Shown here piece by piece: positions 1-50,416 of a stretch of 50,416 nucleotides of DNA. Where the stretch lies: positions 1 through 50,416 of IMG/VR virus record IMGVR_UViG_3300036822_000288. One strand, written 5' to 3'. The stretch comes from a virus (Duplodnaviria; Caudoviricetes). A model generated the notes under the pieces. That model had not been told where the DNA came from. It did not search any database and saw only the letters and a list, made by a program, of their open reading frames with translations. Every line of letters begins with the position of its first letter. The stretch's first letter is position 1. Both the position numbers and the translations under genes were made by a program.

Positions 1-919
1 TCAACCTACTTGTAAAAGATCGATCACGCACTGACTAATCATCAAATCAAGATGCGCACCGCCCGCATTTTTATAAACGGTAATGTCCTTATCCGTGCGC
101 TGGTGGTCAGAACGTTGGCACAGTTCGAAAAGATCTGCCTCAATCTGCTGTTCGCTCATCTCTCCGCTTTGTAGAGGAATTGCGATGTCCCCCGAAAGCA
201 GCGCGGCGGCGCGATCATCGACAAAGATTCGAGCCTTTTGTAGCAGTGCACCGTCAGCTTCCTGCATATCCGGGCGGTAACCGCCGACTAAATCGATATG
301 TGTACCCGGCTTGACCCAATTCCCTTTAATTACCGGGCTGGTGGCGCTGGTTGCCGTGGAAATGATGTCTGCGCGAGAAACGGCGGTGGCAAGATCGTCT
401 ACGATACGTGCGTTGATGCTCTGCTGGTGGAGGCTGTCTAACAGTGGATAAAGCTTCTCAGCGGAGCGATTCCACAGCAATACTTCTGAAATGCCCGGGC
501 GAACCTGTAAATGTGCCTGTACCAACGCTCGCGCAACAGGGCCCGCGCCAATCACCAGCAGCGTGTGGCTATCTGGGCGACTGAGAAACTGGGATGCCAA
601 TGCTGAGTCGGCTGCCGTTTTGAAACAGGTGATGGCGGGACCATCCAGAATGGCAGTTACCGCTTTTGTTGTCTGATCAAACACCACAAAAGCGGCGTGC
701 TCTGCTGGTAAGGGAGGCTGCGCCTGCACATTTTGCGGGTAGATGGAAGCGAGCTTAATACCCGCGCCATAGCCGGGCAGAATCACTCCGCGGCTGAACA
801 AGCCAAAGGCGCCATCGCCAATGAAATACTGGTCGCCAAGAGGACGTGCGCCCTGGTGTCCCCGCTCAAGCGCCTCAATTGCTGTTTTCCAACTTAACGT
901 TGCATTGATGTCCTGTGCA
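1..919 (-). pseudogene. 3' part of prophage-interrupted host ornithine cyclodeaminase/mu-crystallin family gene
   Basis: Motifs GIKLASIYPQN, ILDGPAITCFKTAADSALA, VIGAGPVA (Rossmann), GTHIDLVGG, VYKNAGGAHLDL; frame open from 918 to stop at 1-3; native start missing (in-frame TAG just upstream on phage side). Confidence 0.9.
907..919. repeat. att core, integrase-proximal junction (GATGTCCTGTGCA)
   Basis: Exact 13-bp match to 50390-50402. Confidence 0.93.
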
Positions 920-945
920 CAACATCTCTTCTAAGTGCAATGAAT

Positions 946-2247
946 TTAAATGAATTTTCTGATTTCCAATTTGTCTTGGGGCACCAGTGGGGCATTTCTT
1001 CCCAATTTCTGGTTTAACATCTCCACTTGATCGATACTGTTTTCTGGCATCCAGGAGCCATAAACGGTATAAACCATCTGTGCACTTGAATGCCCCAATT
1101 GCGAAGCGATGAACGATGGATTTGCTCCAGCTGTTAGCAACCAGCATGCAAATGTGTGCCGTGATTGATAAGCCTTGCGATGCTTCAATCCGGCCTTCTT
1201 CATTATCGAGTCCCACATGGCACTGAGGGAACCAACGGCATAATGGTGCCCTCTATTATTGCCGGTTGCATTGAGTTTTGGCGAAAAGATAAAAGTGCAG
1301 CGGTGCGTTCTTTTCCTGTCATATTCCCTTAGTTTGATCTCAATCAGGTGTTGCTTACTCACCCGAGTAAGCTCTGCCTGATTCCTAAGCGCTTCTATGG
1401 CTGGAGCGACAAGATAAATAACCCTGTCGGTACCAGCATCCGTTTTTGGCAAAGTGAAGTCACCAAGTGAAGTTAAGTTTCTTCTTACTGTCAACGTCCC
1501 CGCCTTCAGGTCTACATCCTCCCACGCGAGGCTTACCAGCTCACCGTGTCGAACCCCTGTGTAAAATGCTACAGTCCATAAATTAGCGATCTGTCTGGTT
1601 CGACATGCACCGACAAAGCGTTCGAACTCTGCCTTGCTTAAAGGATCCGGCTCTGCTTTAGACTTCTTAAGCGCTGTTATGGAACCGAACGGGTTTGATG
1701 ATGTATACCCATTATCAGCTGCGAACCGAAACATTCCGCTAAAAATTGCCATATAGTGGTTAACAGTTGGCACCTTGCGACCCGAAGCTATTTCTGACTG
1801 TCTGGACCTGGGGTTATGTGGACCAGTTAGAATTTCCTTTCTAAAGAAGAGAACATCTTCCTTTGATATGGCAGAAACCATTTTTGCAGGCCCTAGTTTA
1901 GGAACCATATTGGTTACAACAGAAACGTATCGTCGTAGTGTATTGGCGCTAATTTCAAGCTTCTTCAGATCCAGCCATTTACCCGCAAGTTCACTAACGC
2001 TTATTTCCTTACTGTTAAGGCCAAATCGCTTCAGATTCACCGAATCAGGAAACTGTGAGGCATAATTGAAGTTTCCCATTTTGATGGCGAAGCATACTGA
2101 TGACCGTAACTCACCAGCCACCTTTCTGTTTTTGGCGGTGTCAGGCACGCCAAGGTTCTCTCTTACCCTTTGACCTCTGAAATTAAACCAGATGCGGAGC
2201 GAACCGCCGTGTTTTTCTACGCCCGTTGGGTATGTTGTATTGCTCAT
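946..2247 (-). CDS. int: Tyrosine integrase with N-terminal arm-binding domain
   Basis: YPTGVEKHGGSLRIWF N-terminus; catalytic TGVRHGE, YQSRHT, LGHS, VY motifs; adjacent to att. Confidence 0.96.
   Translation of the reverse strand: MSNTTYPTGVEKHGGSLRIWFNFRGQRVRENLGVPDTAKNRKVAGELRSSVCFAIKMGNFNYASQFPDSVNLKRFGLNSKEISVSELAGKWLDLKKLEISANTLRRYVSVVTNMVPKLGPAKMVSAISKEDVLFFRKEILTGPHNPRSRQSEIASGRKVPTVNHYMAIFSGMFRFAADNGYTSSNPFGSITALKKSKAEPDPLSKAEFERFVGACRTRQIANLWTVAFYTGVRHGELVSLAWEDVDLKAGTLTVRRNLTSLGDFTLPKTDAGTDRVIYLVAPAIEALRNQAELTRVSKQHLIEIKLREYDRKRTHRCTFIFSPKLNATGNNRGHHYAVGSLSAMWDSIMKKAGLKHRKAYQSRHTFACWLLTAGANPSFIASQLGHSSAQMVYTVYGSWMPENSIDQVEMLNQKLGRNAPLVPQDKLEIRKFI
977..994. promoter_or_regulatory. 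Putative integrase arm-type sites (2x TGGGGCA, 11-bp period)
   Basis: Same paired heptamer with the same period occurs inside the other prophage end (50254-50271). Confidence 0.7.
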
Positions 2248-2302
2248 TTGTCCCTCCTGGCGCCCAGGAGCTTCGCCAGCATAACTATTTCCTTACTACT
2301 GG

Positions 2303-2536
2303 TCACGAAGCAGGGTGCTTTTGTCCGGCAATCCAGGCATCAATCGCCTTGCGGTTATACATGCACTCGCTGTTATGGCGTGGCTCGTTCTCTGGCGAGA
2401 TATGCTTGTACTCACGCCCCATCAGCCAAGATTTTTTGCGGGCGCGCTCAATTGTTCCCGGCTTTAAACCGGTTACTGCGATAAGCAATTTTTCTGTCAC
2501 CCATTCATTGGGCACAATTTGGATCACGTTTTCCAT
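2303..2536 (-). CDS. xis: Excisionase (DUF1233-like)
   Basis: PNEWVTEKLLIAVTGLKPGTI...YNRKAIDAWI; directly upstream of int. Confidence 0.88.
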   Translation of the reverse strand: MENVIQIVPNEWVTEKLLIAVTGLKPGTIERARKKSWLMGREYKHISPENEPRHNSECMYNRKAIDAWIAGQKHPAS

Positions 2537-2605
2537 TGGCTCTCCGGATGTTGGTATATGACAACAAATAGGGTTAATCGGGTGGGATGTGGCTATATGG
2601 CAACA

Positions 2606-2710
2606 TCACTTAGATTCAGGCCATAGCCAGGCGATGATGATTAAAGCAATTAGGGCAACCCACTGAAGCAGGTCGCCAAGGGTTATGGGTTCGTCGCAGG
2701 TGGTGGTCAT
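2606..2710 (-). CDS. 34-aa membrane peptide
   Basis: MTTTCDEPITLGDLLQWVALIALIIIAWLWPESK; ATGA overlap with upstream ORF; below ORF-track cutoff. Confidence 0.5.
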   Translation of the reverse strand: MTTTCDEPITLGDLLQWVALIALIIIAWLWPESK

Positions 2711-2871
2711 GCGTACCACTTGTCGATTTTGTCGTACTCCTCGACCACATCCCCATAGCCGAGCGACTTCAGCAGGTCGCAAATCACATCATCTGCATTC
2801 ACATGGGCAATCTCTTTGTCCCTGAGCCCCTGGAGGATGAGCAACTTCGCCAGCGCTTCTTCTCTGGACAT
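2707..2871 (-). CDS. 54-aa hypothetical protein
   Basis: MSREEALAKLLILQGLRDKEIAHVNADDVICDLL...; AGGAG RBS. Confidence 0.7.
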   Translation of the reverse strand: MSREEALAKLLILQGLRDKEIAHVNADDVICDLLKSLGYGDVVEEYDKIDKWYA

Positions 2872-2880
2872 AACAACTCC

Positions 2881-3135
2881 TTAGTCGAAGAACCTGATGG
2901 TGTAAGCTTTACCCCAGCCAACGCCAGAGCAGACTACACCGTTAACCTGCGCGCCGGTCTGCGTGGTGGCGGTGAATCCGGTGTGATAGAAATCCTCCTT
3001 GCCGCAACCAAACCATGAGTAACCGGTTTGCTTCACGTCCTTGTAGCCATTCTGAGCAAGTACCTTTCCTGCTCCTTCAGGGTCGGTGCAGGCAGATGAC
3101 AGAAACACTAAAGCGGCACATGCAATGATGCGCAT
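2881..3135 (-). CDS. Putative phage lipoprotein
   Basis: Signal peptide ending LSSAC; AGGAG RBS. Confidence 0.75.
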   Translation of the reverse strand: MRIIACAALVFLSSACTDPEGAGKVLAQNGYKDVKQTGYSWFGCGKEDFYHTGFTATTQTGAQVNGVVCSGVGWGKAYTIRFFD

Positions 3136-3179
3136 AACAACTCCTCACGCAGAGCGAGATAAAGGTTAATGGGGGGGGA

Positions 3180-3491
3180 TTACTTCAGTGTGATGTGGGG
3201 AATTTGCCCGGCAGCGATAGCATCAAGCACTCGGATTGTGACATCTGAATCGATATCAAGCCTCTCCAGCGCATAAAGAGCTTCATGGCGCTTTCGATTT
3301 TCTTCGGTACGGAACTCGTCACAGTAATGAAGCGTTCCTGTGTGAATGCATTTCACTGCACACTCGTTTGCAAATTGCCAAAGCACTAAGCAATTTTGCC
3401 ACTCCCACTTAAGGCTCCCAAATCTCGGAAAGTAACCTTCGCAAAAACAACCAACTGGTGGCAATCCATCTCCATTCCATTCAATACTCAT
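3180..3491 (-). CDS. Hypothetical phage protein
   Basis: MSIEWNGDGLPPVGCFCE...; GGAGG RBS and ATGA overlap support start at 3491. Confidence 0.75.
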   Translation of the reverse strand: MSIEWNGDGLPPVGCFCEGYFPRFGSLKWEWQNCLVLWQFANECAVKCIHTGTLHYCDEFRTEENRKRHEALYALERLDIDSDVTIRVLDAIAAGQIPHITLK

Positions 3492-3700
3492 GCCACCCTC
3501 CGATGTCTCTGCGCCCACAATTCCTTCTCATGGTCTTCCCGGCACTCACTGCAACAATAGCTTGTCCCTTCAAGTGATGGCTCGCCGCAGTCTGCATTCA
3601 AGCAAACCGGTGAGCGCGGCGCGGGTATCGGGCGATTAGCCAGCGCTATCTCTGTGTTGAGGATTTCGAGGTCTGATGCGTTATCTGCTTCATCGCACAT
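3488..3700 (-). CDS. TraR/DksA-like zinc-finger protein
   Basis: N-terminal DEADNA (DxxDxA) plus C-x4-C...CCxxC. Confidence 0.7.
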   Translation of the reverse strand: MCDEADNASDLEILNTEIALANRPIPAPRSPVCLNADCGEPSLEGTSYCCSECREDHEKELWAQRHRRVA

Positions 3701-3965
3701 TTTCCATCTCCTTAAATGCCTGCTCACACTGCAAAGCCACGCGGTTAATGTGCTGCTCCATCGCCTGCAGCGACTGCACATCTGACAGTTGCACATCCAG
3801 GTGAATCAGCCCGGTAATCGCTTGGCTGAATTTTGGGTAGTAGCCGACGAGTGACAGGTATTCGCTGCCAGCGTTCTTTCCTTCCTTGACTGTCTTCTTC
3901 TCCTGAACGATGTACTGATACTGGTCAGCGGTCAGGACGTATTTGTCGCCGATGTCGATTTGCAT
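3690..3965 (-). CDS. DUF5405-like phage protein
   Basis: IDIGDKYVLTADQYQYIVQEKK...VGYYPK pattern. Confidence 0.75.
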   Translation of the reverse strand: MQIDIGDKYVLTADQYQYIVQEKKTVKEGKNAGSEYLSLVGYYPKFSQAITGLIHLDVQLSDVQSLQAMEQHINRVALQCEQAFKEMENVR

Positions 3966-3989
3966 GGTATTTCTCCAAAATTTGAGCGT

Positions 3990-4010
3990 AAAAAAACCTG
4001 CCGGGGCAGG
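3990..4010 (-). terminator. Rho-independent terminator
   Basis: CCTGC..GCAGG hairpin + T7 on minus strand. Confidence 0.7.
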
Positions 4011-4190
4011 TTATGTTTTTTTCTCTGTATTGTCTTTGGGTGTGTCATCAGGCCACGGCTCATCGCTTAGCGGTCCACTATCACCGCATTCTGCACACAC
4101 CCAGTCGCCAGTCCTGATTCCTCTGACAATTTCTTTGCTGATAGCAAATGAGCCACACTCAGGACACTTCTTTGGTTTATAACGAGCCAT
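4011..4190 (-). CDS. 59-aa zinc-ribbon protein (moron-like)
   Basis: MARYKPKKCPECGSFAISKEIVRGIRTGDWVCAECGDSGPL...; GAGG RBS; AT-rich upstream; own terminator; not in ORF track. Confidence 0.75.
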   Translation of the reverse strand: MARYKPKKCPECGSFAISKEIVRGIRTGDWVCAECGDSGPLSDEPWPDDTPKDNTEKKT

Positions 4191-4335
4191 AATTGATTCA
4201 ACCTCGATATTTTCTCCATTACAATTTGCTGCATTCTCTATAGGAATTCCATAAGAAAAAATTTAATCAAGAATTAAATTTTCAACTGGATTAATTCAAA
4301 TAAAACCGCTTTCGCGGCTATCGGTAGGTGAGCAC

Positions 4336-4755
4336 TCAAGTGGTGCTGTCGGTGGGTGGACTGAAGTGATTGATGCCTCGGCGCCAAATATCCTTGATGG
4401 TCGACCAGTCAATCATAATGGATTCTTCCCACTGGCCTTTATCGCCGCAATCCTCGCACCCTTCGCCAGCGCACTCATGACAGGTTATGGTATGCCTTAC
4501 ATAGAACTCAGCAGAAAGCGCGAACTTCGCTCCGTTCTCAGCAGTCAGTTCTCGCGGCACAGCAACGAAGCCATCTGGCAACTTGTAAGGCTGACTTACA
4601 GGTTGGTTGCGCAGAGCCTCACTCTCCCTGCGACGTCGCAATTCCAGCAGCAGGCATAGTAATTCCGCATCTTCACCACCACTCCCCATTGCTTCCATGG
4701 TTTCAATCCATGCGCCTAATCCGCCATCAGGTTTACGCTGCTCATCGCTTATCAT
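4336..4755 (-). CDS. Hypothetical protein with CxxC-x4-CxxC motif
   Basis: LPDGFVAVPRELTAENGAK...CHECAGEGCEDC. Confidence 0.7.
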   Translation of the reverse strand: MISDEQRKPDGGLGAWIETMEAMGSGGEDAELLCLLLELRRRRESEALRNQPVSQPYKLPDGFVAVPRELTAENGAKFALSAEFYVRHTITCHECAGEGCEDCGDKGQWEESIMIDWSTIKDIWRRGINHFSPPTDSTT

Positions 4756-5119
4756 CGCTGCCACCTTTAGCTGCATCGGCGCGGAGTTGGTTGCGATCTG
4801 GTGACTGTAGGTAGTGGTTGATTATCGCGGTGATGACTAATTCTGTGTCTTTGACATAAACACTATCTTCATCGCAATGAATCTTAGCAGTGTCGTGAAA
4901 AACGTCTGTTAGCCTATTCATCAGGTTCTCATCTGGATAAACCGGGATGAATATCGCGTCGCGGCGGGCAATCTCTTTCTGCGCCATATCCAACTTCTGC
5001 TGCAGGGCTGCGTAGTCTTCGTACTTAACGAACCTTCCTTCCAGGTGCGGCGGGACCGGCCATACGTCGAAAATTCCATCTGAATCTTCAGCTAGGTCGT
5101 ACCTGATTACTTCGCTCAT
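4742..5119 (-). CDS. Hypothetical phage protein
   Basis: ORF in early-left operon with RBS. Confidence 0.7.
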   Translation of the reverse strand: MSEVIRYDLAEDSDGIFDVWPVPPHLEGRFVKYEDYAALQQKLDMAQKEIARRDAIFIPVYPDENLMNRLTDVFHDTAKIHCDEDSVYVKDTELVITAIINHYLQSPDRNQLRADAAKGGSDDKR

Positions 5120-5128
5120 ATTTACCCC

Positions 5129-5524
5129 TTATTCGCCAACCGGCCACAGGCCAGCCTTGATTAATCTGGCGCGGCGCTGTGCCGCCTCTGTGTTAATTCG
5201 CTGGCTGTCATTGGTAGCCATGCCGAAAGCGCGCCATGAAACGACGATCGCCTTAGGGTTTTTGTGAGTGATTCGCTTTGTGCTGACCAGCGTGTAAGTG
5301 AAGTCGGTGCATCCATCCACCGGCACCGGGTCGCTGGCAGTAATTACCGCCGTCTCACCGCGCAGGCAGCCGCGCATGATGCTGTTGAACTGTCCGAGTG
5401 ACATACGGAAAAGGGCGCTTAATTCGCGCCCTGTTTTTGGTCCCTTACTCAGCTGCCAGACGGCTCGCTCCTTGAAACCGCTGTTAGGCGCAGCGTTGCG
5501 CCGGTACTGTGCAAGTTTGCGCAT
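5129..5524 (-). CDS. Hypothetical, possibly winged-helix DNA-binding protein
   Basis: Basic; LSKGPKTGRELSALFRMS HTH-like segment. Confidence 0.65.
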   Translation of the reverse strand: MRKLAQYRRNAAPNSGFKERAVWQLSKGPKTGRELSALFRMSLGQFNSIMRGCLRGETAVITASDPVPVDGCTDFTYTLVSTKRITHKNPKAIVVSWRAFGMATNDSQRINTEAAQRRARLIKAGLWPVGE

Positions 5525-5526
5525 GG

Positions 5527-6426
5527 CTACGCTCCCGCTTCATCCAGCTCCGCTTTGCGGATCAGATAAACGTCAGTGGCTTTCTCAAGGTGTACGGTGC
5601 TGTCAGCCAGCACCTTCGCCGCGTACTTGTAGAAGCGATCAAGACTCGAAACAGAATCAGCATTGGCTGAAGCTTCGGTAAAATCGGCCAGCAGCTGATC
5701 CGGCGAGCGCGGTGCATCATTGGTGCTCGTCGCCGGGTTAATTTCGCGCTCAGTCTGCTGTGTTTCGGGCTTGTTGTTGATAAGGTTGTTCAGGTCGGCA
5801 CGGCTGCGCGCCGGGGTGACATCGCGCTCTGCGCGCTGCTGAGGCTCAAATTCGTCTGGCGTGTACACACCAAGAATCACGTCAGGGCAGTACAGGCGCG
5901 CCCAGTATTTGACGGCCAGATAAGCAAGCTGCTGCTTTGGTGCTGTTTTCCAGAGCGGGGAGTTACGCGTGGTGACGTACTCCATGAACAGTGGTTCACC
6001 CCAGGTGATTTCCGTTTCACCGCGCAGCACCGCGCCGACGCGCACAAACAGGCCGCGCTCATTGGATGCGTTCGCTGCTCCCGGCTTAAACTTCTCCCAG
6101 TCGCCGCCGTATTCGTATTTGAAGCGGCCCTGAACGGCTGTTGAGCTGGTGATCACCGCGTTAACCAGTTGGGCCTCATAACCCAGCGTGCCGTTTACCA
6201 GGTGCGTTTTTTGCGCCACTGCGTAGGGATTCATTCCCCACTGTGCCGCCTGCAGCGCGATCGCCAGGCAGTCAGCAGGCTTTCCGGCCAGATGCCCCGG
6301 CACCGTTGCGCGGCCTTCGGCCATCACATTGGCAAACGCCTGTAACTTCTGCAGGCCGCTTGGGCTGAAGATGGCTGCTTTAGTATCAGCCTCATTGACT
6401 GGTGACTGCGTCAGTTCGTTGCTCAT
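5527..6426 (-). CDS. recT: RecT-family single-strand annealing protein
   Basis: GKPADCLAIALQAAQWGMNPYAVAQKTHLVNGTLGYEAQL; follows exonuclease gene. Confidence 0.9.
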   Translation of the reverse strand: MSNELTQSPVNEADTKAAIFSPSGLQKLQAFANVMAEGRATVPGHLAGKPADCLAIALQAAQWGMNPYAVAQKTHLVNGTLGYEAQLVNAVITSSTAVQGRFKYEYGGDWEKFKPGAANASNERGLFVRVGAVLRGETEITWGEPLFMEYVTTRNSPLWKTAPKQQLAYLAVKYWARLYCPDVILGVYTPDEFEPQQRAERDVTPARSRADLNNLINNKPETQQTEREINPATSTNDAPRSPDQLLADFTEASANADSVSSLDRFYKYAAKVLADSTVHLEKATDVYLIRKAELDEAGA

Positions 6427-7244
6427 GCGTAATCCTTTCTCTTGGCCCACTCAGGGCGCGTGATTTCTTCAATGCCGCCCCAGTTACCTGACTGCATGCA
6501 TTCGTGGTAGGCGGTCAGGTCGCGGCGGAACAGGTCATAACCGACTGAAACGTCATCCTCGCCGAGTTGGAAAACGCGAACCGGATACCGGCCGCAATCA
6601 ATTGACTCGCTAACGGCGATGAAAACGAAAAGCGGGTATTCGCCAAAGTGCTTGCTGTAGCCTTCGCGGTAGTAGGCGTCCTGAACGTGATAGCGGAACT
6701 CTTCGACGTGGCGCGCAAATCGGCTCATGTCCGCGACTTTCTTCACGTCCACGATCACTGGCTGGCCGGTCAGGAATTTATCCGGGCGAATACGGCATAG
6801 CTCGCCGGTTTGGTCATCGTTCCAGTAAATCGATGCTTCCTGATGCCCTTCGACTTCGAGAAGCCAGCGGGCGGCGGGATGGGCGAGGGCGCTGGCACGC
6901 ATCAGTTTCAGTTTTCGCCCCTGCTCGGCATCCATCACCGTCATACCAAGCCCTGAGCAGTCCTTCAGAAACGCCTGCTCGTTCGCTTTACCTTCGTTGG
7001 TGCGGCGGTTGAACTCCGGCGCAACGATAAACCGCTTGTCGAACTCTTCCGGCTCCAGCAGCAGGCAGTGAAGCGCGGTGCCCATATCGAGCGCCGCTTT
7101 CTTCTCTTCATCTTCAGGTGCCTCTTTGCGCCACTGGAAAATGGCTGGGTTGATCGCAATGTCATCTAGCTGCGACTTACTGATGCCGGCGCCGTGGTGA
7201 TACGCTTCGTTGCTGATGTCGAAATAAATGCCAGGCTCCATCAC
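6423..7244 (-). CDS. recE: RecE/ExoVIII-like PD-(D/E)XK exonuclease (catalytic domain only)
   Basis: GIYFDISNEAYH, GTALHCLLLEP, CRIRPDK, IVDVKK, YHVQDAYY. Confidence 0.9.
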   Translation of the reverse strand: MMEPGIYFDISNEAYHHGAGISKSQLDDIAINPAIFQWRKEAPEDEEKKAALDMGTALHCLLLEPEEFDKRFIVAPEFNRRTNEGKANEQAFLKDCSGLGMTVMDAEQGRKLKLMRASALAHPAARWLLEVEGHQEASIYWNDDQTGELCRIRPDKFLTGQPVIVDVKKVADMSRFARHVEEFRYHVQDAYYREGYSKHFGEYPLFVFIAVSESIDCGRYPVRVFQLGEDDVSVGYDLFRRDLTAYHECMQSGNWGGIEEITRPEWAKRKDYA

Positions 7245-7558
7245 GCCACCTCGTCGTAACTGTGTTTGTGCTTCCAGATTTCAATCGCCCGCTCGCGCTT
7301 CGCGGCGGTGATCATCATGTCGCGCATGAATGCGTCGGCAGCCATCTCCAGCTCATCATCCATGTCGAACATGCCCATGGCTTCGTGATCGAAATGTCTA
7401 AGCAAGTAGGCGCAGGCTGGCGCTACGATTGGGCTCATGTGACGCTGATCCAGAATGTTGTCAATGCGGGCTGCGATGATTTGCATCTCGTCATCAGGCA
7501 GGCTGTCGGCAATGGCCTGAACCTCCTTGCCGTCTTTGTCGTGCAACCGGAATTTCAT
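7241..7558 (-). CDS. Possible Gam-like host-nuclease inhibitor
   Basis: Acidic 105 aa in the gam position; LLRH...FDMDDE...MRDMMITAA resembles lambda Gam LQRH...FDDDVE...IRYMVETIA by eye. Confidence 0.5.
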   Translation of the reverse strand: MKFRLHDKDGKEVQAIADSLPDDEMQIIAARIDNILDQRHMSPIVAPACAYLLRHFDHEAMGMFDMDDELEMAADAFMRDMMITAAKRERAIEIWKHKHSYDEVA

Positions 7559-7692
7559 TTGCGCTCTCCCATGCCGAAAGCTCTCAGCATCTGGTTGATA
7601 AAAGTGAAATCCTTTGTCTGCTCAAGCATCTGGCGCTGGCGCTCAAGCTCTTCCTGCTGCTTCTGATACTGCTTAGTCTGCTGCTGGCTCAT
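7555..7692 (-). CDS. 45-aa Gln-rich protein in the kil position
   Basis: MSQQQTKQYQKQQEELERQRQMLEQTKDFTFINQMLRAFGMGERK; ATGA overlaps on both sides. Confidence 0.65.
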   Translation of the reverse strand: MSQQQTKQYQKQQEELERQRQMLEQTKDFTFINQMLRAFGMGERK

Positions 7693-7841
7693 GGCTGCCC
7701 CGGCTGATTTAAAGTGTCCATAAGAGAGCGCCAGCCTTTCTTAACGCTGGTGCGGATGCGGCCGATAACGCGGTCGAGTTGTGACTCATTTAACTGAGCA
7801 GCGCCCATGCTGACGCCGCCCGCGATGGAATAGCTCATCAT
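7689..7841 (-). CDS. cIII: CIII (FtsH inhibitor)
   Basis: MMSYSIAGG...ESQLDRVIGRIRTSVKKGWRSLMDTLNQPGQP matches lambda CIII pattern ESLLERITRKLRDGWKRLIDILNQPG; not in ORF track. Confidence 0.85.
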   Translation of the reverse strand: MMSYSIAGGVSMGAAQLNESQLDRVIGRIRTSVKKGWRSLMDTLNQPGQP

Positions 7842-7996
7842 GGGTATTGCTCCTGAAATTGGGTGACTGGTGTTGGAAAAAAGAACGGCACCATTGCGGT
7901 GCCGAAGGATGATACTTTCTGGTTCTGGAAGCCCTCTAAGGCGGTGATGCAGAATGCATCGTCATGCCGTCAGAGATAACGGCATTGCGGTGTCAC

Positions 7997-8176
7997 TCAT
8001 AATCTGAATTTTGCCAATAACTCAGGAGCTACAATCTCGTTGAACTCCATCTCATCAAGCAATTTGATAAACCCCTCTTCGCTCATATCCTCGTCTTTGC
8101 AGAATCTTATGAACCTATTGCAGTTCTCATTAACGAAGCCTCTGATAATAAATGGCGTCAATCCCGTAAGTTTCAT
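7997..8176 (-). CDS. 59-aa hypothetical protein
   Basis: MKLTGLTPFIIRGFVNENCNRFIRFCKDEDMSEEG...; GGAGG RBS. Confidence 0.6.
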   Translation of the reverse strand: MKLTGLTPFIIRGFVNENCNRFIRFCKDEDMSEEGFIKLLDEMEFNEIVAPELLAKFRL

Positions 8177-8188
8177 CTCATCCTCCTG

Positions 8189-8401
8189 TCATCTGTTACT
8201 GGCCCGTGCGGCTAGCATTGCACCCGCGACTTGGTATGCTTCTCTGGCAACCCATATGGCGGAGTCCCGGGTCACGTTATCTATCATGTGATGGTTTGCC
8301 AGAATCCCCTGCATAGCCTTTGCTGCCAGATAATCCCTAAGCTGCATCCCGTCATTTGCGCTTCCAGAGCCCGGAAACGCCATTGCTTCTTTAGCCATCA
8401 C
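8189..8401 (-). CDS. Conserved small phage protein (GM-LRDY-AAKAMQG family)
   Basis: AFP...GMQLRDYLAAKAMQG...AYQVAGAMLAAR pattern. Confidence 0.8.
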   Translation of the reverse strand: MMAKEAMAFPGSGSANDGMQLRDYLAAKAMQGILANHHMIDNVTRDSAIWVAREAYQVAGAMLAARASNR

Positions 8402-8461
8402 TCACTCCCTCATGTCCGGCATTACCGAACTACTGATAAAAATAAACCCGCTAGGGGCGGG

Positions 8462-8665
8462 CTATGCTCTTGCTAATTGCTTCAACGCGTCTCGACTCAA
8501 ACCTTCCATCGCCATGCGCTGCTTGCACAAGCTGACAGTTTCAGCGCTGCGGTCACGAACATCCTGCGGCAATCTCTCATCATCTCGGCGCGCTTCAGCT
8601 TCGATTAAGCACTGATAAAGCATCTTCCATTCCATACTCACCTCTATAAGTTCTGCTGCGTCCAC
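8462..8665 (-). CDS. Hypothetical protein
   Basis: ORF in operon orientation, followed by hairpin at 8443-8461; start uncertain. Confidence 0.6.
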   Translation of the reverse strand: MDAAELIEVSMEWKMLYQCLIEAEARRDDERLPQDVRDRSAETVSLCKQRMAMEGLSRDALKQLARA

Positions 8666-8682
8666 GCCGTTAACACGGTACC

Positions 8683-8949
8683 TTACTCGGCGATTAGCCC
8701 ACCCAATACGCGCTCTGCCACCTGTTTGGCATCCAGCAACTTCTCCAGCCTTGAATTGACATTGGTGCGCTGAATGGTCAGGGCTTCCATCAGAAATTCC
8801 TGGTCCGCATACGAGCGGAATTCGCTGTTATTTGCGGCAGTAATGATGAGGGTTAGCTTATGTTTATCAACTACATCAATGAGTTGATTCACCTTATAAA
8901 CTGCTCGCTCCGTTTCCTGAATCTGATTCAGAAGGTCTTTAATTTCCAT
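8683..8949 (-). CDS. Hypothetical coiled-coil protein
   Basis: ORF with AGGA RBS. Confidence 0.7.
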   Translation of the reverse strand: MEIKDLLNQIQETERAVYKVNQLIDVVDKHKLTLIITAANNSEFRSYADQEFLMEALTIQRTNVNSRLEKLLDAKQVAERVLGGLIAE

Positions 8950-8971
8950 GTGATTTCCTAAATTAAATTGA

Positions 8972-9055
8972 CTAACAAGTTGTTGTACTCAACCAACCAG
9001 CCACCATAAGCAAAGCAATGACCAGCCAGACTATGGCGTTATCTGTGTTGCTCAT
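8972..9055 (-). CDS. 27-aa membrane peptide
   Basis: MSNTDNAIVWLVIALLMVAGWLSTTTC; GGAG RBS right after terminator. Confidence 0.5.
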   Translation of the reverse strand: MSNTDNAIVWLVIALLMVAGWLSTTTC

Positions 9056-9072
9056 GGGTGGCTCCAGATAAG

Positions 9073-9094
9073 AAAAAGGCCGCCTAAGCGACCT
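9073..9094 (-). terminator. tL-type terminator, copy 2
   Basis: AGGTCGCTTAGGCGGCCTTTTT; identical to 9458-9479. Confidence 0.85.
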
Positions 9095-9305
9095 CTATGA
9101 ACTCAGCATCCAGACCTACCAATTCATATTTCCATATCTGGAGTTCTTCATCCCAGTCAGTTGGGCTCAAAATCCAGTCACAAACTTCATTCCCATCATC
9201 ATTAATGCGAATGTTGCCGCAAATCTCACCCTCAGATTCAGATCGGTAAACTTCACCCTCTGTCCAATATCCTTCGTTATCTCTTGTGCACTTAACGGTA
9301 CCCAT
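9084..9305 (-). CDS. 73-aa acidic hypothetical protein
   Basis: MGTVKCTRDNEGYWTEGEVY...; AGGAG RBS. Confidence 0.75.
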   Translation of the reverse strand: MGTVKCTRDNEGYWTEGEVYRSESEGEICGNIRINDDGNEVCDWILSPTDWDEELQIWKYELVGLDAEFIEVA

Positions 9306-9312
9306 ACTTCAG

Positions 9313-9350
9313 CTCCTCGCCGTTACGATGTCTTTTGATTTGCGATAGCC
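9313..9350. repeat. Duplicate of N gene 3' end plus RBS
   Basis: 37/38 nt identical to 9639-9676. Confidence 0.9.
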
Positions 9351-9352
9351 AG

Positions 9353-9442
9353 CTACCAACCAAGCCACTCACTAATCGCATCGGCAGCGCACAGAACCAG
9401 AGAAAGCATTGCCAGTACGAACAGTGCTAAACAGATTTCCAT
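9353..9442 (-). CDS. 29-aa membrane peptide
   Basis: MEICLALFVLAMLSLVLCAADAISEWLGW; GGAGG RBS right after terminator. Confidence 0.5.
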   Translation of the reverse strand: MEICLALFVLAMLSLVLCAADAISEWLGW

Positions 9443-9457
9443 GCGGTGCCTCCAATA

Positions 9458-9479
9458 AAAAAGGCCGCCTAAGCGACCT
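9458..9479 (-). terminator. tL-type terminator, copy 1
   Basis: AGGTCGCTTAGGCGGCCTTTTT. Confidence 0.85.
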
Positions 9480-9482
9480 GTG

Positions 9483-9632
9483 TTAACCGATCGTTACGAG
9501 AACGATTTTGTCGACGTTCGTCATGTCAACCTTCAATACCAAGCTCTTCCAGGCATCGTCTTCGCTGGAGGCTTTAAGCTTGTGTGTCTCTTTCTCGCCG
9601 AGCCTTGTTACCGAAAATATGTAATTCGTCAT
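9483..9632 (-). CDS. 49-aa hypothetical protein
   Basis: MTNYIFSVTRLGEKETHKLKASSEDDAWKSLVLKVDMTNVDKIVLVTIG; AGGAG RBS. Confidence 0.65.
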   Translation of the reverse strand: MTNYIFSVTRLGEKETHKLKASSEDDAWKSLVLKVDMTNVDKIVLVTIG

Positions 9633-9634
9633 GC

Positions 9635-9907
9635 TCAACTCCTAGCCGTTACGATGTCTTTTGATTTGCGATAGCCCGCGGCAAAAATCGCGATTTCCGG
9701 TAAGCACATCGCTGTGCTCTCATGCTTCTCACGCATACTTGGTGAGGATGTGGCGCGGGATACGTTTAAGCTGCATCCGCCGCTCGCTACTGCGATATTT
9801 CGTGCAAGCTTGTTGTCAGCCTGCATTTGTTCGCGCTTCGCAGCACGGCGCGCACGGTAACGATTCTTCGCGTTATCGTTCGCCAGATAAGTAATGACTA
9901 CTGTCAT
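9635..9907 (-). CDS. N: N antiterminator
   Basis: Arg-rich NAKNRYRARRA (phi21-N-like) and P22-gp24-like tail LPEIAIFAAGYRKSKDIVTAR. Confidence 0.88.
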   Translation of the reverse strand: MTVVITYLANDNAKNRYRARRAAKREQMQADNKLARNIAVASGGCSLNVSRATSSPSMREKHESTAMCLPEIAIFAAGYRKSKDIVTARS

Positions 9908-9917
9908 GGTGCACCTC

Positions 9918-10076
9918 TCAGAAATTCCATGGTGTCGCGCCGAGCTTCTCAGCAAGTGACTTTGCTTCTTTCTTGCTGGAGACTGCCGTTTTCTGGTTCA
10001 TGTAAGTGAAGCGACCGTTTTCACCGAAAATAACGAACTTGTTTTTTCCACTGGTGAAGTAGTGAGCTGTTTTCAT
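9918..10076 (-). CDS. 52-aa hypothetical protein, first gene of pL operon
   Basis: MKTAHYFTSGKNKFVIFGENG...; GGAGG RBS. Confidence 0.7.
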   Translation of the reverse strand: MKTAHYFTSGKNKFVIFGENGRFTYMNQKTAVSSKKEAKSLAEKLGATPWNF

Positions 10077-10091
10077 AGTTACCTCCGGTAA

Positions 10092-10311
10092 TTGGCTTAG
10101 GCCGTGTGATGCCGGGTCGCTAATCCGGTTGCGGTCTGTAATCATGGTGAGTCCATACCAGTCCTAGTGATGGATTCGAACCATCAACCATTCGCAAGCC
10201 TCAAGCGGTTTTTGCTCGACGCTCAGTTACCTGAGCGCTGGCGATCCAACTCAATCGACCATTACCATGAGTCAGCAGGTGCTACCTGCCTTCATCACAC
10301 GCCAAAGCCAA
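10092..10311 (-). ncRNA. Structured pL leader RNA (RNase III-type stem enclosing multi-hairpin domain)
   Basis: 10293-10311 pairs with 10092-10111; several internal hairpins including GATGG-TTCGAAT-CCATC. Confidence 0.65.
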
Positions 10312-10323
10312 CTGCACTTTGGT

Positions 10324-10367
10324 TTCCTCCTGCTAGAGAGGAACATTCCCATCAATGTTAAAGAGCG
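10324..10367 (-). promoter_or_regulatory. nutL (boxA + boxB)
   Basis: boxA CGCTCTTTAACA then hairpin TTCCTCT-CTAGCA-GGAGGAA. Confidence 0.8.
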
Positions 10368-10415
10368 TCGGCGTCCTGCCGTTTGGTGCTGTGCGTCTTG
10401 CTGATGGGGTTAAAT

Positions 10416-10474
10416 ATATCCAAAGCTATTATCACTGTAAATAGCCAAAGATATAATAAAATAGCTTAGGTAAT
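10416..10474. promoter_or_regulatory. OL operators / pL
   Basis: Three 14-bp sites related to ATAGC-N4-GCTAT at 10416, 10441, 10461; lambda-like transcript start ATCAGCAAGACGC just downstream on minus strand. Confidence 0.8.
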
Positions 10475-10516
10475 TTTGTGTTTGATTTAGAAGGGAATTT
10501 ATTTTCTTTCAGGCAT

Positions 10517-10538
10517 AAAAAATCCCGCCGAAGCGGGA
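10517..10538 (-). terminator. Terminator after cI
   Basis: TCCCGC..GCGGGA hairpin + T-run. Confidence 0.75.
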
Positions 10539-10563
10539 CAATTTAGTATTTTTCGCAGGGGGT

Positions 10564-11286
10564 TTAGCCGAGGCGCTTGTAGTCGATTGACTGGCGGATG
10601 AGAACCTTAGCCATCACGTGAAACTGATCCTCTTCGCCTTCCTCAATGAACCATTCTTTATAGCGCTGATTGTCGGACAGGACAGCCAGGCGATTCTTCT
10701 GCATCTGGAGGCGCTTAACGTGCATGGTCTTCCCGAACACGAAAACATAGACGCCATCGCCATCGAAGTGGGTAATGGCTAAGTCAACGAAGATCTGATC
10801 ACCCGGCTCGATTGTGCCTTCCATGCTGTCGCCACGAACGGTGATCACCTTAATGCTTTCCGCAGGGCGCGGACCAAAAAGAGCTTTAGCTTGTTCGCTT
10901 GTGTATTCAATAGCTCTTATGGTTTCAACGAATTCAGTAGACACAAGATAACCATCCCCCGCACTAGCCTGGACATCCAATACATCTACACGATAGTAGT
11001 CGGAGTCCGCCAGTCTTTCCTGTTGGGGGATTTTGATTTGTGCCGATCCACTCACTTCGGAATGCATTGGCAACTCTCCATCAGCCAGCCACTCCGGGCG
11101 AACGCCCAGAACTTTGGCTATCTCATAAAGCTTTCTGGTGTTTTTTGTAACGCCAGAAGTCAGCTTCCATACGCTTGGCTGGGCCATGCCAATGGCTTCA
11201 GCTAAAGATGCCTGCGTGTGCCCACACTCTCTCATGGCGGCATTCAATCGGTCAGCGAAAGTCATGAATTTAGTATCCTTTGTCAT
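10564..11286 (-). CDS. cI: CI repressor (HTH + S24 autopeptidase)
   Basis: HTH TQASLAEAIGMAQPSVWKL; ASAG cleavage site; VRGDSM and VKRL catalytic motifs. Confidence 0.95.
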   Translation of the reverse strand: MTKDTKFMTFADRLNAAMRECGHTQASLAEAIGMAQPSVWKLTSGVTKNTRKLYEIAKVLGVRPEWLADGELPMHSEVSGSAQIKIPQQERLADSDYYRVDVLDVQASAGDGYLVSTEFVETIRAIEYTSEQAKALFGPRPAESIKVITVRGDSMEGTIEPGDQIFVDLAITHFDGDGVYVFVFGKTMHVKRLQMQKNRLAVLSDNQRYKEWFIEEGEEDQFHVMAKVLIRQSIDYKRLG

Positions 11287-11297
11287 CCCTGAAAGAT

Positions 11298-11360
11298 ATA
11301 GCCATAGATATTTGCTGGCAAATACCCAAAGCTATTTACTATTCGGATAGCTTTGGCTAT
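11298..11360. promoter_or_regulatory. OR operators / pR-pRM
   Basis: ATAGCCATAGATAT (11298), ATACCCAAAGCTAT (11322), ATAGCTTTGGCTAT (11347). Confidence 0.82.
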
Positions 11361-11393
11361 TATCACCATAGCCACACTAGCAGGAGCTATTTT

Positions 11394-11624
11394 ATGGTCA
11401 ACAAAGCTATTAAGCAGGCTATTGACATCGTAGGCAGTCAGCAAAAGTTAGCTGATGCCTGTCTTGTTAAGCAGCCTTCTGTATGGGCTTGGTTGCACGG
11501 GAAGAAGAAGGTGTCAGCTGAGAATGCAAAGCGCATTGAGAAAGCTACCAGCGGAAAGATCCCAGCTTACCAAGTTCGCCCTGATTTAACTGACCTGTTC
11601 CCTCATCCGAACCAGGCAGCTTAA
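11394..11624 (+). CDS. cro: Cro-like (YdaS/Cro) repressor
   Basis: AIDIVGSQQKLADACLVKQPSVWAWL...RPDL; divergent from cI. Confidence 0.9.
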   Translation: MVNKAIKQAIDIVGSQQKLADACLVKQPSVWAWLHGKKKVSAENAKRIEKATSGKIPAYQVRPDLTDLFPHPNQAA

Positions 11625-11631
11625 GCAACAC

Positions 11632-11675
11632 CGCTCTTTAAAACTCTGAACCCGCTCCCGTCTAACCGCAGGAGC
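11632..11675 (+). promoter_or_regulatory. nutR (boxA + boxB)
   Basis: CGCTCTTTA then GCTCC..CTAACC..GGAGC; CTAACC loop as in phi21 boxB, consistent with the N ARM. Confidence 0.78.
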
Positions 11676-11699
11676 AAAACCCAAGTGACATTGCCATGT

Positions 11700-11713
11700 G
11701 CAAGGTCAAGCAA
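11700..11713 (-). promoter_or_regulatory. CII site of pRE
   Basis: TTGC-N6-TTGC on minus strand just upstream of cII. Confidence 0.75.
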
Positions 11714-11740
11714 ACTTATTCAACAAAGGAATATTACGTC

Positions 11741-12040
11741 ATGGAAATAGCAACTTATCGCAAAAAAGCGCGAGAGATTGAAAGCCAGCTACTGAACAAG
11801 CTGGCTGTACGTGGACAGGGAACACTGGCGAAGGTGCTGGACTTAGATGATGCAGCCGTTAGCCGCATGAAGCGCCCATCAGGAAAGCAGAAATACAGCT
11901 TCTTCCAGATGATGAGTCTGGCACTGGCTTATCTGGATGTGGTGTCGCCGGAATCTGAAGTGGCGAAGAGCCTGCTGAGGATTGAGCAGCTGCTGACAAA
12001 AGAAAAAGCCCCGAAGAACTGTGAATTCTTCGAGGCCTGA
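11741..12040 (+). CDS. cII: CII activator
   Basis: RKKAREIESQLLNKLA.RGQ..LA...AVSRMK pattern. Confidence 0.88.
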   Translation: MEIATYRKKAREIESQLLNKLAVRGQGTLAKVLDLDDAAVSRMKRPSGKQKYSFFQMMSLALAYLDVVSPESEVAKSLLRIEQLLTKEKAPKNCEFFEA

Positions 12041-12069
12041 TACTTCCAACAACTGATAGGAATAATAAC

Positions 12070-12606
12070 ATGATCCTGACTTTGAGCAAAGCAGCCCTGC
12101 TGAGTGCATTAATCTTCCAGGCTAAAAAAGATGTCCGGTATTACTTAAACGGCATCTGCTTCGCACCAGATAAAAAACTGTATTCAACCGACGGTCACCG
12201 CGCTTTTATTGGCGAGCATGACAACGCATATCTGACTGAAAACATCATCATCGCCATCAAAGGTGCCAAAGTTACCAGCTTTGAAAAGGCTGAGATCGAC
12301 ACTGAAAGCGGCTTGGTTACCTATCTGAATGAGCATGGGTCGCGCGTAGGCGCAGGCATCTGCGAAGTGGTAGATGGTCGATTCCCAGACATTGAGCGCG
12401 TCATTTCTACCTTCAAAAGTACCCCCACCGATGAGATAGGATTCAATGCCGGTTACCTCGCTGACATTGAGAAGGCTGCAAAGCTCTACAACCCTAAATT
12501 CTGCGGCATCAAGATTAAGCCCAATGGCAACACTGCGGCTTCAATCGTTGAGTTCAACAGCGCATTCGGCAACGGAAAGCTGGTGATCATGCCAATGCGC
12601 CTGTAG
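12070..12606 (+). CDS. Truncated DNA polymerase III beta-clamp (DnaN)-like protein
   Basis: DVRYYLNG, TDGHR, VDGRFPD, EIGFN, terminal IMPMRL are DnaN signatures; only 178 aa. Confidence 0.85.
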   Translation: MILTLSKAALLSALIFQAKKDVRYYLNGICFAPDKKLYSTDGHRAFIGEHDNAYLTENIIIAIKGAKVTSFEKAEIDTESGLVTYLNEHGSRVGAGICEVVDGRFPDIERVISTFKSTPTDEIGFNAGYLADIEKAAKLYNPKFCGIKIKPNGNTAASIVEFNSAFGNGKLVIMPMRL

Positions 12607-12614
12607 GAGGTGAA

Positions 12615-13541
12615 ATGAGCAACCTCAAGCGCGTTGACTTCGTTAATAAACAACTCATACCAGCGGAATCAGGAGGTCACATGGCCGACCTGTCCAACGG
12701 GTACACCAAGGTCGCCAATGAGATCCAGAAGCTAAAACCTCGCCTGAGACTATCAGGCAGGGAATGGCAATGCTTTGAAGCGGTGATATGGCTCACCTAC
12801 GGATGGAACAAAAAACAGGACAGGGTGACGAACACGGTCATTGCTGGCTTAACAGGCCTGAGTGACACGCACGTTTCGGACGCCATCAAATCTCTGGCGG
12901 AGCGGAAAATCATCTTCAGCCAGAAGCAAGGGATGATGAAACTTGTAGGGGTGAATACTGAGATTTCAGCATGGATTTTAGATAAACCGGAAGCGGGAAC
13001 AAAATTCCCGAAAACGGGAAAATCCTTCCCGAAAGCAGGAAAAACCTTCCCGAAAACGGTAGCCACCCAATACAAGAACAAGAACAGTAATAAAAACACT
13101 ACGTCAGAGAATTCTGACGAATCCACTGACTCACCTCCTAAGCAGCTTCCCGCCCTTCGTCCTGATGCAGCCACTCAATCACCCAAAGGCGATAAGTGGG
13201 GAACTGCTGACGATCTCAAAGCGGCTGAATGGCTGTTCACAAAAGTTCGAGTTGTCGCTCCGACAGCGCAAGAGCCTAACTGGCCAGCCTGGTCGAATGA
13301 TATTCGCCTTATGCGTAATGCATTGGAGTGTTCGCATCACGAAATTTGCGAAGTATTCAAGTGGGCGAATGCAGATCACTTCTGGCAGACCAACGTAATG
13401 AGCCCTGCAAAGCTTCGTGAGAAGTGGGAAACGCTCAAGGCTCAGATGAACCAACCAAACCGGAACCGACAGGCGAGCGAGCCGCAACAGCCAGCACAAC
13501 ACTGGAATAGCCGCCAAGCCTGGAAGGAGGATTTCATATGA
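12615..13541 (+). CDS. O: Replication initiator O
   Basis: MADLSNGYTKVANE...LTYGWNKKQDRV; contains iterons; FWQTNVMSPAKLREKW. Confidence 0.92.
   Translation: MSNLKRVDFVNKQLIPAESGGHMADLSNGYTKVANEIQKLKPRLRLSGREWQCFEAVIWLTYGWNKKQDRVTNTVIAGLTGLSDTHVSDAIKSLAERKIIFSQKQGMMKLVGVNTEISAWILDKPEAGTKFPKTGKSFPKAGKTFPKTVATQYKNKNSNKNTTSENSDESTDSPPKQLPALRPDAATQSPKGDKWGTADDLKAAEWLFTKVRVVAPTAQEPNWPAWSNDIRLMRNALECSHHEICEVFKWANADHFWQTNVMSPAKLREKWETLKAQMNQPNRNRQASEPQQPAQHWNSRQAWKEDFI
12984..13100. repeat. Phage origin: four 21-bp-period iterons + A-rich tract
   Basis: TTCCCGAAA(A/G)C(G/A)GG at 13005, 13026, 13047, degenerate copy at 12984. Confidence 0.85.
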
Positions 13542-14233
13542 GAAACCTCGTAACAGCTATTCAGAATCGTGATGATGGCGCGCTGGCCCGCATGGCTGGT
13601 GAGGGTCCGCAACCTGTTGATCGCGGCGTGCACGAAGACGTGGAACGCCTGGTAGACGCCCTGTTTAGTAACCTGAAGCAGGTTTTCCCGGCATCGGTAA
13701 GCACTGCATGGAAGCGCCCAGAGGACGAGGCCGCCGCCAAGCGCCAGTGGATCGCAGCCTTCGCTGAAAACGGCATTCACAATCGCCAGCAGCTTTCAGC
13801 CGGTATGCGTGAAGCACGCGCCAGTGGTTCGCCATTCCTGCCGTCACCTGGTGAGTTCATCGCGTGGTGCAAGAAAGGCGCTCTGGTCGCCGCTGGCCTG
13901 CCTGACGAAGACACGCTGTATTCGCTGGTGATGACCTACTGCGCCAAACGTGGCGGATATGTCACTGCCGAAGAATACCCATGGGGTAGCAACGCCGAAT
14001 ACTGGATGGTAACCGGCCTGTACAGCATGATGCGCGCCAACAACCTGAGCGAGTCAGAGCTGCGCGTTAAGTGCCGTTCTGAGTTGCGCAAGATGTCACA
14101 GCGTGTCGAAGCTGGCGAAGAAATCCCGGAACCGCGTAAGCAGCTGCTGAAGCTCTCCATCCCATCAACCACCGAGAAGGCACTGGAAGGTGTCGCACTT
14201 CTCCGCGCCACCATGAAGCGAGGCAAATCATGA
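13538..14233 (+). CDS. P: Replication protein P (DnaB loader)
   Basis: KRQWIAAFAENGI...PFLPSPGEFIAWC. Confidence 0.92.
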   Translation: MRNLVTAIQNRDDGALARMAGEGPQPVDRGVHEDVERLVDALFSNLKQVFPASVSTAWKRPEDEAAAKRQWIAAFAENGIHNRQQLSAGMREARASGSPFLPSPGEFIAWCKKGALVAAGLPDEDTLYSLVMTYCAKRGGYVTAEEYPWGSNAEYWMVTGLYSMMRANNLSESELRVKCRSELRKMSQRVEAGEEIPEPRKQLLKLSIPSTTEKALEGVALLRATMKRGKS

Positions 14234-14385
14234 GCGAAGGAATCCGCATTCGTTTCGAGCGATTGTACCGAAGTGTGCACGGCAATAAGCATGACCTGAG
14301 TCGAACCTATCTCGGCTATGAGGATGCTGTTGTCGACCGGGCGTTTTTCTTCTGGCTGGAAGGCAGGGAGGGAGCGGCGTCATGA
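14230..14385 (+). CDS. 51-aa hypothetical protein
   Basis: ATGA overlaps on both sides. Confidence 0.65.
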   Translation: MSEGIRIRFERLYRSVHGNKHDLSRTYLGYEDAVVDRAFFFWLEGREGAAS

Positions 14386-14726
14386 CCAAGCACGTCACTG
14401 AAATTCAGGAAGCCACACTCGACTTCATGAAGAGCTACTGCGCAGAGCACGGCTTCTTTCCGACCATCACCGAAATCACCGAAGCGATGGGATGGAAGTC
14501 GCGCAATACCGCATATCTGCACGTCAAAGCGCTGGAGAAAAAGGGCGTATTGCAACATAAGCACAAACGCAGCCGCAGCATTGTTCTCACCGACAACGGC
14601 ATCAGCCTGCCCGACATCAGCGACGAAGAGTACTGGTATGACGGCGTATTCAAGCCTCAGCTTTACCAGCGTGACGTTGTTGAAGCTATCAAATCGGCCG
14701 GCATGAAAGTTAAGGAGCCATCATGA
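14382..14726 (+). CDS. LexA DNA-binding-domain-like protein without peptidase domain
   Basis: VTEIQEATLDFM...GFFPTITEITEAMGWKSRNTAYLHVKALEKKG...SRSIVL parallels LexA N-domain. Confidence 0.8.
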   Translation: MTKHVTEIQEATLDFMKSYCAEHGFFPTITEITEAMGWKSRNTAYLHVKALEKKGVLQHKHKRSRSIVLTDNGISLPDISDEEYWYDGVFKPQLYQRDVVEAIKSAGMKVKEPS

Positions 14727-14854
14727 CACAGGTAATTCACGGACTGACCCGCGAGCAGTTAATCAAGCGCGTATTCAGCGAGAGCAAACCGGCACAGCGC
14801 GATTCCCGTTCCGACAATGGCGGCAAGAGCCAGAAGGAGGCCACCCATGACTAA
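14723..14854 (+). CDS. 43-aa hypothetical protein
   Basis: ATGA overlap, AAGGAG RBS. Confidence 0.5.
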   Translation: MTQVIHGLTREQLIKRVFSESKPAQRDSRSDNGGKSQKEATHD

Positions 14855-15260
14855 CCACACCATGCCAGTGCTGACAGATGAGCAGCGCGAGAAACTTCAG
14901 AGACACCTTGCGAAAGTATTAGGTCGCCATGAAGCATTCACGCCAATCGGAGAGTACAGCGAGTGTCATCGTCTGGTGCACGAAATCGCTCTGGCTTTAC
15001 TGGAGGATAAGCCAAAGGCATTCCTAATCCACGAGAAGTCCAGAGCATCATGGCTTAGTTTCCAGAACGCGAAAGCATTTAACCCCGCAGATGTTGAAGA
15101 AAATGAAATCTGGCAGGAACCACTCTACACCTCACCGCCAGTTCCTGCGCTGAAGATGCCAGATGAAATCAGATTGCATGGTGATATGGATGAAATTTAT
15201 GTATCAGCATGGAACGCATGCCTCTCCGAAACCAAGCGCCTTAACGGGGTGACCGAATGA
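14847..15260 (+). CDS. Hypothetical phage protein
   Basis: PLYTSPP...AWNAC motifs typical of nin/ea-region mosaic proteins; AGGAGG RBS. Confidence 0.7.
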   Translation: MTNHTMPVLTDEQREKLQRHLAKVLGRHEAFTPIGEYSECHRLVHEIALALLEDKPKAFLIHEKSRASWLSFQNAKAFNPADVEENEIWQEPLYTSPPVPALKMPDEIRLHGDMDEIYVSAWNACLSETKRLNGVTE

Positions 15261-15583
15261 ACAAGCTAACCGCTGAGAAGTGCTCATGGCTTATTCGCCA
15301 ACTTAAATCGGCCGAAGTTATGTCTGGAGAATTATCGATTGCAGACCATTACAAACTGCAAGCCCTTCAGATTGCGCTACCAGTGCTGGAGCAGCGTGAG
15401 CCAGCAGAATGGACTGACGAGCAATGCCTTGAGTTCCTTTCAATTGCGTTCCGACACGCAAAAATTAGCGGTGACATCATCATGGATGATATCCGGCTGG
15501 CAGTGAAAATGGTAAATGCTGCGCCTAATCCACCCAAACCCTCCACCACCCCTCAGATTGATAATGATGGGAGGGAAGGATGA
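15257..15583 (+). CDS. Hypothetical phage protein
   Basis: ATGA overlap in operon. Confidence 0.7.
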   Translation: MNKLTAEKCSWLIRQLKSAEVMSGELSIADHYKLQALQIALPVLEQREPAEWTDEQCLEFLSIAFRHAKISGDIIMDDIRLAVKMVNAAPNPPKPSTTPQIDNDGREG

Positions 15584-15843
15584 GTGAAAAGCTGAAGAAT
15601 TGCCCACTTTGCGATTCCGCGGTTAAGTGGTGTGGTGAGAATGAAGGCGATCCGGAAGATAACCACCTGTGCCATCACATCGTATGCACCAACAAAGGGT
15701 GTGGGGCAGATTTCGATTTCCATCTCAGCAATGATGACATGCTTCCTGAAGATACCGAAGGAATGACAGCCGAGGAGTGCATGAAACCATTCAGAGATGA
15801 ATGCGCCAAGCGATTCAACAATCGCCGTAAGGTGGCTTCATGA
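15580..15843 (+). CDS. Lar-like (restriction alleviation family) zinc protein
   Basis: LKNCPLCD...IVCTNKGCGA...RFNNRR pattern. Confidence 0.6.
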   Translation: MSEKLKNCPLCDSAVKWCGENEGDPEDNHLCHHIVCTNKGCGADFDFHLSNDDMLPEDTEGMTAEECMKPFRDECAKRFNNRRKVAS

Positions 15844-16109
15844 CAATCCAAACCAAAGGCGATGATTGCCGTGAAAGTGGAGCGGGGGAAACCAGACGAT
15901 ATGAGATGCGCATCATCCACATGTCGATTCATCCCACGTTTCGGCTAAGGCTGAACGATGGCGGATATGTCTACATGGTATGGCATCACGTCTGCGGACC
16001 AGCGTTCTACCGCGATAAAGCAACCCGTCGGGAGATTATTGACTGGTATCGGGATAAGCAGATAGGCGCCGCTTTCGGGTGGTTTCTTTGCAGAGGTGAA
16101 AGAGCATGA
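15840..16109 (+). CDS. Hypothetical protein
   Basis: ATGA overlap; true start may be internal. Confidence 0.55.
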   Translation: MTIQTKGDDCRESGAGETRRYEMRIIHMSIHPTFRLRLNDGGYVYMVWHHVCGPAFYRDKATRREIIDWYRDKQIGAAFGWFLCRGERA

Positions 16110-16195
16110 CATACATCGCAGAAATCATATCGGGGCTGACATCACTGTTAGCCCTTTTTATTGGGCTTCGTGAAATGGTCAGGAGGGGAGTGTGA
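16106..16195 (+). CDS. 29-aa membrane peptide
   Basis: MTYIAEIISGLTSLLALFIGLREMVRRGV; overlaps neighbours by 4 nt. Confidence 0.45.
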   Translation: MTYIAEIISGLTSLLALFIGLREMVRRGV

Positions 16196-16374
16196 TGGAA
16201 AAATTAACCGCCGCGCAGCAAAAATTCATTAACGAAATGTCACAAACCAAGCGCAAGAACCTTAACCCGGACAACAAAACTGGCAACGCGCTAAAGAGAA
16301 AGGGCCTGACCTTTTATGCCATCTTTGTTGGATGGTGCGTCACTGCTGAAGGTATGAAATACGTGAAGGAGTAA
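16192..16374 (+). CDS. Hypothetical protein
   Basis: Strong RBS, operon context. Confidence 0.65.
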   Translation: MMEKLTAAQQKFINEMSQTKRKNLNPDNKTGNALKRKGLTFYAIFVGWCVTAEGMKYVKE

Positions 16375-16377
16375 CCC

Positions 16378-16575
16378 ATGAGCAACGTAATCCCCCTCAG
16401 ACCTAATCAGCAACTTCATGAAGCCATTGAGACGCTAACCAAGCTTCAATATGCGCTGGGCGCCATATGCACCCCAAACTTTGCTGACCAGATTATGAAA
16501 AATCAGGCACAGCAACTTTCCAAAGAGCTTCACGACAACCTCTATGACTATCTGGAGACAATCGAAGGGAGGTAA
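16378..16575 (+). CDS. Hypothetical protein
   Basis: MSNVIPLRP start, AAGGAG RBS. Confidence 0.7.
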   Translation: MSNVIPLRPNQQLHEAIETLTKLQYALGAICTPNFADQIMKNQAQQLSKELHDNLYDYLETIEGR

Positions 16576-16577
16576 CA

Positions 16578-17012
16578 GTGGAAACGCAACGTTATCTACT
16601 GAGAAACAACAGCGTCAGACAGAACTGCATCAGCGCCATCCAGCAACTCCCCACCGACACCGAAAAACCTCTGCAAGTAACCATCCAGGAAGATACCCGC
16701 AGTCTTGCGCAGAACCGCATGCTTTGGGCTTGCCTGCATGACGTATCGCAGCAGGTGGTGTGGTACGGCCGGAAACTGGACTCGGAGAGCTGGAAGAACA
16801 TCTTCAGCGCCGCACAGCATCAGCAGGACACGGTGCCGGGCATCAACGGCGGCTTTGTCGTTCTCGGTAAATCAACCAGCAAAATGCGCGTCAGCGAGAT
16901 GCGCGACCTCATAACCATCATCCATGCCTTCGGTGCAGAGCATAACGTCAGATTCAGCGATGAGTCGGCGCGCGCTGCAGAGTGGGCTGGCAGATTCGGG
17001 AGTGCAGCATGA
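16578..17012 (+). CDS. ninB: NinB/Orf recombination mediator
   Basis: RSLAQNRMLWACLHDVSQQVVWYGRKL...STSKMRVSEM. Confidence 0.92.
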   Translation: METQRYLLRNNSVRQNCISAIQQLPTDTEKPLQVTIQEDTRSLAQNRMLWACLHDVSQQVVWYGRKLDSESWKNIFSAAQHQQDTVPGINGGFVVLGKSTSKMRVSEMRDLITIIHAFGAEHNVRFSDESARAAEWAGRFGSAA

Positions 17013-17158
17013 GCAAGGGCAGATACCAGCACCACACCCAAGAGCAATGCAATAAGGTGGCAAAGTTACGTCAGATTGGCCTGACCTGGAACGTTATAAG
17101 CCAGCGAATGGGCTGCAGTATGGACTCATGCAGAAATATGTTTGCGAGGGCGCGATGA
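17009..17158 (+). CDS. 49-aa HTH-like protein
   Basis: VAKLRQIGLTWNVISQRMGCS; ATGA overlaps. Confidence 0.55.
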   Translation: MSKGRYQHHTQEQCNKVAKLRQIGLTWNVISQRMGCSMDSCRNMFARAR

Positions 17159-17373
17159 GTAAGTTAACGCGAAACCCACACAGACAAGGCGTTCATGTGC
17201 ACTTAGGTGGTGACCATGAAGAAACGGAGCGCTACGAAAACCACGCCATCTACGACACCAAATCACCCCGCAAGAAACCAAAACCCAAACTTACCGAAAG
17301 CCAGATTGAAACCTTCAAATACTGCGAGTCGCTACGCCGGACGGTAGCCAGCCGCATGAGGATTGCGCGATGA
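17155..17373 (+). CDS. ninE: NinE-like protein
   Basis: RKKPKPKLTESQIETFKY resembles lambda NinE RNKPKPIPKESDVKTFNY. Confidence 0.6.
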   Translation: MSKLTRNPHRQGVHVHLGGDHEETERYENHAIYDTKSPRKKPKPKLTESQIETFKYCESLRRTVASRMRIAR

Positions 17374-17606
17374 AAATAAAAACGGATTACGCCCTTTTGG
17401 ATGCGCTTATTCAGGAGCGAATTGCTGCAGGCAATAACACCTTCATGCTGATTGATGGGGGAAAGGTATTTAAAGAGGCTAGTCGGTTAGAGGCTGAAAT
17501 TAATAGCGCCGCTTTCCGCATTATTGACCGACGACTACAGGCGTTGCGAAAAAAAGGGTTTATCAAATTCTCAACAGCAGAGAAGTGGACGGTGGTTTAT
17601 GAGTGA
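17370..17606 (+). CDS. Hypothetical protein
   Basis: FRIIDRRLQALRKKGFI winged-helix-like end. Confidence 0.7.
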   Translation: MKIKTDYALLDALIQERIAAGNNTFMLIDGGKVFKEASRLEAEINSAAFRIIDRRLQALRKKGFIKFSTAEKWTVVYE

Positions 17607-17874
17607 GCGCTGCCACCGCTGCCACACCATCCTCACCAGTGAAGACAAGCATTGGTATGGAGTCGCATGTGAGTCCTGTGAAACCGACCTCAAGTGGGAA
17701 GAGTATGAGAAACACAACCCCATCAAATCAGCCCACTGGCGCTGGCGAGCCATATGCTTTGGTTTGCGTTGGTTGCGGCATTACCCTGCAGCAGCAGGAA
17801 ACCTATGCATGCGATGGCTGCGCGGCCGGCTGGATGCAAGACTACAACTTCAGAATGCACGGAGGGACAGATGA
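17599..17874 (+). CDS. Hypothetical zinc-binding protein overlapping ninF
   Basis: MSERCHRCH...CESCE. Confidence 0.55.
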   Translation: MSERCHRCHTILTSEDKHWYGVACESCETDLKWEEYEKHNPIKSAHWRWRAICFGLRWLRHYPAAAGNLCMRWLRGRLDARLQLQNARRDR

Positions 17875-17884
17875 GGAATCATAG
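17705..17884 (+). CDS. ninF: NinF-like protein
   Basis: ALVCVGCG...ETYACDGCAAGWMQDYNFRMH resembles lambda NinF. Confidence 0.65.
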   Translation: MRNTTPSNQPTGAGEPYALVCVGCGITLQQQETYACDGCAAGWMQDYNFRMHGGTDEES

Positions 17885-18098
17885 AATTTTGATTTTAGGC
17901 ATTCTGCCTGTCGTTATGGAACGGGCGTTATCCCATGCAGCTGAGCTTGTCAGCATCAATGAGCTAAAGCGCCAGCAATGGGAATCACCTGCAGCGATGC
18001 TGAGTTACAAGCCAACCGAGGCGTGGCAGGAGAAACCAAGTCGCCGCGGTGGATTCGCAGCAGCCCGCAGGCAAGCTAAGAAAAACAGGAGACGATAA
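17871..18098 (+). CDS. Hypothetical basic protein
   Basis: GGAGG RBS; GFAAARRQAKKNRRR tail. Confidence 0.65.
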   Translation: MRNHRILILGILPVVMERALSHAAELVSINELKRQQWESPAAMLSYKPTEAWQEKPSRRGGFAAARRQAKKNRRR

Positions 18099-18673
18099 TG
18101 GCACAGGCTAAACAGCCAAAGCCGAAGAAATGCAAATGTTGTCCTGAGAAGTTCATCCCCCGCAATAGCCTCCAAACCGTCTGCTCACCAAAATGTGCCA
18201 TCCAACTCGCCAACCAACTATCCGAGCGTAAGCAAAAGCGCCAGGAGAAAGAACAGCGCGCCGCATGGAACAAGCGCAAGGCAGATGTGAAGCCGTTAAG
18301 CCACTGGATCAACATGACCCAGCGAGCATTCAACGACTACATCAGGGAACGGGACGGGGATATTTGCATAAGTTGCGGCAGCACAACGGCAGTCAGTTAC
18401 CACGCCGGGCATTACCGGACAACGGCAGCGGCTTCGCAGTTAAGGTTCAACGAGGATGGATGCCACAGCCAATGTGCATCTTGCAACGTTCACCACTCTG
18501 GCGCCATCGGCCCATACCGCATCAACCTCATAGCAAAAATCGGCCTTCAGCGCGTTCTGGCGCTCGAATCAAACAACACACCTCACCGATACACCAGAGA
18601 AGAACTGGACGCGATACGTGCGCGTTACAGGGCTTTGCTGCGTGCATTGGTCAAAGAGAGAGAAGCAGCGTGA
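18098..18673 (+). CDS. ninG: NinG/Rap endonuclease
   Basis: KKCKCC...VCSPKCA; QRAFNDYIRERD; CISCG; HAGHYRT; CHSQCASCN. Confidence 0.92.
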   Translation: MAQAKQPKPKKCKCCPEKFIPRNSLQTVCSPKCAIQLANQLSERKQKRQEKEQRAAWNKRKADVKPLSHWINMTQRAFNDYIRERDGDICISCGSTTAVSYHAGHYRTTAAASQLRFNEDGCHSQCASCNVHHSGAIGPYRINLIAKIGLQRVLALESNNTPHRYTREELDAIRARYRALLRALVKEREAA

Positions 18674-19041
18674 AACTAACACCCAAGCAGCGCGGTGAGT
18701 TGCGCATGAAGTTTGGCGGCCGCTGTGCGTATTGCGGAAGTGATCTTGCTGAAAAATGGCACGCAGACCACGTGAAACCTGTGCTTCGCCACATGAATGG
18801 CAGCGGAATGATTTATACGGAACATGACACAGAAGACAATTTAGTGCCGGCATGTCACGGCTGCAATCTCCATAAGCACTGTAATAGCCTTGAAGATTAC
18901 CGCCGCATTATCGATGACGGACGCCGCGAATTTCTTCGATCTGGAAAAGGCAAAGCACTAGTCAGAATGGGACTGGTTGAGATGAAGCCTGACCCGATTG
19001 TTTTCTGGTTCGAGCGATATCAGAAGGAGCAAGCAGCATGA
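18670..19041 (+). CDS. HNH endonuclease
   Basis: KFGGRCAYCG...WHADHVKP...NLVPACHGCNLHK; GTG start overlapping ninG stop. Confidence 0.88.
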   Translation: MKLTPKQRGELRMKFGGRCAYCGSDLAEKWHADHVKPVLRHMNGSGMIYTEHDTEDNLVPACHGCNLHKHCNSLEDYRRIIDDGRREFLRSGKGKALVRMGLVEMKPDPIVFWFERYQKEQAA

Positions 19042-19163
19042 TTGAATCCCTGAAAAAGAAATGGTTCCGGCTAAGGATTATGCGTGTGCCTGGCATGTAC
19101 GAGAGCAATTACCGACTTCTGCGATTAGAGCTGAAATTAAGGGGAGCGAACCATGGGTCTTGA
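19038..19163 (+). CDS. 41-aa basic hypothetical protein
   Basis: AAGGAG RBS, ATGA overlap. Confidence 0.5.
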   Translation: MIESLKKKWFRLRIMRVPGMYESNYRLLRLELKLRGANHGS

Positions 19164-19920
19164 AGCCACAGTGAAGTACCACTTCCCGAAGGGGCAGAAC
19201 TTCAGCGGGACATCGCCACAGACTTCACCAGATACGCTCACAGGCACTGATTACATCGCTGCCATGGGAATGGCTATGGCTCGCGCTCCGATTGGTTACA
19301 GCGCGTTTATGGGTAAGGTTGGAGTGAGTGAGAACGACGCTGCGAACGCCGTTTTCCTTTTGACTGAATTTGCATTTAACACCTGCGATAAGGTTGCCGC
19401 CTTACGCAAGCTAGATGAACACGATAAGTTATATGTCATGCAAACACTCGCAACTTATGCATTCATGGATTATTGCAGAAGTGCCGCGAGCAAAAAGCCG
19501 TGCTCCTGCTGTGATGGCGAGGGTTTCATTGACGCTGAAGTCTTCACGATGAAGGGTGTTTTCTCAGTACCTGGCACATATGAGATGCGTGAGCAGGTAA
19601 GAGTCCTTTGCAAAACCTGCAAGGGAAAAGGTCTCATCTCAACCGCATGCCGTGATTGCAATGGGCGCGGGCGCGCGGTGATGAAAGCGGAGACTGAAAA
19701 GCAGGGCGTACCGGTGATGGGCGACTGTAAGCGCTGCTGCGGGCGTGGATTTGAACGCATCCCATCCACTGAGGCGCACAATGCGGTCTGCATGCTCACC
19801 GATGAAATCAGCCTGGATACCTGGAAGAAAAGCGTAAAGCCATTTTATGACGAGCTAATCACCAAGCTGGAGGTCGAGGAATCATGGGCTAATGCGGCGC
19901 TGAATAAGGTGACTGCATAA
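19153..19920 (+). CDS. Q: Late antiterminator Q (zinc-finger, phage 82/phi80 type)
   Basis: TSPDTLTGTDYIAAMG, DYCRSAAS, multiple CxxCxGxG; precedes late promoter. Confidence 0.88.
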   Translation: MGLEATVKYHFPKGQNFSGTSPQTSPDTLTGTDYIAAMGMAMARAPIGYSAFMGKVGVSENDAANAVFLLTEFAFNTCDKVAALRKLDEHDKLYVMQTLATYAFMDYCRSAASKKPCSCCDGEGFIDAEVFTMKGVFSVPGTYEMREQVRVLCKTCKGKGLISTACRDCNGRGRAVMKAETEKQGVPVMGDCKRCCGRGFERIPSTEAHNAVCMLTDEISLDTWKKSVKPFYDELITKLEVEESWANAALNKVTA

Positions 19921-19957
19921 CGCAATCAGAAATAGCTCATTAATTTATAGTGAGCTA

Positions 19958-19986
19958 TTTACTTTTCCCGAAGCTGGGGATATGAT
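19958..19986 (+). promoter_or_regulatory. Late promoter pR'
   Basis: TTTACT-17-TATGAT after Q, preceded by inverted repeat AATAGCTCA/TGAGCTATT. Confidence 0.7.
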
Positions 19987-20060
19987 TCCTAACAGTTGAA
20001 GTTGCGCTCTGTTGTTGAAAGGGTGCGATAAATCGACAAATCCATCACAAGTGAGTGATT

Positions 20061-20097
20061 AAAAGCGCCACGGTTACCAGCCTAAGGCGCTTTTTTA
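20061..20097 (+). terminator. tR'-like terminator
   Basis: AAAAGCGCC...GGCGCTTTTTT. Confidence 0.7.
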
Positions 20098-20112
20098 TTG
20101 CCTGCAATATCC

Positions 20113-20187
20113 GGGTAGGTCGTATAAAGGTCATTACGGTTGGCTGTTAACCAACTTATCGTGGTTCGATTCCACGCCTTCCCGCCA
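20113..20187 (+). tRNA. tRNA-Asn (GTT)
   Basis: Acceptor GGGTAGG/CCTTCCC (one T-T mismatch), anticodon arm GTTGG-CTGTTAA-CCAAC, T arm CGTGG-TTCGATT-CCACG, encoded CCA. Confidence 0.9.
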
Positions 20188-20478
20188 AATCTCAAAATCA
20201 CGCTCTTTTGCGATTGCGTGAGATTATTCAAAGGTCAGCCACAGAGCTGGCCTTTCTTCTTTCGCCCCTACCAAACACTGCGACCTCACGGATTATCCCT
20301 AAGTGGTAGCGGGCGTCTTTTATGCATAAAAAATCCGCACTCAGGCGGATTCATTCTCATTGGCTACCTAACGGCGCAAGGCGGGCTTCTCTCTCGACAA
20401 GATGAAGCTTAACCGGGCTTGTCCTGTTCAACCTCTAGACAATTCCTATTTGGACAAGTCCCCTGTGCGGGGGTGGAA

Positions 20479-20802
20479 ATGAAACGTATGCCTTATAAAT
20501 CCGATCCGGGCTTTATTGCCACGCTGATTGCGCTGGGCATGACTGTACTCGGCGCGGTGGCTGCATATGCCTACAAAGTTCTGAGTGGTGACACCTTTAG
20601 CTGGCGGACGCTTTGCCTGCAGCTGATCGTGTCCATATTTGCTGGGTTCCTGATGATGCTACTTGCCACTTACTGGAACTGGCCACAGGAAGTAACCGGC
20701 GCAATCTGCGGTATGGCTGGCTGGTCTGGCTCATCCCTTATCAAAGCCCTTGAAAAACGCTTCCTGCAGAAAGCAAGCGGCGACACAGGAGTAGCTGAAT
20801 GA
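20479..20802 (+). CDS. Holin with dual-start motif
   Basis: Three hydrophobic segments; M-K-R-M start; precedes endolysin. Confidence 0.88.
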   Translation: MKRMPYKSDPGFIATLIALGMTVLGAVAAYAYKVLSGDTFSWRTLCLQLIVSIFAGFLMMLLATYWNWPQEVTGAICGMAGWSGSSLIKALEKRFLQKASGDTGVAE

Positions 20803-21428
20803 TGACCCGTGACCAGTTTAAGAAGGCTGCCGGTATCATGGATGCCCTGGCGGATAAGTGGTTCCCACACGTAGCCGCAGCCATGCAAGAATTCGGCATT
20901 GATACACCAAAGCGCCAGGCGTATTTCATTGCGCAGATCGGCACCGAATCAACCGGATTCACCCGCGTATCAGAAAGCCTGAACTACAGCGTTGAAGGGC
21001 TGAAAATCTTCAACTCCCGACTGACAGAAGCACAGCGCCAGCAGCTTGGACGCCAGCCCGGCGCCGCATCTCTGTCTGCTGAACGACAGGCGGCAATTGC
21101 CAATCTGGTATATGGCGGGCGCTACGGGAATAACCTTAATGGCGATGGCTGGAAATATCGCGGTCGTGGCCTTAAACAGGTGACGTTCCGCGCTAACTAC
21201 GAAGCCTGCGGCAAAGCGCTCGGCCTTCCACTGCTCGATAATCCTGACCTGCTGTTACAGGATGCCAACGCCGCCCGTTCTGCAGGATGGTTCTGGAAAG
21301 CCAATAACTGCAACCAGTACGCCGACCACGACGACATTATTGGCCTGACCCGCGTGATTAATGGCGGCTCAAATGGCCTGGCAGATCGACGCGCACGTAC
21401 TGACAAAGCTTTGCAGGTGCTCCTATGA
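20799..21428 (+). CDS. Endolysin, glycoside hydrolase family 19
   Basis: FIAQIGTES, ESLNYS, DGWKYRGRGLKQVT, SAGWFW, INGGSNGLADR. Confidence 0.93.
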   Translation: MMTRDQFKKAAGIMDALADKWFPHVAAAMQEFGIDTPKRQAYFIAQIGTESTGFTRVSESLNYSVEGLKIFNSRLTEAQRQQLGRQPGAASLSAERQAAIANLVYGGRYGNNLNGDGWKYRGRGLKQVTFRANYEACGKALGLPLLDNPDLLLQDANAARSAGWFWKANNCNQYADHDDIIGLTRVINGGSNGLADRRARTDKALQVLL

Positions 21429-21826
21429 CAGGTAAAGCAAGAATGGCCCGATATCGCCGGTTCATCCCCGCGTTGTTCTCAATCATCATCATCAGCTTTG
21501 TCGGCAAGCTCTGGTATGACAATGCCAATCTGACTGAAAGGAACAACCGCCTGCGAGAACAGTTCCTGATGGCGAATGAGCGCAACATGAAGTTTGCAGA
21601 AGGCATCGGACCGATTACGAAGCGGCTCGATAGCCTGGCTAAAACGCTCGATGAAGAATCACGTCGCCGCTCTACCGCTGAGGCACGGGCCAATTCTCTC
21701 CAGAAAGAAAACGAGTTTCTGCGTAACAGCAAGCAGTGCTCGATTTCGATTGATCCGAATGCAGTGCAGAAGGGCTCGAAAGACCCGAGCGCCGTAATCA
21801 TCCAGGCAGCCCCGGCAGGTGAATGA
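21425..21826 (+). CDS. Membrane-anchored coiled-coil protein (extra i-spanin-like)
   Basis: N-terminal TM helix, coiled coil, C-terminal Cys. Confidence 0.65.
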   Translation: MTGKARMARYRRFIPALFSIIIISFVGKLWYDNANLTERNNRLREQFLMANERNMKFAEGIGPITKRLDSLAKTLDEESRRRSTAEARANSLQKENEFLRNSKQCSISIDPNAVQKGSKDPSAVIIQAAPAGE

Positions 21827-22212
21827 TGAAATGGTTGGCTGATAACTGGAAGGTGTTCGCCGTCATCGCATTAATCGCCGCCGCCATAGGGTACGGAGAG
21901 ATTCGTTACCGCAATGGCTGGTATGCCCACAGCGCCAAAGTTAACGCTGACTATGCACTGAAGAAGCAGAAGGCCGAAGCCAAGCTTGTTCCAATTGAGC
22001 AGAAGGCGGCAGCAGCCAATGCAGATGGCAAAGTTATCTACCGAACCATTACCCGCGACGTGGTGAAATATGTTCAGGATCCGAATCGCACTGTGTGCAG
22101 GTTTGATGATGATGCTGTCAGCATGCGGCAGCGAGCAATCGACGCGGCCAACAATATCGCAGGATTTGATGATCCCGCCGTGCAAATTCAGCCAGGCGGG
22201 AAAGGACAGTGA
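21823..22212 (+). CDS. Rz: Rz-like i-spanin
   Basis: N-terminal TM, helical periplasmic part, overlapped by lipoprotein gene. Confidence 0.75.
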   Translation: MMKWLADNWKVFAVIALIAAAIGYGEIRYRNGWYAHSAKVNADYALKKQKAEAKLVPIEQKAAAANADGKVIYRTITRDVVKYVQDPNRTVCRFDDDAVSMRQRAIDAANNIAGFDDPAVQIQPGGKGQ

Positions 22213-22309
22213 TGCAGACCTCCAATCGGATGTTGAGAATGCGGAGTGTGGGAGAACGCTCCGCCTGAACACCTACCGATGGCAGGCCTGGTACCGGGCA
22301 TCTCAATAA
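22070..22309 (+). CDS. Rz1: Rz1-like o-spanin lipoprotein
   Basis: Lipobox LSAC, LMIPPC, overlaps Rz in another frame. Confidence 0.78.
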   Translation: MFRIRIALCAGLMMMLSACGSEQSTRPTISQDLMIPPCKFSQAGKDSDADLQSDVENAECGRTLRLNTYRWQAWYRASQ

Positions 22310-22398
22310 CATTGACGGACTCGTCAGCTAAATTATTGATTGCATTTAGATAAATTGATATCTAACGTATCTCTTGTGGACAAACGCAGGAGGTAATT

Positions 22399-22707
22399 AT
22401 GACCAAGTTAACAGTTGAAAGAACTCTCGTGTATCGTGGAAATGATGGGAGCCTGACCCGTTACGAAATATTAGTTAACGATCAGAATCCGGCTAACAAT
22501 GTGGACTCCATCAATGTTTATCGCGAAAAGCTGTTGGATGAAGGGAACGCCTGGATTAGGACTAAAGATGAAATTTCTTTAGACCATCTCGGAATTCCGA
22601 GAAACGGAGGTTTTCAAACTTCCATCCAGCCTTACATGAGAGCGAGTAGGGACATAAGCTCAGCGGTTGAAGAGTGCAACAAGCACTGGTCAAAACATTA
22701 CGCATAA
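22399..22707 (+). CDS. Hypothetical moron protein
   Basis: AGGAGG RBS, AT-rich upstream, terminator directly after. Confidence 0.8.
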   Translation: MTKLTVERTLVYRGNDGSLTRYEILVNDQNPANNVDSINVYREKLLDEGNAWIRTKDEISLDHLGIPRNGGFQTSIQPYMRASRDISSAVEECNKHWSKHYA

Positions 22708-22727
22708 CCGCCTACGGGCGGTTTTTT
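22706..22727 (+). terminator. Rho-independent terminator
   Basis: AACCGCC-TACG-GGCGGTTTTTT. Confidence 0.85.
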
Positions 22728-22768
22728 ATTGTGGATAATAAGGCGACCTGACCGGCCGCCTTATTTAA

Positions 22769-22951
22769 TTACCAGCTTTCTTCTTTGTACTCTTTAAGCG
22801 AAGTGCCATTGAAATAGGCGCTTTTACGCTCTGAATCTAAGAACCATTCGCAATAGTATTGCTCTCTCTCATCATCGAATGAGCCGACAGTCATAAGTGG
22901 ACCGCCTGAATTCAGCTGCACAACGCATCCGTCTGGAAAGGTTTGGGCCAT
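22769..22951 (-). CDS. YodC/DUF2158-family protein
   Basis: F..G.VVQLNSGGPLMTV...CEWF...F...SL; AAGGAG RBS. Confidence 0.85.
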   Translation of the reverse strand: MAQTFPDGCVVQLNSGGPLMTVGSFDDEREQYYCEWFLDSERKSAYFNGTSLKEYKEESW

Positions 22952-22982
22952 AAAAATCTCCTTATCTTAAAAGCGAAAGCAA

Positions 22983-23552
22983 ATGGCACTCACTGACAAA
23001 CAAGAAATGTTCTGTTGCGAGTACCTCATCGATTTGAACGCCACGCAAGCGGCTATTCGGGCGGGGTACAGCGAAAAGACTGCAAACCGAACCGGATCTG
23101 AAAACCTGTCAAAACCTGACATTGCGCAACGCATCATAGAACTTAAATCAAGTCGTAACGAAAGGGTAGAGATTAACGCGGACTACGTGCTCCGTCGCTT
23201 GGTAGAGATAGACGAAATGGATGTGCTCGACATCCTCAAAGATGACGGCGGCCTAAAGATGGTCCACCAATGGCCTAAGGTATGGCGCACCACTTTAAGC
23301 GGGCTGGACATCCTCACTACCGTAACCAACTTTGATGAAACGACGATGGAGAACATCCTCAAGAAGATTAAGTGGCCGGATAAGGTTAAGAACCTTGAGC
23401 TGCTTGGCAAGCACATCAGCGTGATGGCATTCAAAGAACAGGCGTCACATGAGCACACTGGTAAGAATGGCGGACCTATCGAAGTGGCAACGCTGACCAA
23501 AGACGAATACAAAACTGCGCGGCGGGAGATGTTGGAGGATGACGACTGCTGA
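22983..23552 (+). CDS. terS: Terminase small subunit
   Basis: LTDKQEMFCCEYLIDLNATQAAIRAGYS...LELLGKH. Confidence 0.95.
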   Translation: MALTDKQEMFCCEYLIDLNATQAAIRAGYSEKTANRTGSENLSKPDIAQRIIELKSSRNERVEINADYVLRRLVEIDEMDVLDILKDDGGLKMVHQWPKVWRTTLSGLDILTTVTNFDETTMENILKKIKWPDKVKNLELLGKHISVMAFKEQASHEHTGKNGGPIEVATLTKDEYKTARREMLEDDDC

Positions 23553-25023
23553 GCAGAAGAATTACGCGCGCCGCTTAGAGTGCGAAGAGGATGGGCTGTA
23601 TTACGCCAGATACTTTTTCAAGCAGCGCACCGGCGGCAAGATGATTGTCGCACCGCACCACAAAGTGATTCAGCAAACGCTCGATCGCGTAATCAGCGGT
23701 GAGATAACCCGGCTTATCATCAATGTCCCCCCTGGCTACACCAAAACCGAGTTGGCGACCATCAACATGATGGGACGTGGACTCACGCTGAACAATCGCG
23801 CACGCTTCATGCACCTGTCGTACTCACACAATCTGGCGCTTCTCAACTCATCGACCGCGCGCGGCATGATTAAGTCGAAAGCCTACCAGAGCATGTGGCC
23901 GATGGAATTGCGCGACGATGCAGACAGTAAGGCGATGTGGTGGAACGAGTTTGGCGGCGGAGTTTATGCATCATCAGCTGCTGGTCAGGTTACTGGCTTT
24001 CGTGCCGGACACATGGAGCCAGGCTGGCAGGGCGCGCTAATTATCGATGATCCGGTAAAGCCGGATGACGCCTACAGCGAAACTGTTCGTGATGGCGTGA
24101 ATAACCGTTTTAACGAAACCATCAAATCACGTCTGGCGATTGAAACAACGCCGATGATCGTGATTATGCAGCGCATTCACTACCACGACCTGAGCGGTTA
24201 TCTGCTTCGTGGCGGCAGTGGTGAAAAGTGGCACCACCTGAATCTTCCTGTGCTGATCGACAACAGCCAGAGTTACTCCGAACAGTACCCAGATAACACC
24301 CACGCGGTTCCGATTGACCATGGTCTACCTGATGGCTGGCTGTGGCCGTTCAAGCACAACGAAACGCACCGAGTATCGCTATTCTCGCATCGCCGCACCG
24401 CTGAAGCGCAGTACATGCAGAAGCCTCGCCGCTTCAACGCTGAAGGCGCGCTGTGGACTGAGGCGATGATAAGCGCGTCTCATGCTCTCAATATCAAGCA
24501 TGAGAAAGTGCGTACAGTTGTCGCAATTGACCCGCAGGCTACCAACAGCGAAGAGAGCGATGAGTCGGGGATTGTGGTTGCCAGCGCCTATGGTGCCGGT
24601 GACAAAAAGCAATTCACGGTCGATGCGGATTACAGCGGTAAGTTCTCTCCAGCTGGATGGGCGAAAAAGGCAATGTTTGCCTACGAAGAGCATGATGCTG
24701 ATGCGATAGTTATCGAAACCAATCAGGGCGGTGACATGGCAGAGGAAACTCTGCGCAATGCTGGCTTTAAGGGGCGCGTTATTCGCGTACACGCCAGCAA
24801 AGGTAAGTATGCCCGCGCTGAACCAATATCCGCGCTCTATGAGCAGGGGAGAGTGGCGAACCGTGGGAATCTCTACGTACTGGAAAATCAGTTGATGGAG
24901 TACGTGCCAACTACCGCCAAAAAGTCCCCCGATCGCCTTGATGCGATGGTTTACGCACTCACTGAATTGGGCGGCGCCCAGCCAATGGGCATGATGATTC
25001 CGAAACGCCTCCAAGGCAGATAA
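23539..25023 (+). CDS. terL: Terminase large subunit
   Basis: NVPPGYTKT Walker A, LIIDDP Walker B, AIDP...DESG, SPDRLDA nuclease motifs. Confidence 0.95.
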   Translation: MTTAEQKNYARRLECEEDGLYYARYFFKQRTGGKMIVAPHHKVIQQTLDRVISGEITRLIINVPPGYTKTELATINMMGRGLTLNNRARFMHLSYSHNLALLNSSTARGMIKSKAYQSMWPMELRDDADSKAMWWNEFGGGVYASSAAGQVTGFRAGHMEPGWQGALIIDDPVKPDDAYSETVRDGVNNRFNETIKSRLAIETTPMIVIMQRIHYHDLSGYLLRGGSGEKWHHLNLPVLIDNSQSYSEQYPDNTHAVPIDHGLPDGWLWPFKHNETHRVSLFSHRRTAEAQYMQKPRRFNAEGALWTEAMISASHALNIKHEKVRTVVAIDPQATNSEESDESGIVVASAYGAGDKKQFTVDADYSGKFSPAGWAKKAMFAYEEHDADAIVIETNQGGDMAEETLRNAGFKGRVIRVHASKGKYARAEPISALYEQGRVANRGNLYVLENQLMEYVPTTAKKSPDRLDAMVYALTELGGAQPMGMMIPKRLQGR

Positions 25024-25041
25024 CCCACCAACGGACAAACC

Positions 25042-26391
25042 ATGACTGACAAATTAACGCTCGCCGTCAATCACGCGCTGAATGACGTCAGGCTTGCCCG
25101 TGCGCGGGAGATGGCATTTAACCCCGGCATGGGGCTGGATGCGAAGCGTGAGAGCGCCTGGTGCGAATATGGCTTCAAAGAAAACCTGACGTTTGATGAT
25201 CTATACAAACTGTACCGTCGCGGTGGTATCGCCCACGGCGCGGTGAACAAACTTGTTTCGAATTGCTGGAAAACAAACCCGCAGGTAATTGAGGGTGAGC
25301 AGTCTGACGACTCCAGAGAATTAACCGCATGGGAGCGGGCAAGTAACCAGGTATTCACACACCGTTTCTGGCGAGCATTCGCTAAAGCTGACGCCCGTCG
25401 TCTGGTTGGTCGCTGGGCTGGCATCCTTCTGCACATCAAAGACAGCAAGAGCTGGGATCAGCCTGTTGTTAAGGGAAAGGCTCTTCAGAAGATAACTCCT
25501 GTATGGGCCAGCGCGCTGAAGGTCGGCACCCGCGACGGCAATGGCTCCATCACCATGTGGCAGTACACCGAATCACTTTCTGATGGCAGCACGGCGCAGC
25601 GCAATATTCACCCTGACCGCGTGCTGATCATCGGCGATATGTCTGATGACGAAATCGGCTTCCTCGAGCCGGGTTACAACGCCTTTGTAAGTCTGGAAAA
25701 AGTCGAAGGTGGATCGGGTGAGTCATTCCTGAAAAACGCCGCACGCCAGCAGAATATCAACTTCGATAAAGAGGTCGATTTCAATAATTTGGCCTCGATG
25801 TACGGCGTATCGGTTGATGAGTTGCAGGAGCGATACAACGAAGCTGCCCGCGAGATCAACCGAGGGAATGACACGCTCCTCATTACTCAAGGCGCTCAGG
25901 TCACTTCAATGGTCAATGCGGTATCTGACCCGTCCCCGACCTATGACGTCAACCTGAAGACCATAAGCGCCTCTGTGGACATTCCTTCTCGAATTATCGT
26001 AGGTAACCAGTCCGGCGAGCGCGCCAGCACTGAAGACCAGATTTACTTTAACGGTCGCTGCCAGTCACGCCGAGGTGATCTGTCATTTGATGTTGAGGAT
26101 ATGGCTGACAAGCTCATATACCTGCAGATCATCAAGCCGTTGGCAAAGTTCAGCATCGTGTGGGATGAGCTAAACGAGCAGTCGCCCTCCGACAAGCTTG
26201 ATAGCGCCACCAAGATGAGCAGCATCAACCAGACATCACTGGCATCTGGTGAACAGGTCTTCACGGTTGATGAGATTCGTGTGGCCGCAGGATATGAGCC
26301 AGGCGGCAGCGAGCCACTACCAGAGGATGAGGAAGATGGCGAAGCTGAAGAAGAAACCCAAACCAGCGATCCTGCCAAGCAACAAGCTTGA
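25042..26391 (+). CDS. Portal protein (DUF1073-like)
   Basis: Follows terL; LYRRGGIAHGAV, IHPDRV, IPSRIIVG. Confidence 0.88.
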   Translation: MTDKLTLAVNHALNDVRLARAREMAFNPGMGLDAKRESAWCEYGFKENLTFDDLYKLYRRGGIAHGAVNKLVSNCWKTNPQVIEGEQSDDSRELTAWERASNQVFTHRFWRAFAKADARRLVGRWAGILLHIKDSKSWDQPVVKGKALQKITPVWASALKVGTRDGNGSITMWQYTESLSDGSTAQRNIHPDRVLIIGDMSDDEIGFLEPGYNAFVSLEKVEGGSGESFLKNAARQQNINFDKEVDFNNLASMYGVSVDELQERYNEAAREINRGNDTLLITQGAQVTSMVNAVSDPSPTYDVNLKTISASVDIPSRIIVGNQSGERASTEDQIYFNGRCQSRRGDLSFDVEDMADKLIYLQIIKPLAKFSIVWDELNEQSPSDKLDSATKMSSINQTSLASGEQVFTVDEIRVAAGYEPGGSEPLPEDEEDGEAEEETQTSDPAKQQA

Positions 26392-27301
26392 CCCGACCGG
26401 AGTTGACCGGCTTGAGCGTGGCGCGATGCGCGACTATGCCAGGCGACTAAAGCAAGTCAGCAACCGCTACATCGAACTTCTCAACCGCATCCCGGTGGAG
26501 CCCGCAGTAAACCAGCGTTACACCTTCCAGTTAGATCAGACCATGCTGTCGATGCTGTTGCAGAACGGCGATTCACTCGTTGATGAAATCCTGCTGCAGG
26601 GCGGCGAGTTCAATCCGTGGCTGTTTCAGGATTACGTGTCGCCATCGTATCAGCGCGGCACGGCGCAGGAGTTTGCCAACCTCTCTCAGCAGTCGGCAGC
26701 ATATGAGGCATATCGCGGTAGTGTGCAGGACATACTCCTCAGCGACGCGTATCAAAACCGCCTGGTGCTGGTCAGGGCGCGCACCTTCGAAGAGATGAAA
26801 GGCCTGTCGGCTGATGTGAAGCAAAACCTATCACGCGTACTGACTGATGGCATTGGCCGGGGGCAAAACCCGAAAGATGTAGCTAGGCGAATTCGCGATC
26901 AGATAGGCATTGAGCAGGGTCGCGCTAACCGCATTGCCAGAACCGAGATAACTACGGCGCTACGCCGCGCACGATGGGATGAGCACGACTCAGCCAGTGA
27001 CGATCTCGGTCTTAACGTCATGCTGCTGCACCTGTCCGCATTGAGCCCTACAACGCGCCAGACGCACGCCTTTCGGCACGGCAAGCTCTACACCTCAGAA
27101 GAGGTTCGCGACTGGTACAGCATCAACGGTAACGCGATCAATTGTAAGTGCTCTCAAGTCACCGTCCTGGTTGATGAAAAGGGCGTACCACTCAACTCTT
27201 CCGTCATCGATATCGCCAAAAAAGAGTTTACCCAGACATGGGGTAAGCGCATGGCAACCAACAAAACACATCACTGCTGCGACCATAAGCACGCGGCCTA
27301 A
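26336..27301 (+). CDS. Head morphogenesis protein (SPP1 gp7/Mu F-like)
   Basis: RANRIARTEI, TTRQTH, INCKC. Confidence 0.88.
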   Translation: MAKLKKKPKPAILPSNKLDPTGVDRLERGAMRDYARRLKQVSNRYIELLNRIPVEPAVNQRYTFQLDQTMLSMLLQNGDSLVDEILLQGGEFNPWLFQDYVSPSYQRGTAQEFANLSQQSAAYEAYRGSVQDILLSDAYQNRLVLVRARTFEEMKGLSADVKQNLSRVLTDGIGRGQNPKDVARRIRDQIGIEQGRANRIARTEITTALRRARWDEHDSASDDLGLNVMLLHLSALSPTTRQTHAFRHGKLYTSEEVRDWYSINGNAINCKCSQVTVLVDEKGVPLNSSVIDIAKKEFTQTWGKRMATNKTHHCCDHKHAA

Positions 27302-27314
27302 TCGAGAGATAACC

Positions 27315-28589
27315 ATGACTATGCAGGTCAACGTCACCACCAGGGTGAACAGTCAGGCTATTCGCCGTGAAACGTATAACGGTCGTGAACATCTGGTTCT
27401 GCCGAGCTACACGCTGCCGGCCAACGTTGTGATGAACGGCGGCCTTTATTCGGCATCAGAAATCGACGCTCACTATCAGGGGCTGGAAGGCACGCTGGCA
27501 CCGCTTGGTCATCCTACGGTGAACGGCCAGTTTGTTTCCGCTTTCTCGCCTGAAGGCATCAACGCGGGTCACATCGGCGCGTGGAACCGCAACGTTAAGA
27601 AGTCCGGCAACCGCGTCTATGCCGAGAAGTGGGTCGATACCACCGTAGCCAATCAGAGCGAAGGCGGTCGCGAACTGCTGGAGCGTGTAGCTGCAATTGA
27701 GCGTGGCGACGATGTGCCGCCGATTCACACCAGCGTTGCCGTATTCCTCGAGCAACTTGAAGCCAACGAAGAACAGAAGGCGCAAGGCATTGAGTGGGTA
27801 GCGAAGATCAACGCAATGGACCATGACGCCATCCTGTTACATGAGGTCGGCGCCGCGCAGCCAGAGCAGGGCGTTGGCCTGATGGTTAATGCTGACCAGG
27901 CTAAAACGCTGCAGGCGAATTCAGGCGCGCTGATTGGCGAGTCATATCGCGAACGCGAGCGCCGACTTGAACAGGCCGCGCGCGATAAGTTTGCCACCGG
28001 CCCCGACGATTATGCATGGATTGCTGATTTCACCGACTCGCAGGCGATCGTCATCCGCAATGGTGGTGATGCGCAGGTTTACGGCTACAGCACCGAGGGC
28101 GGCAAAATCAACTTTGATGACACCGGCGCAAAAGTTGCGCGTCAGGAGTCATGGGTCGCCATCGCCGCCAACAAAATCAAATCTCTTTTCACTCCGCAGG
28201 AAGCTCCTGCAACAAACCACCAAACGGAGGGCGATATGCCTTTAACCAAAGAAGAACTGGAACAGATCGGCACTATCGTCAGCGGCGCAATCGCTGCAAA
28301 TAACGAAGCGTCACTGAAGCCAATCACTGATGCGCTGGCTGGCATTCAGGCGAATCAGGCAACTCTCGCTGAAACCCTGACCGCTAACTCCCGTGCTGAA
28401 GAGCAAACCATGCGCGATGCAGTTAAAGCGGTGCATGGCGAAATCATTGCCAATGCCCTGAGCGGTGAAGCGCTGAAAGAGATGTTCAGCAAGATGGGAG
28501 AAGCCACTCAGATCGGCACCAACAACGCGCAGAAACCAGCGGTTTCTGGCGCACCAGACCCGGCTTCATACTTTGGAGGTGCAGCATAA
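27315..28589 (+). CDS. Prohead protease/scaffold protein
   Basis: PLGHP, DHDAILL; helical C-terminus; upstream of capsid genes. Confidence 0.75.
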   Translation: MTMQVNVTTRVNSQAIRRETYNGREHLVLPSYTLPANVVMNGGLYSASEIDAHYQGLEGTLAPLGHPTVNGQFVSAFSPEGINAGHIGAWNRNVKKSGNRVYAEKWVDTTVANQSEGGRELLERVAAIERGDDVPPIHTSVAVFLEQLEANEEQKAQGIEWVAKINAMDHDAILLHEVGAAQPEQGVGLMVNADQAKTLQANSGALIGESYRERERRLEQAARDKFATGPDDYAWIADFTDSQAIVIRNGGDAQVYGYSTEGGKINFDDTGAKVARQESWVAIAANKIKSLFTPQEAPATNHQTEGDMPLTKEELEQIGTIVSGAIAANNEASLKPITDALAGIQANQATLAETLTANSRAEEQTMRDAVKAVHGEIIANALSGEALKEMFSKMGEATQIGTNNAQKPAVSGAPDPASYFGGAA

Positions 28590-29035
28590 TGCCACGCTAT
28601 CGCCGCGTTAATATCGACGGTCAGTCTCTGTACAAGACCGAAACCCGCGTTACTGCTGCAGCCTTGCTGCCGGGTACTGCGGCTGTCATCAACGACGACA
28701 ACGAGTTTGCGCAAGCCACCGCGCTGGCCGGTCGTATCTACATCATCGACCCTGCTTACCACCAGGGGCTGAACATCACCGAGGCAGTGCCTGCTGGTGA
28801 TTCCGCTGTGGGTAATTACGTCGAAGAAGGTCGCGAACTTGCTCTGCTGTGTGGCCCTGCCACCTATGGCAAGGATGACCCGATCAAGCTGGGAACCAAT
28901 GGTCAGTTCACTAAGGCAACAGGCGACACCGATTCGGTGATCGGCTACAGCCAGGACGATGCGACCATCGCGGCCAGCACCACCGATTTCATCCGCGTGC
29001 GCATGCGCGTCGGCACCGTTGCCGATGGCGCTTAA
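28589..29035 (+). CDS. Head decoration protein (putative)
   Basis: Size and position between scaffold and capsid. Confidence 0.7.
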   Translation: MPRYRRVNIDGQSLYKTETRVTAAALLPGTAAVINDDNEFAQATALAGRIYIIDPAYHQGLNITEAVPAGDSAVGNYVEEGRELALLCGPATYGKDDPIKLGTNGQFTKATGDTDSVIGYSQDDATIAASTTDFIRVRMRVGTVADGA

Positions 29036-29049
29036 TCAGGAGATAGACA

Positions 29050-30147
29050 ATGTATTTTACCGCTGAAACACTGGCTGCTAACAGCCGACTGCGCGGACAC
29101 TGGAATGAGCTGTGGGCGAACCGTGACATCTTCAACGCTCAGCACGACATGATGGTCAACGCGTTCCGCACGCGCATGACGCATGAAATGCTGGCAGCGA
29201 ATGCCATCGGCGGCTTTACCCGCGAGTTCTGGGCTGAGATTGACCGCCAGATCATCCAGATGCGCGATCAGGAAATTGGCATGGAAATCGTCAATGACCT
29301 GATGGGCGTGCAGACCGTTCTGCCAATCGGCAAAACAGCGAAGCTGTATAACGTGTCTGGCGATATCGCTGATGACGTATCTATCAGCATCGATGGTCAG
29401 GCGCCGTACTCCTTCGACCATACTGAATTCGGTTCAGACGGCGACCCGATCCCGGTGTTCACCGCAGGTTATGGCGTCAACTGGCGTCATGCTGCAGGCC
29501 TGAGCACTGTCGGCATCGATCTGGCGCTGGACTCTCAGGCCGCCAAGATGCGCAAGTTCCACAAAAAGCGCGTCGACTTCTACCTTAACGGCAATGAATC
29601 CATCTCTGTTGATGGCTACAAAGCGCAGGGCATGAAGAACCACCGCAACACTCAGAAAATCAACCTGGGTAGCGGCGCGGGCGGCGCGAATATCAATCTG
29701 ACCACCGCGACCCCGGCGCAACTGCTGGCATTCTTCGGTCCAACCGGGCCATTCGGTATCAATGCGCGCACGAACAAAGTGACCGCGTACGACAAGATGT
29801 GGGTCAGTCCTGAAATCTGGGCGAACATGGCCAAGCCTTACCTGGTAGACATCAACACCGGCACCAATGCAATTCTGAGCGGCACGGTGCTTGATGCGAT
29901 CAGCAAGTTCATCCCGGTTAAGTCTATCCAGATGACTTATGCGCTGTCAGGCAATGAGTTCATCGCCTATGAGCGCCGTCAGGATGTTATCTCGCCGCTG
30001 GTTGGCATGGCGGTCGGTGTTGTTCCATTGCCACGTCCGATGCCGCAGAGCAACTACAACTTCCAGATCATGTCTGCTGAAGGCCTGCAGATTAAGAAGG
30101 ACGGCGAAGGCCTGTCCGGTGTGGTCTACGGCGCCAACCTCGCTTAA
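29050..30147 (+). CDS. Major capsid protein
   Basis: 365 aa, position, strong RBS. Confidence 0.88.
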   Translation: MYFTAETLAANSRLRGHWNELWANRDIFNAQHDMMVNAFRTRMTHEMLAANAIGGFTREFWAEIDRQIIQMRDQEIGMEIVNDLMGVQTVLPIGKTAKLYNVSGDIADDVSISIDGQAPYSFDHTEFGSDGDPIPVFTAGYGVNWRHAAGLSTVGIDLALDSQAAKMRKFHKKRVDFYLNGNESISVDGYKAQGMKNHRNTQKINLGSGAGGANINLTTATPAQLLAFFGPTGPFGINARTNKVTAYDKMWVSPEIWANMAKPYLVDINTGTNAILSGTVLDAISKFIPVKSIQMTYALSGNEFIAYERRQDVISPLVGMAVGVVPLPRPMPQSNYNFQIMSAEGLQIKKDGEGLSGVVYGANLA

Positions 30148-30156
30148 GGAGCAATC

Positions 30157-30441
30157 ATGGCTGAGAAATACGAAGTAATTAAGCCGTGGCACGGCGTGGA
30201 TAAAGGCGATGTGGTTGAGCTTGAAAAGGTTCATCCGTCGCTGAAATCTCACGTGCGCAAGCTGTCGGACAAGGCGGCGGCTGAACTGGTTCCAGCAACG
30301 CCAGCTGCTACCTCGCGCAAAGAAGCGATCGCCGCACGACTGACCGAATTGGGAATTGAGTTCAAAGGCACCCTTGGCGCTGACCGCTTGGCAGAGCTTC
30401 TGCCTGATGGCGAAATCGAAAAACTTTTCCCTGCTGAATAA
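30157..30441 (+). CDS. Hypothetical head-associated protein
   Basis: After capsid; followed by terminator 30444-30467. Confidence 0.75.
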   Translation: MAEKYEVIKPWHGVDKGDVVELEKVHPSLKSHVRKLSDKAAAELVPATPAATSRKEAIAARLTELGIEFKGTLGADRLAELLPDGEIEKLFPAE

Positions 30442-30501
30442 TAGCCGCCGCGATGGCGGTTTTTTTATGCCCTCTCCGGAGGGCTGATTGTTGAGGTGCG
30501 C

Positions 30502-30903
30502 ATGATCACCACGGCTCAGGCCAAAGAGTATCTGGAGTCGGTGGGCATCACGCTGCCAGACTTCATTCTTGCGGCGCTGGTTGAGCAGGCGAACAGCATT
30601 GAAGAGTGCCTCAATGCGAATTACTCACCCGCAACCGCGCTACTCATCCAGATGTATCTGTTAGGACTGATGGGGCTGGGGCAGGGCGATAAATATATTA
30701 GCTCTCAGTCAGCCCCATCTGGTGCGTCGCGTTCGTTTCGATATCAATCGTTTGCCGATCGCTGGAAGGGCTCAATGGCGCTTCTGCGCGGTCTGGATAA
30801 AAAAGGATGCGCTACCGATCTGATTCCTCCAGACCCAACGCAGCAGGCCTTTGCTGGGCTGTGGATTGCGAAGGGTGGCTGCATGTGTGGAGGCCGGAAA
30901 TGA
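30502..30903 (+). CDS. Head-tail adaptor (putative)
   Basis: ISSQSAPSGASRSF motif; position. Confidence 0.7.
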   Translation: MITTAQAKEYLESVGITLPDFILAALVEQANSIEECLNANYSPATALLIQMYLLGLMGLGQGDKYISSQSAPSGASRSFRYQSFADRWKGSMALLRGLDKKGCATDLIPPDPTQQAFAGLWIAKGGCMCGGRK

Positions 30904-31067
30904 ACTGGCAATCCCCATCATCCCCGCCGAAACCATACGATCGCGTCTGGCTGAAGACATCCACTGGCCGGGAGACAACCGGCTATGTGAATAGCGCTGG
31001 TGAGTGGGTATTCAACTGCAAGCGCATCGCCGCTGAAAAGCCCACTGTAATCGGCTGGAGGGCATAG
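30900..31067 (+). CDS. 55-aa hypothetical protein
   Basis: ATGA overlap. Confidence 0.6.
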   Translation: MNWQSPSSPPKPYDRVWLKTSTGRETTGYVNSAGEWVFNCKRIAAEKPTVIGWRA

Positions 31068-31069
31068 CA

Positions 31070-31417
31070 TTGAGTTCATTAGCCAACTGGTCATACACCG
31101 CGCAGGCAACCATATGGAAGCCTCTCGGCAACAATGAATACGGTGATTCGCTCGGCTGGTCTGAGCCGCTGGTGATTGCCTGTGATTATCAGGGTGGCCT
31201 GTCAAAACGGCTCGGCGCTATCGGTGGTGAGAAGGTAGTGAAAAACACCATCTGGACTGAGTATGCGTTGGCTAAAACTGGCGACTACATCCTGATCGGC
31301 GCATCGACTGAGCTTGACCCCATCGCCGCCGGCGCTGACGAAATCATGCAGTCAATTCAGTATGCAGACACCTTCGAGCGTACTGCAGACGACTGGGCGA
31401 TTATCACGGGAGTTTAG
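31070..31417 (+). CDS. Head closure protein (putative)
   Basis: Position and size. Confidence 0.65.
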   Translation: MSSLANWSYTAQATIWKPLGNNEYGDSLGWSEPLVIACDYQGGLSKRLGAIGGEKVVKNTIWTEYALAKTGDYILIGASTELDPIAAGADEIMQSIQYADTFERTADDWAIITGV

Positions 31418-31419
31418 CC

Positions 31420-31788
31420 ATGGGCGTGAAAGTAAAAGGCATCAAGCAGGTCTCACGAAACGTGAATCACGCCATCGACAACATTCACGATCGGCGAGTG
31501 GTGCGTGCTCTGACAAGCGCCATGATTGTTGGTGCTTCGCAGGCTGCCATCTATACACCAATCGACACCTCATACCTGCTGAATAGTCAGTTCCGTGAAC
31601 TATCAGTGAATGGCACGCGCTTTACAGGTCGCGTTGGTTATACGGCTGAATACGCGGCCTACGTGCACGACCCTGCATACCCACAGCAGTTCAGGCGCGC
31701 AACGGCTGAGAAAGAGTTCCTCACCAAAGGATTCGAAGACAGCCGCGATGTAATCGATCGCGTGGTGCAAAGGGAGATGTCACTTTGA
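31420..31788 (+). CDS. Neck/tail completion protein (HK97 gp10-like)
   Basis: TPIDTSYLLNS, YAAYVH, FLTKG. Confidence 0.8.
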   Translation: MGVKVKGIKQVSRNVNHAIDNIHDRRVVRALTSAMIVGASQAAIYTPIDTSYLLNSQFRELSVNGTRFTGRVGYTAEYAAYVHDPAYPQQFRRATAEKEFLTKGFEDSRDVIDRVVQREMSL

Positions 31789-32171
31789 ATCCTCCAATGC
31801 ATACGCGCGTGCGCAATTACTTCGTAGATGCCGGTCTTACAGCTGGATTTATCACGCAACTGCTGATGTGGAACGACAGCGGCAAGATGACCGACGCTTT
31901 CATGGTGTTTAGGCCGAATGGCGGCGGGAATATCAGGAATCAACTCGGCGGCGATTATCACGTAATTGTTGATGTTATTGGCGCTAAGAGCGCGAATGGC
32001 ACAGCAGATCAGCGTGTGCAAGACGTCATCGATTACGTTCAGCAAAACCCCATGGCTGATGCATGCGTCGGCTACCTGGAAAACCTCGGAGGCATTCCAG
32101 CCCCCGTCCTAACAACCGAAGGCCGCCTGGTCTATCGGCTTCAGTTTGTTGCCACATTCGGCAGCTCCTAA
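31785..32171 (+). CDS. Tail terminator (putative)
   Basis: Immediately upstream of tail tube. Confidence 0.7.
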   Translation: MNPPMHTRVRNYFVDAGLTAGFITQLLMWNDSGKMTDAFMVFRPNGGGNIRNQLGGDYHVIVDVIGAKSANGTADQRVQDVIDYVQQNPMADACVGYLENLGGIPAPVLTTEGRLVYRLQFVATFGSS

Positions 32172-32192
32172 AACGTCAAAGAGGAATTAAAC

Positions 32193-32936
32193 ATGGCTGA
32201 ATGCCAGAACAGCAACGAACGTTTGTTCGGTGGCGCCGTTGTGCTCGAAGTTGCCGATGGCTGCAGCGATGTATTGCCGCAGGAATCGGAATGGAAAGCA
32301 CTGGCGGCCGGCACAAGCAAAGGGTGGGACTTCTCGCCTAATACGGTGACATCAGATGCTGATGATGGTGGCGGCTTCGTTGAAAGCATCATCACCAACT
32401 CTGATTTCACGATCAGCTTTGAAGGTGAAGTGCGCAAAAAGGGCAAGCTCGACCAGTACGGTGTGGGCCGCTTTATCAAGTACTTCGCTGCCGAGCTTAA
32501 AGCGCGCCGCCAGCCGGGCATCTGGGTTCGCATGGAATATGGCGAAGTCACATTCCAGGGTTACATGGTCGTTACAGCGCTGAGTTCTGATGGCGGCACG
32601 AATGACATCGTGACATTTACCACTGAGTTCAAAGTTGGCGATGCGACAACCATTCAGGTGCTAGACACTGACGAAACCATCCCGGCAACTGGTGTTACTG
32701 TGGCCCCAGCCACTGCATCACTCGTAGTTGGCGCGACGCGTCAATTGACGGGCGCAGTACAGCCAACTGATGCAACCGACCGCACCGGCACGTGGACAAC
32801 TTCAGATGCCACCAAAGCAACGGTGAACAGCACTGGCCTGGTTACCGCAGTTGCTGCAGGTTCCGCGACGATCACCTTCAAATCCAATGACGGTAATTTC
32901 ACCGCGACTTCCGCTGTGACTGTCACTGCTTCGTAA
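32193..32936 (+). CDS. Major tail tube protein with C-terminal Ig-like (Big_2) domain
   Basis: TGVTVAP...WTTSDATKATV..TGLVTAVAAGSATIT. Confidence 0.9.
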   Translation: MAECQNSNERLFGGAVVLEVADGCSDVLPQESEWKALAAGTSKGWDFSPNTVTSDADDGGGFVESIITNSDFTISFEGEVRKKGKLDQYGVGRFIKYFAAELKARRQPGIWVRMEYGEVTFQGYMVVTALSSDGGTNDIVTFTTEFKVGDATTIQVLDTDETIPATGVTVAPATASLVVGATRQLTGAVQPTDATDRTGTWTTSDATKATVNSTGLVTAVAAGSATITFKSNDGNFTATSAVTVTAS

Positions 32937-32986
32937 CCATTCCAAAGGGCTGGTTATCAGCCCTTGATAATGTTTATGGAGGCAAT

Positions 32987-33661
32987 ATGGTTCCCGCGAA
33001 AGAAATCGGTGAATGCGTTGTGTCACTCAGCGATCGTGACTACTTCTTCAGGCCTTCATTCATAAACATGATGAAGATTGGTGATCCGGAAGAAGTCGTC
33101 CAGGTATTCCATTACCTGCACAACGATGAATTTTCGTCACTGATGCGCAAAGCGATTGATGCTTATGGCAGCGTACCAAAATGGCTTAGCCGGTATGTGG
33201 CATCACCTCAATTTAGTAAGCAAGCGGTATACGCAGCAATGAACGTGCTGAATGCGTGCACAGATGAAGACGCGAGCCCGCTGATTGGTGAGTTGCGGGT
33301 GGGCAAGACAGGTAAATGGTCTTTTGTTTATCGCAAAGGAGCCATGCCGGTTGGTGACATGATCCTTATCGCACAGGCGCTGATTCAGCACGGCATCATT
33401 GGCAAAGCTAAAGTGCGCAAGCTACAGCGGCATGAAGGCGCGCAGGCATCATCTGAATTTAACGCGTTCGAATATATCAGCGCAGCCCGCACTCACCTTG
33501 GGATGAGCAGGGAAGAGGCTGAGCGGCTGACTATGACCGAGTTCCAGATGTTGCTGGCGGCGAAGTTCCCGGATCAGAAGGGCTTCACGAAAGAAGAGTA
33601 TGACGCGGTTGCAGATGACTACCTGGCGAGAAAGGCAAGAAAGCTGGCTAAGGCGGCATAA
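32987..33661 (+). CDS. Tail assembly chaperone (DUF6246-like)
   Basis: Between tube and TMP; LGMSREEAERLTMTEF gpT-like motif. Confidence 0.75.
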   Translation: MVPAKEIGECVVSLSDRDYFFRPSFINMMKIGDPEEVVQVFHYLHNDEFSSLMRKAIDAYGSVPKWLSRYVASPQFSKQAVYAAMNVLNACTDEDASPLIGELRVGKTGKWSFVYRKGAMPVGDMILIAQALIQHGIIGKAKVRKLQRHEGAQASSEFNAFEYISAARTHLGMSREEAERLTMTEFQMLLAAKFPDQKGFTKEEYDAVADDYLARKARKLAKAA

Positions 33662-33676
33662 GCCGCCTCACTAAGA

Positions 33677-34234
33677 TCATTTCTCAATGTTTTTGGAGTT
33701 GTAATATGCATTTAGAAAATAGTTCAAGTGACCCCATATCCATGCTGCAACCTCATGGTTCGGAGAGCGAAACACTAAAGTCACTTTCTGATAGGTTTGA
33801 CCATAAATCTCCAGAGGGGTCAGCTCCCACACAAGGCAATTACGAGCATATTGAGTGGCCTCTGAAGGGTTTTCCTCCTGCGCAGAAACCATAGCCTCAT
33901 GAAGATATCTGTAAAAATCTTCATCTAAATGGTGAAGTGAGCTTCTAAGTTTTTCTGGTGCATCTGGCCTAAGAGAAAAGTCGACATAACCGAAAATATG
34001 TTGACCATCCTCTTGATCCCATACACATCCCAGCGTCATGAATAGTCTTTCTGGTTTATTCGTTTCCGCAATGAATTCCTTCAGCCATACAGCGCCTTCG
34101 AGTTCGTGTATCTCATTTATTCTGTGTGGCTCTTTAATCAGGTCAATGCCGCCGTTATTGATGTCTCCATTTTCTCGCACGCATGGGCGATAGGGAAATT
34201 TAACGAAATGGTCGTTATGGCTGTTGTCTTCCAT
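33677..34234 (-). CDS. Antisense moron protein, unknown function (185 aa)
   Basis: Opposite strand inside tail operon, visibly more AT-rich, AGGA RBS. Confidence 0.8.
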   Translation of the reverse strand: MEDNSHNDHFVKFPYRPCVRENGDINNGGIDLIKEPHRINEIHELEGAVWLKEFIAETNKPERLFMTLGCVWDQEDGQHIFGYVDFSLRPDAPEKLRSSLHHLDEDFYRYLHEAMVSAQEENPSEATQYARNCLVWELTPLEIYGQTYQKVTLVFRSPNHEVAAWIWGHLNYFLNAYYNSKNIEK

Positions 34235-34384
34235 ATGATCTTCCTGTGATGGGTCTACACAAAGATTATCGTAGAGGAACAACTTCACCCATCCTGATAG
34301 ATGATCAGTGCTTATGGTTCTTGCTTCCCATTGCGCTCTATCCTGGCTAGGATTTATCCCACTGTTACTTTTGGGATTATGGAC

Positions 34385-34681
34385 ATGAAAAAACTAATTT
34401 TGGGCGCGATTGCTGCGGCTTTGCTATCTGGGTGTGTTTACACCGGCACAAACTTTGATGAGTCGAAGTTGGCAAACGTTCACAAAGGAGAAACCACTAA
34501 GCAGGAAGTGATCTCCTATTTTGGCAATCCATCTACCACCACTGTGGATTCAGATGGTAATGAATTGCTGATGTGGACTTACAGCATTGGTAGCGCTTTC
34601 GGCGCAGATGCAAAGGTGCTCACAGTAAAAACACATAACGGTACAGTCGAATCTTACTCGGTCAGCAAATCGAAAATATAA
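34385..34681 (+). CDS. BamE/SmpA-like lipoprotein (moron)
   Basis: Lipobox LSGC; VHKGETTKQEVISYFGNP...WTY; terminator at 34700-34724. Confidence 0.82.
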   Translation: MKKLILGAIAAALLSGCVYTGTNFDESKLANVHKGETTKQEVISYFGNPSTTTVDSDGNELLMWTYSIGSAFGADAKVLTVKTHNGTVESYSVSKSKI

Positions 34682-34740
34682 ATTCGGTATCGAACACATA
34701 ACCTCGCTCAGGCGGGGTTTTTTTATGCCTGGAGATCATG

Positions 34741-37700
34741 ATGGCTGGTGCTTATAACGCAGGCAGTATCGTTTATGAAGTTGATATGGAGACTGCTAAG
34801 CTCATTGCGGCGCGGAGAGAAGTTGATGCCGCGTTAAGTGGTATGAGCGGCAGCATGGGTCGACTCGAGGCCAGCGTTAGCAAAACAGAAAAGTCGATTT
34901 CTTCCATGGAAGGCGCCGTTTCAAGCCTGACAGGAGTCGCTAAGGGTCTTCTTGCCGCGCTTTCTGTTCATCAGGTGGCGGAATGGGGCAATGAGTGGGT
35001 AACGGTCAACAACAAGCTCGTAAACTCCGTTCGCACCACCGAGCAACTTGCCGACGTCACTCAGCGCGTGTTCGACATAGCGCAAAGCACACGATCAGGA
35101 CTTGAAGCGACCGCCACCCTCTACGGTCGCCTTGAGCGCTCAACCCGCAGCGCCGGCACGAGCACTAAAGATCTGATCACGCTGACATCGACCATCAACA
35201 AAGGTCTGGCCGTTTCAGGTGCGACAACTGAAGAAGCCAGTTCCACCATGACGCAGCTTTCTCAGGCGCTTGCATCCGGCGTTCTTCGCGGCGAAGAATT
35301 TAACTCCATATCTGAGAACGGTAGCCGTCTGGCTGTTGCGCTGGCTGACTCACTCGGCGTGACCATTGGCCAGCTGCGCGCAATGGCTGCAGAAGGAAAG
35401 CTAACCACAGAGGTAGTAGTTAACGGCCTTCTGAAACAAAGCGACGTAATCGCTAAAGAGTTTTCCAATACCGCGACCACAATGAGCCAGGCGTTTACGA
35501 TCGCAACCAACAACATCACCAAGTTTGTTGGCGAAAGCTCAACCGTATCAACCGGGATTAAGGTATTCAACTCGGGAATTATTTCCCTTTCTCAGAATCT
35601 CGACACCATCAGTGCCGTGCTCGTTACGCTGACTGCGGCGATGGGTAGCCGCTTTGCCGGTGCACTGGCTATGGCTACTGCTGCAAAGTTAAAAGACACA
35701 GCCGCGACTATCGCATCAGCGAAAGCATCAGAAGTAGCTGCGAAAGATGCTGAGTTAGAGGCGTCCGCTAAACTGCGCCTCGCTAACGTTGAGAAAGCAG
35801 CAACCGTCCAGACGCTGCAGTTAGCAGAAGGACGCCTGGCGACGATGCGCAGCACACAGGCCTCTGTTGCTGCTGAGGTGCAATTAGCGGAGGCAGAGTC
35901 GGCGTCAATCCGAACTACCATCGCTCAGATTGAGTCAGAAAAGGCACTCGAAGCACAGCGCTTGCGTGCACAGATTACGGATCAGGGACGCGTTGCCACG
36001 GCTACACGCATGGCACAGTTACAGCAGGCATCCGCTGCGTTGAATTCTCGCTTAGCAGCAGCAGAAGCAGCCACAGCAGAAGCCAGAGCAGCCGCCATTG
36101 CCTCAGCAGAGGCATCAGTCAGTGCAGCCCGTCTTGCTGCGGCTGATGCAACTGGCGTGGCCACAGCTGCCAATGGCCGGTACATCGCATCTCAGGAAGC
36201 GTCTGTGATTGCCACACGCGCTGCCTCAACATCTCTTGGATTGCTGCGCGGAGCACTTGGTTTGGTAGGCGGCCCCGCTGGCGTGGCTATGCTGGCAGGA
36301 GCAGCAATCTTCTATTTTTGGCAGCAGTCCCAGCAGGCAAAACAGGAAGCGATCTCGTTCGCCGATGGAGTAGACCGCCTGACCGACTCGCTCAAAGCAA
36401 TGAGTAATACCTCGTTGCGTGGCACGATCGCCGATGCAAATACTGCATTGCGAGGTCAGCAAGATGTTGTGTCAGACCTCAAAGATGAAATTGCAGAACT
36501 GACCAGAAAGAGAGATGAGGCGGAGGCATCTGGGAAAAAGTACGGCACAACGATTGAGCAAGGTAACGGCCTGTTATTACGCGCTGCGCAACTTACCGAT
36601 CAGATTAACCAGAAACAACGCGATCTGGAGAACACCGAAAGCAAGTTAGCCAACACCACGAAACTACGCGACGACGCGCAGGTTACGCTAAGCAACAACA
36701 TGCTGACTGCGATGGGCATTCACGACAAGTTAATTGAGCGTGGCACCACACTCGAAAGAGTTCAGGGTGCAGTTGCAAAGGCGTTTGGCACAACAGCTGA
36801 CGAGATAAATCGCGCCAATCAAGCAGGTCAGGCATACAACCCCAAATCACTGCAGGTTTCTCCAGCGACTCCAAAAGGGGATGAGGCGATTTTGGGGCTT
36901 GAACAGCAAAACGAGTTGCTTAAAATTCAGGACGAACGCCTGCGAGCAGTTACTAAGGCTGGCATGGAGCAAGCCAAGGTAACCAGCAACCCTAATCAGA
37001 TTGCAGCTGCTAAACGCCTTGCTGGGGAAAACTTCGATCTCCAGCAGGCTGAAGATGCCAGAAAGAAAGCGGCATCAGATGCAGAGTCGCAAGCTAAACG
37101 GTCGGCATCATCGGCAGAGTCAGTAGCTGAAAAGCTGGCGAAGCTGAAAGAGCAGTCTGAGCTAGCAGGAGAATCGACCCGACAGTTAAGCAGAGACCAG
37201 GCGATACTGACAGCGCAGCAATCCCTTGGATCATCAGCCACCCCAGAGCAGGTTAAGCTTGCTGGCGAGTATGCAGCAGCAAAATGGGATACTGGAAATG
37301 CAATTCGTGCCCAGGCTGCGGCAGAAAAGCTTCTGCCCGAAGCACGTGAAAACGCGAGCTATAAGCAGGATTTAGAAGATCTGAAAACTGCTTTGTCTGC
37401 GAAGAAAATCACTCAGCAGCAGGCCGATGCAACAGCTGAACAACTGGAGAAGCAACACCAGATCAATATTGCCAAAATCCGCGCGCAACAGGCAGTTTCG
37501 CCTGCGCAGGAAGCCGTTGGCACTGTTGATCCTGTGCAGCAACTTGCCAACCAAAATGCTCAAAAGCTCGCACTCATCCAGCAGTTCGAGCAACAGAGAT
37601 TGGTTACAGAGCAGCAGGGCTTGGCGTTGCGGAATGCCGCTAATACGGAGTATGAGCAGCAGCGAATTGCCGCGCAGTGGGAAATCTATCGCAGCCAGAG

Positions 37701-38436
37701 CCAGTCTAATGAGCTTTTGGCGACCGCTATAGACTCGCTTCAGGGCGGTGCGTCAAACGCCATCACAGGCCTGCTTAACGGTACGCAAAGCCTTGGAGAA
37801 GCATTTGCCAATATCGGTAGCACCATTCTGAACTCAGTGGTTAGTAGCTTGGTTCAGATGGGGCTGGAGTGGGTTAAATCGCAGATCATTGGTCAAACAG
37901 CTCAGCAGGCCGCAATACTTTCCAACCAAGCTACGTCCGCTGCAGCTCTGGCATCATCAACCGCCATGGGAGCCGCCTCAGCCGCAACGCTGCTTGCAGC
38001 ATATTCACCGGCTGCAATGGCTGCTTCTATTGCCACCTCTGGCGGCGCGGCAGCTGCTGGCCTGACTGGCTACACAACGGCAATGACCGCTGCGCAAACC
38101 ATGTCTCTTGCAGGTATGCGCGAGCACGGCGGCCCCGTTAACGCCAACAGCATGTACCGTGTAGGCGAGGGCGGTAAGCCTGAAATCTTCAAGGCCAGCA
38201 ATGGCAGTCAGTACATGATTCCTGGTGATAACGGATCGGTGATCAGCAATAAAGATATTGGCGGTTCTGGCGGTGGCGGCGGCGGGATGGTGATGAATTT
38301 CAATTTCGATATTCAGACTACTGGCGGCGTCGACGAGGCGACACAGAAGCAGATGGCTCAGATGATGCAAACCGTAGCGATCCGCACCATTAAAGACCAG
38401 CAAAGGCCATCCGGATTACTCAGCAAAGGTAGATAA
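34741..38436 (+). CDS. H: Tape measure protein
   Basis: QLSQALASGVLRGEEFNSI domain; long Ala-rich helical sequence. Confidence 0.95.
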   Translation: MAGAYNAGSIVYEVDMETAKLIAARREVDAALSGMSGSMGRLEASVSKTEKSISSMEGAVSSLTGVAKGLLAALSVHQVAEWGNEWVTVNNKLVNSVRTTEQLADVTQRVFDIAQSTRSGLEATATLYGRLERSTRSAGTSTKDLITLTSTINKGLAVSGATTEEASSTMTQLSQALASGVLRGEEFNSISENGSRLAVALADSLGVTIGQLRAMAAEGKLTTEVVVNGLLKQSDVIAKEFSNTATTMSQAFTIATNNITKFVGESSTVSTGIKVFNSGIISLSQNLDTISAVLVTLTAAMGSRFAGALAMATAAKLKDTAATIASAKASEVAAKDAELEASAKLRLANVEKAATVQTLQLAEGRLATMRSTQASVAAEVQLAEAESASIRTTIAQIESEKALEAQRLRAQITDQGRVATATRMAQLQQASAALNSRLAAAEAATAEARAAAIASAEASVSAARLAAADATGVATAANGRYIASQEASVIATRAASTSLGLLRGALGLVGGPAGVAMLAGAAIFYFWQQSQQAKQEAISFADGVDRLTDSLKAMSNTSLRGTIADANTALRGQQDVVSDLKDEIAELTRKRDEAEASGKKYGTTIEQGNGLLLRAAQLTDQINQKQRDLENTESKLANTTKLRDDAQVTLSNNMLTAMGIHDKLIERGTTLERVQGAVAKAFGTTADEINRANQAGQAYNPKSLQVSPATPKGDEAILGLEQQNELLKIQDERLRAVTKAGMEQAKVTSNPNQIAAAKRLAGENFDLQQAEDARKKAASDAESQAKRSASSAESVAEKLAKLKEQSELAGESTRQLSRDQAILTAQQSLGSSATPEQVKLAGEYAAAKWDTGNAIRAQAAAEKLLPEARENASYKQDLEDLKTALSAKKITQQQADATAEQLEKQHQINIAKIRAQQAVSPAQEAVGTVDPVQQLANQNAQKLALIQQFEQQRLVTEQQGLALRNAANTEYEQQRIAAQWEIYRSQSQSNELLATAIDSLQGGASNAITGLLNGTQSLGEAFANIGSTILNSVVSSLVQMGLEWVKSQIIGQTAQQAAILSNQATSAAALASSTAMGAASAATLLAAYSPAAMAASIATSGGAAAAGLTGYTTAMTAAQTMSLAGMREHGGPVNANSMYRVGEGGKPEIFKASNGSQYMIPGDNGSVISNKDIGGSGGGGGGMVMNFNFDIQTTGGVDEATQKQMAQMMQTVAIRTIKDQQRPSGLLSKGR

Positions 38437-38440
38437 ATCC

Positions 38441-38794
38441 ATGCCAGAAACTTTCACATGGAGCCCGCAATCGGGCTTCACGGGCGAGCGTACGCCTGAT
38501 GTAGCCGTCGTGAAGTTAGGTGATGGCTACGAACAGCGCCAGGTGAAGGGTATCAACCCACTGATGGGGAAATATCCGCTCACCTTCATTGGCTACGACG
38601 ATTCCAAATGTGGGCGGGTAAACGTGGCGAAAGCGGTGGATGCCTTCCTGACTGCGCGAATGTCTGTTGAGTCGTTCTACTGGACGCCACCAGATACCGG
38701 CGTTCAGGCGCTGTATGTGTGCCGCTCCTGGTCGATGCAGAAGACCAAGGGGGTTTACACGTTAACCGGAACTTTCGAACAAGTACCCCGATAA
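38441..38794 (+). CDS. M: Minor tail protein M
   Basis: ETFTW...LGDGYEQR...SFYWTPP...FEQV. Confidence 0.9.
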   Translation: MPETFTWSPQSGFTGERTPDVAVVKLGDGYEQRQVKGINPLMGKYPLTFIGYDDSKCGRVNVAKAVDAFLTARMSVESFYWTPPDTGVQALYVCRSWSMQKTKGVYTLTGTFEQVPR

Positions 38795-38809
38795 CTGAGG
38801 AGTAATATC

Positions 38810-39028
38810 ATGACTTTAGAACAACGAGTAGAAGCGTTAGAAAAGGCGGTGGCTAAACTGACATTGCCTAGTGAAACAGCCGAAGAACTGGCTAAGGTGA
38901 TGCGTGATGTTGCGAAAGAGACGATTAAGAATGCGCGTCGGCCTGGTGGTGTGTTGCATAAGCTGGATGAAAAAGCGGCTCATGCTAACGCCGCTTACAA
39001 TGTCAGCTTAGGAATTAATTGCCGCTAA
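38810..39028 (+). CDS. 72-aa protein resembling the TMP C-terminus
   Basis: GAGGAG RBS; 13/29 ungapped identities to the last helix of the TMP. Confidence 0.8.
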   Translation: MTLEQRVEALEKAVAKLTLPSETAEELAKVMRDVAKETIKNARRPGGVLHKLDEKAAHANAAYNVSLGINCR

Positions 39029-39233
39029 TATTTGAAAGATTTTTAGCCCATTCCTGAATGGGAGCATTAGGAATGGTATTCAATTCCTTTACCAACTGCG
39101 CGCGCGAACCCTCATCGAGTTTTAAGGCGATAGCCAGCAAAATTGCTTTCATATCATTCAGTTCAGCCTGAATTTCAGACTCGCTACCAGCTTTGGAATG
39201 AAATTCGAAAGTAGAGTGTTTTTCTTGAATCAT
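39015..39233 (-). CDS. 72-aa antisense helical moron protein
   Basis: AAGGA RBS, structured leader, converges on 38810-39028. Confidence 0.8.
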   Translation of the reverse strand: MIQEKHSTFEFHSKAGSESEIQAELNDMKAILLAIALKLDEGSRAQLVKELNTIPNAPIQEWAKNLSNISGN

Positions 39234-39408
39234 TTTATTCCTTTAACCAGAGGTAATCAGCCATCCCTCATTGTTGTTTGCGTCCATGCCCCAAACATGG
39301 ACGGGCTGAATACTCAACATATCCTTATCAGTAAATCAGCAACATCCTGATATTCGATCAGTAATCATCTGACGGCTGCCGCATGGCGGCCTTTTTTATG
39401 GGCGCAAT

Positions 39409-40113
39409 ATGCGAGACATACCAGCAGAACTAATCATCGAGAGTGTTGATGCCGGTGTCGGCGCAATGCTCGACCTGTATGAAGTCGACCTGCAATCGTT
39501 CGGCGGCGATGTGATCCGCTTCCACGCTGGCACCAATGGCTATTACAACGATGTCATCTGGCAGGGGCGCGCTTATTCGGCCTATCCGATCGCCGTTGAA
39601 GGCTTCGAGGTCAAATCGGAGGGAACGTATTCGCGTCCGACGATGAAGGTAGCGAACATTACCGGCCTGATTACCGGCATCAACCACGATTTCGATGATG
39701 CGCTGGGAGCCGTGGTGACGCGCCGGCAGGTGCTGGTTAAGCATCTGGACGCCGTGAACTTCCCGAACGGTAATGCAGATGCGGATCCGACAATGGAGGC
39801 AGTTTCCCGCTACGTCATCGAAGAGATGGCAGAAGAGACGTTCGAGACTGTTACCTACAACCTAGCCACGCCAGTGGACTGTGATAACGCCATTATTCCG
39901 GCGCGCACCATTCTGGCTGACGTGTGCCAGTGGGTGTATCGCGGAGATGGCTGCGGCTATTCCGGCGGCGCTGTTGCCGATGAGAAGGATAACCCAACGT
40001 CTGACCTGTCACGCGATAAGTGCTCTAAGCACCGCAGCGGCTGTCGGATGCGATTCGTTAAACCCTCCGCGCTGCCATACGGCGGCTATCCCGGCTCTGC
40101 CAAGGTGTCCTGA
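39409..40113 (+). CDS. L: Minor tail protein L
   Basis: WQGRAY..YPI..EGFE; CQWVYRGDGCGY...DKCSK...GC. Confidence 0.93.
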   Translation: MRDIPAELIIESVDAGVGAMLDLYEVDLQSFGGDVIRFHAGTNGYYNDVIWQGRAYSAYPIAVEGFEVKSEGTYSRPTMKVANITGLITGINHDFDDALGAVVTRRQVLVKHLDAVNFPNGNADADPTMEAVSRYVIEEMAEETFETVTYNLATPVDCDNAIIPARTILADVCQWVYRGDGCGYSGGAVADEKDNPTSDLSRDKCSKHRSGCRMRFVKPSALPYGGYPGSAKVS

Positions 40114-40838
40114 TGATTGAATCTGAGTGCCTGGCTTATGCCGCCTCATCAGGCGACGAAGTGTGTGGACTAATTATCGATGGCGATCGCCTGTGGCGAT
40201 GCCGCAACGCGCATCCCGATCCGGCGCGAAACTTCCGGATTGACCACAGAGACTGGCTTGAAGCAGAAGCGGCGGGAGAAATCACCGCCGTTTTTCATTC
40301 TCACCCTGAGCCAAAACTGGTGCTCTCCGGCGCTGACCGGGCTGCGCAGCTGGCCACCGGGATTGACTGGTGGCTGGCCAGCGGCGGGCGGCTGCGCAAA
40401 TTCCTCCCGGTACCGCATTTGCTTGGGCGGAGATTCGTGCACGGCGAAACGGACTGCTACACGCTGTTTCGCGATGCATATCACCTCTGCGGAATTGATC
40501 TGCCGGACTTCGAGCGAACCAACGGTTGGTGGGTGCGCGGTGAAAATCTCTACCTGAAAAACATCGCGTCAAACGGATTCCATGAAGTTGGCTTCGACGC
40601 CATTCAGCCAGGCGATGTAATCATCCGCCGCGCATTCCCAGAGTGTGACCCGTGCCACGCGATGATCTGGCTGGGCGAAAACACCATTCTGCACCACGAA
40701 GTGCAAGGCAGGCTGAGCCGCCGCGAGCCGCTGCGACAGATTCACGTCCCTCTCATTCACTCCATCTGGAGACACGAACAATGCTCACTTTTGGATTTGC
40801 GGGGAATTTACGACGACATTTCCGCCAGATCACAATGA
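40113..40838 (+). CDS. K: Tail protein K (JAB + NlpC/P60)
   Basis: EVCG, HSHP, LSGAD, DCYTL, ILHH. Confidence 0.93.
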   Translation: MIESECLAYAASSGDEVCGLIIDGDRLWRCRNAHPDPARNFRIDHRDWLEAEAAGEITAVFHSHPEPKLVLSGADRAAQLATGIDWWLASGGRLRKFLPVPHLLGRRFVHGETDCYTLFRDAYHLCGIDLPDFERTNGWWVRGENLYLKNIASNGFHEVGFDAIQPGDVIIRRAFPECDPCHAMIWLGENTILHHEVQGRLSRREPLRQIHVPLIHSIWRHEQCSLLDLRGIYDDISARSQ

Positions 40839-41305
40839 ACGTCGACACACCAGCGCAGGGGTTACGCCTTCTGCTGGCTCAGTGTCCGGCATTCAAGCGC
40901 GATTTCTATAACACCCGGATCCGCATGCGCATCGATGGCAGCGACGTCTGCGGCGACAACCTCGAATTCCACATGAACCGCCACGTTAAAGACGGTTCTC
41001 GGGTGCTGATTGTGCCGGTAGTAGAGGGCTCGATTTCAGCTGCTGTGGCCGTGTGGATCATGGTCGCCGTGACGGTCGCATCGGTCGCTTACTCGCTTTA
41101 CATGACCTCGCACATGAAAACGAGCACGTCAGCGGATCAGGACACCAATTCCATCACGAACAACTCATTCACCAGCGCGGAAAACCGCATCGGGCAGGGG
41201 CGGCCGGTGCCGCTTCTCGTTGGCGAAATGGTCGTTGGATCAAACGTTATCAGCCTGGGTATCGATACCACGAACAATCAGGACTGGAATATCTCTATCA
41301 GCTAA
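40781..41305 (+). CDS. I: Tail assembly protein I
   Basis: IVPVVEG...QGRPVPLLVGEMVVGSNVIS. Confidence 0.9.
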   Translation: MLTFGFAGNLRRHFRQITMNVDTPAQGLRLLLAQCPAFKRDFYNTRIRMRIDGSDVCGDNLEFHMNRHVKDGSRVLIVPVVEGSISAAVAVWIMVAVTVASVAYSLYMTSHMKTSTSADQDTNSITNNSFTSAENRIGQGRPVPLLVGEMVVGSNVISLGIDTTNNQDWNISIS

Positions 41306-41314
41306 GGTGACAGC

Positions 41315-44300
41315 ATGGGCTCAGGCGGCGGTGGCGGCAGCACTCCAAAACTAATTGACGACAACCTCAAATCTAAGCAATTCCTCCGCGTTCTCGACCT
41401 CATCAGTGAAGGTCCAATCTACGGACCGGTAGACCAAAGCCACCTCTCATCGTTCCTGCTGAACAAAACGCCGGTGACCGATTCATCAGGCAACGCCACT
41501 ATTAACGGCGTGAGCGTGGCATGGCGCCCGGGAACGGCAACGCAGACGCCCATCAACGGCTTCAATGCCATTGAAGCCACTACGGTGGTGAACACTGATG
41601 TCACTCAGGCGACGCCGCTTGTGCGCACGGTTACTGATACTGATGTCGATCGCGTGCGCATGAACATTGGCGTATCTGGTCTGGTTCAGCAGGACACTAA
41701 GGGAAACCAGCTGGAAACGGCTGTCACAATGGTAATCGAAACTCGCGTGGGTAACAGTGCCTGGCAGACACAGAAGACGGTAACTATCAGCGGGAAAATC
41801 TCCGGTGAATATCTCGAAGCGCACCTGTTTGATGCGCCAGAGACAAAGCCGTTTGATATCCGACTGCGCCGCGTCACCGCCGACAGCAGCAGTGACCTTC
41901 TGAACAACGGCACGGTATGGAACAGCTTTACTGAAATTACCGATGACAACCTCTCATACCCATACGCGGCCGTTGCTGGGTGCGTGGTTGACCGTGACCA
42001 GTACACCGACACGCCAACGCGCACGTACCACCTGCGCGGACTGATTGTCGACGTGCCGGATAACTACGACCCTATCGCCAGAACATATACCGGCATCTGG
42101 CTTGGTGGCTTTAAGTCAGCATGGACGAACAACCCGGCGTGGATATTCCGCGCGCTGGTGAAGAACACCCGCTATGGGCTGGCGCGCCGGGCTGGTTATG
42201 TCGACGTGGATGACGGCAGCCTGTATGTGCTTTCGCAGTTCTGCGATCAGCTGGTTGATGATGGTTACGGCGGCAAAGAGCCACGATTTACACTCAACGC
42301 CTATATCACTGAGCAGAAGAGCGCTCGCGACTTGCTGGACGACATTGCAGGCATGTTCCGCGGCATCGCGCTGTGGGACGGCATGCGCTTCTCTGTGATG
42401 CTGGATAACCCGCAAGACCCGGTTGCTTCAATCACTAACGCCAGCGTGGTGGATGGACTATTCACATACAGCTCAATGAAGCGGTCAGAGCGATATAACG
42501 CCGTGGTCGTTTCATGGACTGACCCGAACAACGGCTGGGAGCAGGTGAAGGAATACGTCTCCGACGACGAGATGATTGATCGTTACGGCTACAACGAAAC
42601 GACGATGGAGGCTTTCGGCTGTACCTCGCGTGGGCAGGCTTTCCGCACCGGAAAATGGATGCTGGAAACCGCTAAACGTGAGACGAAGAAAGTCACCTTC
42701 AAGATGGCGCGCGAAGCTATCCGCTTCATTCCCGGCGATATCGTCGAGGTGATGGATAACAACTACGCGGCAACGCGCCTCGGTGGTCGAATCATCTCTC
42801 ACGCAGCCAAAACCATCACTGTGGATGCTGACGTCTCAACGTTAGCCGGCGGTGGCGATTTGATGTCGCTGATGGGCTCGAACGGCAAGTTTGTTAAGTA
42901 TGAGATTGCCAGTGTGTCAGGGCGAGTGATAACGCTTAAGACAACGCCTGCGTGGGTGCGTGACGGTACGGTATTTGTCATCACCACCGCAGAAGTGGCG
43001 CCGCGCATGTTTCGCGTCATGGGAATCACAGAGGAGGATAACAACTCCGTTTACAGCATCTCAGCCACGCTTCACGACCCGAACAAGCAAGCCATTGTTG
43101 ATGATGGCGCCGTATTCGAAACGCCAAACGATACGCTGAATGGCTATCGCGTGCCGAACATCGAGAACCTGCGGATCATCAACACCAACACCGAAACCGT
43201 GCAGGTCACGGCGACTTGGGAAACGGCGACGCTTACCAAGAAAATCGTGTTCGAGCTGTACGTCTACAGCACTGACGGCAAGGTGGTGGCTCAGTATGAA
43301 ACCGACCAGTTCCGTTATGACTTCTACGGGCTGGATGCTGGCAGTTACACGCTGGGCGTGCGTGGTCGCAACGAAAACGGCATGAAGGGCGCTGAGACGC
43401 AGGTCAGCCTTGTGATAGGAGCGCCGGGTGCGCCAACGTTCATCCAGTGGACGCCTGGCATCTTCTCGGCCGACATCGTGCCAGTGATGAATGTCACAGC
43501 CACGACCGACACGTCATTCGAGTTTTGGTACACCGGTGAAGTGCCTGCCAGCAGCATCGGCGCAGTAGAGGATGAGGCTCAGTTCCTCGGGCGAGCATCA
43601 CAATGGACACTGCACGGGCTGAAGGCAGACCACACGTATTACATGTATGTGCGAACCAAGAATGCATTTGGAGTATCGCCGTTCGTTGAGGTGTCAGGTC
43701 AGGCTTCATCTGACATTCCAGGCATGATTGAACTGATTGACGAAGAGATCCGTAACTCTGAGGCATTTGGCAACCTGACTGAAAAAATCGATACCAACAT
43801 TGAAGGTATGTTACAGAACGCCCTGAATAACAACTCAATTGTTGATCATCAGTTTGCTATCAATGGTGAAGTGCGCGCTGACATCATCGTGGTTAAGACG
43901 ACAATTGCCACGGTGTCAGAAGCCATGGCGCAACTTGAGACTCAGGTTCAGGCTGAAATTGGCGATCTGAATGCTGCGGTAAATGAGAAGCTGACGGCGA
44001 CAGTGACGGATAACGGCACGGCCAAAGCCTCATATACGCTTAGAGTTGGAATAACGCGTAATGATGTTTATTACGGCACAGGTATGGCGATCGGAATCGA
44101 GCCATCTGGCAGCTCATATAAATCAACGATAGCTTTCAATGCGGATCAATTCGGAATCTATACCGGCAGTGATGCGGGCAATTACCAGATGGCTTTCGCA
44201 GCTGTAAACGGCCAGGTGTTTATCAGTGATGCTTTCATAAATTATGCCGGAATTACGCTGGCCAAAATTGGTTCGTGGTACTCAGCCAATTACGTGGCTG

Positions 44301-44449
44301 GCATGATGGGTACAATAATGAAATCTGACGGCTCATTCGAACTTAATGGCCCGGTATCTGGCCAAGGTAGATTTATCGTCGATAATCGTGGTGCTGCCTG
44401 GTATAACGCTAGCGGTCAGCTTGTTTGCTCAATGGGGGTTCAACGCTAA
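41315..44449 (+). CDS. J: Central tail fibre / host specificity protein J
   Basis: MGSGGGG, DLISEGPI, AWTNNPAW, FGCTSRGQA, FN3-like region. Confidence 0.95.
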   Translation: MGSGGGGGSTPKLIDDNLKSKQFLRVLDLISEGPIYGPVDQSHLSSFLLNKTPVTDSSGNATINGVSVAWRPGTATQTPINGFNAIEATTVVNTDVTQATPLVRTVTDTDVDRVRMNIGVSGLVQQDTKGNQLETAVTMVIETRVGNSAWQTQKTVTISGKISGEYLEAHLFDAPETKPFDIRLRRVTADSSSDLLNNGTVWNSFTEITDDNLSYPYAAVAGCVVDRDQYTDTPTRTYHLRGLIVDVPDNYDPIARTYTGIWLGGFKSAWTNNPAWIFRALVKNTRYGLARRAGYVDVDDGSLYVLSQFCDQLVDDGYGGKEPRFTLNAYITEQKSARDLLDDIAGMFRGIALWDGMRFSVMLDNPQDPVASITNASVVDGLFTYSSMKRSERYNAVVVSWTDPNNGWEQVKEYVSDDEMIDRYGYNETTMEAFGCTSRGQAFRTGKWMLETAKRETKKVTFKMAREAIRFIPGDIVEVMDNNYAATRLGGRIISHAAKTITVDADVSTLAGGGDLMSLMGSNGKFVKYEIASVSGRVITLKTTPAWVRDGTVFVITTAEVAPRMFRVMGITEEDNNSVYSISATLHDPNKQAIVDDGAVFETPNDTLNGYRVPNIENLRIINTNTETVQVTATWETATLTKKIVFELYVYSTDGKVVAQYETDQFRYDFYGLDAGSYTLGVRGRNENGMKGAETQVSLVIGAPGAPTFIQWTPGIFSADIVPVMNVTATTDTSFEFWYTGEVPASSIGAVEDEAQFLGRASQWTLHGLKADHTYYMYVRTKNAFGVSPFVEVSGQASSDIPGMIELIDEEIRNSEAFGNLTEKIDTNIEGMLQNALNNNSIVDHQFAINGEVRADIIVVKTTIATVSEAMAQLETQVQAEIGDLNAAVNEKLTATVTDNGTAKASYTLRVGITRNDVYYGTGMAIGIEPSGSSYKSTIAFNADQFGIYTGSDAGNYQMAFAAVNGQVFISDAFINYAGITLAKIGSWYSANYVAGMMGTIMKSDGSFELNGPVSGQGRFIVDNRGAAWYNASGQLVCSMGVQR

Positions 44450-45411
44450 TGGCTGATGGATTCACCGCATATATCAACGGAACAACTTTCGATGCCATCA
44501 ATGCGATGGCATTCAATTTTGTTGTGGATATACCATCAATATCTGGATCCGGTAGCAAAACCTACAATTATCCGGGTTTCAGTATAAGCGCGGCTATATT
44601 AGGTGGGAGAACAGCCGCAGGCGCGTCACAGATTACCTACAGCGTTTCTGTTTCAGGTCAGACTGTTTCATGGAGCGGAGTAGACATTGCCAGCAAATTG
44701 ATAGTTACGGCCACGGCAACATCAATTTCAAACTATGCAGGCTTTGTTCTAAACGATTATTCAAAAAGCCCGCCTGTATTTAAAATTGCACCGACGTTTA
44801 CGCCCTTTAACCTGGCACAGGTAGTTGATCTGACGCCAGCGGCTGGGCAGGTGTTGCAAACAAACATTCCTGCAAATCAGCCATTCGTGGCCTTCCATCG
44901 TAGTTTGGCCTCATCCGGGTTTAATCATGTATGGTGGACTGAGACCACGCAAAACGGATTCTGGGCATTAAGGTTCAGGCCATCATTCGGCAGCGCAATG
45001 ACTGCGACGAGAATTTATATCTTCTCAAAACTGATGCTGAACGTTCCTCCTGGCGGATTCTTTATGTACGACAATGGCGCAATTGTCTGGCATAACAATT
45101 GCCTGCCATTACAGATGCAAATAGGAGCAGTCACAGGCTCAAGTGTCCCGCTGGCAATTACCAGCGGGGTATCTGTCGTGGTAAGTTATCCATACGACCC
45201 TACCTTCCCAAGCACTGGTGATACAAGATACAACTGTTACAGTGCTGGGTTAACCGCATCAGGTAATTATGAAGCAAGTGGTGCTGACCTATATGCATCA
45301 GTTCCTTATAACACTCCTTCAGGATTGCCACCGTCATACTCATGCGGACCACCAGGTGTTATTCAGACAAGCGTTTATGACACATACTACAGGTTGGCTT
45401 TAGGGGTTTAG
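44449..45411 (+). CDS. Tail-tip accessory protein (putative receptor-binding)
   Basis: Coupled to J stop; beta-rich; more AT-rich than upstream tail genes. Confidence 0.7.
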   Translation: MADGFTAYINGTTFDAINAMAFNFVVDIPSISGSGSKTYNYPGFSISAAILGGRTAAGASQITYSVSVSGQTVSWSGVDIASKLIVTATATSISNYAGFVLNDYSKSPPVFKIAPTFTPFNLAQVVDLTPAAGQVLQTNIPANQPFVAFHRSLASSGFNHVWWTETTQNGFWALRFRPSFGSAMTATRIYIFSKLMLNVPPGGFFMYDNGAIVWHNNCLPLQMQIGAVTGSSVPLAITSGVSVVVSYPYDPTFPSTGDTRYNCYSAGLTASGNYEASGADLYASVPYNTPSGLPPSYSCGPPGVIQTSVYDTYYRLALGV

Positions 45412-45624
45412 CTTGTCGCATTCTGAAGTGTCGACGAACTGTGATTTATCCGCCCATGTGTGGAATGGATTTCCGGCAAGGTATTTACCATTCTCAATTT
45501 TGAATACAGCGACGTCATATACGCTATTGGTGATTTTTGCTTTGTTATAGCAGATCGGCGGCGTATTAGATGCGCAGCCAGACAAAGCCAATAATGCGAC
45601 AGAGATAAGTAGTGCCTTTTTCAT
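45400..45624 (-). CDS. cor: Cor-like superinfection exclusion lipoprotein
   Basis: Lipobox LSGC; PIC...YLAGNPF..W...F..T..C resembles phi80 Cor; position after J module. Confidence 0.72.
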   Translation of the reverse strand: MKKALLISVALLALSGCASNTPPICYNKAKITNSVYDVAVFKIENGKYLAGNPFHTWADKSQFVDTSECDKLNP

Positions 45625-45786
45625 GATTTATTCCTTTGTTTATTTATAGACAGCATGAAATCACCTCAACCATTTCGATTGAAGTGAATGATTTAGATCA
45701 TATCGATCTGGTTATTTACTTGTTGGGATTGGAAATAATTGAACAGCCCGGCCATTGCGCAGGGTTTTTATTGCCCGGAGAAAACT

Positions 45787-47136
45787 ATGCCAGCAGGCAC
45801 TATTACGCTCACAAACGGATCAACAGCAGTTACCGGTTCAGGAACCAGCTTCGCTACAGAATTAAAAGTGAATGACTTTTTGGTCGCTGTTGTTGGCGGC
45901 GTAACTTACACGCTTGGCGTGCAGGCTATTGGATCCGCAACGGCATTGACGCTGACCACCGCATACAACGGACCAACTACATCCGGGTTATCCTGGACAG
46001 CTTTACCTAACGCTGCTCTTGTAGGAATCACTGCTCAGGTAGCTGCTGACGTTGCGAAAGCGATCCGAGGCTTCAACTTCGATAAGGTGAACTGGCAGAA
46101 GATTTTCAGTAACACTGCATCAGTTACGGTCACGCTCCCCGACCTGACCAGCTTCACAGGACCGAGCTGGGGTTACATGGCGGATCAGTATGCCAGCAAA
46201 GCCAGCAAAGGCGCTAATAGCGACATCACTTCCATTACTGGCCTAACAACAGCTCTTTCAATCGCTCAGGGAGGAACAGGGCAAAAGACAGCGGCTTTGG
46301 CATGGAATGCATTGGCACAATATGGAACGGTGGCCAACACTGCTGCTCAGGGTAATGATTCACGCCTCAACACCGTAAACGGTAAATCAGGCGGAACAAT
46401 TTCATCTGCCGTTAATGTTGCAGGAATGATTCAGCAAACTACAGCTGGTGCATATTATTACAATACCGCCTCTCAGGTTGAATCAAGCGGAAACGTTAAC
46501 TGTGTCGGTGCCCGTATGGCTGGGTCTAGCACTCAGTGGGATTTAACACTCAGATATTATCTGGTCACTGGCTCTTACCATTGTTTCCAGGTGGTCCAAA
46601 ATAGTGCTGAGACATTCCGCGTCCAGAGTAACGGATACGCTTACGCCACAACCTTCAATAACACATCTGATAGCAACCTGAAGTTCAACAAAGAATTTTT
46701 AACCAGCGCCCTGGCTAATACGGTCACAACTCGCGGGATGAGTTACAACCTTCAAGGGGCCAAAAAAGCCGGGATAATTGCGCAGGACGTACAAAAATTC
46801 ATGCCTGAGGCTATCACGACTAATACCGATCCGGTTGTTCTGGAAGATGGAACAATTCTGAATGAGACACTTTCACTAGATTACAGCGCAATCGCCGGCC
46901 TTCACACCGAGGCAATCAAAGAGCTTATCCCGTTGATGATGGAAATGCTAAACAGTCCTGAAACAGCAAAAGAGAAATTAAAAAACCTGATAGCGGCCAT
47001 CAATACCTCTATGGACGATGCCAATCCAACCGATATGAAAATGGAATGGTCACTTCTCAACCCTCCGGCCACGCCAGTCCCAGAGGAGGTGGCACCTGAT
47101 GCTGATCAGGACAACTCAGGAGAAAGTGGCACCTAG
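45787..47136 (+). CDS. Side tail fibre with S74-type intramolecular chaperone
   Basis: MPAGTITLTNGS start; GANSDITS..GLTTALSIAQGGTG; SDSNLK, GIIAQDV, LDYSAI. Confidence 0.88.
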   Translation: MPAGTITLTNGSTAVTGSGTSFATELKVNDFLVAVVGGVTYTLGVQAIGSATALTLTTAYNGPTTSGLSWTALPNAALVGITAQVAADVAKAIRGFNFDKVNWQKIFSNTASVTVTLPDLTSFTGPSWGYMADQYASKASKGANSDITSITGLTTALSIAQGGTGQKTAALAWNALAQYGTVANTAAQGNDSRLNTVNGKSGGTISSAVNVAGMIQQTTAGAYYYNTASQVESSGNVNCVGARMAGSSTQWDLTLRYYLVTGSYHCFQVVQNSAETFRVQSNGYAYATTFNNTSDSNLKFNKEFLTSALANTVTTRGMSYNLQGAKKAGIIAQDVQKFMPEAITTNTDPVVLEDGTILNETLSLDYSAIAGLHTEAIKELIPLMMEMLNSPETAKEKLKNLIAAINTSMDDANPTDMKMEWSLLNPPATPVPEEVAPDADQDNSGESGT

Positions 47137-47246
47137 CCACAGAGCCCCGGCAACGGGGCTCATTCCCTCCAACTAAATTCCCTTTCCTGCCAACCCCTTC
47201 CCAAATCCTCATCATCTCCCACTTGATCAGTTCTATCGATCAATAA

Positions 47247-47266
47247 TACTGTATGCATATACAGTA
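47247..47266. promoter_or_regulatory. LexA (SOS) box
   Basis: TACTGTATGCATATACAGTA, near consensus. Confidence 0.93.
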
Positions 47267-47286
47267 ACTATCAGGGAGGCCAAGCC

Positions 47287-47520
47287 ATGCCCCGCGACTA
47301 CGAAATCATGATGGCTTTCAGGCAGGCGATTAAGCGCGACGCTGAAGGCCGATTCACCATCAGCACACTCGACTTTGTGGAAGAACTCGACCGGATGAAC
47401 TGGCACCACACGCTGCGTGCTGCGAATAAGTGGATCGAGACGCACACGACCACCTTCCGGGACATATCGTCGAACGAGGGAGAAGAGCGTGTATTTCAGG
47501 TATTCAATCCAAATGGTTGA
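47287..47520 (+). CDS. 77-aa SOS-regulated protein upstream of umuD
   Basis: GGAGG RBS directly behind LexA box. Confidence 0.82.
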   Translation: MPRDYEIMMAFRQAIKRDAEGRFTISTLDFVEELDRMNWHHTLRAANKWIETHTTTFRDISSNEGEERVFQVFNPNG

Positions 47521-47568
47521 ATGAATAAATAAAAACGCGTACTGAAGTGCCGATATTGAGACTAAATC

Positions 47569-47991
47569 ATGAGATTTTATAGACCTGCGGAAATCCGCGC
47601 CATTTTAGAGTTGCCATTGTTCATTGACCGAGTTCCGTGTGGATTTCCATCGCCGGCACAGGATTATGTTGAGCAACGCATTGACCTTAACAGCCTGCTT
47701 ATCAGTCATCCGAGCTCGACCTATTTTATCAAGGTAAGTGGAGACTCGATGATTGACGCTGGAATCAGTGATGGTGACATGCTTGTTGTGGACAGCTCAG
47801 TCAAGGCTGAACACGGCGACATTATCGTTGCTTCACTGGGTGGTGAATTCACTGTAAAGCAGCTAATAACCAAGCCATTCCTGCACCTGAAACCTATGAA
47901 CACTGCTCACTCGATTATTCCAATTACCGAACCTGACCAGTTTGAAATCTTTGGCGTAGTGAAACACTCCATTAAGACGATGAGCCGATAA
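47569..47991 (+). CDS. umuD: DNA polymerase V subunit UmuD
   Basis: [23 protein letters not shown]. Confidence 0.95.
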
Positions 47992-49253
47992 TGTTTGCCC
48001 TGGTTGATGTGAACTCGTTCTATGCCAGTTGCGAGACGGTTTTCCGTCCTGACCTGCGCGGCAAACCTGTGGTCGTGCTTTCAAATAATGATGGCTGCGT
48101 GATCGCACGTTCTGCAGAAGCAAAAAAGTTGCAGGTGCCTATGGGCGCGCCGTATTTCAAGCTGAAAGACGAGTTCAGAAGGCATGGTGTCCAAATATTC
48201 AGTTCGAATTATGCGTTGTATGCCGACATGTCGAATCGCGTAATGACCACGCTTGAAGAGATGGCGCCAGCTGTTGAAATCTACTCAATAGACGAGGCTT
48301 TTATGCTGCTTGATGGAATGAGCAGGATTGAGCCACTGGAAGACTTCGGGCGCAGGGTAAGGGCGCGCATTAAGCAGGAAACACACCTCACAGTGGGCGT
48401 AGGCATTGCGCCGACCAAGACGCTGGCTAAGCTGGCAAATCATGCAGCTAAGAAATGGTCAAAGACCGGCGGTGTGCTAGACCTTTCCAACATCGATCGG
48501 CAGAAGAAACTCATGGCTCTGGTGCCAGTCGAGGACGTCTGGGGCGTTGGCCGGCGAATCAGTAAGAAGCTCAATGCGATGGGCATCATCACTGCCAAAG
48601 ACCTGTCAGAGCAGAGCACTTATATCATCCGGAAGCACTTCAATGTGGTGCTTGAGAGAACTGTACGTGAGTTGCGTGGCGAGCAATGCCTTGGGATTGA
48701 AGAGTTCGCACCGACCAAACAGCAAATTGTCTGCTCACGCTCGTTTGGTTCACGCATTACTGATTACAAGGAAATGCGCCAGGCCATCTGTGCTTATGCG
48801 GAGCGTGCTGCGGAGAAGCTGCGCGGAGAGCGTCAATTCTGCAGACAGGTAGCGGTATTCGTCCGAACCAGCCCGCATGCGGAAAATGAAATTTATTACG
48901 GTAATCAGGCGATGGGTAACCTGATGACCCCATCTAACGATACCCGCGACATCATCAGGGTGGCTATGGAGATGCTCGATCGCATCTGGCTTGATAACCG
49001 ACGTTACATGAAGGCAGGCGTCATGCTTGGAGATTTCTTCAGTCAGGGCGTTTCACAACTCAATCTCTTTGACGAACACAAACCACAGGCCAACAGTGAG
49101 GCGCTGATGCGCGTTGTAGATGGCCTTAACCAGAGCGGGAAGGGGAAACTATGGTTCGCAGGACAGGGTACTCAGAAAGCGTGGGCAATGAAGCGGGAAA
49201 TGCTCTCACCGGCGTACACCACTCGCTATTCGGATCTGCCAGTGGCGAGATGA
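47991..49253 (+). CDS. umuC: DNA polymerase V subunit UmuC
   Basis: ALVDVNSFYASCE, YSIDE, QLNLF, LSPAYTT. Confidence 0.97.
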   Translation: MFALVDVNSFYASCETVFRPDLRGKPVVVLSNNDGCVIARSAEAKKLQVPMGAPYFKLKDEFRRHGVQIFSSNYALYADMSNRVMTTLEEMAPAVEIYSIDEAFMLLDGMSRIEPLEDFGRRVRARIKQETHLTVGVGIAPTKTLAKLANHAAKKWSKTGGVLDLSNIDRQKKLMALVPVEDVWGVGRRISKKLNAMGIITAKDLSEQSTYIIRKHFNVVLERTVRELRGEQCLGIEEFAPTKQQIVCSRSFGSRITDYKEMRQAICAYAERAAEKLRGERQFCRQVAVFVRTSPHAENEIYYGNQAMGNLMTPSNDTRDIIRVAMEMLDRIWLDNRRYMKAGVMLGDFFSQGVSQLNLFDEHKPQANSEALMRVVDGLNQSGKGKLWFAGQGTQKAWAMKREMLSPAYTTRYSDLPVAR

Positions 49254-49540
49254 CACTGCCGGTGCAGAAAGTGATGGCAACCAGCACAACCTGTTACCTG
49301 GTGGAGTGGAAAGGGCGGAGTTGCATCGTTGATGAGAAGCGGCGGCCACAGAACGGCGATACTGTTCTGCTCGATATGTCAGGCCTCTATGAATGGGGTC
49401 ACGCCTATCTGCATCCCAGCCGGATTATCACTGATGACGGCCTTACGCTGGAAGATGATCTGCTTGAGGATGTAGCTGTGGTGGGAGTGGTGACGCATGA
49501 GGTTACCGCGATACACGAACAGGACGGTTCACCAATTTGA
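49250..49540 (+). CDS. Possible degenerate UmuD'/S24-fold protein
   Basis: CIVDEKRRPQNGDTVL...VVGVVTH; no GDSM; ATGA overlap with umuC. Confidence 0.6.
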   Translation: MTLPVQKVMATSTTCYLVEWKGRSCIVDEKRRPQNGDTVLLDMSGLYEWGHAYLHPSRIITDDGLTLEDDLLEDVAVVGVVTHEVTAIHEQDGSPI

Positions 49541-49598
49541 AAGTTTGCCGTTTCGATCTATTTTTATCTTAAGCCAAATTTACATCATCAAATTCAGT

Positions 49599-49817
49599 AT
49601 GAAAGACATCAGATCACATAGAGCAGGGATGATTGGGCGCGCCATTGGAGCTGCTGTTATTGAGATCACAGCCAGAGGCGGAGAGATTAATCATGCAAAC
49701 ATATTGTATGAGCTCGAGAGGATTGCAGCATCGTCAAACGATCTTCAGGTAAAGGCATTTTCTCGTGATGCAGCTGAGCTTCTCAGGAAGCAATCGGAGG
49801 AAGCTTCCGAAAGCTAG
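49599..49817 (+). CDS. Small helical protein, AriR/YmgB- or YdfK-like
   Basis: IGAAVIEITARGGEINHANILYEL pattern; hairpin at 49826-49855 follows. Confidence 0.55.
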   Translation: MKDIRSHRAGMIGRAIGAAVIEITARGGEINHANILYELERIAASSNDLQVKAFSRDAAELLRKQSEEASES

Positions 49818-50063
49818 TTTGAAATAAAAGCCCGGTAGTGGTGGCTGACCGGGCTAGGCACAATCCTATGCCAAACATTTCCAATGAGAGCAGGTCAACA
49901 TCACAGGGAATTGAATTGACACTTTGATATTAGGATGGCGCTGCGGAAACGCTAGCGAAGCGGTGAATCATCTTTGCATTACCAGGCTATCAGGCGCGCA
50001 TGACAGACATCCCGCCGATGATTGCTCATCATGACCTGCCAACCGAAAGCAAAGGAATGCCGC

Positions 50064-50252
50064 ATGCCGACCACCAACCTATCCGAACTCGATCGCTACA
50101 TTCACCTCACCCGCTCTTACATCCTTTACATGGATGAGGTGTTGATGGGTAGGGCGCCTTCAATCGACCGGGAGTTAGCTGGGATGATTAGGAAGCAGCT
50201 GATACCGGTATTGAGGGGATTGCGGGCTGAGAAGAGGAGGGCGACGATTTGA
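50064..50252 (+). CDS. Hypothetical protein
   Basis: AAGGA RBS; last phage ORF before arm sites. Confidence 0.5.
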   Translation: MPTTNLSELDRYIHLTRSYILYMDEVLMGRAPSIDRELAGMIRKQLIPVLRGLRAEKRRATI

Positions 50253-50253
50253 A

Positions 50254-50271
50254 TGGGGCATGTATGGGGCA
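50254..50271. promoter_or_regulatory. Putative integrase arm-type sites (2x TGGGGCA, 11-bp period)
   Basis: Mirrors 977-994. Confidence 0.7.
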
Positions 50272-50389
50272 TATGAGATTGTCGAAATTCATCTAAGTTC
50301 ACCACTAACAGCTTTAAAACCACGGTCCAACCGACATAGATCGGTGCTCCTGGACGCTTTTCGATGATTTTAAACTTTGCGTCTACACA

Positions 50390-50402
50390 GATGTCCTGTG
50401 CA
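50390..50402. repeat. att core, distal junction (GATGTCCTGTGCA)
   Basis: Exact 13-bp match to 907-919. Confidence 0.93.
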
Positions 50403-50416
50403 GATATGAATTGCAT
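50390..50416 (-). pseudogene. 5' nine codons (MQFISAQDI) of the interrupted host cyclodeaminase-family gene
   Basis: ATG at 50416; joining through the shared core gives MQFISAQDI-NATLSWKTAIEALERGH..., 933 nt / 310 aa in frame. Confidence 0.9.

Follow-up and report, generated by a model that had tools for sequence, protein, structure and literature searches.

A short DnaN-like gene in the early operon of a lambdoid provirus

The window analysed here, that is, the whole stretch of 50,416 bases, is the complete record of a lambdoid provirus. Its genes run in the order integrase, a RecT/exonuclease VIII pair, cIII, N, a cI-type repressor, Cro/YdaS, cII, a short ORF that we call the mini-clamp, O and P, after which come NinB, NinG, Q, the lysis, terminase, head and tail genes and, at the far right, umuD and umuC. 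The product of the short ORF is a reduced form of the DnaN beta clamp, made up of domain II without its second helix and the C-terminal half of domain III. The mini-clamp gene and its immediate surroundings contain the following features, with positions counted from the first base of the window.

10564..11286, minus strand: cI-type repressor, HTH plus S24 peptidase (PF00717, E 6.7e-18; PF01381, E 1.7e-7)
11394..11624, plus strand: Cro/YdaS-type first gene of the rightward operon (PF15943, E 1.7e-20; P22_Cro, E 9e-6)
11696..12040, plus strand: cII, the upstream neighbour of the mini-clamp (PF05269, E 5.6e-13)
12057..12060, plus strand: Shine-Dalgarno-like AGGA, 9 nt 5' of the mini-clamp ATG, read from the DNA
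12070..12606, plus strand: mini beta-clamp ORF, ATG start, 178 aa, TAG stop
12615..13541, plus strand: replication initiator O (PF04492, E 4.7e-24; phrog_277, E 1.6e-103)
13538..14233, plus strand: lambda P-like helicase loader (PF06992, E 1.5e-64)

A preliminary description of this DNA, made from the sequence alone, had placed the gene between cII and O with an intact ribosome-binding site. Both points were borne out, with Pfam searches confirming cII upstream and O and P downstream, and with the AGGA motif standing 9 nt before the start codon. The TAG stop of the mini-clamp overlaps the GGAGGT ribosome site of O, whose ATG begins at 12615. The cI-type repressor gene and the overlap of the stop codon with the O ribosome site put the mini-clamp gene in the repressed rightward (pR-type) early operon, where its translation is probably linked to that of O. 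A scan of positions 11200-14400 found no plus-strand terminator-like site between cII and O, and the counts of promoter and terminator matches across that interval were no higher than in shuffled sequence. An Rfam scan of positions 11500-12800 returned nothing near threshold, and comparison of the mini-clamp gene to complete E. coli genomes with blastn in distant mode gave no match.

The product is a true DnaN homologue

The mini-clamp is a true homologue of DnaN, with a similarity that lies far beyond chance. A phmmer search against PDB chains retrieved enterobacterial beta clamps at E 5.8e-11 to about 1e-9, pairing residues 10-154 of the query with beta 138-288 and residues 108-178 with beta 302-366, the second segment ending exactly on the MPMRL terminus. 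When a profile of 89 family members was compared by hhalign to a four-homologue DnaN profile, the match reached 99.7% at E 6e-27 over 160 aligned columns, with a single large gap removing roughly DnaN residues 252-312. Overall identity to E. coli beta is approximately 26%. Searches with curated DnaN models recovered only the middle of the protein, as the DnaN equivalog TIGR00663 matched with 22.3 bits (E 5.4e-5; cut-off 137.65) over profile positions 146-254 only, PF02767 gave 17.1 bits, under its cut-off of 27, and neither PF00712 nor PF02768 matched the mini-clamp; PF02768 matched nothing in the whole record. The match to phrog_3007 is full-length (E 8.4e-54), with residues 1-178 lying on profile positions 1-186 of 190.

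Predicted structure led to the same assignment. The AlphaFold2 model of the mini-clamp, generated with an 89-row alignment, has a mean pLDDT of 96.7 and a pTM of 0.91, and the best Foldseek matches to this model are all beta clamps at E values of about 1e-7. VIA-align superposed 161-167 of the 178 residues on approximately beta 126-366, with Z of about 12-13.7 and an rmsd of 2.8-3.5 A. As such, the structural check that had been proposed for the DnaN assignment came out in its favour by two structure comparisons as well as by hhalign. The five DnaN motifs that had been read by eye were also all located, in the order described, within the 178 residues; they are listed here with the linker that separates two of them, with their equivalents in E. 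coli beta and their conservation among the 89 family members.

12130..12153, plus strand: DVRYYLNG, aa 21-28, equivalent to beta D150-G157, with pocket residues R152 and L155 (R23 in 87/89, L26 in 82/89)
12187..12201, plus strand: TDGHR, aa 40-44, equivalent to beta T172-R176, subsite I with the H175 bridge (G42 in 89/89, H43 in 84/89, T40 in 80/89)
12370..12402, plus strand: VDGRFPDIERV, aa 101-111, of which VDGRFPD is aa 101-107 at 12370-12390, equivalent to beta V237-V247, with pocket residues P242, R246 and V247 (P106 in 87/89)
12406..12432, plus strand: short linker, aa 113-121, in place of about 60 residues of domain III (strand 1, helix 1, strands 2-4 and the I272/L273 interface segment)
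12433..12456, plus strand: EIGFNAGY, aa 122-129, equivalent to beta E316-Y323, with subsite II residues N320 and Y323 (Y129 in 81/89, N126 in 69/89)
12589..12603, plus strand: C-terminal MPMRL, aa 174-178, equivalent to beta M362-L366, with pocket residues M362, P363, M364 and R365 (M174 in 87/89, P175 in 86/89, R177 in 77/89)

Deletions that remove the ring interfaces

We used DSSP to compare the mini-clamp model to that of a DnaN homologue, P0273, modelled likewise (pLDDT 81.7). By this comparison domain II is represented in the mini-clamp by strand 1, helix 1 and strands 2-8, and domain III by its second helix and last three strands, with the short helix between the two domains also kept. 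All of domain I is missing, as is the first half of domain III (strand 254-259, helix 260-273 and the strands up to 309). This is the anatomy that the preliminary description had proposed, with VDGRFPD joined near-directly to EIGFN, and phmmer, hhalign and the spacing of the motifs across the family agree on it. The models add one further loss, namely that of the second helix of domain II, for where the DnaN homologue has a helix at 197-206, the mini-clamp is predicted to have eight coil residues between strands 59-64 and 73-77. The only long helices in the mini-clamp model are 7-15 and 127-140, compared to four in the matching region of the DnaN homologue (131-139, 197-206, 260-273 and 321-330), so that the model retains only two of the four helices that line the channel in the II-III region.

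In beta, the head-to-tail dimer interface is formed by the edge of domain I and the I272/L273 segment of domain III, and both fall in the deleted parts. Mutation of I272/L273 renders beta monomeric, as described in the consulted portion of PMC11139829. When two copies of the mini-clamp were folded together with the 89-row alignment, in runs that had no controls, the scores of 0.28, 0.37 and 0.28 against a mark of 0.42 spoke neither for nor against a dimer. From the missing interfaces we infer that the mini-clamp does not form a ring of the beta type.

The clamp-binding pocket is the conserved feature

The pocket through which beta holds its partners has two subsites, given in the consulted portion of the review PMC11139829 as R152, L155, T172, G174, H175, R176, L177, P242, R246, V247, V360 and M362 (subsite I) and H175, N320, Y323, V344, M362, P363, M364 and R365 (subsite II). 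We took as the pocket set the 18 residues across both subsites (section 11 of that review) and paired them to the mini-clamp from the phmmer alignment to beta. The mini-clamp has the same residue as E. coli beta at 16 of these 18 positions. The two exceptions are L177 and V344, each replaced by Ala, and the review itself calls V344 non-conserved.

Conservation within the family is concentrated on the same residues. Nine pocket residues are each found in 80 or more of the 89 family members, and the six most conserved columns of the 89-member alignment, G42, M174, P106, R23, P175 and H43, all belong to the pocket. Pocket residues supply 10 of the top 20 conserved columns, although they make up only 18 of the 178 positions (hypergeometric p 7.6e-7). 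The proposal that the partner-binding cleft had been retained is thus consistent with both the identities and the ranking of the columns. The positions equivalent to R176, L177, V360 and M364 vary across the mini-clamp family, so the preference for clients may differ from that of beta. The most economical reading of the alignment is that selection keeps a functional pocket for clamp-binding motifs on a protein that would be unable to form a beta-type ring.

A constant family under purifying selection

Short proteins of this kind are numerous in phages. A tblastn search found the mini-clamp in 253 phage records, and in 243 of these the match covers at least 80% of the protein; a word-indexed search returned 355 relatives. 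An exhaustive search of representatives at 50% identity gave 1638 hits at E<=1e-3, of which 176 reach E<=1e-10, and all but one of the best 150 of these representatives are short proteins. Lengths of 160-200 aa were found in 119/120 close homologues and in 119/150 representatives; the other 31 representatives comprise 13 shorter proteins, 17 of 201-260 aa and one fusion of 781 aa. The fusion, P0206, is a multidomain protein in which a mini-clamp relative is joined to DUF3560, and it is the sole fusion among the 150 representatives. A search for longer forms gave five hits, all of them ordinary proteins of DnaN length.

The boundaries of the deletion are as constant as the length. The equivalents of P242 and N320 are 17-25 residues apart in 89/89 family members, compared to 77 in E. 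coli, and 18-31 residues precede the D150 equivalent in the family, compared to 149 in E. coli. The gene is intact in all 41 loci considered, i.e., the window and 40 IMG/VR loci. Among 39 distinct genes, 357 pairs had a finite dN/dS estimate, and for the 99 of these whose dS falls within 0.05-1.5 the NG86 dN/dS has a median of 0.094 and a maximum of 0.197. The mini-clamp is under strong purifying selection and is not decaying. The preliminary description had argued against decay and had named random truncation among homologues as the observation that would speak against a functional mini-clamp; the constant length, the shared boundaries, the intact genes and the low dN/dS all support its view.

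Settings in other phages

Using the single mini-clamp protein as the query, we collected 42 related IMG/VR loci. The ORF upstream of the mini-clamp, available in 40 of them, is cII in 35, a ParB-HTH protein in one and a protein of no family in four. The ORF downstream, available in 39, is of the O type in 12 and has no Pfam family at E<=1e-5 in 23, with the remainder being one each of HTH_36, Ant/Rha, an SNF2-type helicase and a methylase. In the Hafnia phage yong1, whose protein is 80% identical, the gene lies between cII and a different replication module. Other phages carry it in quite different places. Coliphage Bas81 has its mini-clamp after a ParB-like gene, in a small operon within the structural region, and a Vibrio phage carries one upstream of a RepL-type gene, as part of an early operon. 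In both Burkholderia phage Bcep43 and a Kagunavirus, the mini-clamp gene stands alone and antisense amid the head genes, and the Kagunavirus copy has its own annotated ribosome site and terminators. Given these varied settings, the gene behaves as a portable accessory cassette, and its function would be independent of any particular phage initiator.

We also surveyed 16 carriers for polymerases, namely five named phages and eleven IMG/VR records of at least 90% completeness. A family A polymerase is present in two of the 16, polymerases of families B and C were found in none, and 14 are thus without any polymerase. This survey argues that the mini-clamp is not a subunit of a phage-encoded clamp-dependent replicase, and the 14 carriers lacking a polymerase of their own presumably need that of the host.

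The provirus in the window also encodes a translesion polymerase with a clamp-binding motif, at the following position.

49056..49070, plus strand: QLNLF clamp-binding motif of the prophage UmuC, aa 356-360 of the ORF at 47991-49253

The ORF is identified as UmuC by NF002955 (E 4e-226) and its neighbour as UmuD by NF007621, so the motif does sit in UmuC where the preliminary description had read it. Among the 69 phage ORFs scanned, UmuC is the only one with a canonical clamp-binding motif. None was found in O or P, and three loose hits plus one Qxx[LM]F hit elsewhere in the phage proteome look incidental. The functional tie that had been suggested between the mini-clamp and this UmuC did not hold up. 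No IMS/UmuC-family gene was found in any of 34 related mini-clamp-bearing viral records, nor in any of the 11 with at least 90% completeness, while the same IMS-family search does recover UmuC in the window as a positive control. The pairing seen here is therefore incidental cargo and not a conserved partnership. Among 270 family proteins, a loose clamp-binding motif occurs in five, each time within the fold, and so there is no sign of self-binding tails.

Comparison to known clamps and clamp-directed proteins

The mini-clamp family is known and annotated but uncharacterised, and the gene described here is an additional member of it. In the 40 phage records listed of the 253, the protein is named "DNA polymerase III beta subunit" in 17, "RusA-like Holliday junction resolvase" in 11, "hypothetical" in nine and "DNA polymerase" in one, with two records carrying no annotation. 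Our literature searches found no functional study of short phage clamps. Compared to DnaN itself (E. coli beta, PDB 1MMI/2POL; TIGR00663; PF00712, PF02767 and PF02768), the mini-clamp has a homologous domain II and end of domain III with the same C-terminal MPMRL, but it is 178 aa long instead of 366, basic instead of acidic, and phage-borne. It belongs with the short phage homologues of polIII-beta (phrog_3007; Jersey-, Kaguna- and Bcep781-type phages), from which the present member differs in lying in a lambdoid immunity/replication region, other members being found in a ParB operon or as a moron among head genes.

A natural short form of the host clamp offers a second comparison. Beta* is a UV-inducible short beta made from an internal dnaN start, which lacks domain I, has complete domains II and III and has reported clamp activity. 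The mini-clamp shares the absence of domain I with beta* but additionally lacks about 60 residues of domain III. Short phage forms of polIII-beta were noted in the 2011 survey of Kazlauskas & Venclovas (PMC3201878), the consulted portion of which makes no remark on the loss of half of domain III, and PMC5512222, PMC12704722 and PMC11990801 do not mention short phage clamps. The beta variant I272A/L273A is, like the mini-clamp, ring-deficient with its pocket kept, and according to the consulted portion of PMC11139829 it binds DNA as well as delta, the latter with a higher affinity than that of the ring. That variant, however, is an engineered full-length protein of three domains, whereas the mini-clamp is a natural deletion form of one and a half. 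Phage proteins acting on the host clamp include Gp168 of a Staphylococcus phage (PDB 7EVP), and over-expression of the Mu protein MuC was linked by its authors to over-initiation in the host (PMC12867686). Gp168 and MuC bind the host clamp, whereas the mini-clamp would imitate the pocket of the clamp; all three are aimed at the network of the clamp and its clients.

Possible roles of a putatively ring-less pocket

The reading that we favour, and to which we give about an even chance, is that the mini-clamp acts as a stand-alone, non-ring pocket module that binds host clamp clients off DNA and competes for them with the beta ring. The protein would be produced early in lytic growth from the pR-type operon, just ahead of O and P. 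The retained pocket would most likely bind host clamp clients off DNA by their QL[SD]LF-type peptides, and the host beta ring would then face a competitor for clients such as Hda, MutS/MutL and Pol II/IV/V. Accessory clients held weakly or by a single tether would be lost to it sooner than the Pol III holoenzyme with its several tethers. A general decoy would also compete for the Pol III alpha subunit, and with 14 of the 16 carriers having no polymerase of their own, selectivity must be assumed. Since most carriers need the host replicase, the useful effect would fall on accessory clients with a single motif and not on the holoenzyme. In the consulted portion of PMC11139829, monomeric beta (I272A/L273A) binds delta and DNA and cannot tether Pol III. 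Both ideas raised in the preliminary description, a decoy of clamp partners or an alternative oligomer, appear compatible with all of the evidence.

A role in recruiting clients instead of sequestering them is unlikely, though it is the alternative with the most in its favour. Here the mini-clamp would sit on phage DNA or replication intermediates through the basic face that lined the channel in beta and bring in clients without a clamp loader, the clients being Pol III, ligase, Pol I and repair enzymes. The family is indeed basic, with a median pI of 8.3 over 119 representatives compared to about 5.0 for two DnaN homologues. Lys/Arg residues are conserved on the elements that face the channel in beta, at K19 (65/89), position 70 (55/89), K135 (74/89) and K138 (67/89), and K143 is conserved as well. 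Together these features hint at DNA binding, and thus at recruiting over sequestering. Monomeric beta still binds DNA (PMC11139829, consulted portion), the gene stands directly before the replication genes with its stop overlapping the O ribosome site, and the carriers lacking a polymerase of their own, 14 of the 16 surveyed, also fit such a role. However, the isolated antisense moron among head genes and the unrelated initiators in other carriers make a tie to one replication complex unlikely, and DNA binding that is not topological would yield little processivity.

It is improbable that the mini-clamp serves instead as a protective decoy, absorbing factors of the host or of rival elements that attack replicating foreign DNA by way of the beta pocket. 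Candidate attackers of this kind would be clamp-binding toxins and clamp-guided transposition proteins. The conservation of the pocket would suit this role, as would the carriage of the gene as a mobile accessory cassette by very different phages, and the P0206 fusion to DUF3560 resembles the conflict proteins of mobile elements. Yet PADLOC reported no families, no defence or anti-defence match was found, and no attacker of this sort was found for these hosts in our analysis. The polyvalent-protein paper PMC5512222 makes no mention of the clamp, DnaN or DUF3560.

Quite improbable, too, is a trap for delta, in which the monomeric pocket would capture delta or the whole clamp loader and so alter the loading and unloading of clamps. 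This idea stays alive because monomeric beta binds delta approximately 50-fold more tightly than the ring does (KD about 7.5 nM compared to about 460 nM; PMC11139829, consulted portion), and the subsite I residues that take the L73/F74 plug of delta are conserved in the mini-clamp. On the other hand, a loop of domain III that is also contacted by delta falls in the deleted segment, and a block of the loader would also stop the host replicase on which most carriers depend.

We consider it very improbable that four chains assemble into a closed ring with 12 modules, as in the beta dimer, and act as a processivity factor. Each chain has three beta-alpha-beta-beta-beta modules, so that four times 1.5 domains would make six, although this is arithmetic only. 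The exposed half-domain needs some cover, and the inner helix that remains carries the conserved basic residues. Against such a ring, the model lacks two of the four helices that line the channel in the II-III region, the most conserved residues cluster in the pocket and not on the edges, and the carriers have neither a clamp loader nor a C-family polymerase, 14 of the 16 lacking any polymerase at all.

Finally, it is hardly credible that the gene is a functionless, decaying remnant of a dnaN captured by the phage, or that it encodes a RusA-type Holliday-junction resolvase. Bcep43 gp15 has long carried the annotation "DNA Pol III b subunit fragment", and phrog_3007 bears the label "RusA-like Holliday junction resolvase", which is the source of that name in the 11 of 40 listed phage records mentioned above. 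Decay is at odds with an architecture that stays constant, with reading frames that are intact and with a dN/dS of about 0.09. A RusA identity was rejected, as no RusA family appeared in the Pfam scan at E<=1 and the top structural matches are all beta clamps; the RusA label on phrog_3007 is best read as an annotation error.

Significance of a portable clamp pocket

Bacterial replication and repair have the beta clamp as their central docking hub, and the clamp is also a drug target. A strongly conserved natural protein that is little more than its docking pocket is a ready-made probe of the clamp network. The members of the family described here add to what was known of it by showing a fixed slot after cII and ahead of interchangeable replication genes, a predicted loss of the second helix of domain II, a shift of the family to basic proteins, and quantitative support for selection centred on the pocket. 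The fixed lambdoid slot after cII means that the function can be tested in a genetically easy system.

If the mini-clamp does sequester or redirect clients, it would show which of the host's clamp clients phages remove or borrow, and it would provide a minimal scaffold for studies of pocket binding. On a broader and more tentative view, which we hold possible but somewhat short of an even chance, the family as a whole may be a viral mimic of the replication hub, i.e., a ring-less, soluble copy of the pocket that rewires access to host clamps. Such a copy would be used by temperate and virulent phages alike, and in one case as a fused domain of a large multidomain protein, with Hda, mismatch-repair factors, translesion factors or clamp-directed attackers being examples of what might be stripped away during the replication of phage DNA. 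If this is true, the mini-clamps would represent a new class of host-takeover or counter-defence protein.

Identity and genetic context of the mini-clamp family

The PHROG family that holds the mini-clamps, phrog_3007, is labelled "RusA-like Holliday junction resolvase", and this label has passed into GenBank, where 11 of the 40 phage records listed carry it. We rejected a RusA identity for these proteins, which are beta clamps both by sequence and by fold. Among the best 150 cluster representatives, the sole fusion form is P0206, a protein of 781 aa. In the related IMG/VR locus L039, a mini-clamp relative that is 53% identical is encoded downstream of a ParB-HTH protein and upstream of a 656-aa SNF2/DEAD-type helicase.

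P0206, residues 6-186: mini-clamp
P0206, residues 251-371: DUF3560 (E 1e-30), followed by a long tail with no assigned domain
L039, 876-4196: mini-clamp locus with its flanking genes

A candidate antisense RNA

A strong terminator-like hairpin on the minus strand overlaps the stop and last codons of cII, a position that resembles that of the terminator of the lambda oop antisense RNA.

12006-12038 (-): hairpin of 15 pairs, then a T-run

An RNA terminating here would start inside the mini-clamp gene or just before it, and the predicted transcript would be antisense to the mini-clamp ribosome site. An Rfam scan of positions 11500-12800 returned no family at threshold.

SOS-related and recombination genes

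The right end of the prophage carries tail-fibre genes followed by umuD and umuC, which are cargo of the prophage, and a further ORF with a UmuD-like PHROG match overlaps the 3' end of umuC. The same prophage has a LexA-like gene adjoining the replication genes. Over the N-terminal ~70 residues, its product matches the DNA-binding domain of LexA (TIGR00498 positions 2-70 of 203, E 1.3e-13); there is also a match to phrog_362 ("transcriptional repressor"), and the S24 cleavage domain is absent from the protein. Such a non-cleavable LexA look-alike might keep LexA-box genes off during SOS.

47569-49253 (+): umuD (140 aa) and umuC (420 aa)
49151-49540: UmuD-like ORF (phrog_3469, E 8e-15)
14382-14726 (+): LexA-like protein, 114 aa
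5530-7244 (-): RecT-like annealing protein and exonuclease VIII-like nuclease

The last of these features, a RecET-type recombination module, is part of the leftward early operon and would bear on any effect that the mini-clamp has on mismatch repair in the course of phage recombination.

Follow-up and report, generated by a model that had tools for sequence, protein, structure and literature searches.

In the Tab/anti-Tab pair of Pseudomonas phage JBD26, according to the available part of the report (PMC10884400), a gene with its own promoter lies on the minus strand of the late operon, between the terminase genes, it is faced by a small plus-strand gene placed directly behind a late gene, and sensitivity to Tab maps to the C-terminus of the tape measure protein (TMP). 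For the Tai/Ati pair of phi80, the accessible text of PMC11364771 describes an antisense gene, tai, which interrupts a Q-dependent late operon before the packaging genes and is expressed in lysogeny; late transcription reduces its product, and Ati, the product of a small late neighbour found beside only 5 of 57 Tai homologues, counteracts it. [quoted passage not shown] J is also recognised by HepS, which, in the portion of PMC13043305 at hand, senses and binds a peptide of the central fibre (residues 902–933 of lambda J, around F924), and an Avs family sensing the TMP has been reported in one preprint, available in part. As to the tail itself, residues 818–849 of lambda gpH dock on gpI, where three of the six TMP C-termini are visible (PMC12617516, available in part). 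Finally, morons are recognised as additional DNA that separates genes lying side by side in relatives, with a deviating GC content and a promoter and a terminator of their own (PMC3594210, in the part available), and the gene pairs gp22/gp23 of HK022 and gp24/gp25 of ES18 are annotated in GenBank as morons ('possible morons' in ES18).

We analysed a window of 50,416 nucleotides that comprises the whole viral record IMGVR_UViG_3300036822_000288, a complete Pantoea-type provirus with an integrase. Between the minor tail genes gpM and gpL, two genes of 72 codons each, ORF-A on the late strand and ORF-B on the opposite one, converge and overlap by 14 nt (39015–39028), as an earlier sequence-only reading of this DNA had placed them (Table 1). 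As far as the accessible reports go, the arrangement is that of Tab/anti-Tab and Tai/Ati, with a small late-strand gene opposite an antisense one whose promoter, putative in our locus, is its own and which renders the late operon noncontiguous, and with the TMP C-terminus as the relevant region in the case of Tab; to this extent the likeness proposed in that reading holds. The likeness drawn here is one of arrangement. The position between gpM and gpL differs from those of Tab and of the phi80 locus, ORF-B is much smaller than TaiEcA and, unlike in Tab/anti-Tab, some of the partners with which it is paired have nothing TMP-like in them. We give about an even chance (roughly 0.5) to the overall reading in which the pair represents a modular antisense moron cassette, present at several late-operon sites in lambdoid prophages, with a cargo gene that would be expressed in lysogeny and a late partner whose mimic module would act independently of that cargo.

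Table 1. Features of the gpM–gpL interval and its surroundings (positions in the window).
Feature	Position	Strand	Basis or remark
TMP C-terminal segment, residues 1202–1230 of 1232	38341..38427	+	Model copied by ORF-A
gpM-like minor tail protein, upstream late gene	38441..38794	+	PF05939, E 2e-29
ORF-A, 72 aa	38810..39028	+	Late strand; 16 homologues, dN/dS, AF2
N-terminal heptad helix of ORF-A, MTLEQRVEALEKAV	38810..38854	+	Common to partners in many cassettes
TMP C-terminus-like segment, ORF-A residues 20–52	38867..38965	+	hhalign 94.6%, BLASTP 13/29
ORF-B intrinsic terminator, inside ORF-A codons 53–63	38966..38996	-	Stem AAGCGGC/GCCGCUU, then UUUUUC
ORF-B, 72 aa, antisense cargo	39015..39233	-	phrog_6806 / HK022 gp23 ('srb') family
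Structured 5' leader of ORF-B	39234..39312	-	Alignment, RNAalifold, covariation
Putative promoter region of ORF-B	39313..39350	-	-10 box TATGTT 39321–39316; inverted repeat over the -35 region
Late-strand intrinsic terminator, part of the cassette, just before gpL	39374..39397	+	7-pair stem, 6 G-C, T run
gpL-like minor tail protein, downstream late gene	39409..40113	+	PF05100, E 2.6e-73

The insert and its expression signals

The DNA that separates gpM from gpL has a GC content of 0.41–0.47, against 0.55–0.62 in the flanks. In lambda the M and L genes abut, in the contig of a relative only 144 nt separate gpM from the terminator on the gpL side, and two other related contigs carry 727 different letters in place of 38636–39246. 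The insert is thus extra DNA of deviating composition between otherwise adjacent genes, as described for morons. As for signals of its own, the terminators are clear and the -10 box is invariant, the T, A and T of TAnnnT being present in all 28 aligned cassettes; a scan of the region upstream of ORF-B for consensus sigma-70 promoters found no site, and the -35 region is poor. Transcription of ORF-B would start near 39311, about 7 nt past the -10 box.

The sequence-only reading had credited ORF-B with a leader and a putative promoter of its own, and this turned out to be stronger than claimed, since the leader of about 80 nt is conserved in 28/28 aligned cassettes, yet with no consensus sigma-70 site. 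In the predicted fold of the leader, helix P1 pairs 39304–39309 with 39257–39262, hairpin P2 takes up 39281–39303, and the Shine-Dalgarno sequence stands opposite a CCUCU word. The two helices are paired to 94.3%, compared with 20–40% when the partners are slid; covariation was 0.190 versus 0.118 and the score was reached in none of 500 shuffles, in counts that are inflated by relatedness. On the minus strand several of these pairs form as G-U wobbles, where the plus strand would have C-A. No Rfam family matched the leader at threshold, the best row being isrD with 20.5 bits against the 37 required, and on the terminator only.

The terminator of ORF-B folds with -20.5 kcal/mol (z -3.44), a value equalled by none of 200 shuffles; a pattern scan had missed it because its loop is of 10 nt. 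The late-strand hairpin with its T run was matched in 17 of 20 aligned sequences, including cassettes at other sites. In the public RNA runs all shares were at or below 0.10, and four of them correspond to long contigs of relatives and not to transcripts of the locus.

At least 119 viral contigs contain the exact words of the leader. The survey is biased to these words, and its counts refer to the matches listed. Among these, 77 of the 80 leader-anchored loci carry a cargo ORF, and the cargo proteins fall into at least 16 mutually unrelated clusters. For the same 77 loci listed, the cassette lies between gpM and gpL in 27, before gpM in six, before gpJ in six and before the TMP or a lipoprotein gene in three; 29 have flanks unlike the reference genes and six have one flank that is too short. 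The leader would therefore be a portable expression module, as judged from its conservation, predicted to drive at least 16 unrelated small cargo proteins in other phages. The cassette also occurs in known phages, namely in HK022 (between gpI and gpJ), mEp213 (after Rz), ES18 and SPN3UB (two copies). The pairs of HK022 and ES18 share with our locus the conserved leader and the late-strand terminator, but they occupy other sites and have other late-strand partners, none of them TMP-like; the partner in ES18, gp24, is a DUF1327 protein, unlike ORF-A. The parts common to the cassettes are thus a -10 box and a structured leader, an antisense cargo gene whose terminator lies in the late-strand partner, and a late-strand terminator. 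The tail operons of temperate phages are full of tiny genes without annotation, and many of these turn out to be parts of a single portable cassette that can be recognised by its RNA leader. The leader could serve as an easy marker for candidate cargo expressed in lysogeny, with the clusters counted above already found in a first sample.

The antisense cargo protein

ORF-B matches phrog_6806 over residues 7–67 (E 2.5e-9), and the profile of its family matches HK022 gp23 with 90.9% probability (E 1.2e-6, 60 columns). These matches place ORF-B, by sequence comparison, in the HK022 gp23 ('srb')/phrog_6806 family and identify HK022 gp23 as its predicted remote homologue; ES18 gp25 showed no similarity to ORF-B by BLASTP. 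Among 18 matches, 15 representatives of about 72 aa define the family, with 8 invariant residues. ORF-B, too, is a real gene under selection. The AF2 model is a three-helix protein (H18–37, H41–51 and H57–69, pLDDT 86.9), for which a Foldseek search of PDB and BFVD returned no match at E up to 0.001.

PHROGs labels the families of both ORF-A and ORF-B as 'unknown function', and the same is true for the cargo and partner families checked; for srb no publication was found in the literature searched. PADLOC 2023, which may predate Tab, gave no match for ORF-A, ORF-B and two upstream accessory ORFs, nor for four out of five further types of cargo. The fifth, the cargo of L007, gave a weak row for DndF (E 0.018), which is likely due to chance and was discarded.

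Could the cargo slot hold host modulators, for instance IraP-like anti-adaptors that raise RpoS in lysogens, with no relation to tails? Such a role was suggested by an unrelated cargo, B2 (from locus L004), which hits the Pfam family Anti-adapt_IraP with E 0.0069 and 17.5 bits (E 0.0145 genome-wide), and by an Atlas lead for ORF-B itself at rank 17 with a score of 0.78. But 17.5 bits falls short of the 23.2 bits set as the curated cut-off, Atlas scores count as no more than leads until they reach 0.9, none of the 15 members of the B1 family, to which ORF-B belongs, matches PF10796 at E up to 1, and when 11 cargo sets were compared by hhalign with two IraP proteins of Pantoea the probability was at most 7.2%. 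As an IraP anti-adaptor ORF-B was not upheld, and we regard host modulation of this kind as a very unlikely use of the slot.

ORF-A and its copy of the tape measure end

ORF-A starts 15 nt past the stop codon of gpM, with the Shine-Dalgarno sequence GAGGAG ahead. Over codons 1–52, dN/dS was about 0.11–0.28 in eight of nine scorable pairs, with synonymous sites up to saturation, and 0.52 in one close pair; two of the 11 pairs were saturated and gave no value. The ratio is low in codons 1–18 and in codons 22–52 alike. By these figures ORF-A is a real gene, kept under purifying selection. The alternative that it is a functionless by-product frame of a conserved cassette edge could draw on its C-terminal tail, which is read antisense to the 3' UTR and the terminator of ORF-B and for this reason changes with the cargo; in view of the selection on the first 52 codons, of the translation signals and of a core that is kept across six unrelated cargo groups, we find this explanation highly improbable.

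The sequence-only reading had reported an ungapped match of 13 out of 29 residues between ORF-A and the end of the phage's own TMP, and this was borne out: residues 23–51 of ORF-A align to TMP residues 1202–1230 with BLASTP E 1e-6 as a single pair, and the profile of 16 ORF-A homologues aligns to that of 23 TMP C-termini with 94.6% probability and E 6.9e-8 (hhalign), residues 20–52 of ORF-A facing the last 34 residues of the TMP. Examined singly, most members of the ORF-A family match the same TMP end. In the 23 related phages these ends have in common ...RP-x-G-[LMI]-[LI]. By these comparisons the TMP copy within ORF-A is real and does not come from chance. The short coiled coil said to precede the copy was likewise found, as a predicted helix of residues 3–15 that matches designed coiled coils; the AF2 model of ORF-A has three helices (H3–15, H21–43 and H48–68, pLDDT 71.8). 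In the PDB, a sequence search with the ORF-A profile returned designed coiled coils and helical repeats only.

In lambda, according to the available part of PMC12617516, the stretch bound to gpI corresponds to the last ~30 TMP residues, ending R-x-G-G-L-x-S, that is, to the part copied by ORF-A. The TMP end of the window would be the equivalent of gpH 818–849 by position, with weak support from sequence: BLASTP found no match between the end of lambda gpH and that of the window TMP, ORF-A against the same lambda end gave E 0.017 and a probability of 2.6%, a PDB search with the TMP end yielded a single weak row at E 1.8, for the chain Tape_meas_lam_C, and the gp18 TMP chain (9occ_M) matches the window TMP further upstream only, not at its end.

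A protein that copies the TMP end, is encoded among the tail-tip genes and is translated with them could also be an assembly or virion protein that occupies the TMP-end site on gpI, as a chaperone, a timer or a co-ejected protein. The location directly behind gpM in 26 of the 29 loci anchored on ORF-A is in line with it, as are the three TMP C-termini that are seen on gpI out of six. On the other hand, relatives with about 94% identical gpL are without the segment or the whole cassette, which implies that tails can be made without ORF-A, assembly should suffer from a competitor at the TMP site, and the link to gpI is positional only. On balance, a tail-tip role of this sort seems rather unlikely to us.

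Exchangeable partners and a possible decoy function

The late-strand partners of the ORF-B family have a common N-terminus, MTLEQRVEALEK, and differing middles. The N-terminal helix is present in 15 of the 16 partners of B1 genes, in 40 of the 77 leader-anchored loci among the matches listed, and also in gp71 of mEp213 and in gp28 and gp32 of SPN3UB. [quoted passage not shown] ORF-A belongs to a modular family of partners, in which a heptad helix shared at the N-terminus is followed by a middle that can be exchanged and by a C-tail that goes with the type of cargo.

The sequence-only reading went further, and proposed that ORF-B blocks incoming phages in the manner of Tab, by binding the C-terminus of their TMP, and that ORF-A is the self-decoy that protects the resident. 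In its favour speak the gene arrangement of Tab/anti-Tab and the mapping of Tab sensitivity to the TMP C-terminus (in the accessible text), the TMP copy itself, and the locus L052, in which ORF-A ends ...RPGGVIY and the resident TMP ...KPGGMIY. Moreover, a decoy that copies the target would work against any blocker of that target, which could explain the finding that the ORF-A core (residues 1–52) stands beside eight types of ORF-B sequence in 29 loci. Three of these types are related, which leaves six groups with no detectable relation to one another.

The pairings and the TMP comparisons, however, gave no support to a coupling of the two genes. The occurrence of one ORF-A core beside six unrelated ORF-B groups already counts against it. 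A TMP-like partner is found in only 5 of the 16 B1 loci, and the other 11 are without one. The B1 proteins of L040 and L041 are identical in 66 of 72 residues and their partners have the same C-tail, but one partner middle is J-fibre-like and the other TMP-like. Over 27 loci the ORF-A segment agrees with the resident TMP at 8.1 of 30 positions and with other TMP types at 7.9, so that ORF-A is no nearer to its own TMP than to others, and identical ORF-A/ORF-B pairs adjoin different types of TMP end (L004/L011, L005/L006, L019–L023 and L024–L026). In HK022 and ES18 the cargo is present with no partner of the ORF-A type; a similar dissociation is seen in the few Ati genes beside Tai homologues. 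A prediction of the ORF-A/ORF-B complex with both alignments ended in 'no answer' with a score of 0.00 in two runs done without controls, an outcome that speaks neither for nor against the coupling. Of the sequence-only reading, then, the architecture and the TMP copy stand, and the binding of ORF-B to the TMP tip with ORF-A as its self-decoy is not supported; we consider the latter unlikely.

An expression logic for the cassette, with precedents by analogy in Tab/anti-Tab and Tai/Ati as far as their accessible reports go, may be outlined as follows. ORF-B would be made from the repressed prophage and would benefit the lysogen as an accessory protein, with phage–phage conflict as its most likely field of action. 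Upon induction, antiterminated late transcription would run antisense through ORF-B, with less ORF-B made and ORF-A produced. The tail-mimic module of ORF-A would work independently of ORF-B; it could be expressed late as a decoy that occupies proteins directed at this tail epitope, or else dock at the tip of the tail. If ORF-A neutralises ORF-B as well, the C-tail linked to the cargo would be a likelier contact than the TMP-like helix. In this scheme the MTLEQRVEALEK proteins could be late epitope decoys, formed by an oligomerising helix and swappable TMP or J peptides, which travel with a slot for lysogeny cargo and thus join an attack to a shield; we put this forward as a possible, tentative reading. 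The late genes that face the cargo bear short copies of tail peptides that are needed by known anti-phage proteins and, if they are decoys, they would form a compact and easily retargeted counter-defence, which would also reveal the tail epitopes under attack. If they are not, the leader is still a candidate for a cis-regulatory RNA of a new kind, and new accessory functions of prophages can be sought in the cargo slot. No protein described as a mimic or a decoy of the TMP turned up in a search of the literature.

It is also conceivable, if doubtful, that ORF-A and its sisters are late decoys for the tail-directed defences of others (Tab-, Tai- or HepS-like) and that ORF-B is unrelated to them. 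The defences meant here would come from the host, from satellites or from other prophages. The middles swap independently of ORF-B, the common oligomerising helix would present several copies, and two of the middles copy the tail-tip peptides of published defences, the TMP C-terminus for Tab and the J peptide for HepS, as described in the parts of the reports available to us; the authors of the HepS work suspect that one phage, although its J protein activates HepS, possesses a resistance factor (PMC13043305, available part). Against such a role, a TMP-like partner occurs in only 3 of 77 leader-anchored cassettes, among the matches listed, and the similarities are short. The likeness to HepS and J concerns only the sisters of the SPN3UB gp32 type and not ORF-A: gp32-type partners match a J profile with 93.1% probability (E 3.2e-7), over a short stretch, and the motif that they copy contains Q922 and F924, the residues of lambda J given as the HepS trigger in the accessible text. 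A copy of the trigger peptide could activate the sensor rather than divert it, and partners of the L085 type retain both the Q and the F. The Y-x-L-x-x-G-I-N similarity is likewise short (E 4.3e-4, probability 34%).

The provirus and its gpM–gpL insert

The provirus was complete (CheckV 100%) and occupied the whole window, and since residues 830–1000 of its J protein were 94–97% identical to proteins of Pantoea genomes, the host is probably Pantoea. The plus-strand tail genes followed the lambda order (the tape measure protein, TMP, then gpM, gpL, gpK, gpI and gpJ); however, in lambda M abuts L, whereas here 614 nt separated gpM from gpL, with a GC content of 0.41–0.47 against 0.55–0.62 in the flanks. 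The insert held the two convergent 72-aa ORFs, overlapping by 14 nt, that a sequence-only reading had reported: ORF-A (A) on the late strand and ORF-B (B) facing it.

Coordinates of the features in the window
Feature	Position	Strand	Match or remark
Integrase	946-2247
Second accessory island	33677-34681		directly upstream of TMP gene
203-aa ORF of second island	33677-34288	antisense	phrog_18578, E 2.2e-21
126-aa lipoprotein gene of second island	34301-34681	late strand	phrog_3135, lipobox
TMP	34738-38436	+
gpM	38441-38794	+	PF05939, E 2e-29
ORF-A, 72 aa	38810-39028	+	within gpM–gpL insert
B terminator	38996-38966	-	hairpin AAGCGGC/GCCGCUU then UUUUUC
ORF-B, 72 aa	39015-39233	-	within gpM–gpL insert
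Strong late-strand terminator	39374-39397	+	directly before gpL
gpL	39409-40113	+	PF05100, E 2.6e-73

The likeness of A to the phage's own TMP was likewise borne out: A 23–51 aligned ungapped with TMP 1202–1230 (13/29 identical, pairwise E 1e-6), and profiles of 16 A homologues and 23 distinct TMP ends placed A 20–52 on the last 34 TMP residues (hhalign 94.6%, E 6.9e-8); checked individually, most A family members matched the same TMP end. Over codons 1–52, dN/dS was 0.11–0.28 in eight of the nine scorable pairs and 0.52 in one close pair (two of the 11 pairs were saturated), with synonymous differences of 0.26–0.75 and a similar pattern in the N-terminal and TMP-like parts; judging from these substitutions, A is translated and constrained. 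AF2 predicted three helices for A (3–15, 21–43 and 48–68; pLDDT 71.8) and a three-helix protein for B (pLDDT 86.9). B had 18 matches among 1.84 billion representatives, 15 of them about 72 aa long with 8 invariant residues in common, and remote homologues in HK022 gp23 (90.9%, E 1.2e-6) and phrog_6806 (E 2.5e-9).

Anatomy of a conserved, modular cassette under selection

The stretch between the B start codon and the late-strand terminator was conserved in all cassettes examined. In 28 sequences the minus-strand TAnnnT box was invariant, and about 7 nt after it came a helix, P1 (UCAGCC/GGCUGA; 27 identical, one with U-G), enclosing a hairpin, P2. P2 occurs as three sequence variants; compensatory substitutions affect 3 of the 8 pairs (11, 12 and 3 sequences), and additional one-sided changes preserve pairing. 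In this alignment 94.3% of cells were paired, against 20–40% with the partners slid, and the covariation score (0.190 vs 0.118) was reached by 0/500 shuffles, figures which relatedness inflates. On the minus strand several pairs form as G-U wobbles that would become C-A mismatches on the plus strand, so the structure belongs to the B mRNA. The leader word GAGGGAUGGCUGAUUACCUCU was also conserved, and its CCUCU would be able to pair with the Shine-Dalgarno sequence; an Rfam search with the leader retrieved no matching family. Of the leader and putative promoter previously credited to B, the former proved conserved and structured; a sigma-70 scan found no consensus promoter, so that the promoter is suggested by conservation. 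The B terminator lay 18 nt past the B stop codon, within A codons 53–63, and folded at -20.5 kcal/mol (z -3.44).

An inverted repeat over the -35 region of the putative B promoter (39322-39362, and the equivalent place in other loci) switches jointly by cassette group, being TATCAG...CTGATA in the window's and CAGGGT...ACCCTG in that of ES18; its possible roles are a regulator-binding operator or a hairpin in the late-strand RNA. The leader word occurred once in the whole window and the second island carried no leader copy; its lipoprotein gave a weak Cor-like signal (E 0.0087).

The A-family search returned 29 loci, 26 of them directly behind a gpM homologue (downstream gpL visible in 23 of the 26), and all with a convergent antisense ORF at the A 3' end. 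These ORFs were of eight sequence types (B1 to B8, the window's being B1); hhalign linked B1, B4 and B8 (97.4%, 76.6% and 69.7%) and left every other type pair at 8% or below, which makes six groups without detectable relation. A residues 1–52 were one family throughout, and those past 52 varied with the B type. A convergent partner, as we call the late-strand ORF facing the antisense cargo, was present at all 16 loci of the B1-family search; 15 partners began LE(Q/E/K)R...LE, and nearly all ended with Y-x-[LMI]-x-x-G-I-N.

A survey with two exact leader words reached at least 119 viral contigs. Among the matches listed, 77 of 80 loci had a cargo ORF immediately following the leader; these ORFs fell into 16 clusters (BLASTP E <1e-4, single linkage), and 40 of the 77 partners had a MTLEQR-like start by a strict pattern, with 3 of the 77 TMP-like; these cassettes lay between gpM and gpL (27), before gpM (6), before gpJ (6) or before a TMP or lipoprotein gene (3), with flanks unlike the reference genes in 29 and one flank too short in 6. 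The same leader preceded cargo of 169–211 aa (L072, L088, L123), of 63 aa with two C-x-x-C pairs (L073) and of 87 aa (L075), all without a MTLEQR-type partner.

Morons are already annotated at these sites in the HK022 and ES18 records. In ES18 and Oslo the cassette corresponds to gp24/gp25 ('possible moron' in the ES18 record), and in HK022 it lies between gpI and gpJ, with gp23 ('srb protein; moron gene product') as cargo; HK022 and ES18 have cargo without an A-type partner. The leader was also matched in mEp213, mEp043 and HK633, the mEp213 cassette following Rz. SPN3UB has two copies (3623-4016 and 6720-7110), one of them preceding the TMP gene and the other in the gpM–gpL interval, with the same leader and MTLEQRVEALEK partners; their middles and cargo differ. 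The HK022 copy was matched in only 16 of 5426 complete E. coli genomes, over the leader and terminator side, and no match extended over the cargo gene. Over window 38300-39500, related contigs from two public runs (X1, X2) had 727 other letters in place of 38636-39246, the latter edge being where the leader begins, and that of a third (X8) lacked the cassette from 38794 to 39385, with a gpM-to-terminator gap of 144 nt.

Peptides copied by the partners

In the lambda tail tip, gpI carries a trimer of gpH 818–849 (of 853) (PMC12617516), and the TMP C-terminus is the region to which the sensitivity of Pseudomonas phages to the assembly blocker Tab has been mapped (PMC10884400). The window's TMP end is equivalent to the gpH end by position only; BLASTP between the two gave no match, and the A profile reached the gpH end with E 0.017 and probability 2.6%, in the expected register (825–849). 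A gp32-type partner profile (three partners) matched instead J 961–986 of the window's J family (93.1%, E 3.2e-7), and SPN3UB gp32 matched a PHROG tail-fibre family (E 0.0012). Pairwise, lambda J ...GNQIFMNDVFL aligned with ...NGQVFISDAFI of the window's J; the lambda stretch includes Q922 and F924, mid-peptide in the 32 residues (902–933) that bind and activate the Gifsy-1 defence nuclease HepS (PMC13043305). The shared C-terminal motif Y-x-L-x-x-G-I-N matched J 903–915 more weakly (E 4.3e-4, probability 34%).

The sequence-only reading held that B blocks the tails of incoming phages through the TMP tip, A being the self-decoy of the resident phage. The arrangement is indeed that of two proven systems, antisense defence genes with late antidotes: Tab is a minus-strand gene that has a promoter of its own, and anti-Tab, directly behind a late gene, binds Tab (PMC10884400); Tai is antisense within a Q-dependent operon with Ati adjoining, and Q expression reduces Tai protein (PMC11364771). 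To that extent the model is sound, but four results argue against B as the TMP-end binder with A as its decoy. One A core accompanies six B groups without detectable relation. A TMP-like segment is missing from the partners of 11 of the 16 B1 genes (five middles TMP-like, one J-fibre-like, ten neither). The B proteins of L040 and L041 agree at 66/72 positions and their partner C-tails are identical, yet one middle is J-like and the other TMP-like. The A segment matched its own TMP at 8.1/30 and other TMP types at 7.9/30 (27 loci), and identical A/B pairs adjoin different TMP end types. One cassette, L052 (2703-5158, between the TMP gene and gpM), points the opposite way, its A ending RPGGVIY and its own TMP KPGGMIY; the phage is a distant one, its gpM, gpL and gpK being no more than about 32–34% identical. 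We regard this exact model as very improbable.

Proposed expression and role

We favour, with a probability of about one half, a lysogeny-expressed accessory cargo combined with a late modular partner, whose mimic would act independently of B. B would be transcribed from the repressed prophage through a weak promoter, and the stem-loop at the 5' end of its mRNA probably acts by stabilising the transcript or by gating the ribosome-binding site. Upon induction, antiterminated late transcription would pass both terminators, running antisense across B, and A would be produced alongside the tail-tip proteins. The cargo slot, in which a single leader precedes numerous unrelated small proteins, resembles an accessory or conflict hot spot. 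If A also turns B off, the cargo-linked C-tail would be the likelier contact. The mimic module might serve as a decoy for external tail-directed proteins. This reading accounts best for the copying, by two different modules, of peptides on which known defences depend; we consider it unlikely, and the chief alternative is that the module docks at the tail tip.

A literature search found no description of a structured leader that is common to such cassettes and serves as a portable module for expression, nor of the MTLEQRVEALEK partner family with exchangeable tail-tip peptide copies; the ES18 and HK97/HK022 genome papers and the Tai and HepS supplements may already note parts of these findings.

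Two full IraP-family genes (L035 and L036; 99.6 and 89.2 bits), both without the leader upstream, were located elsewhere in a Pantoea genome (G001), which also holds a B2-type cassette (L004).
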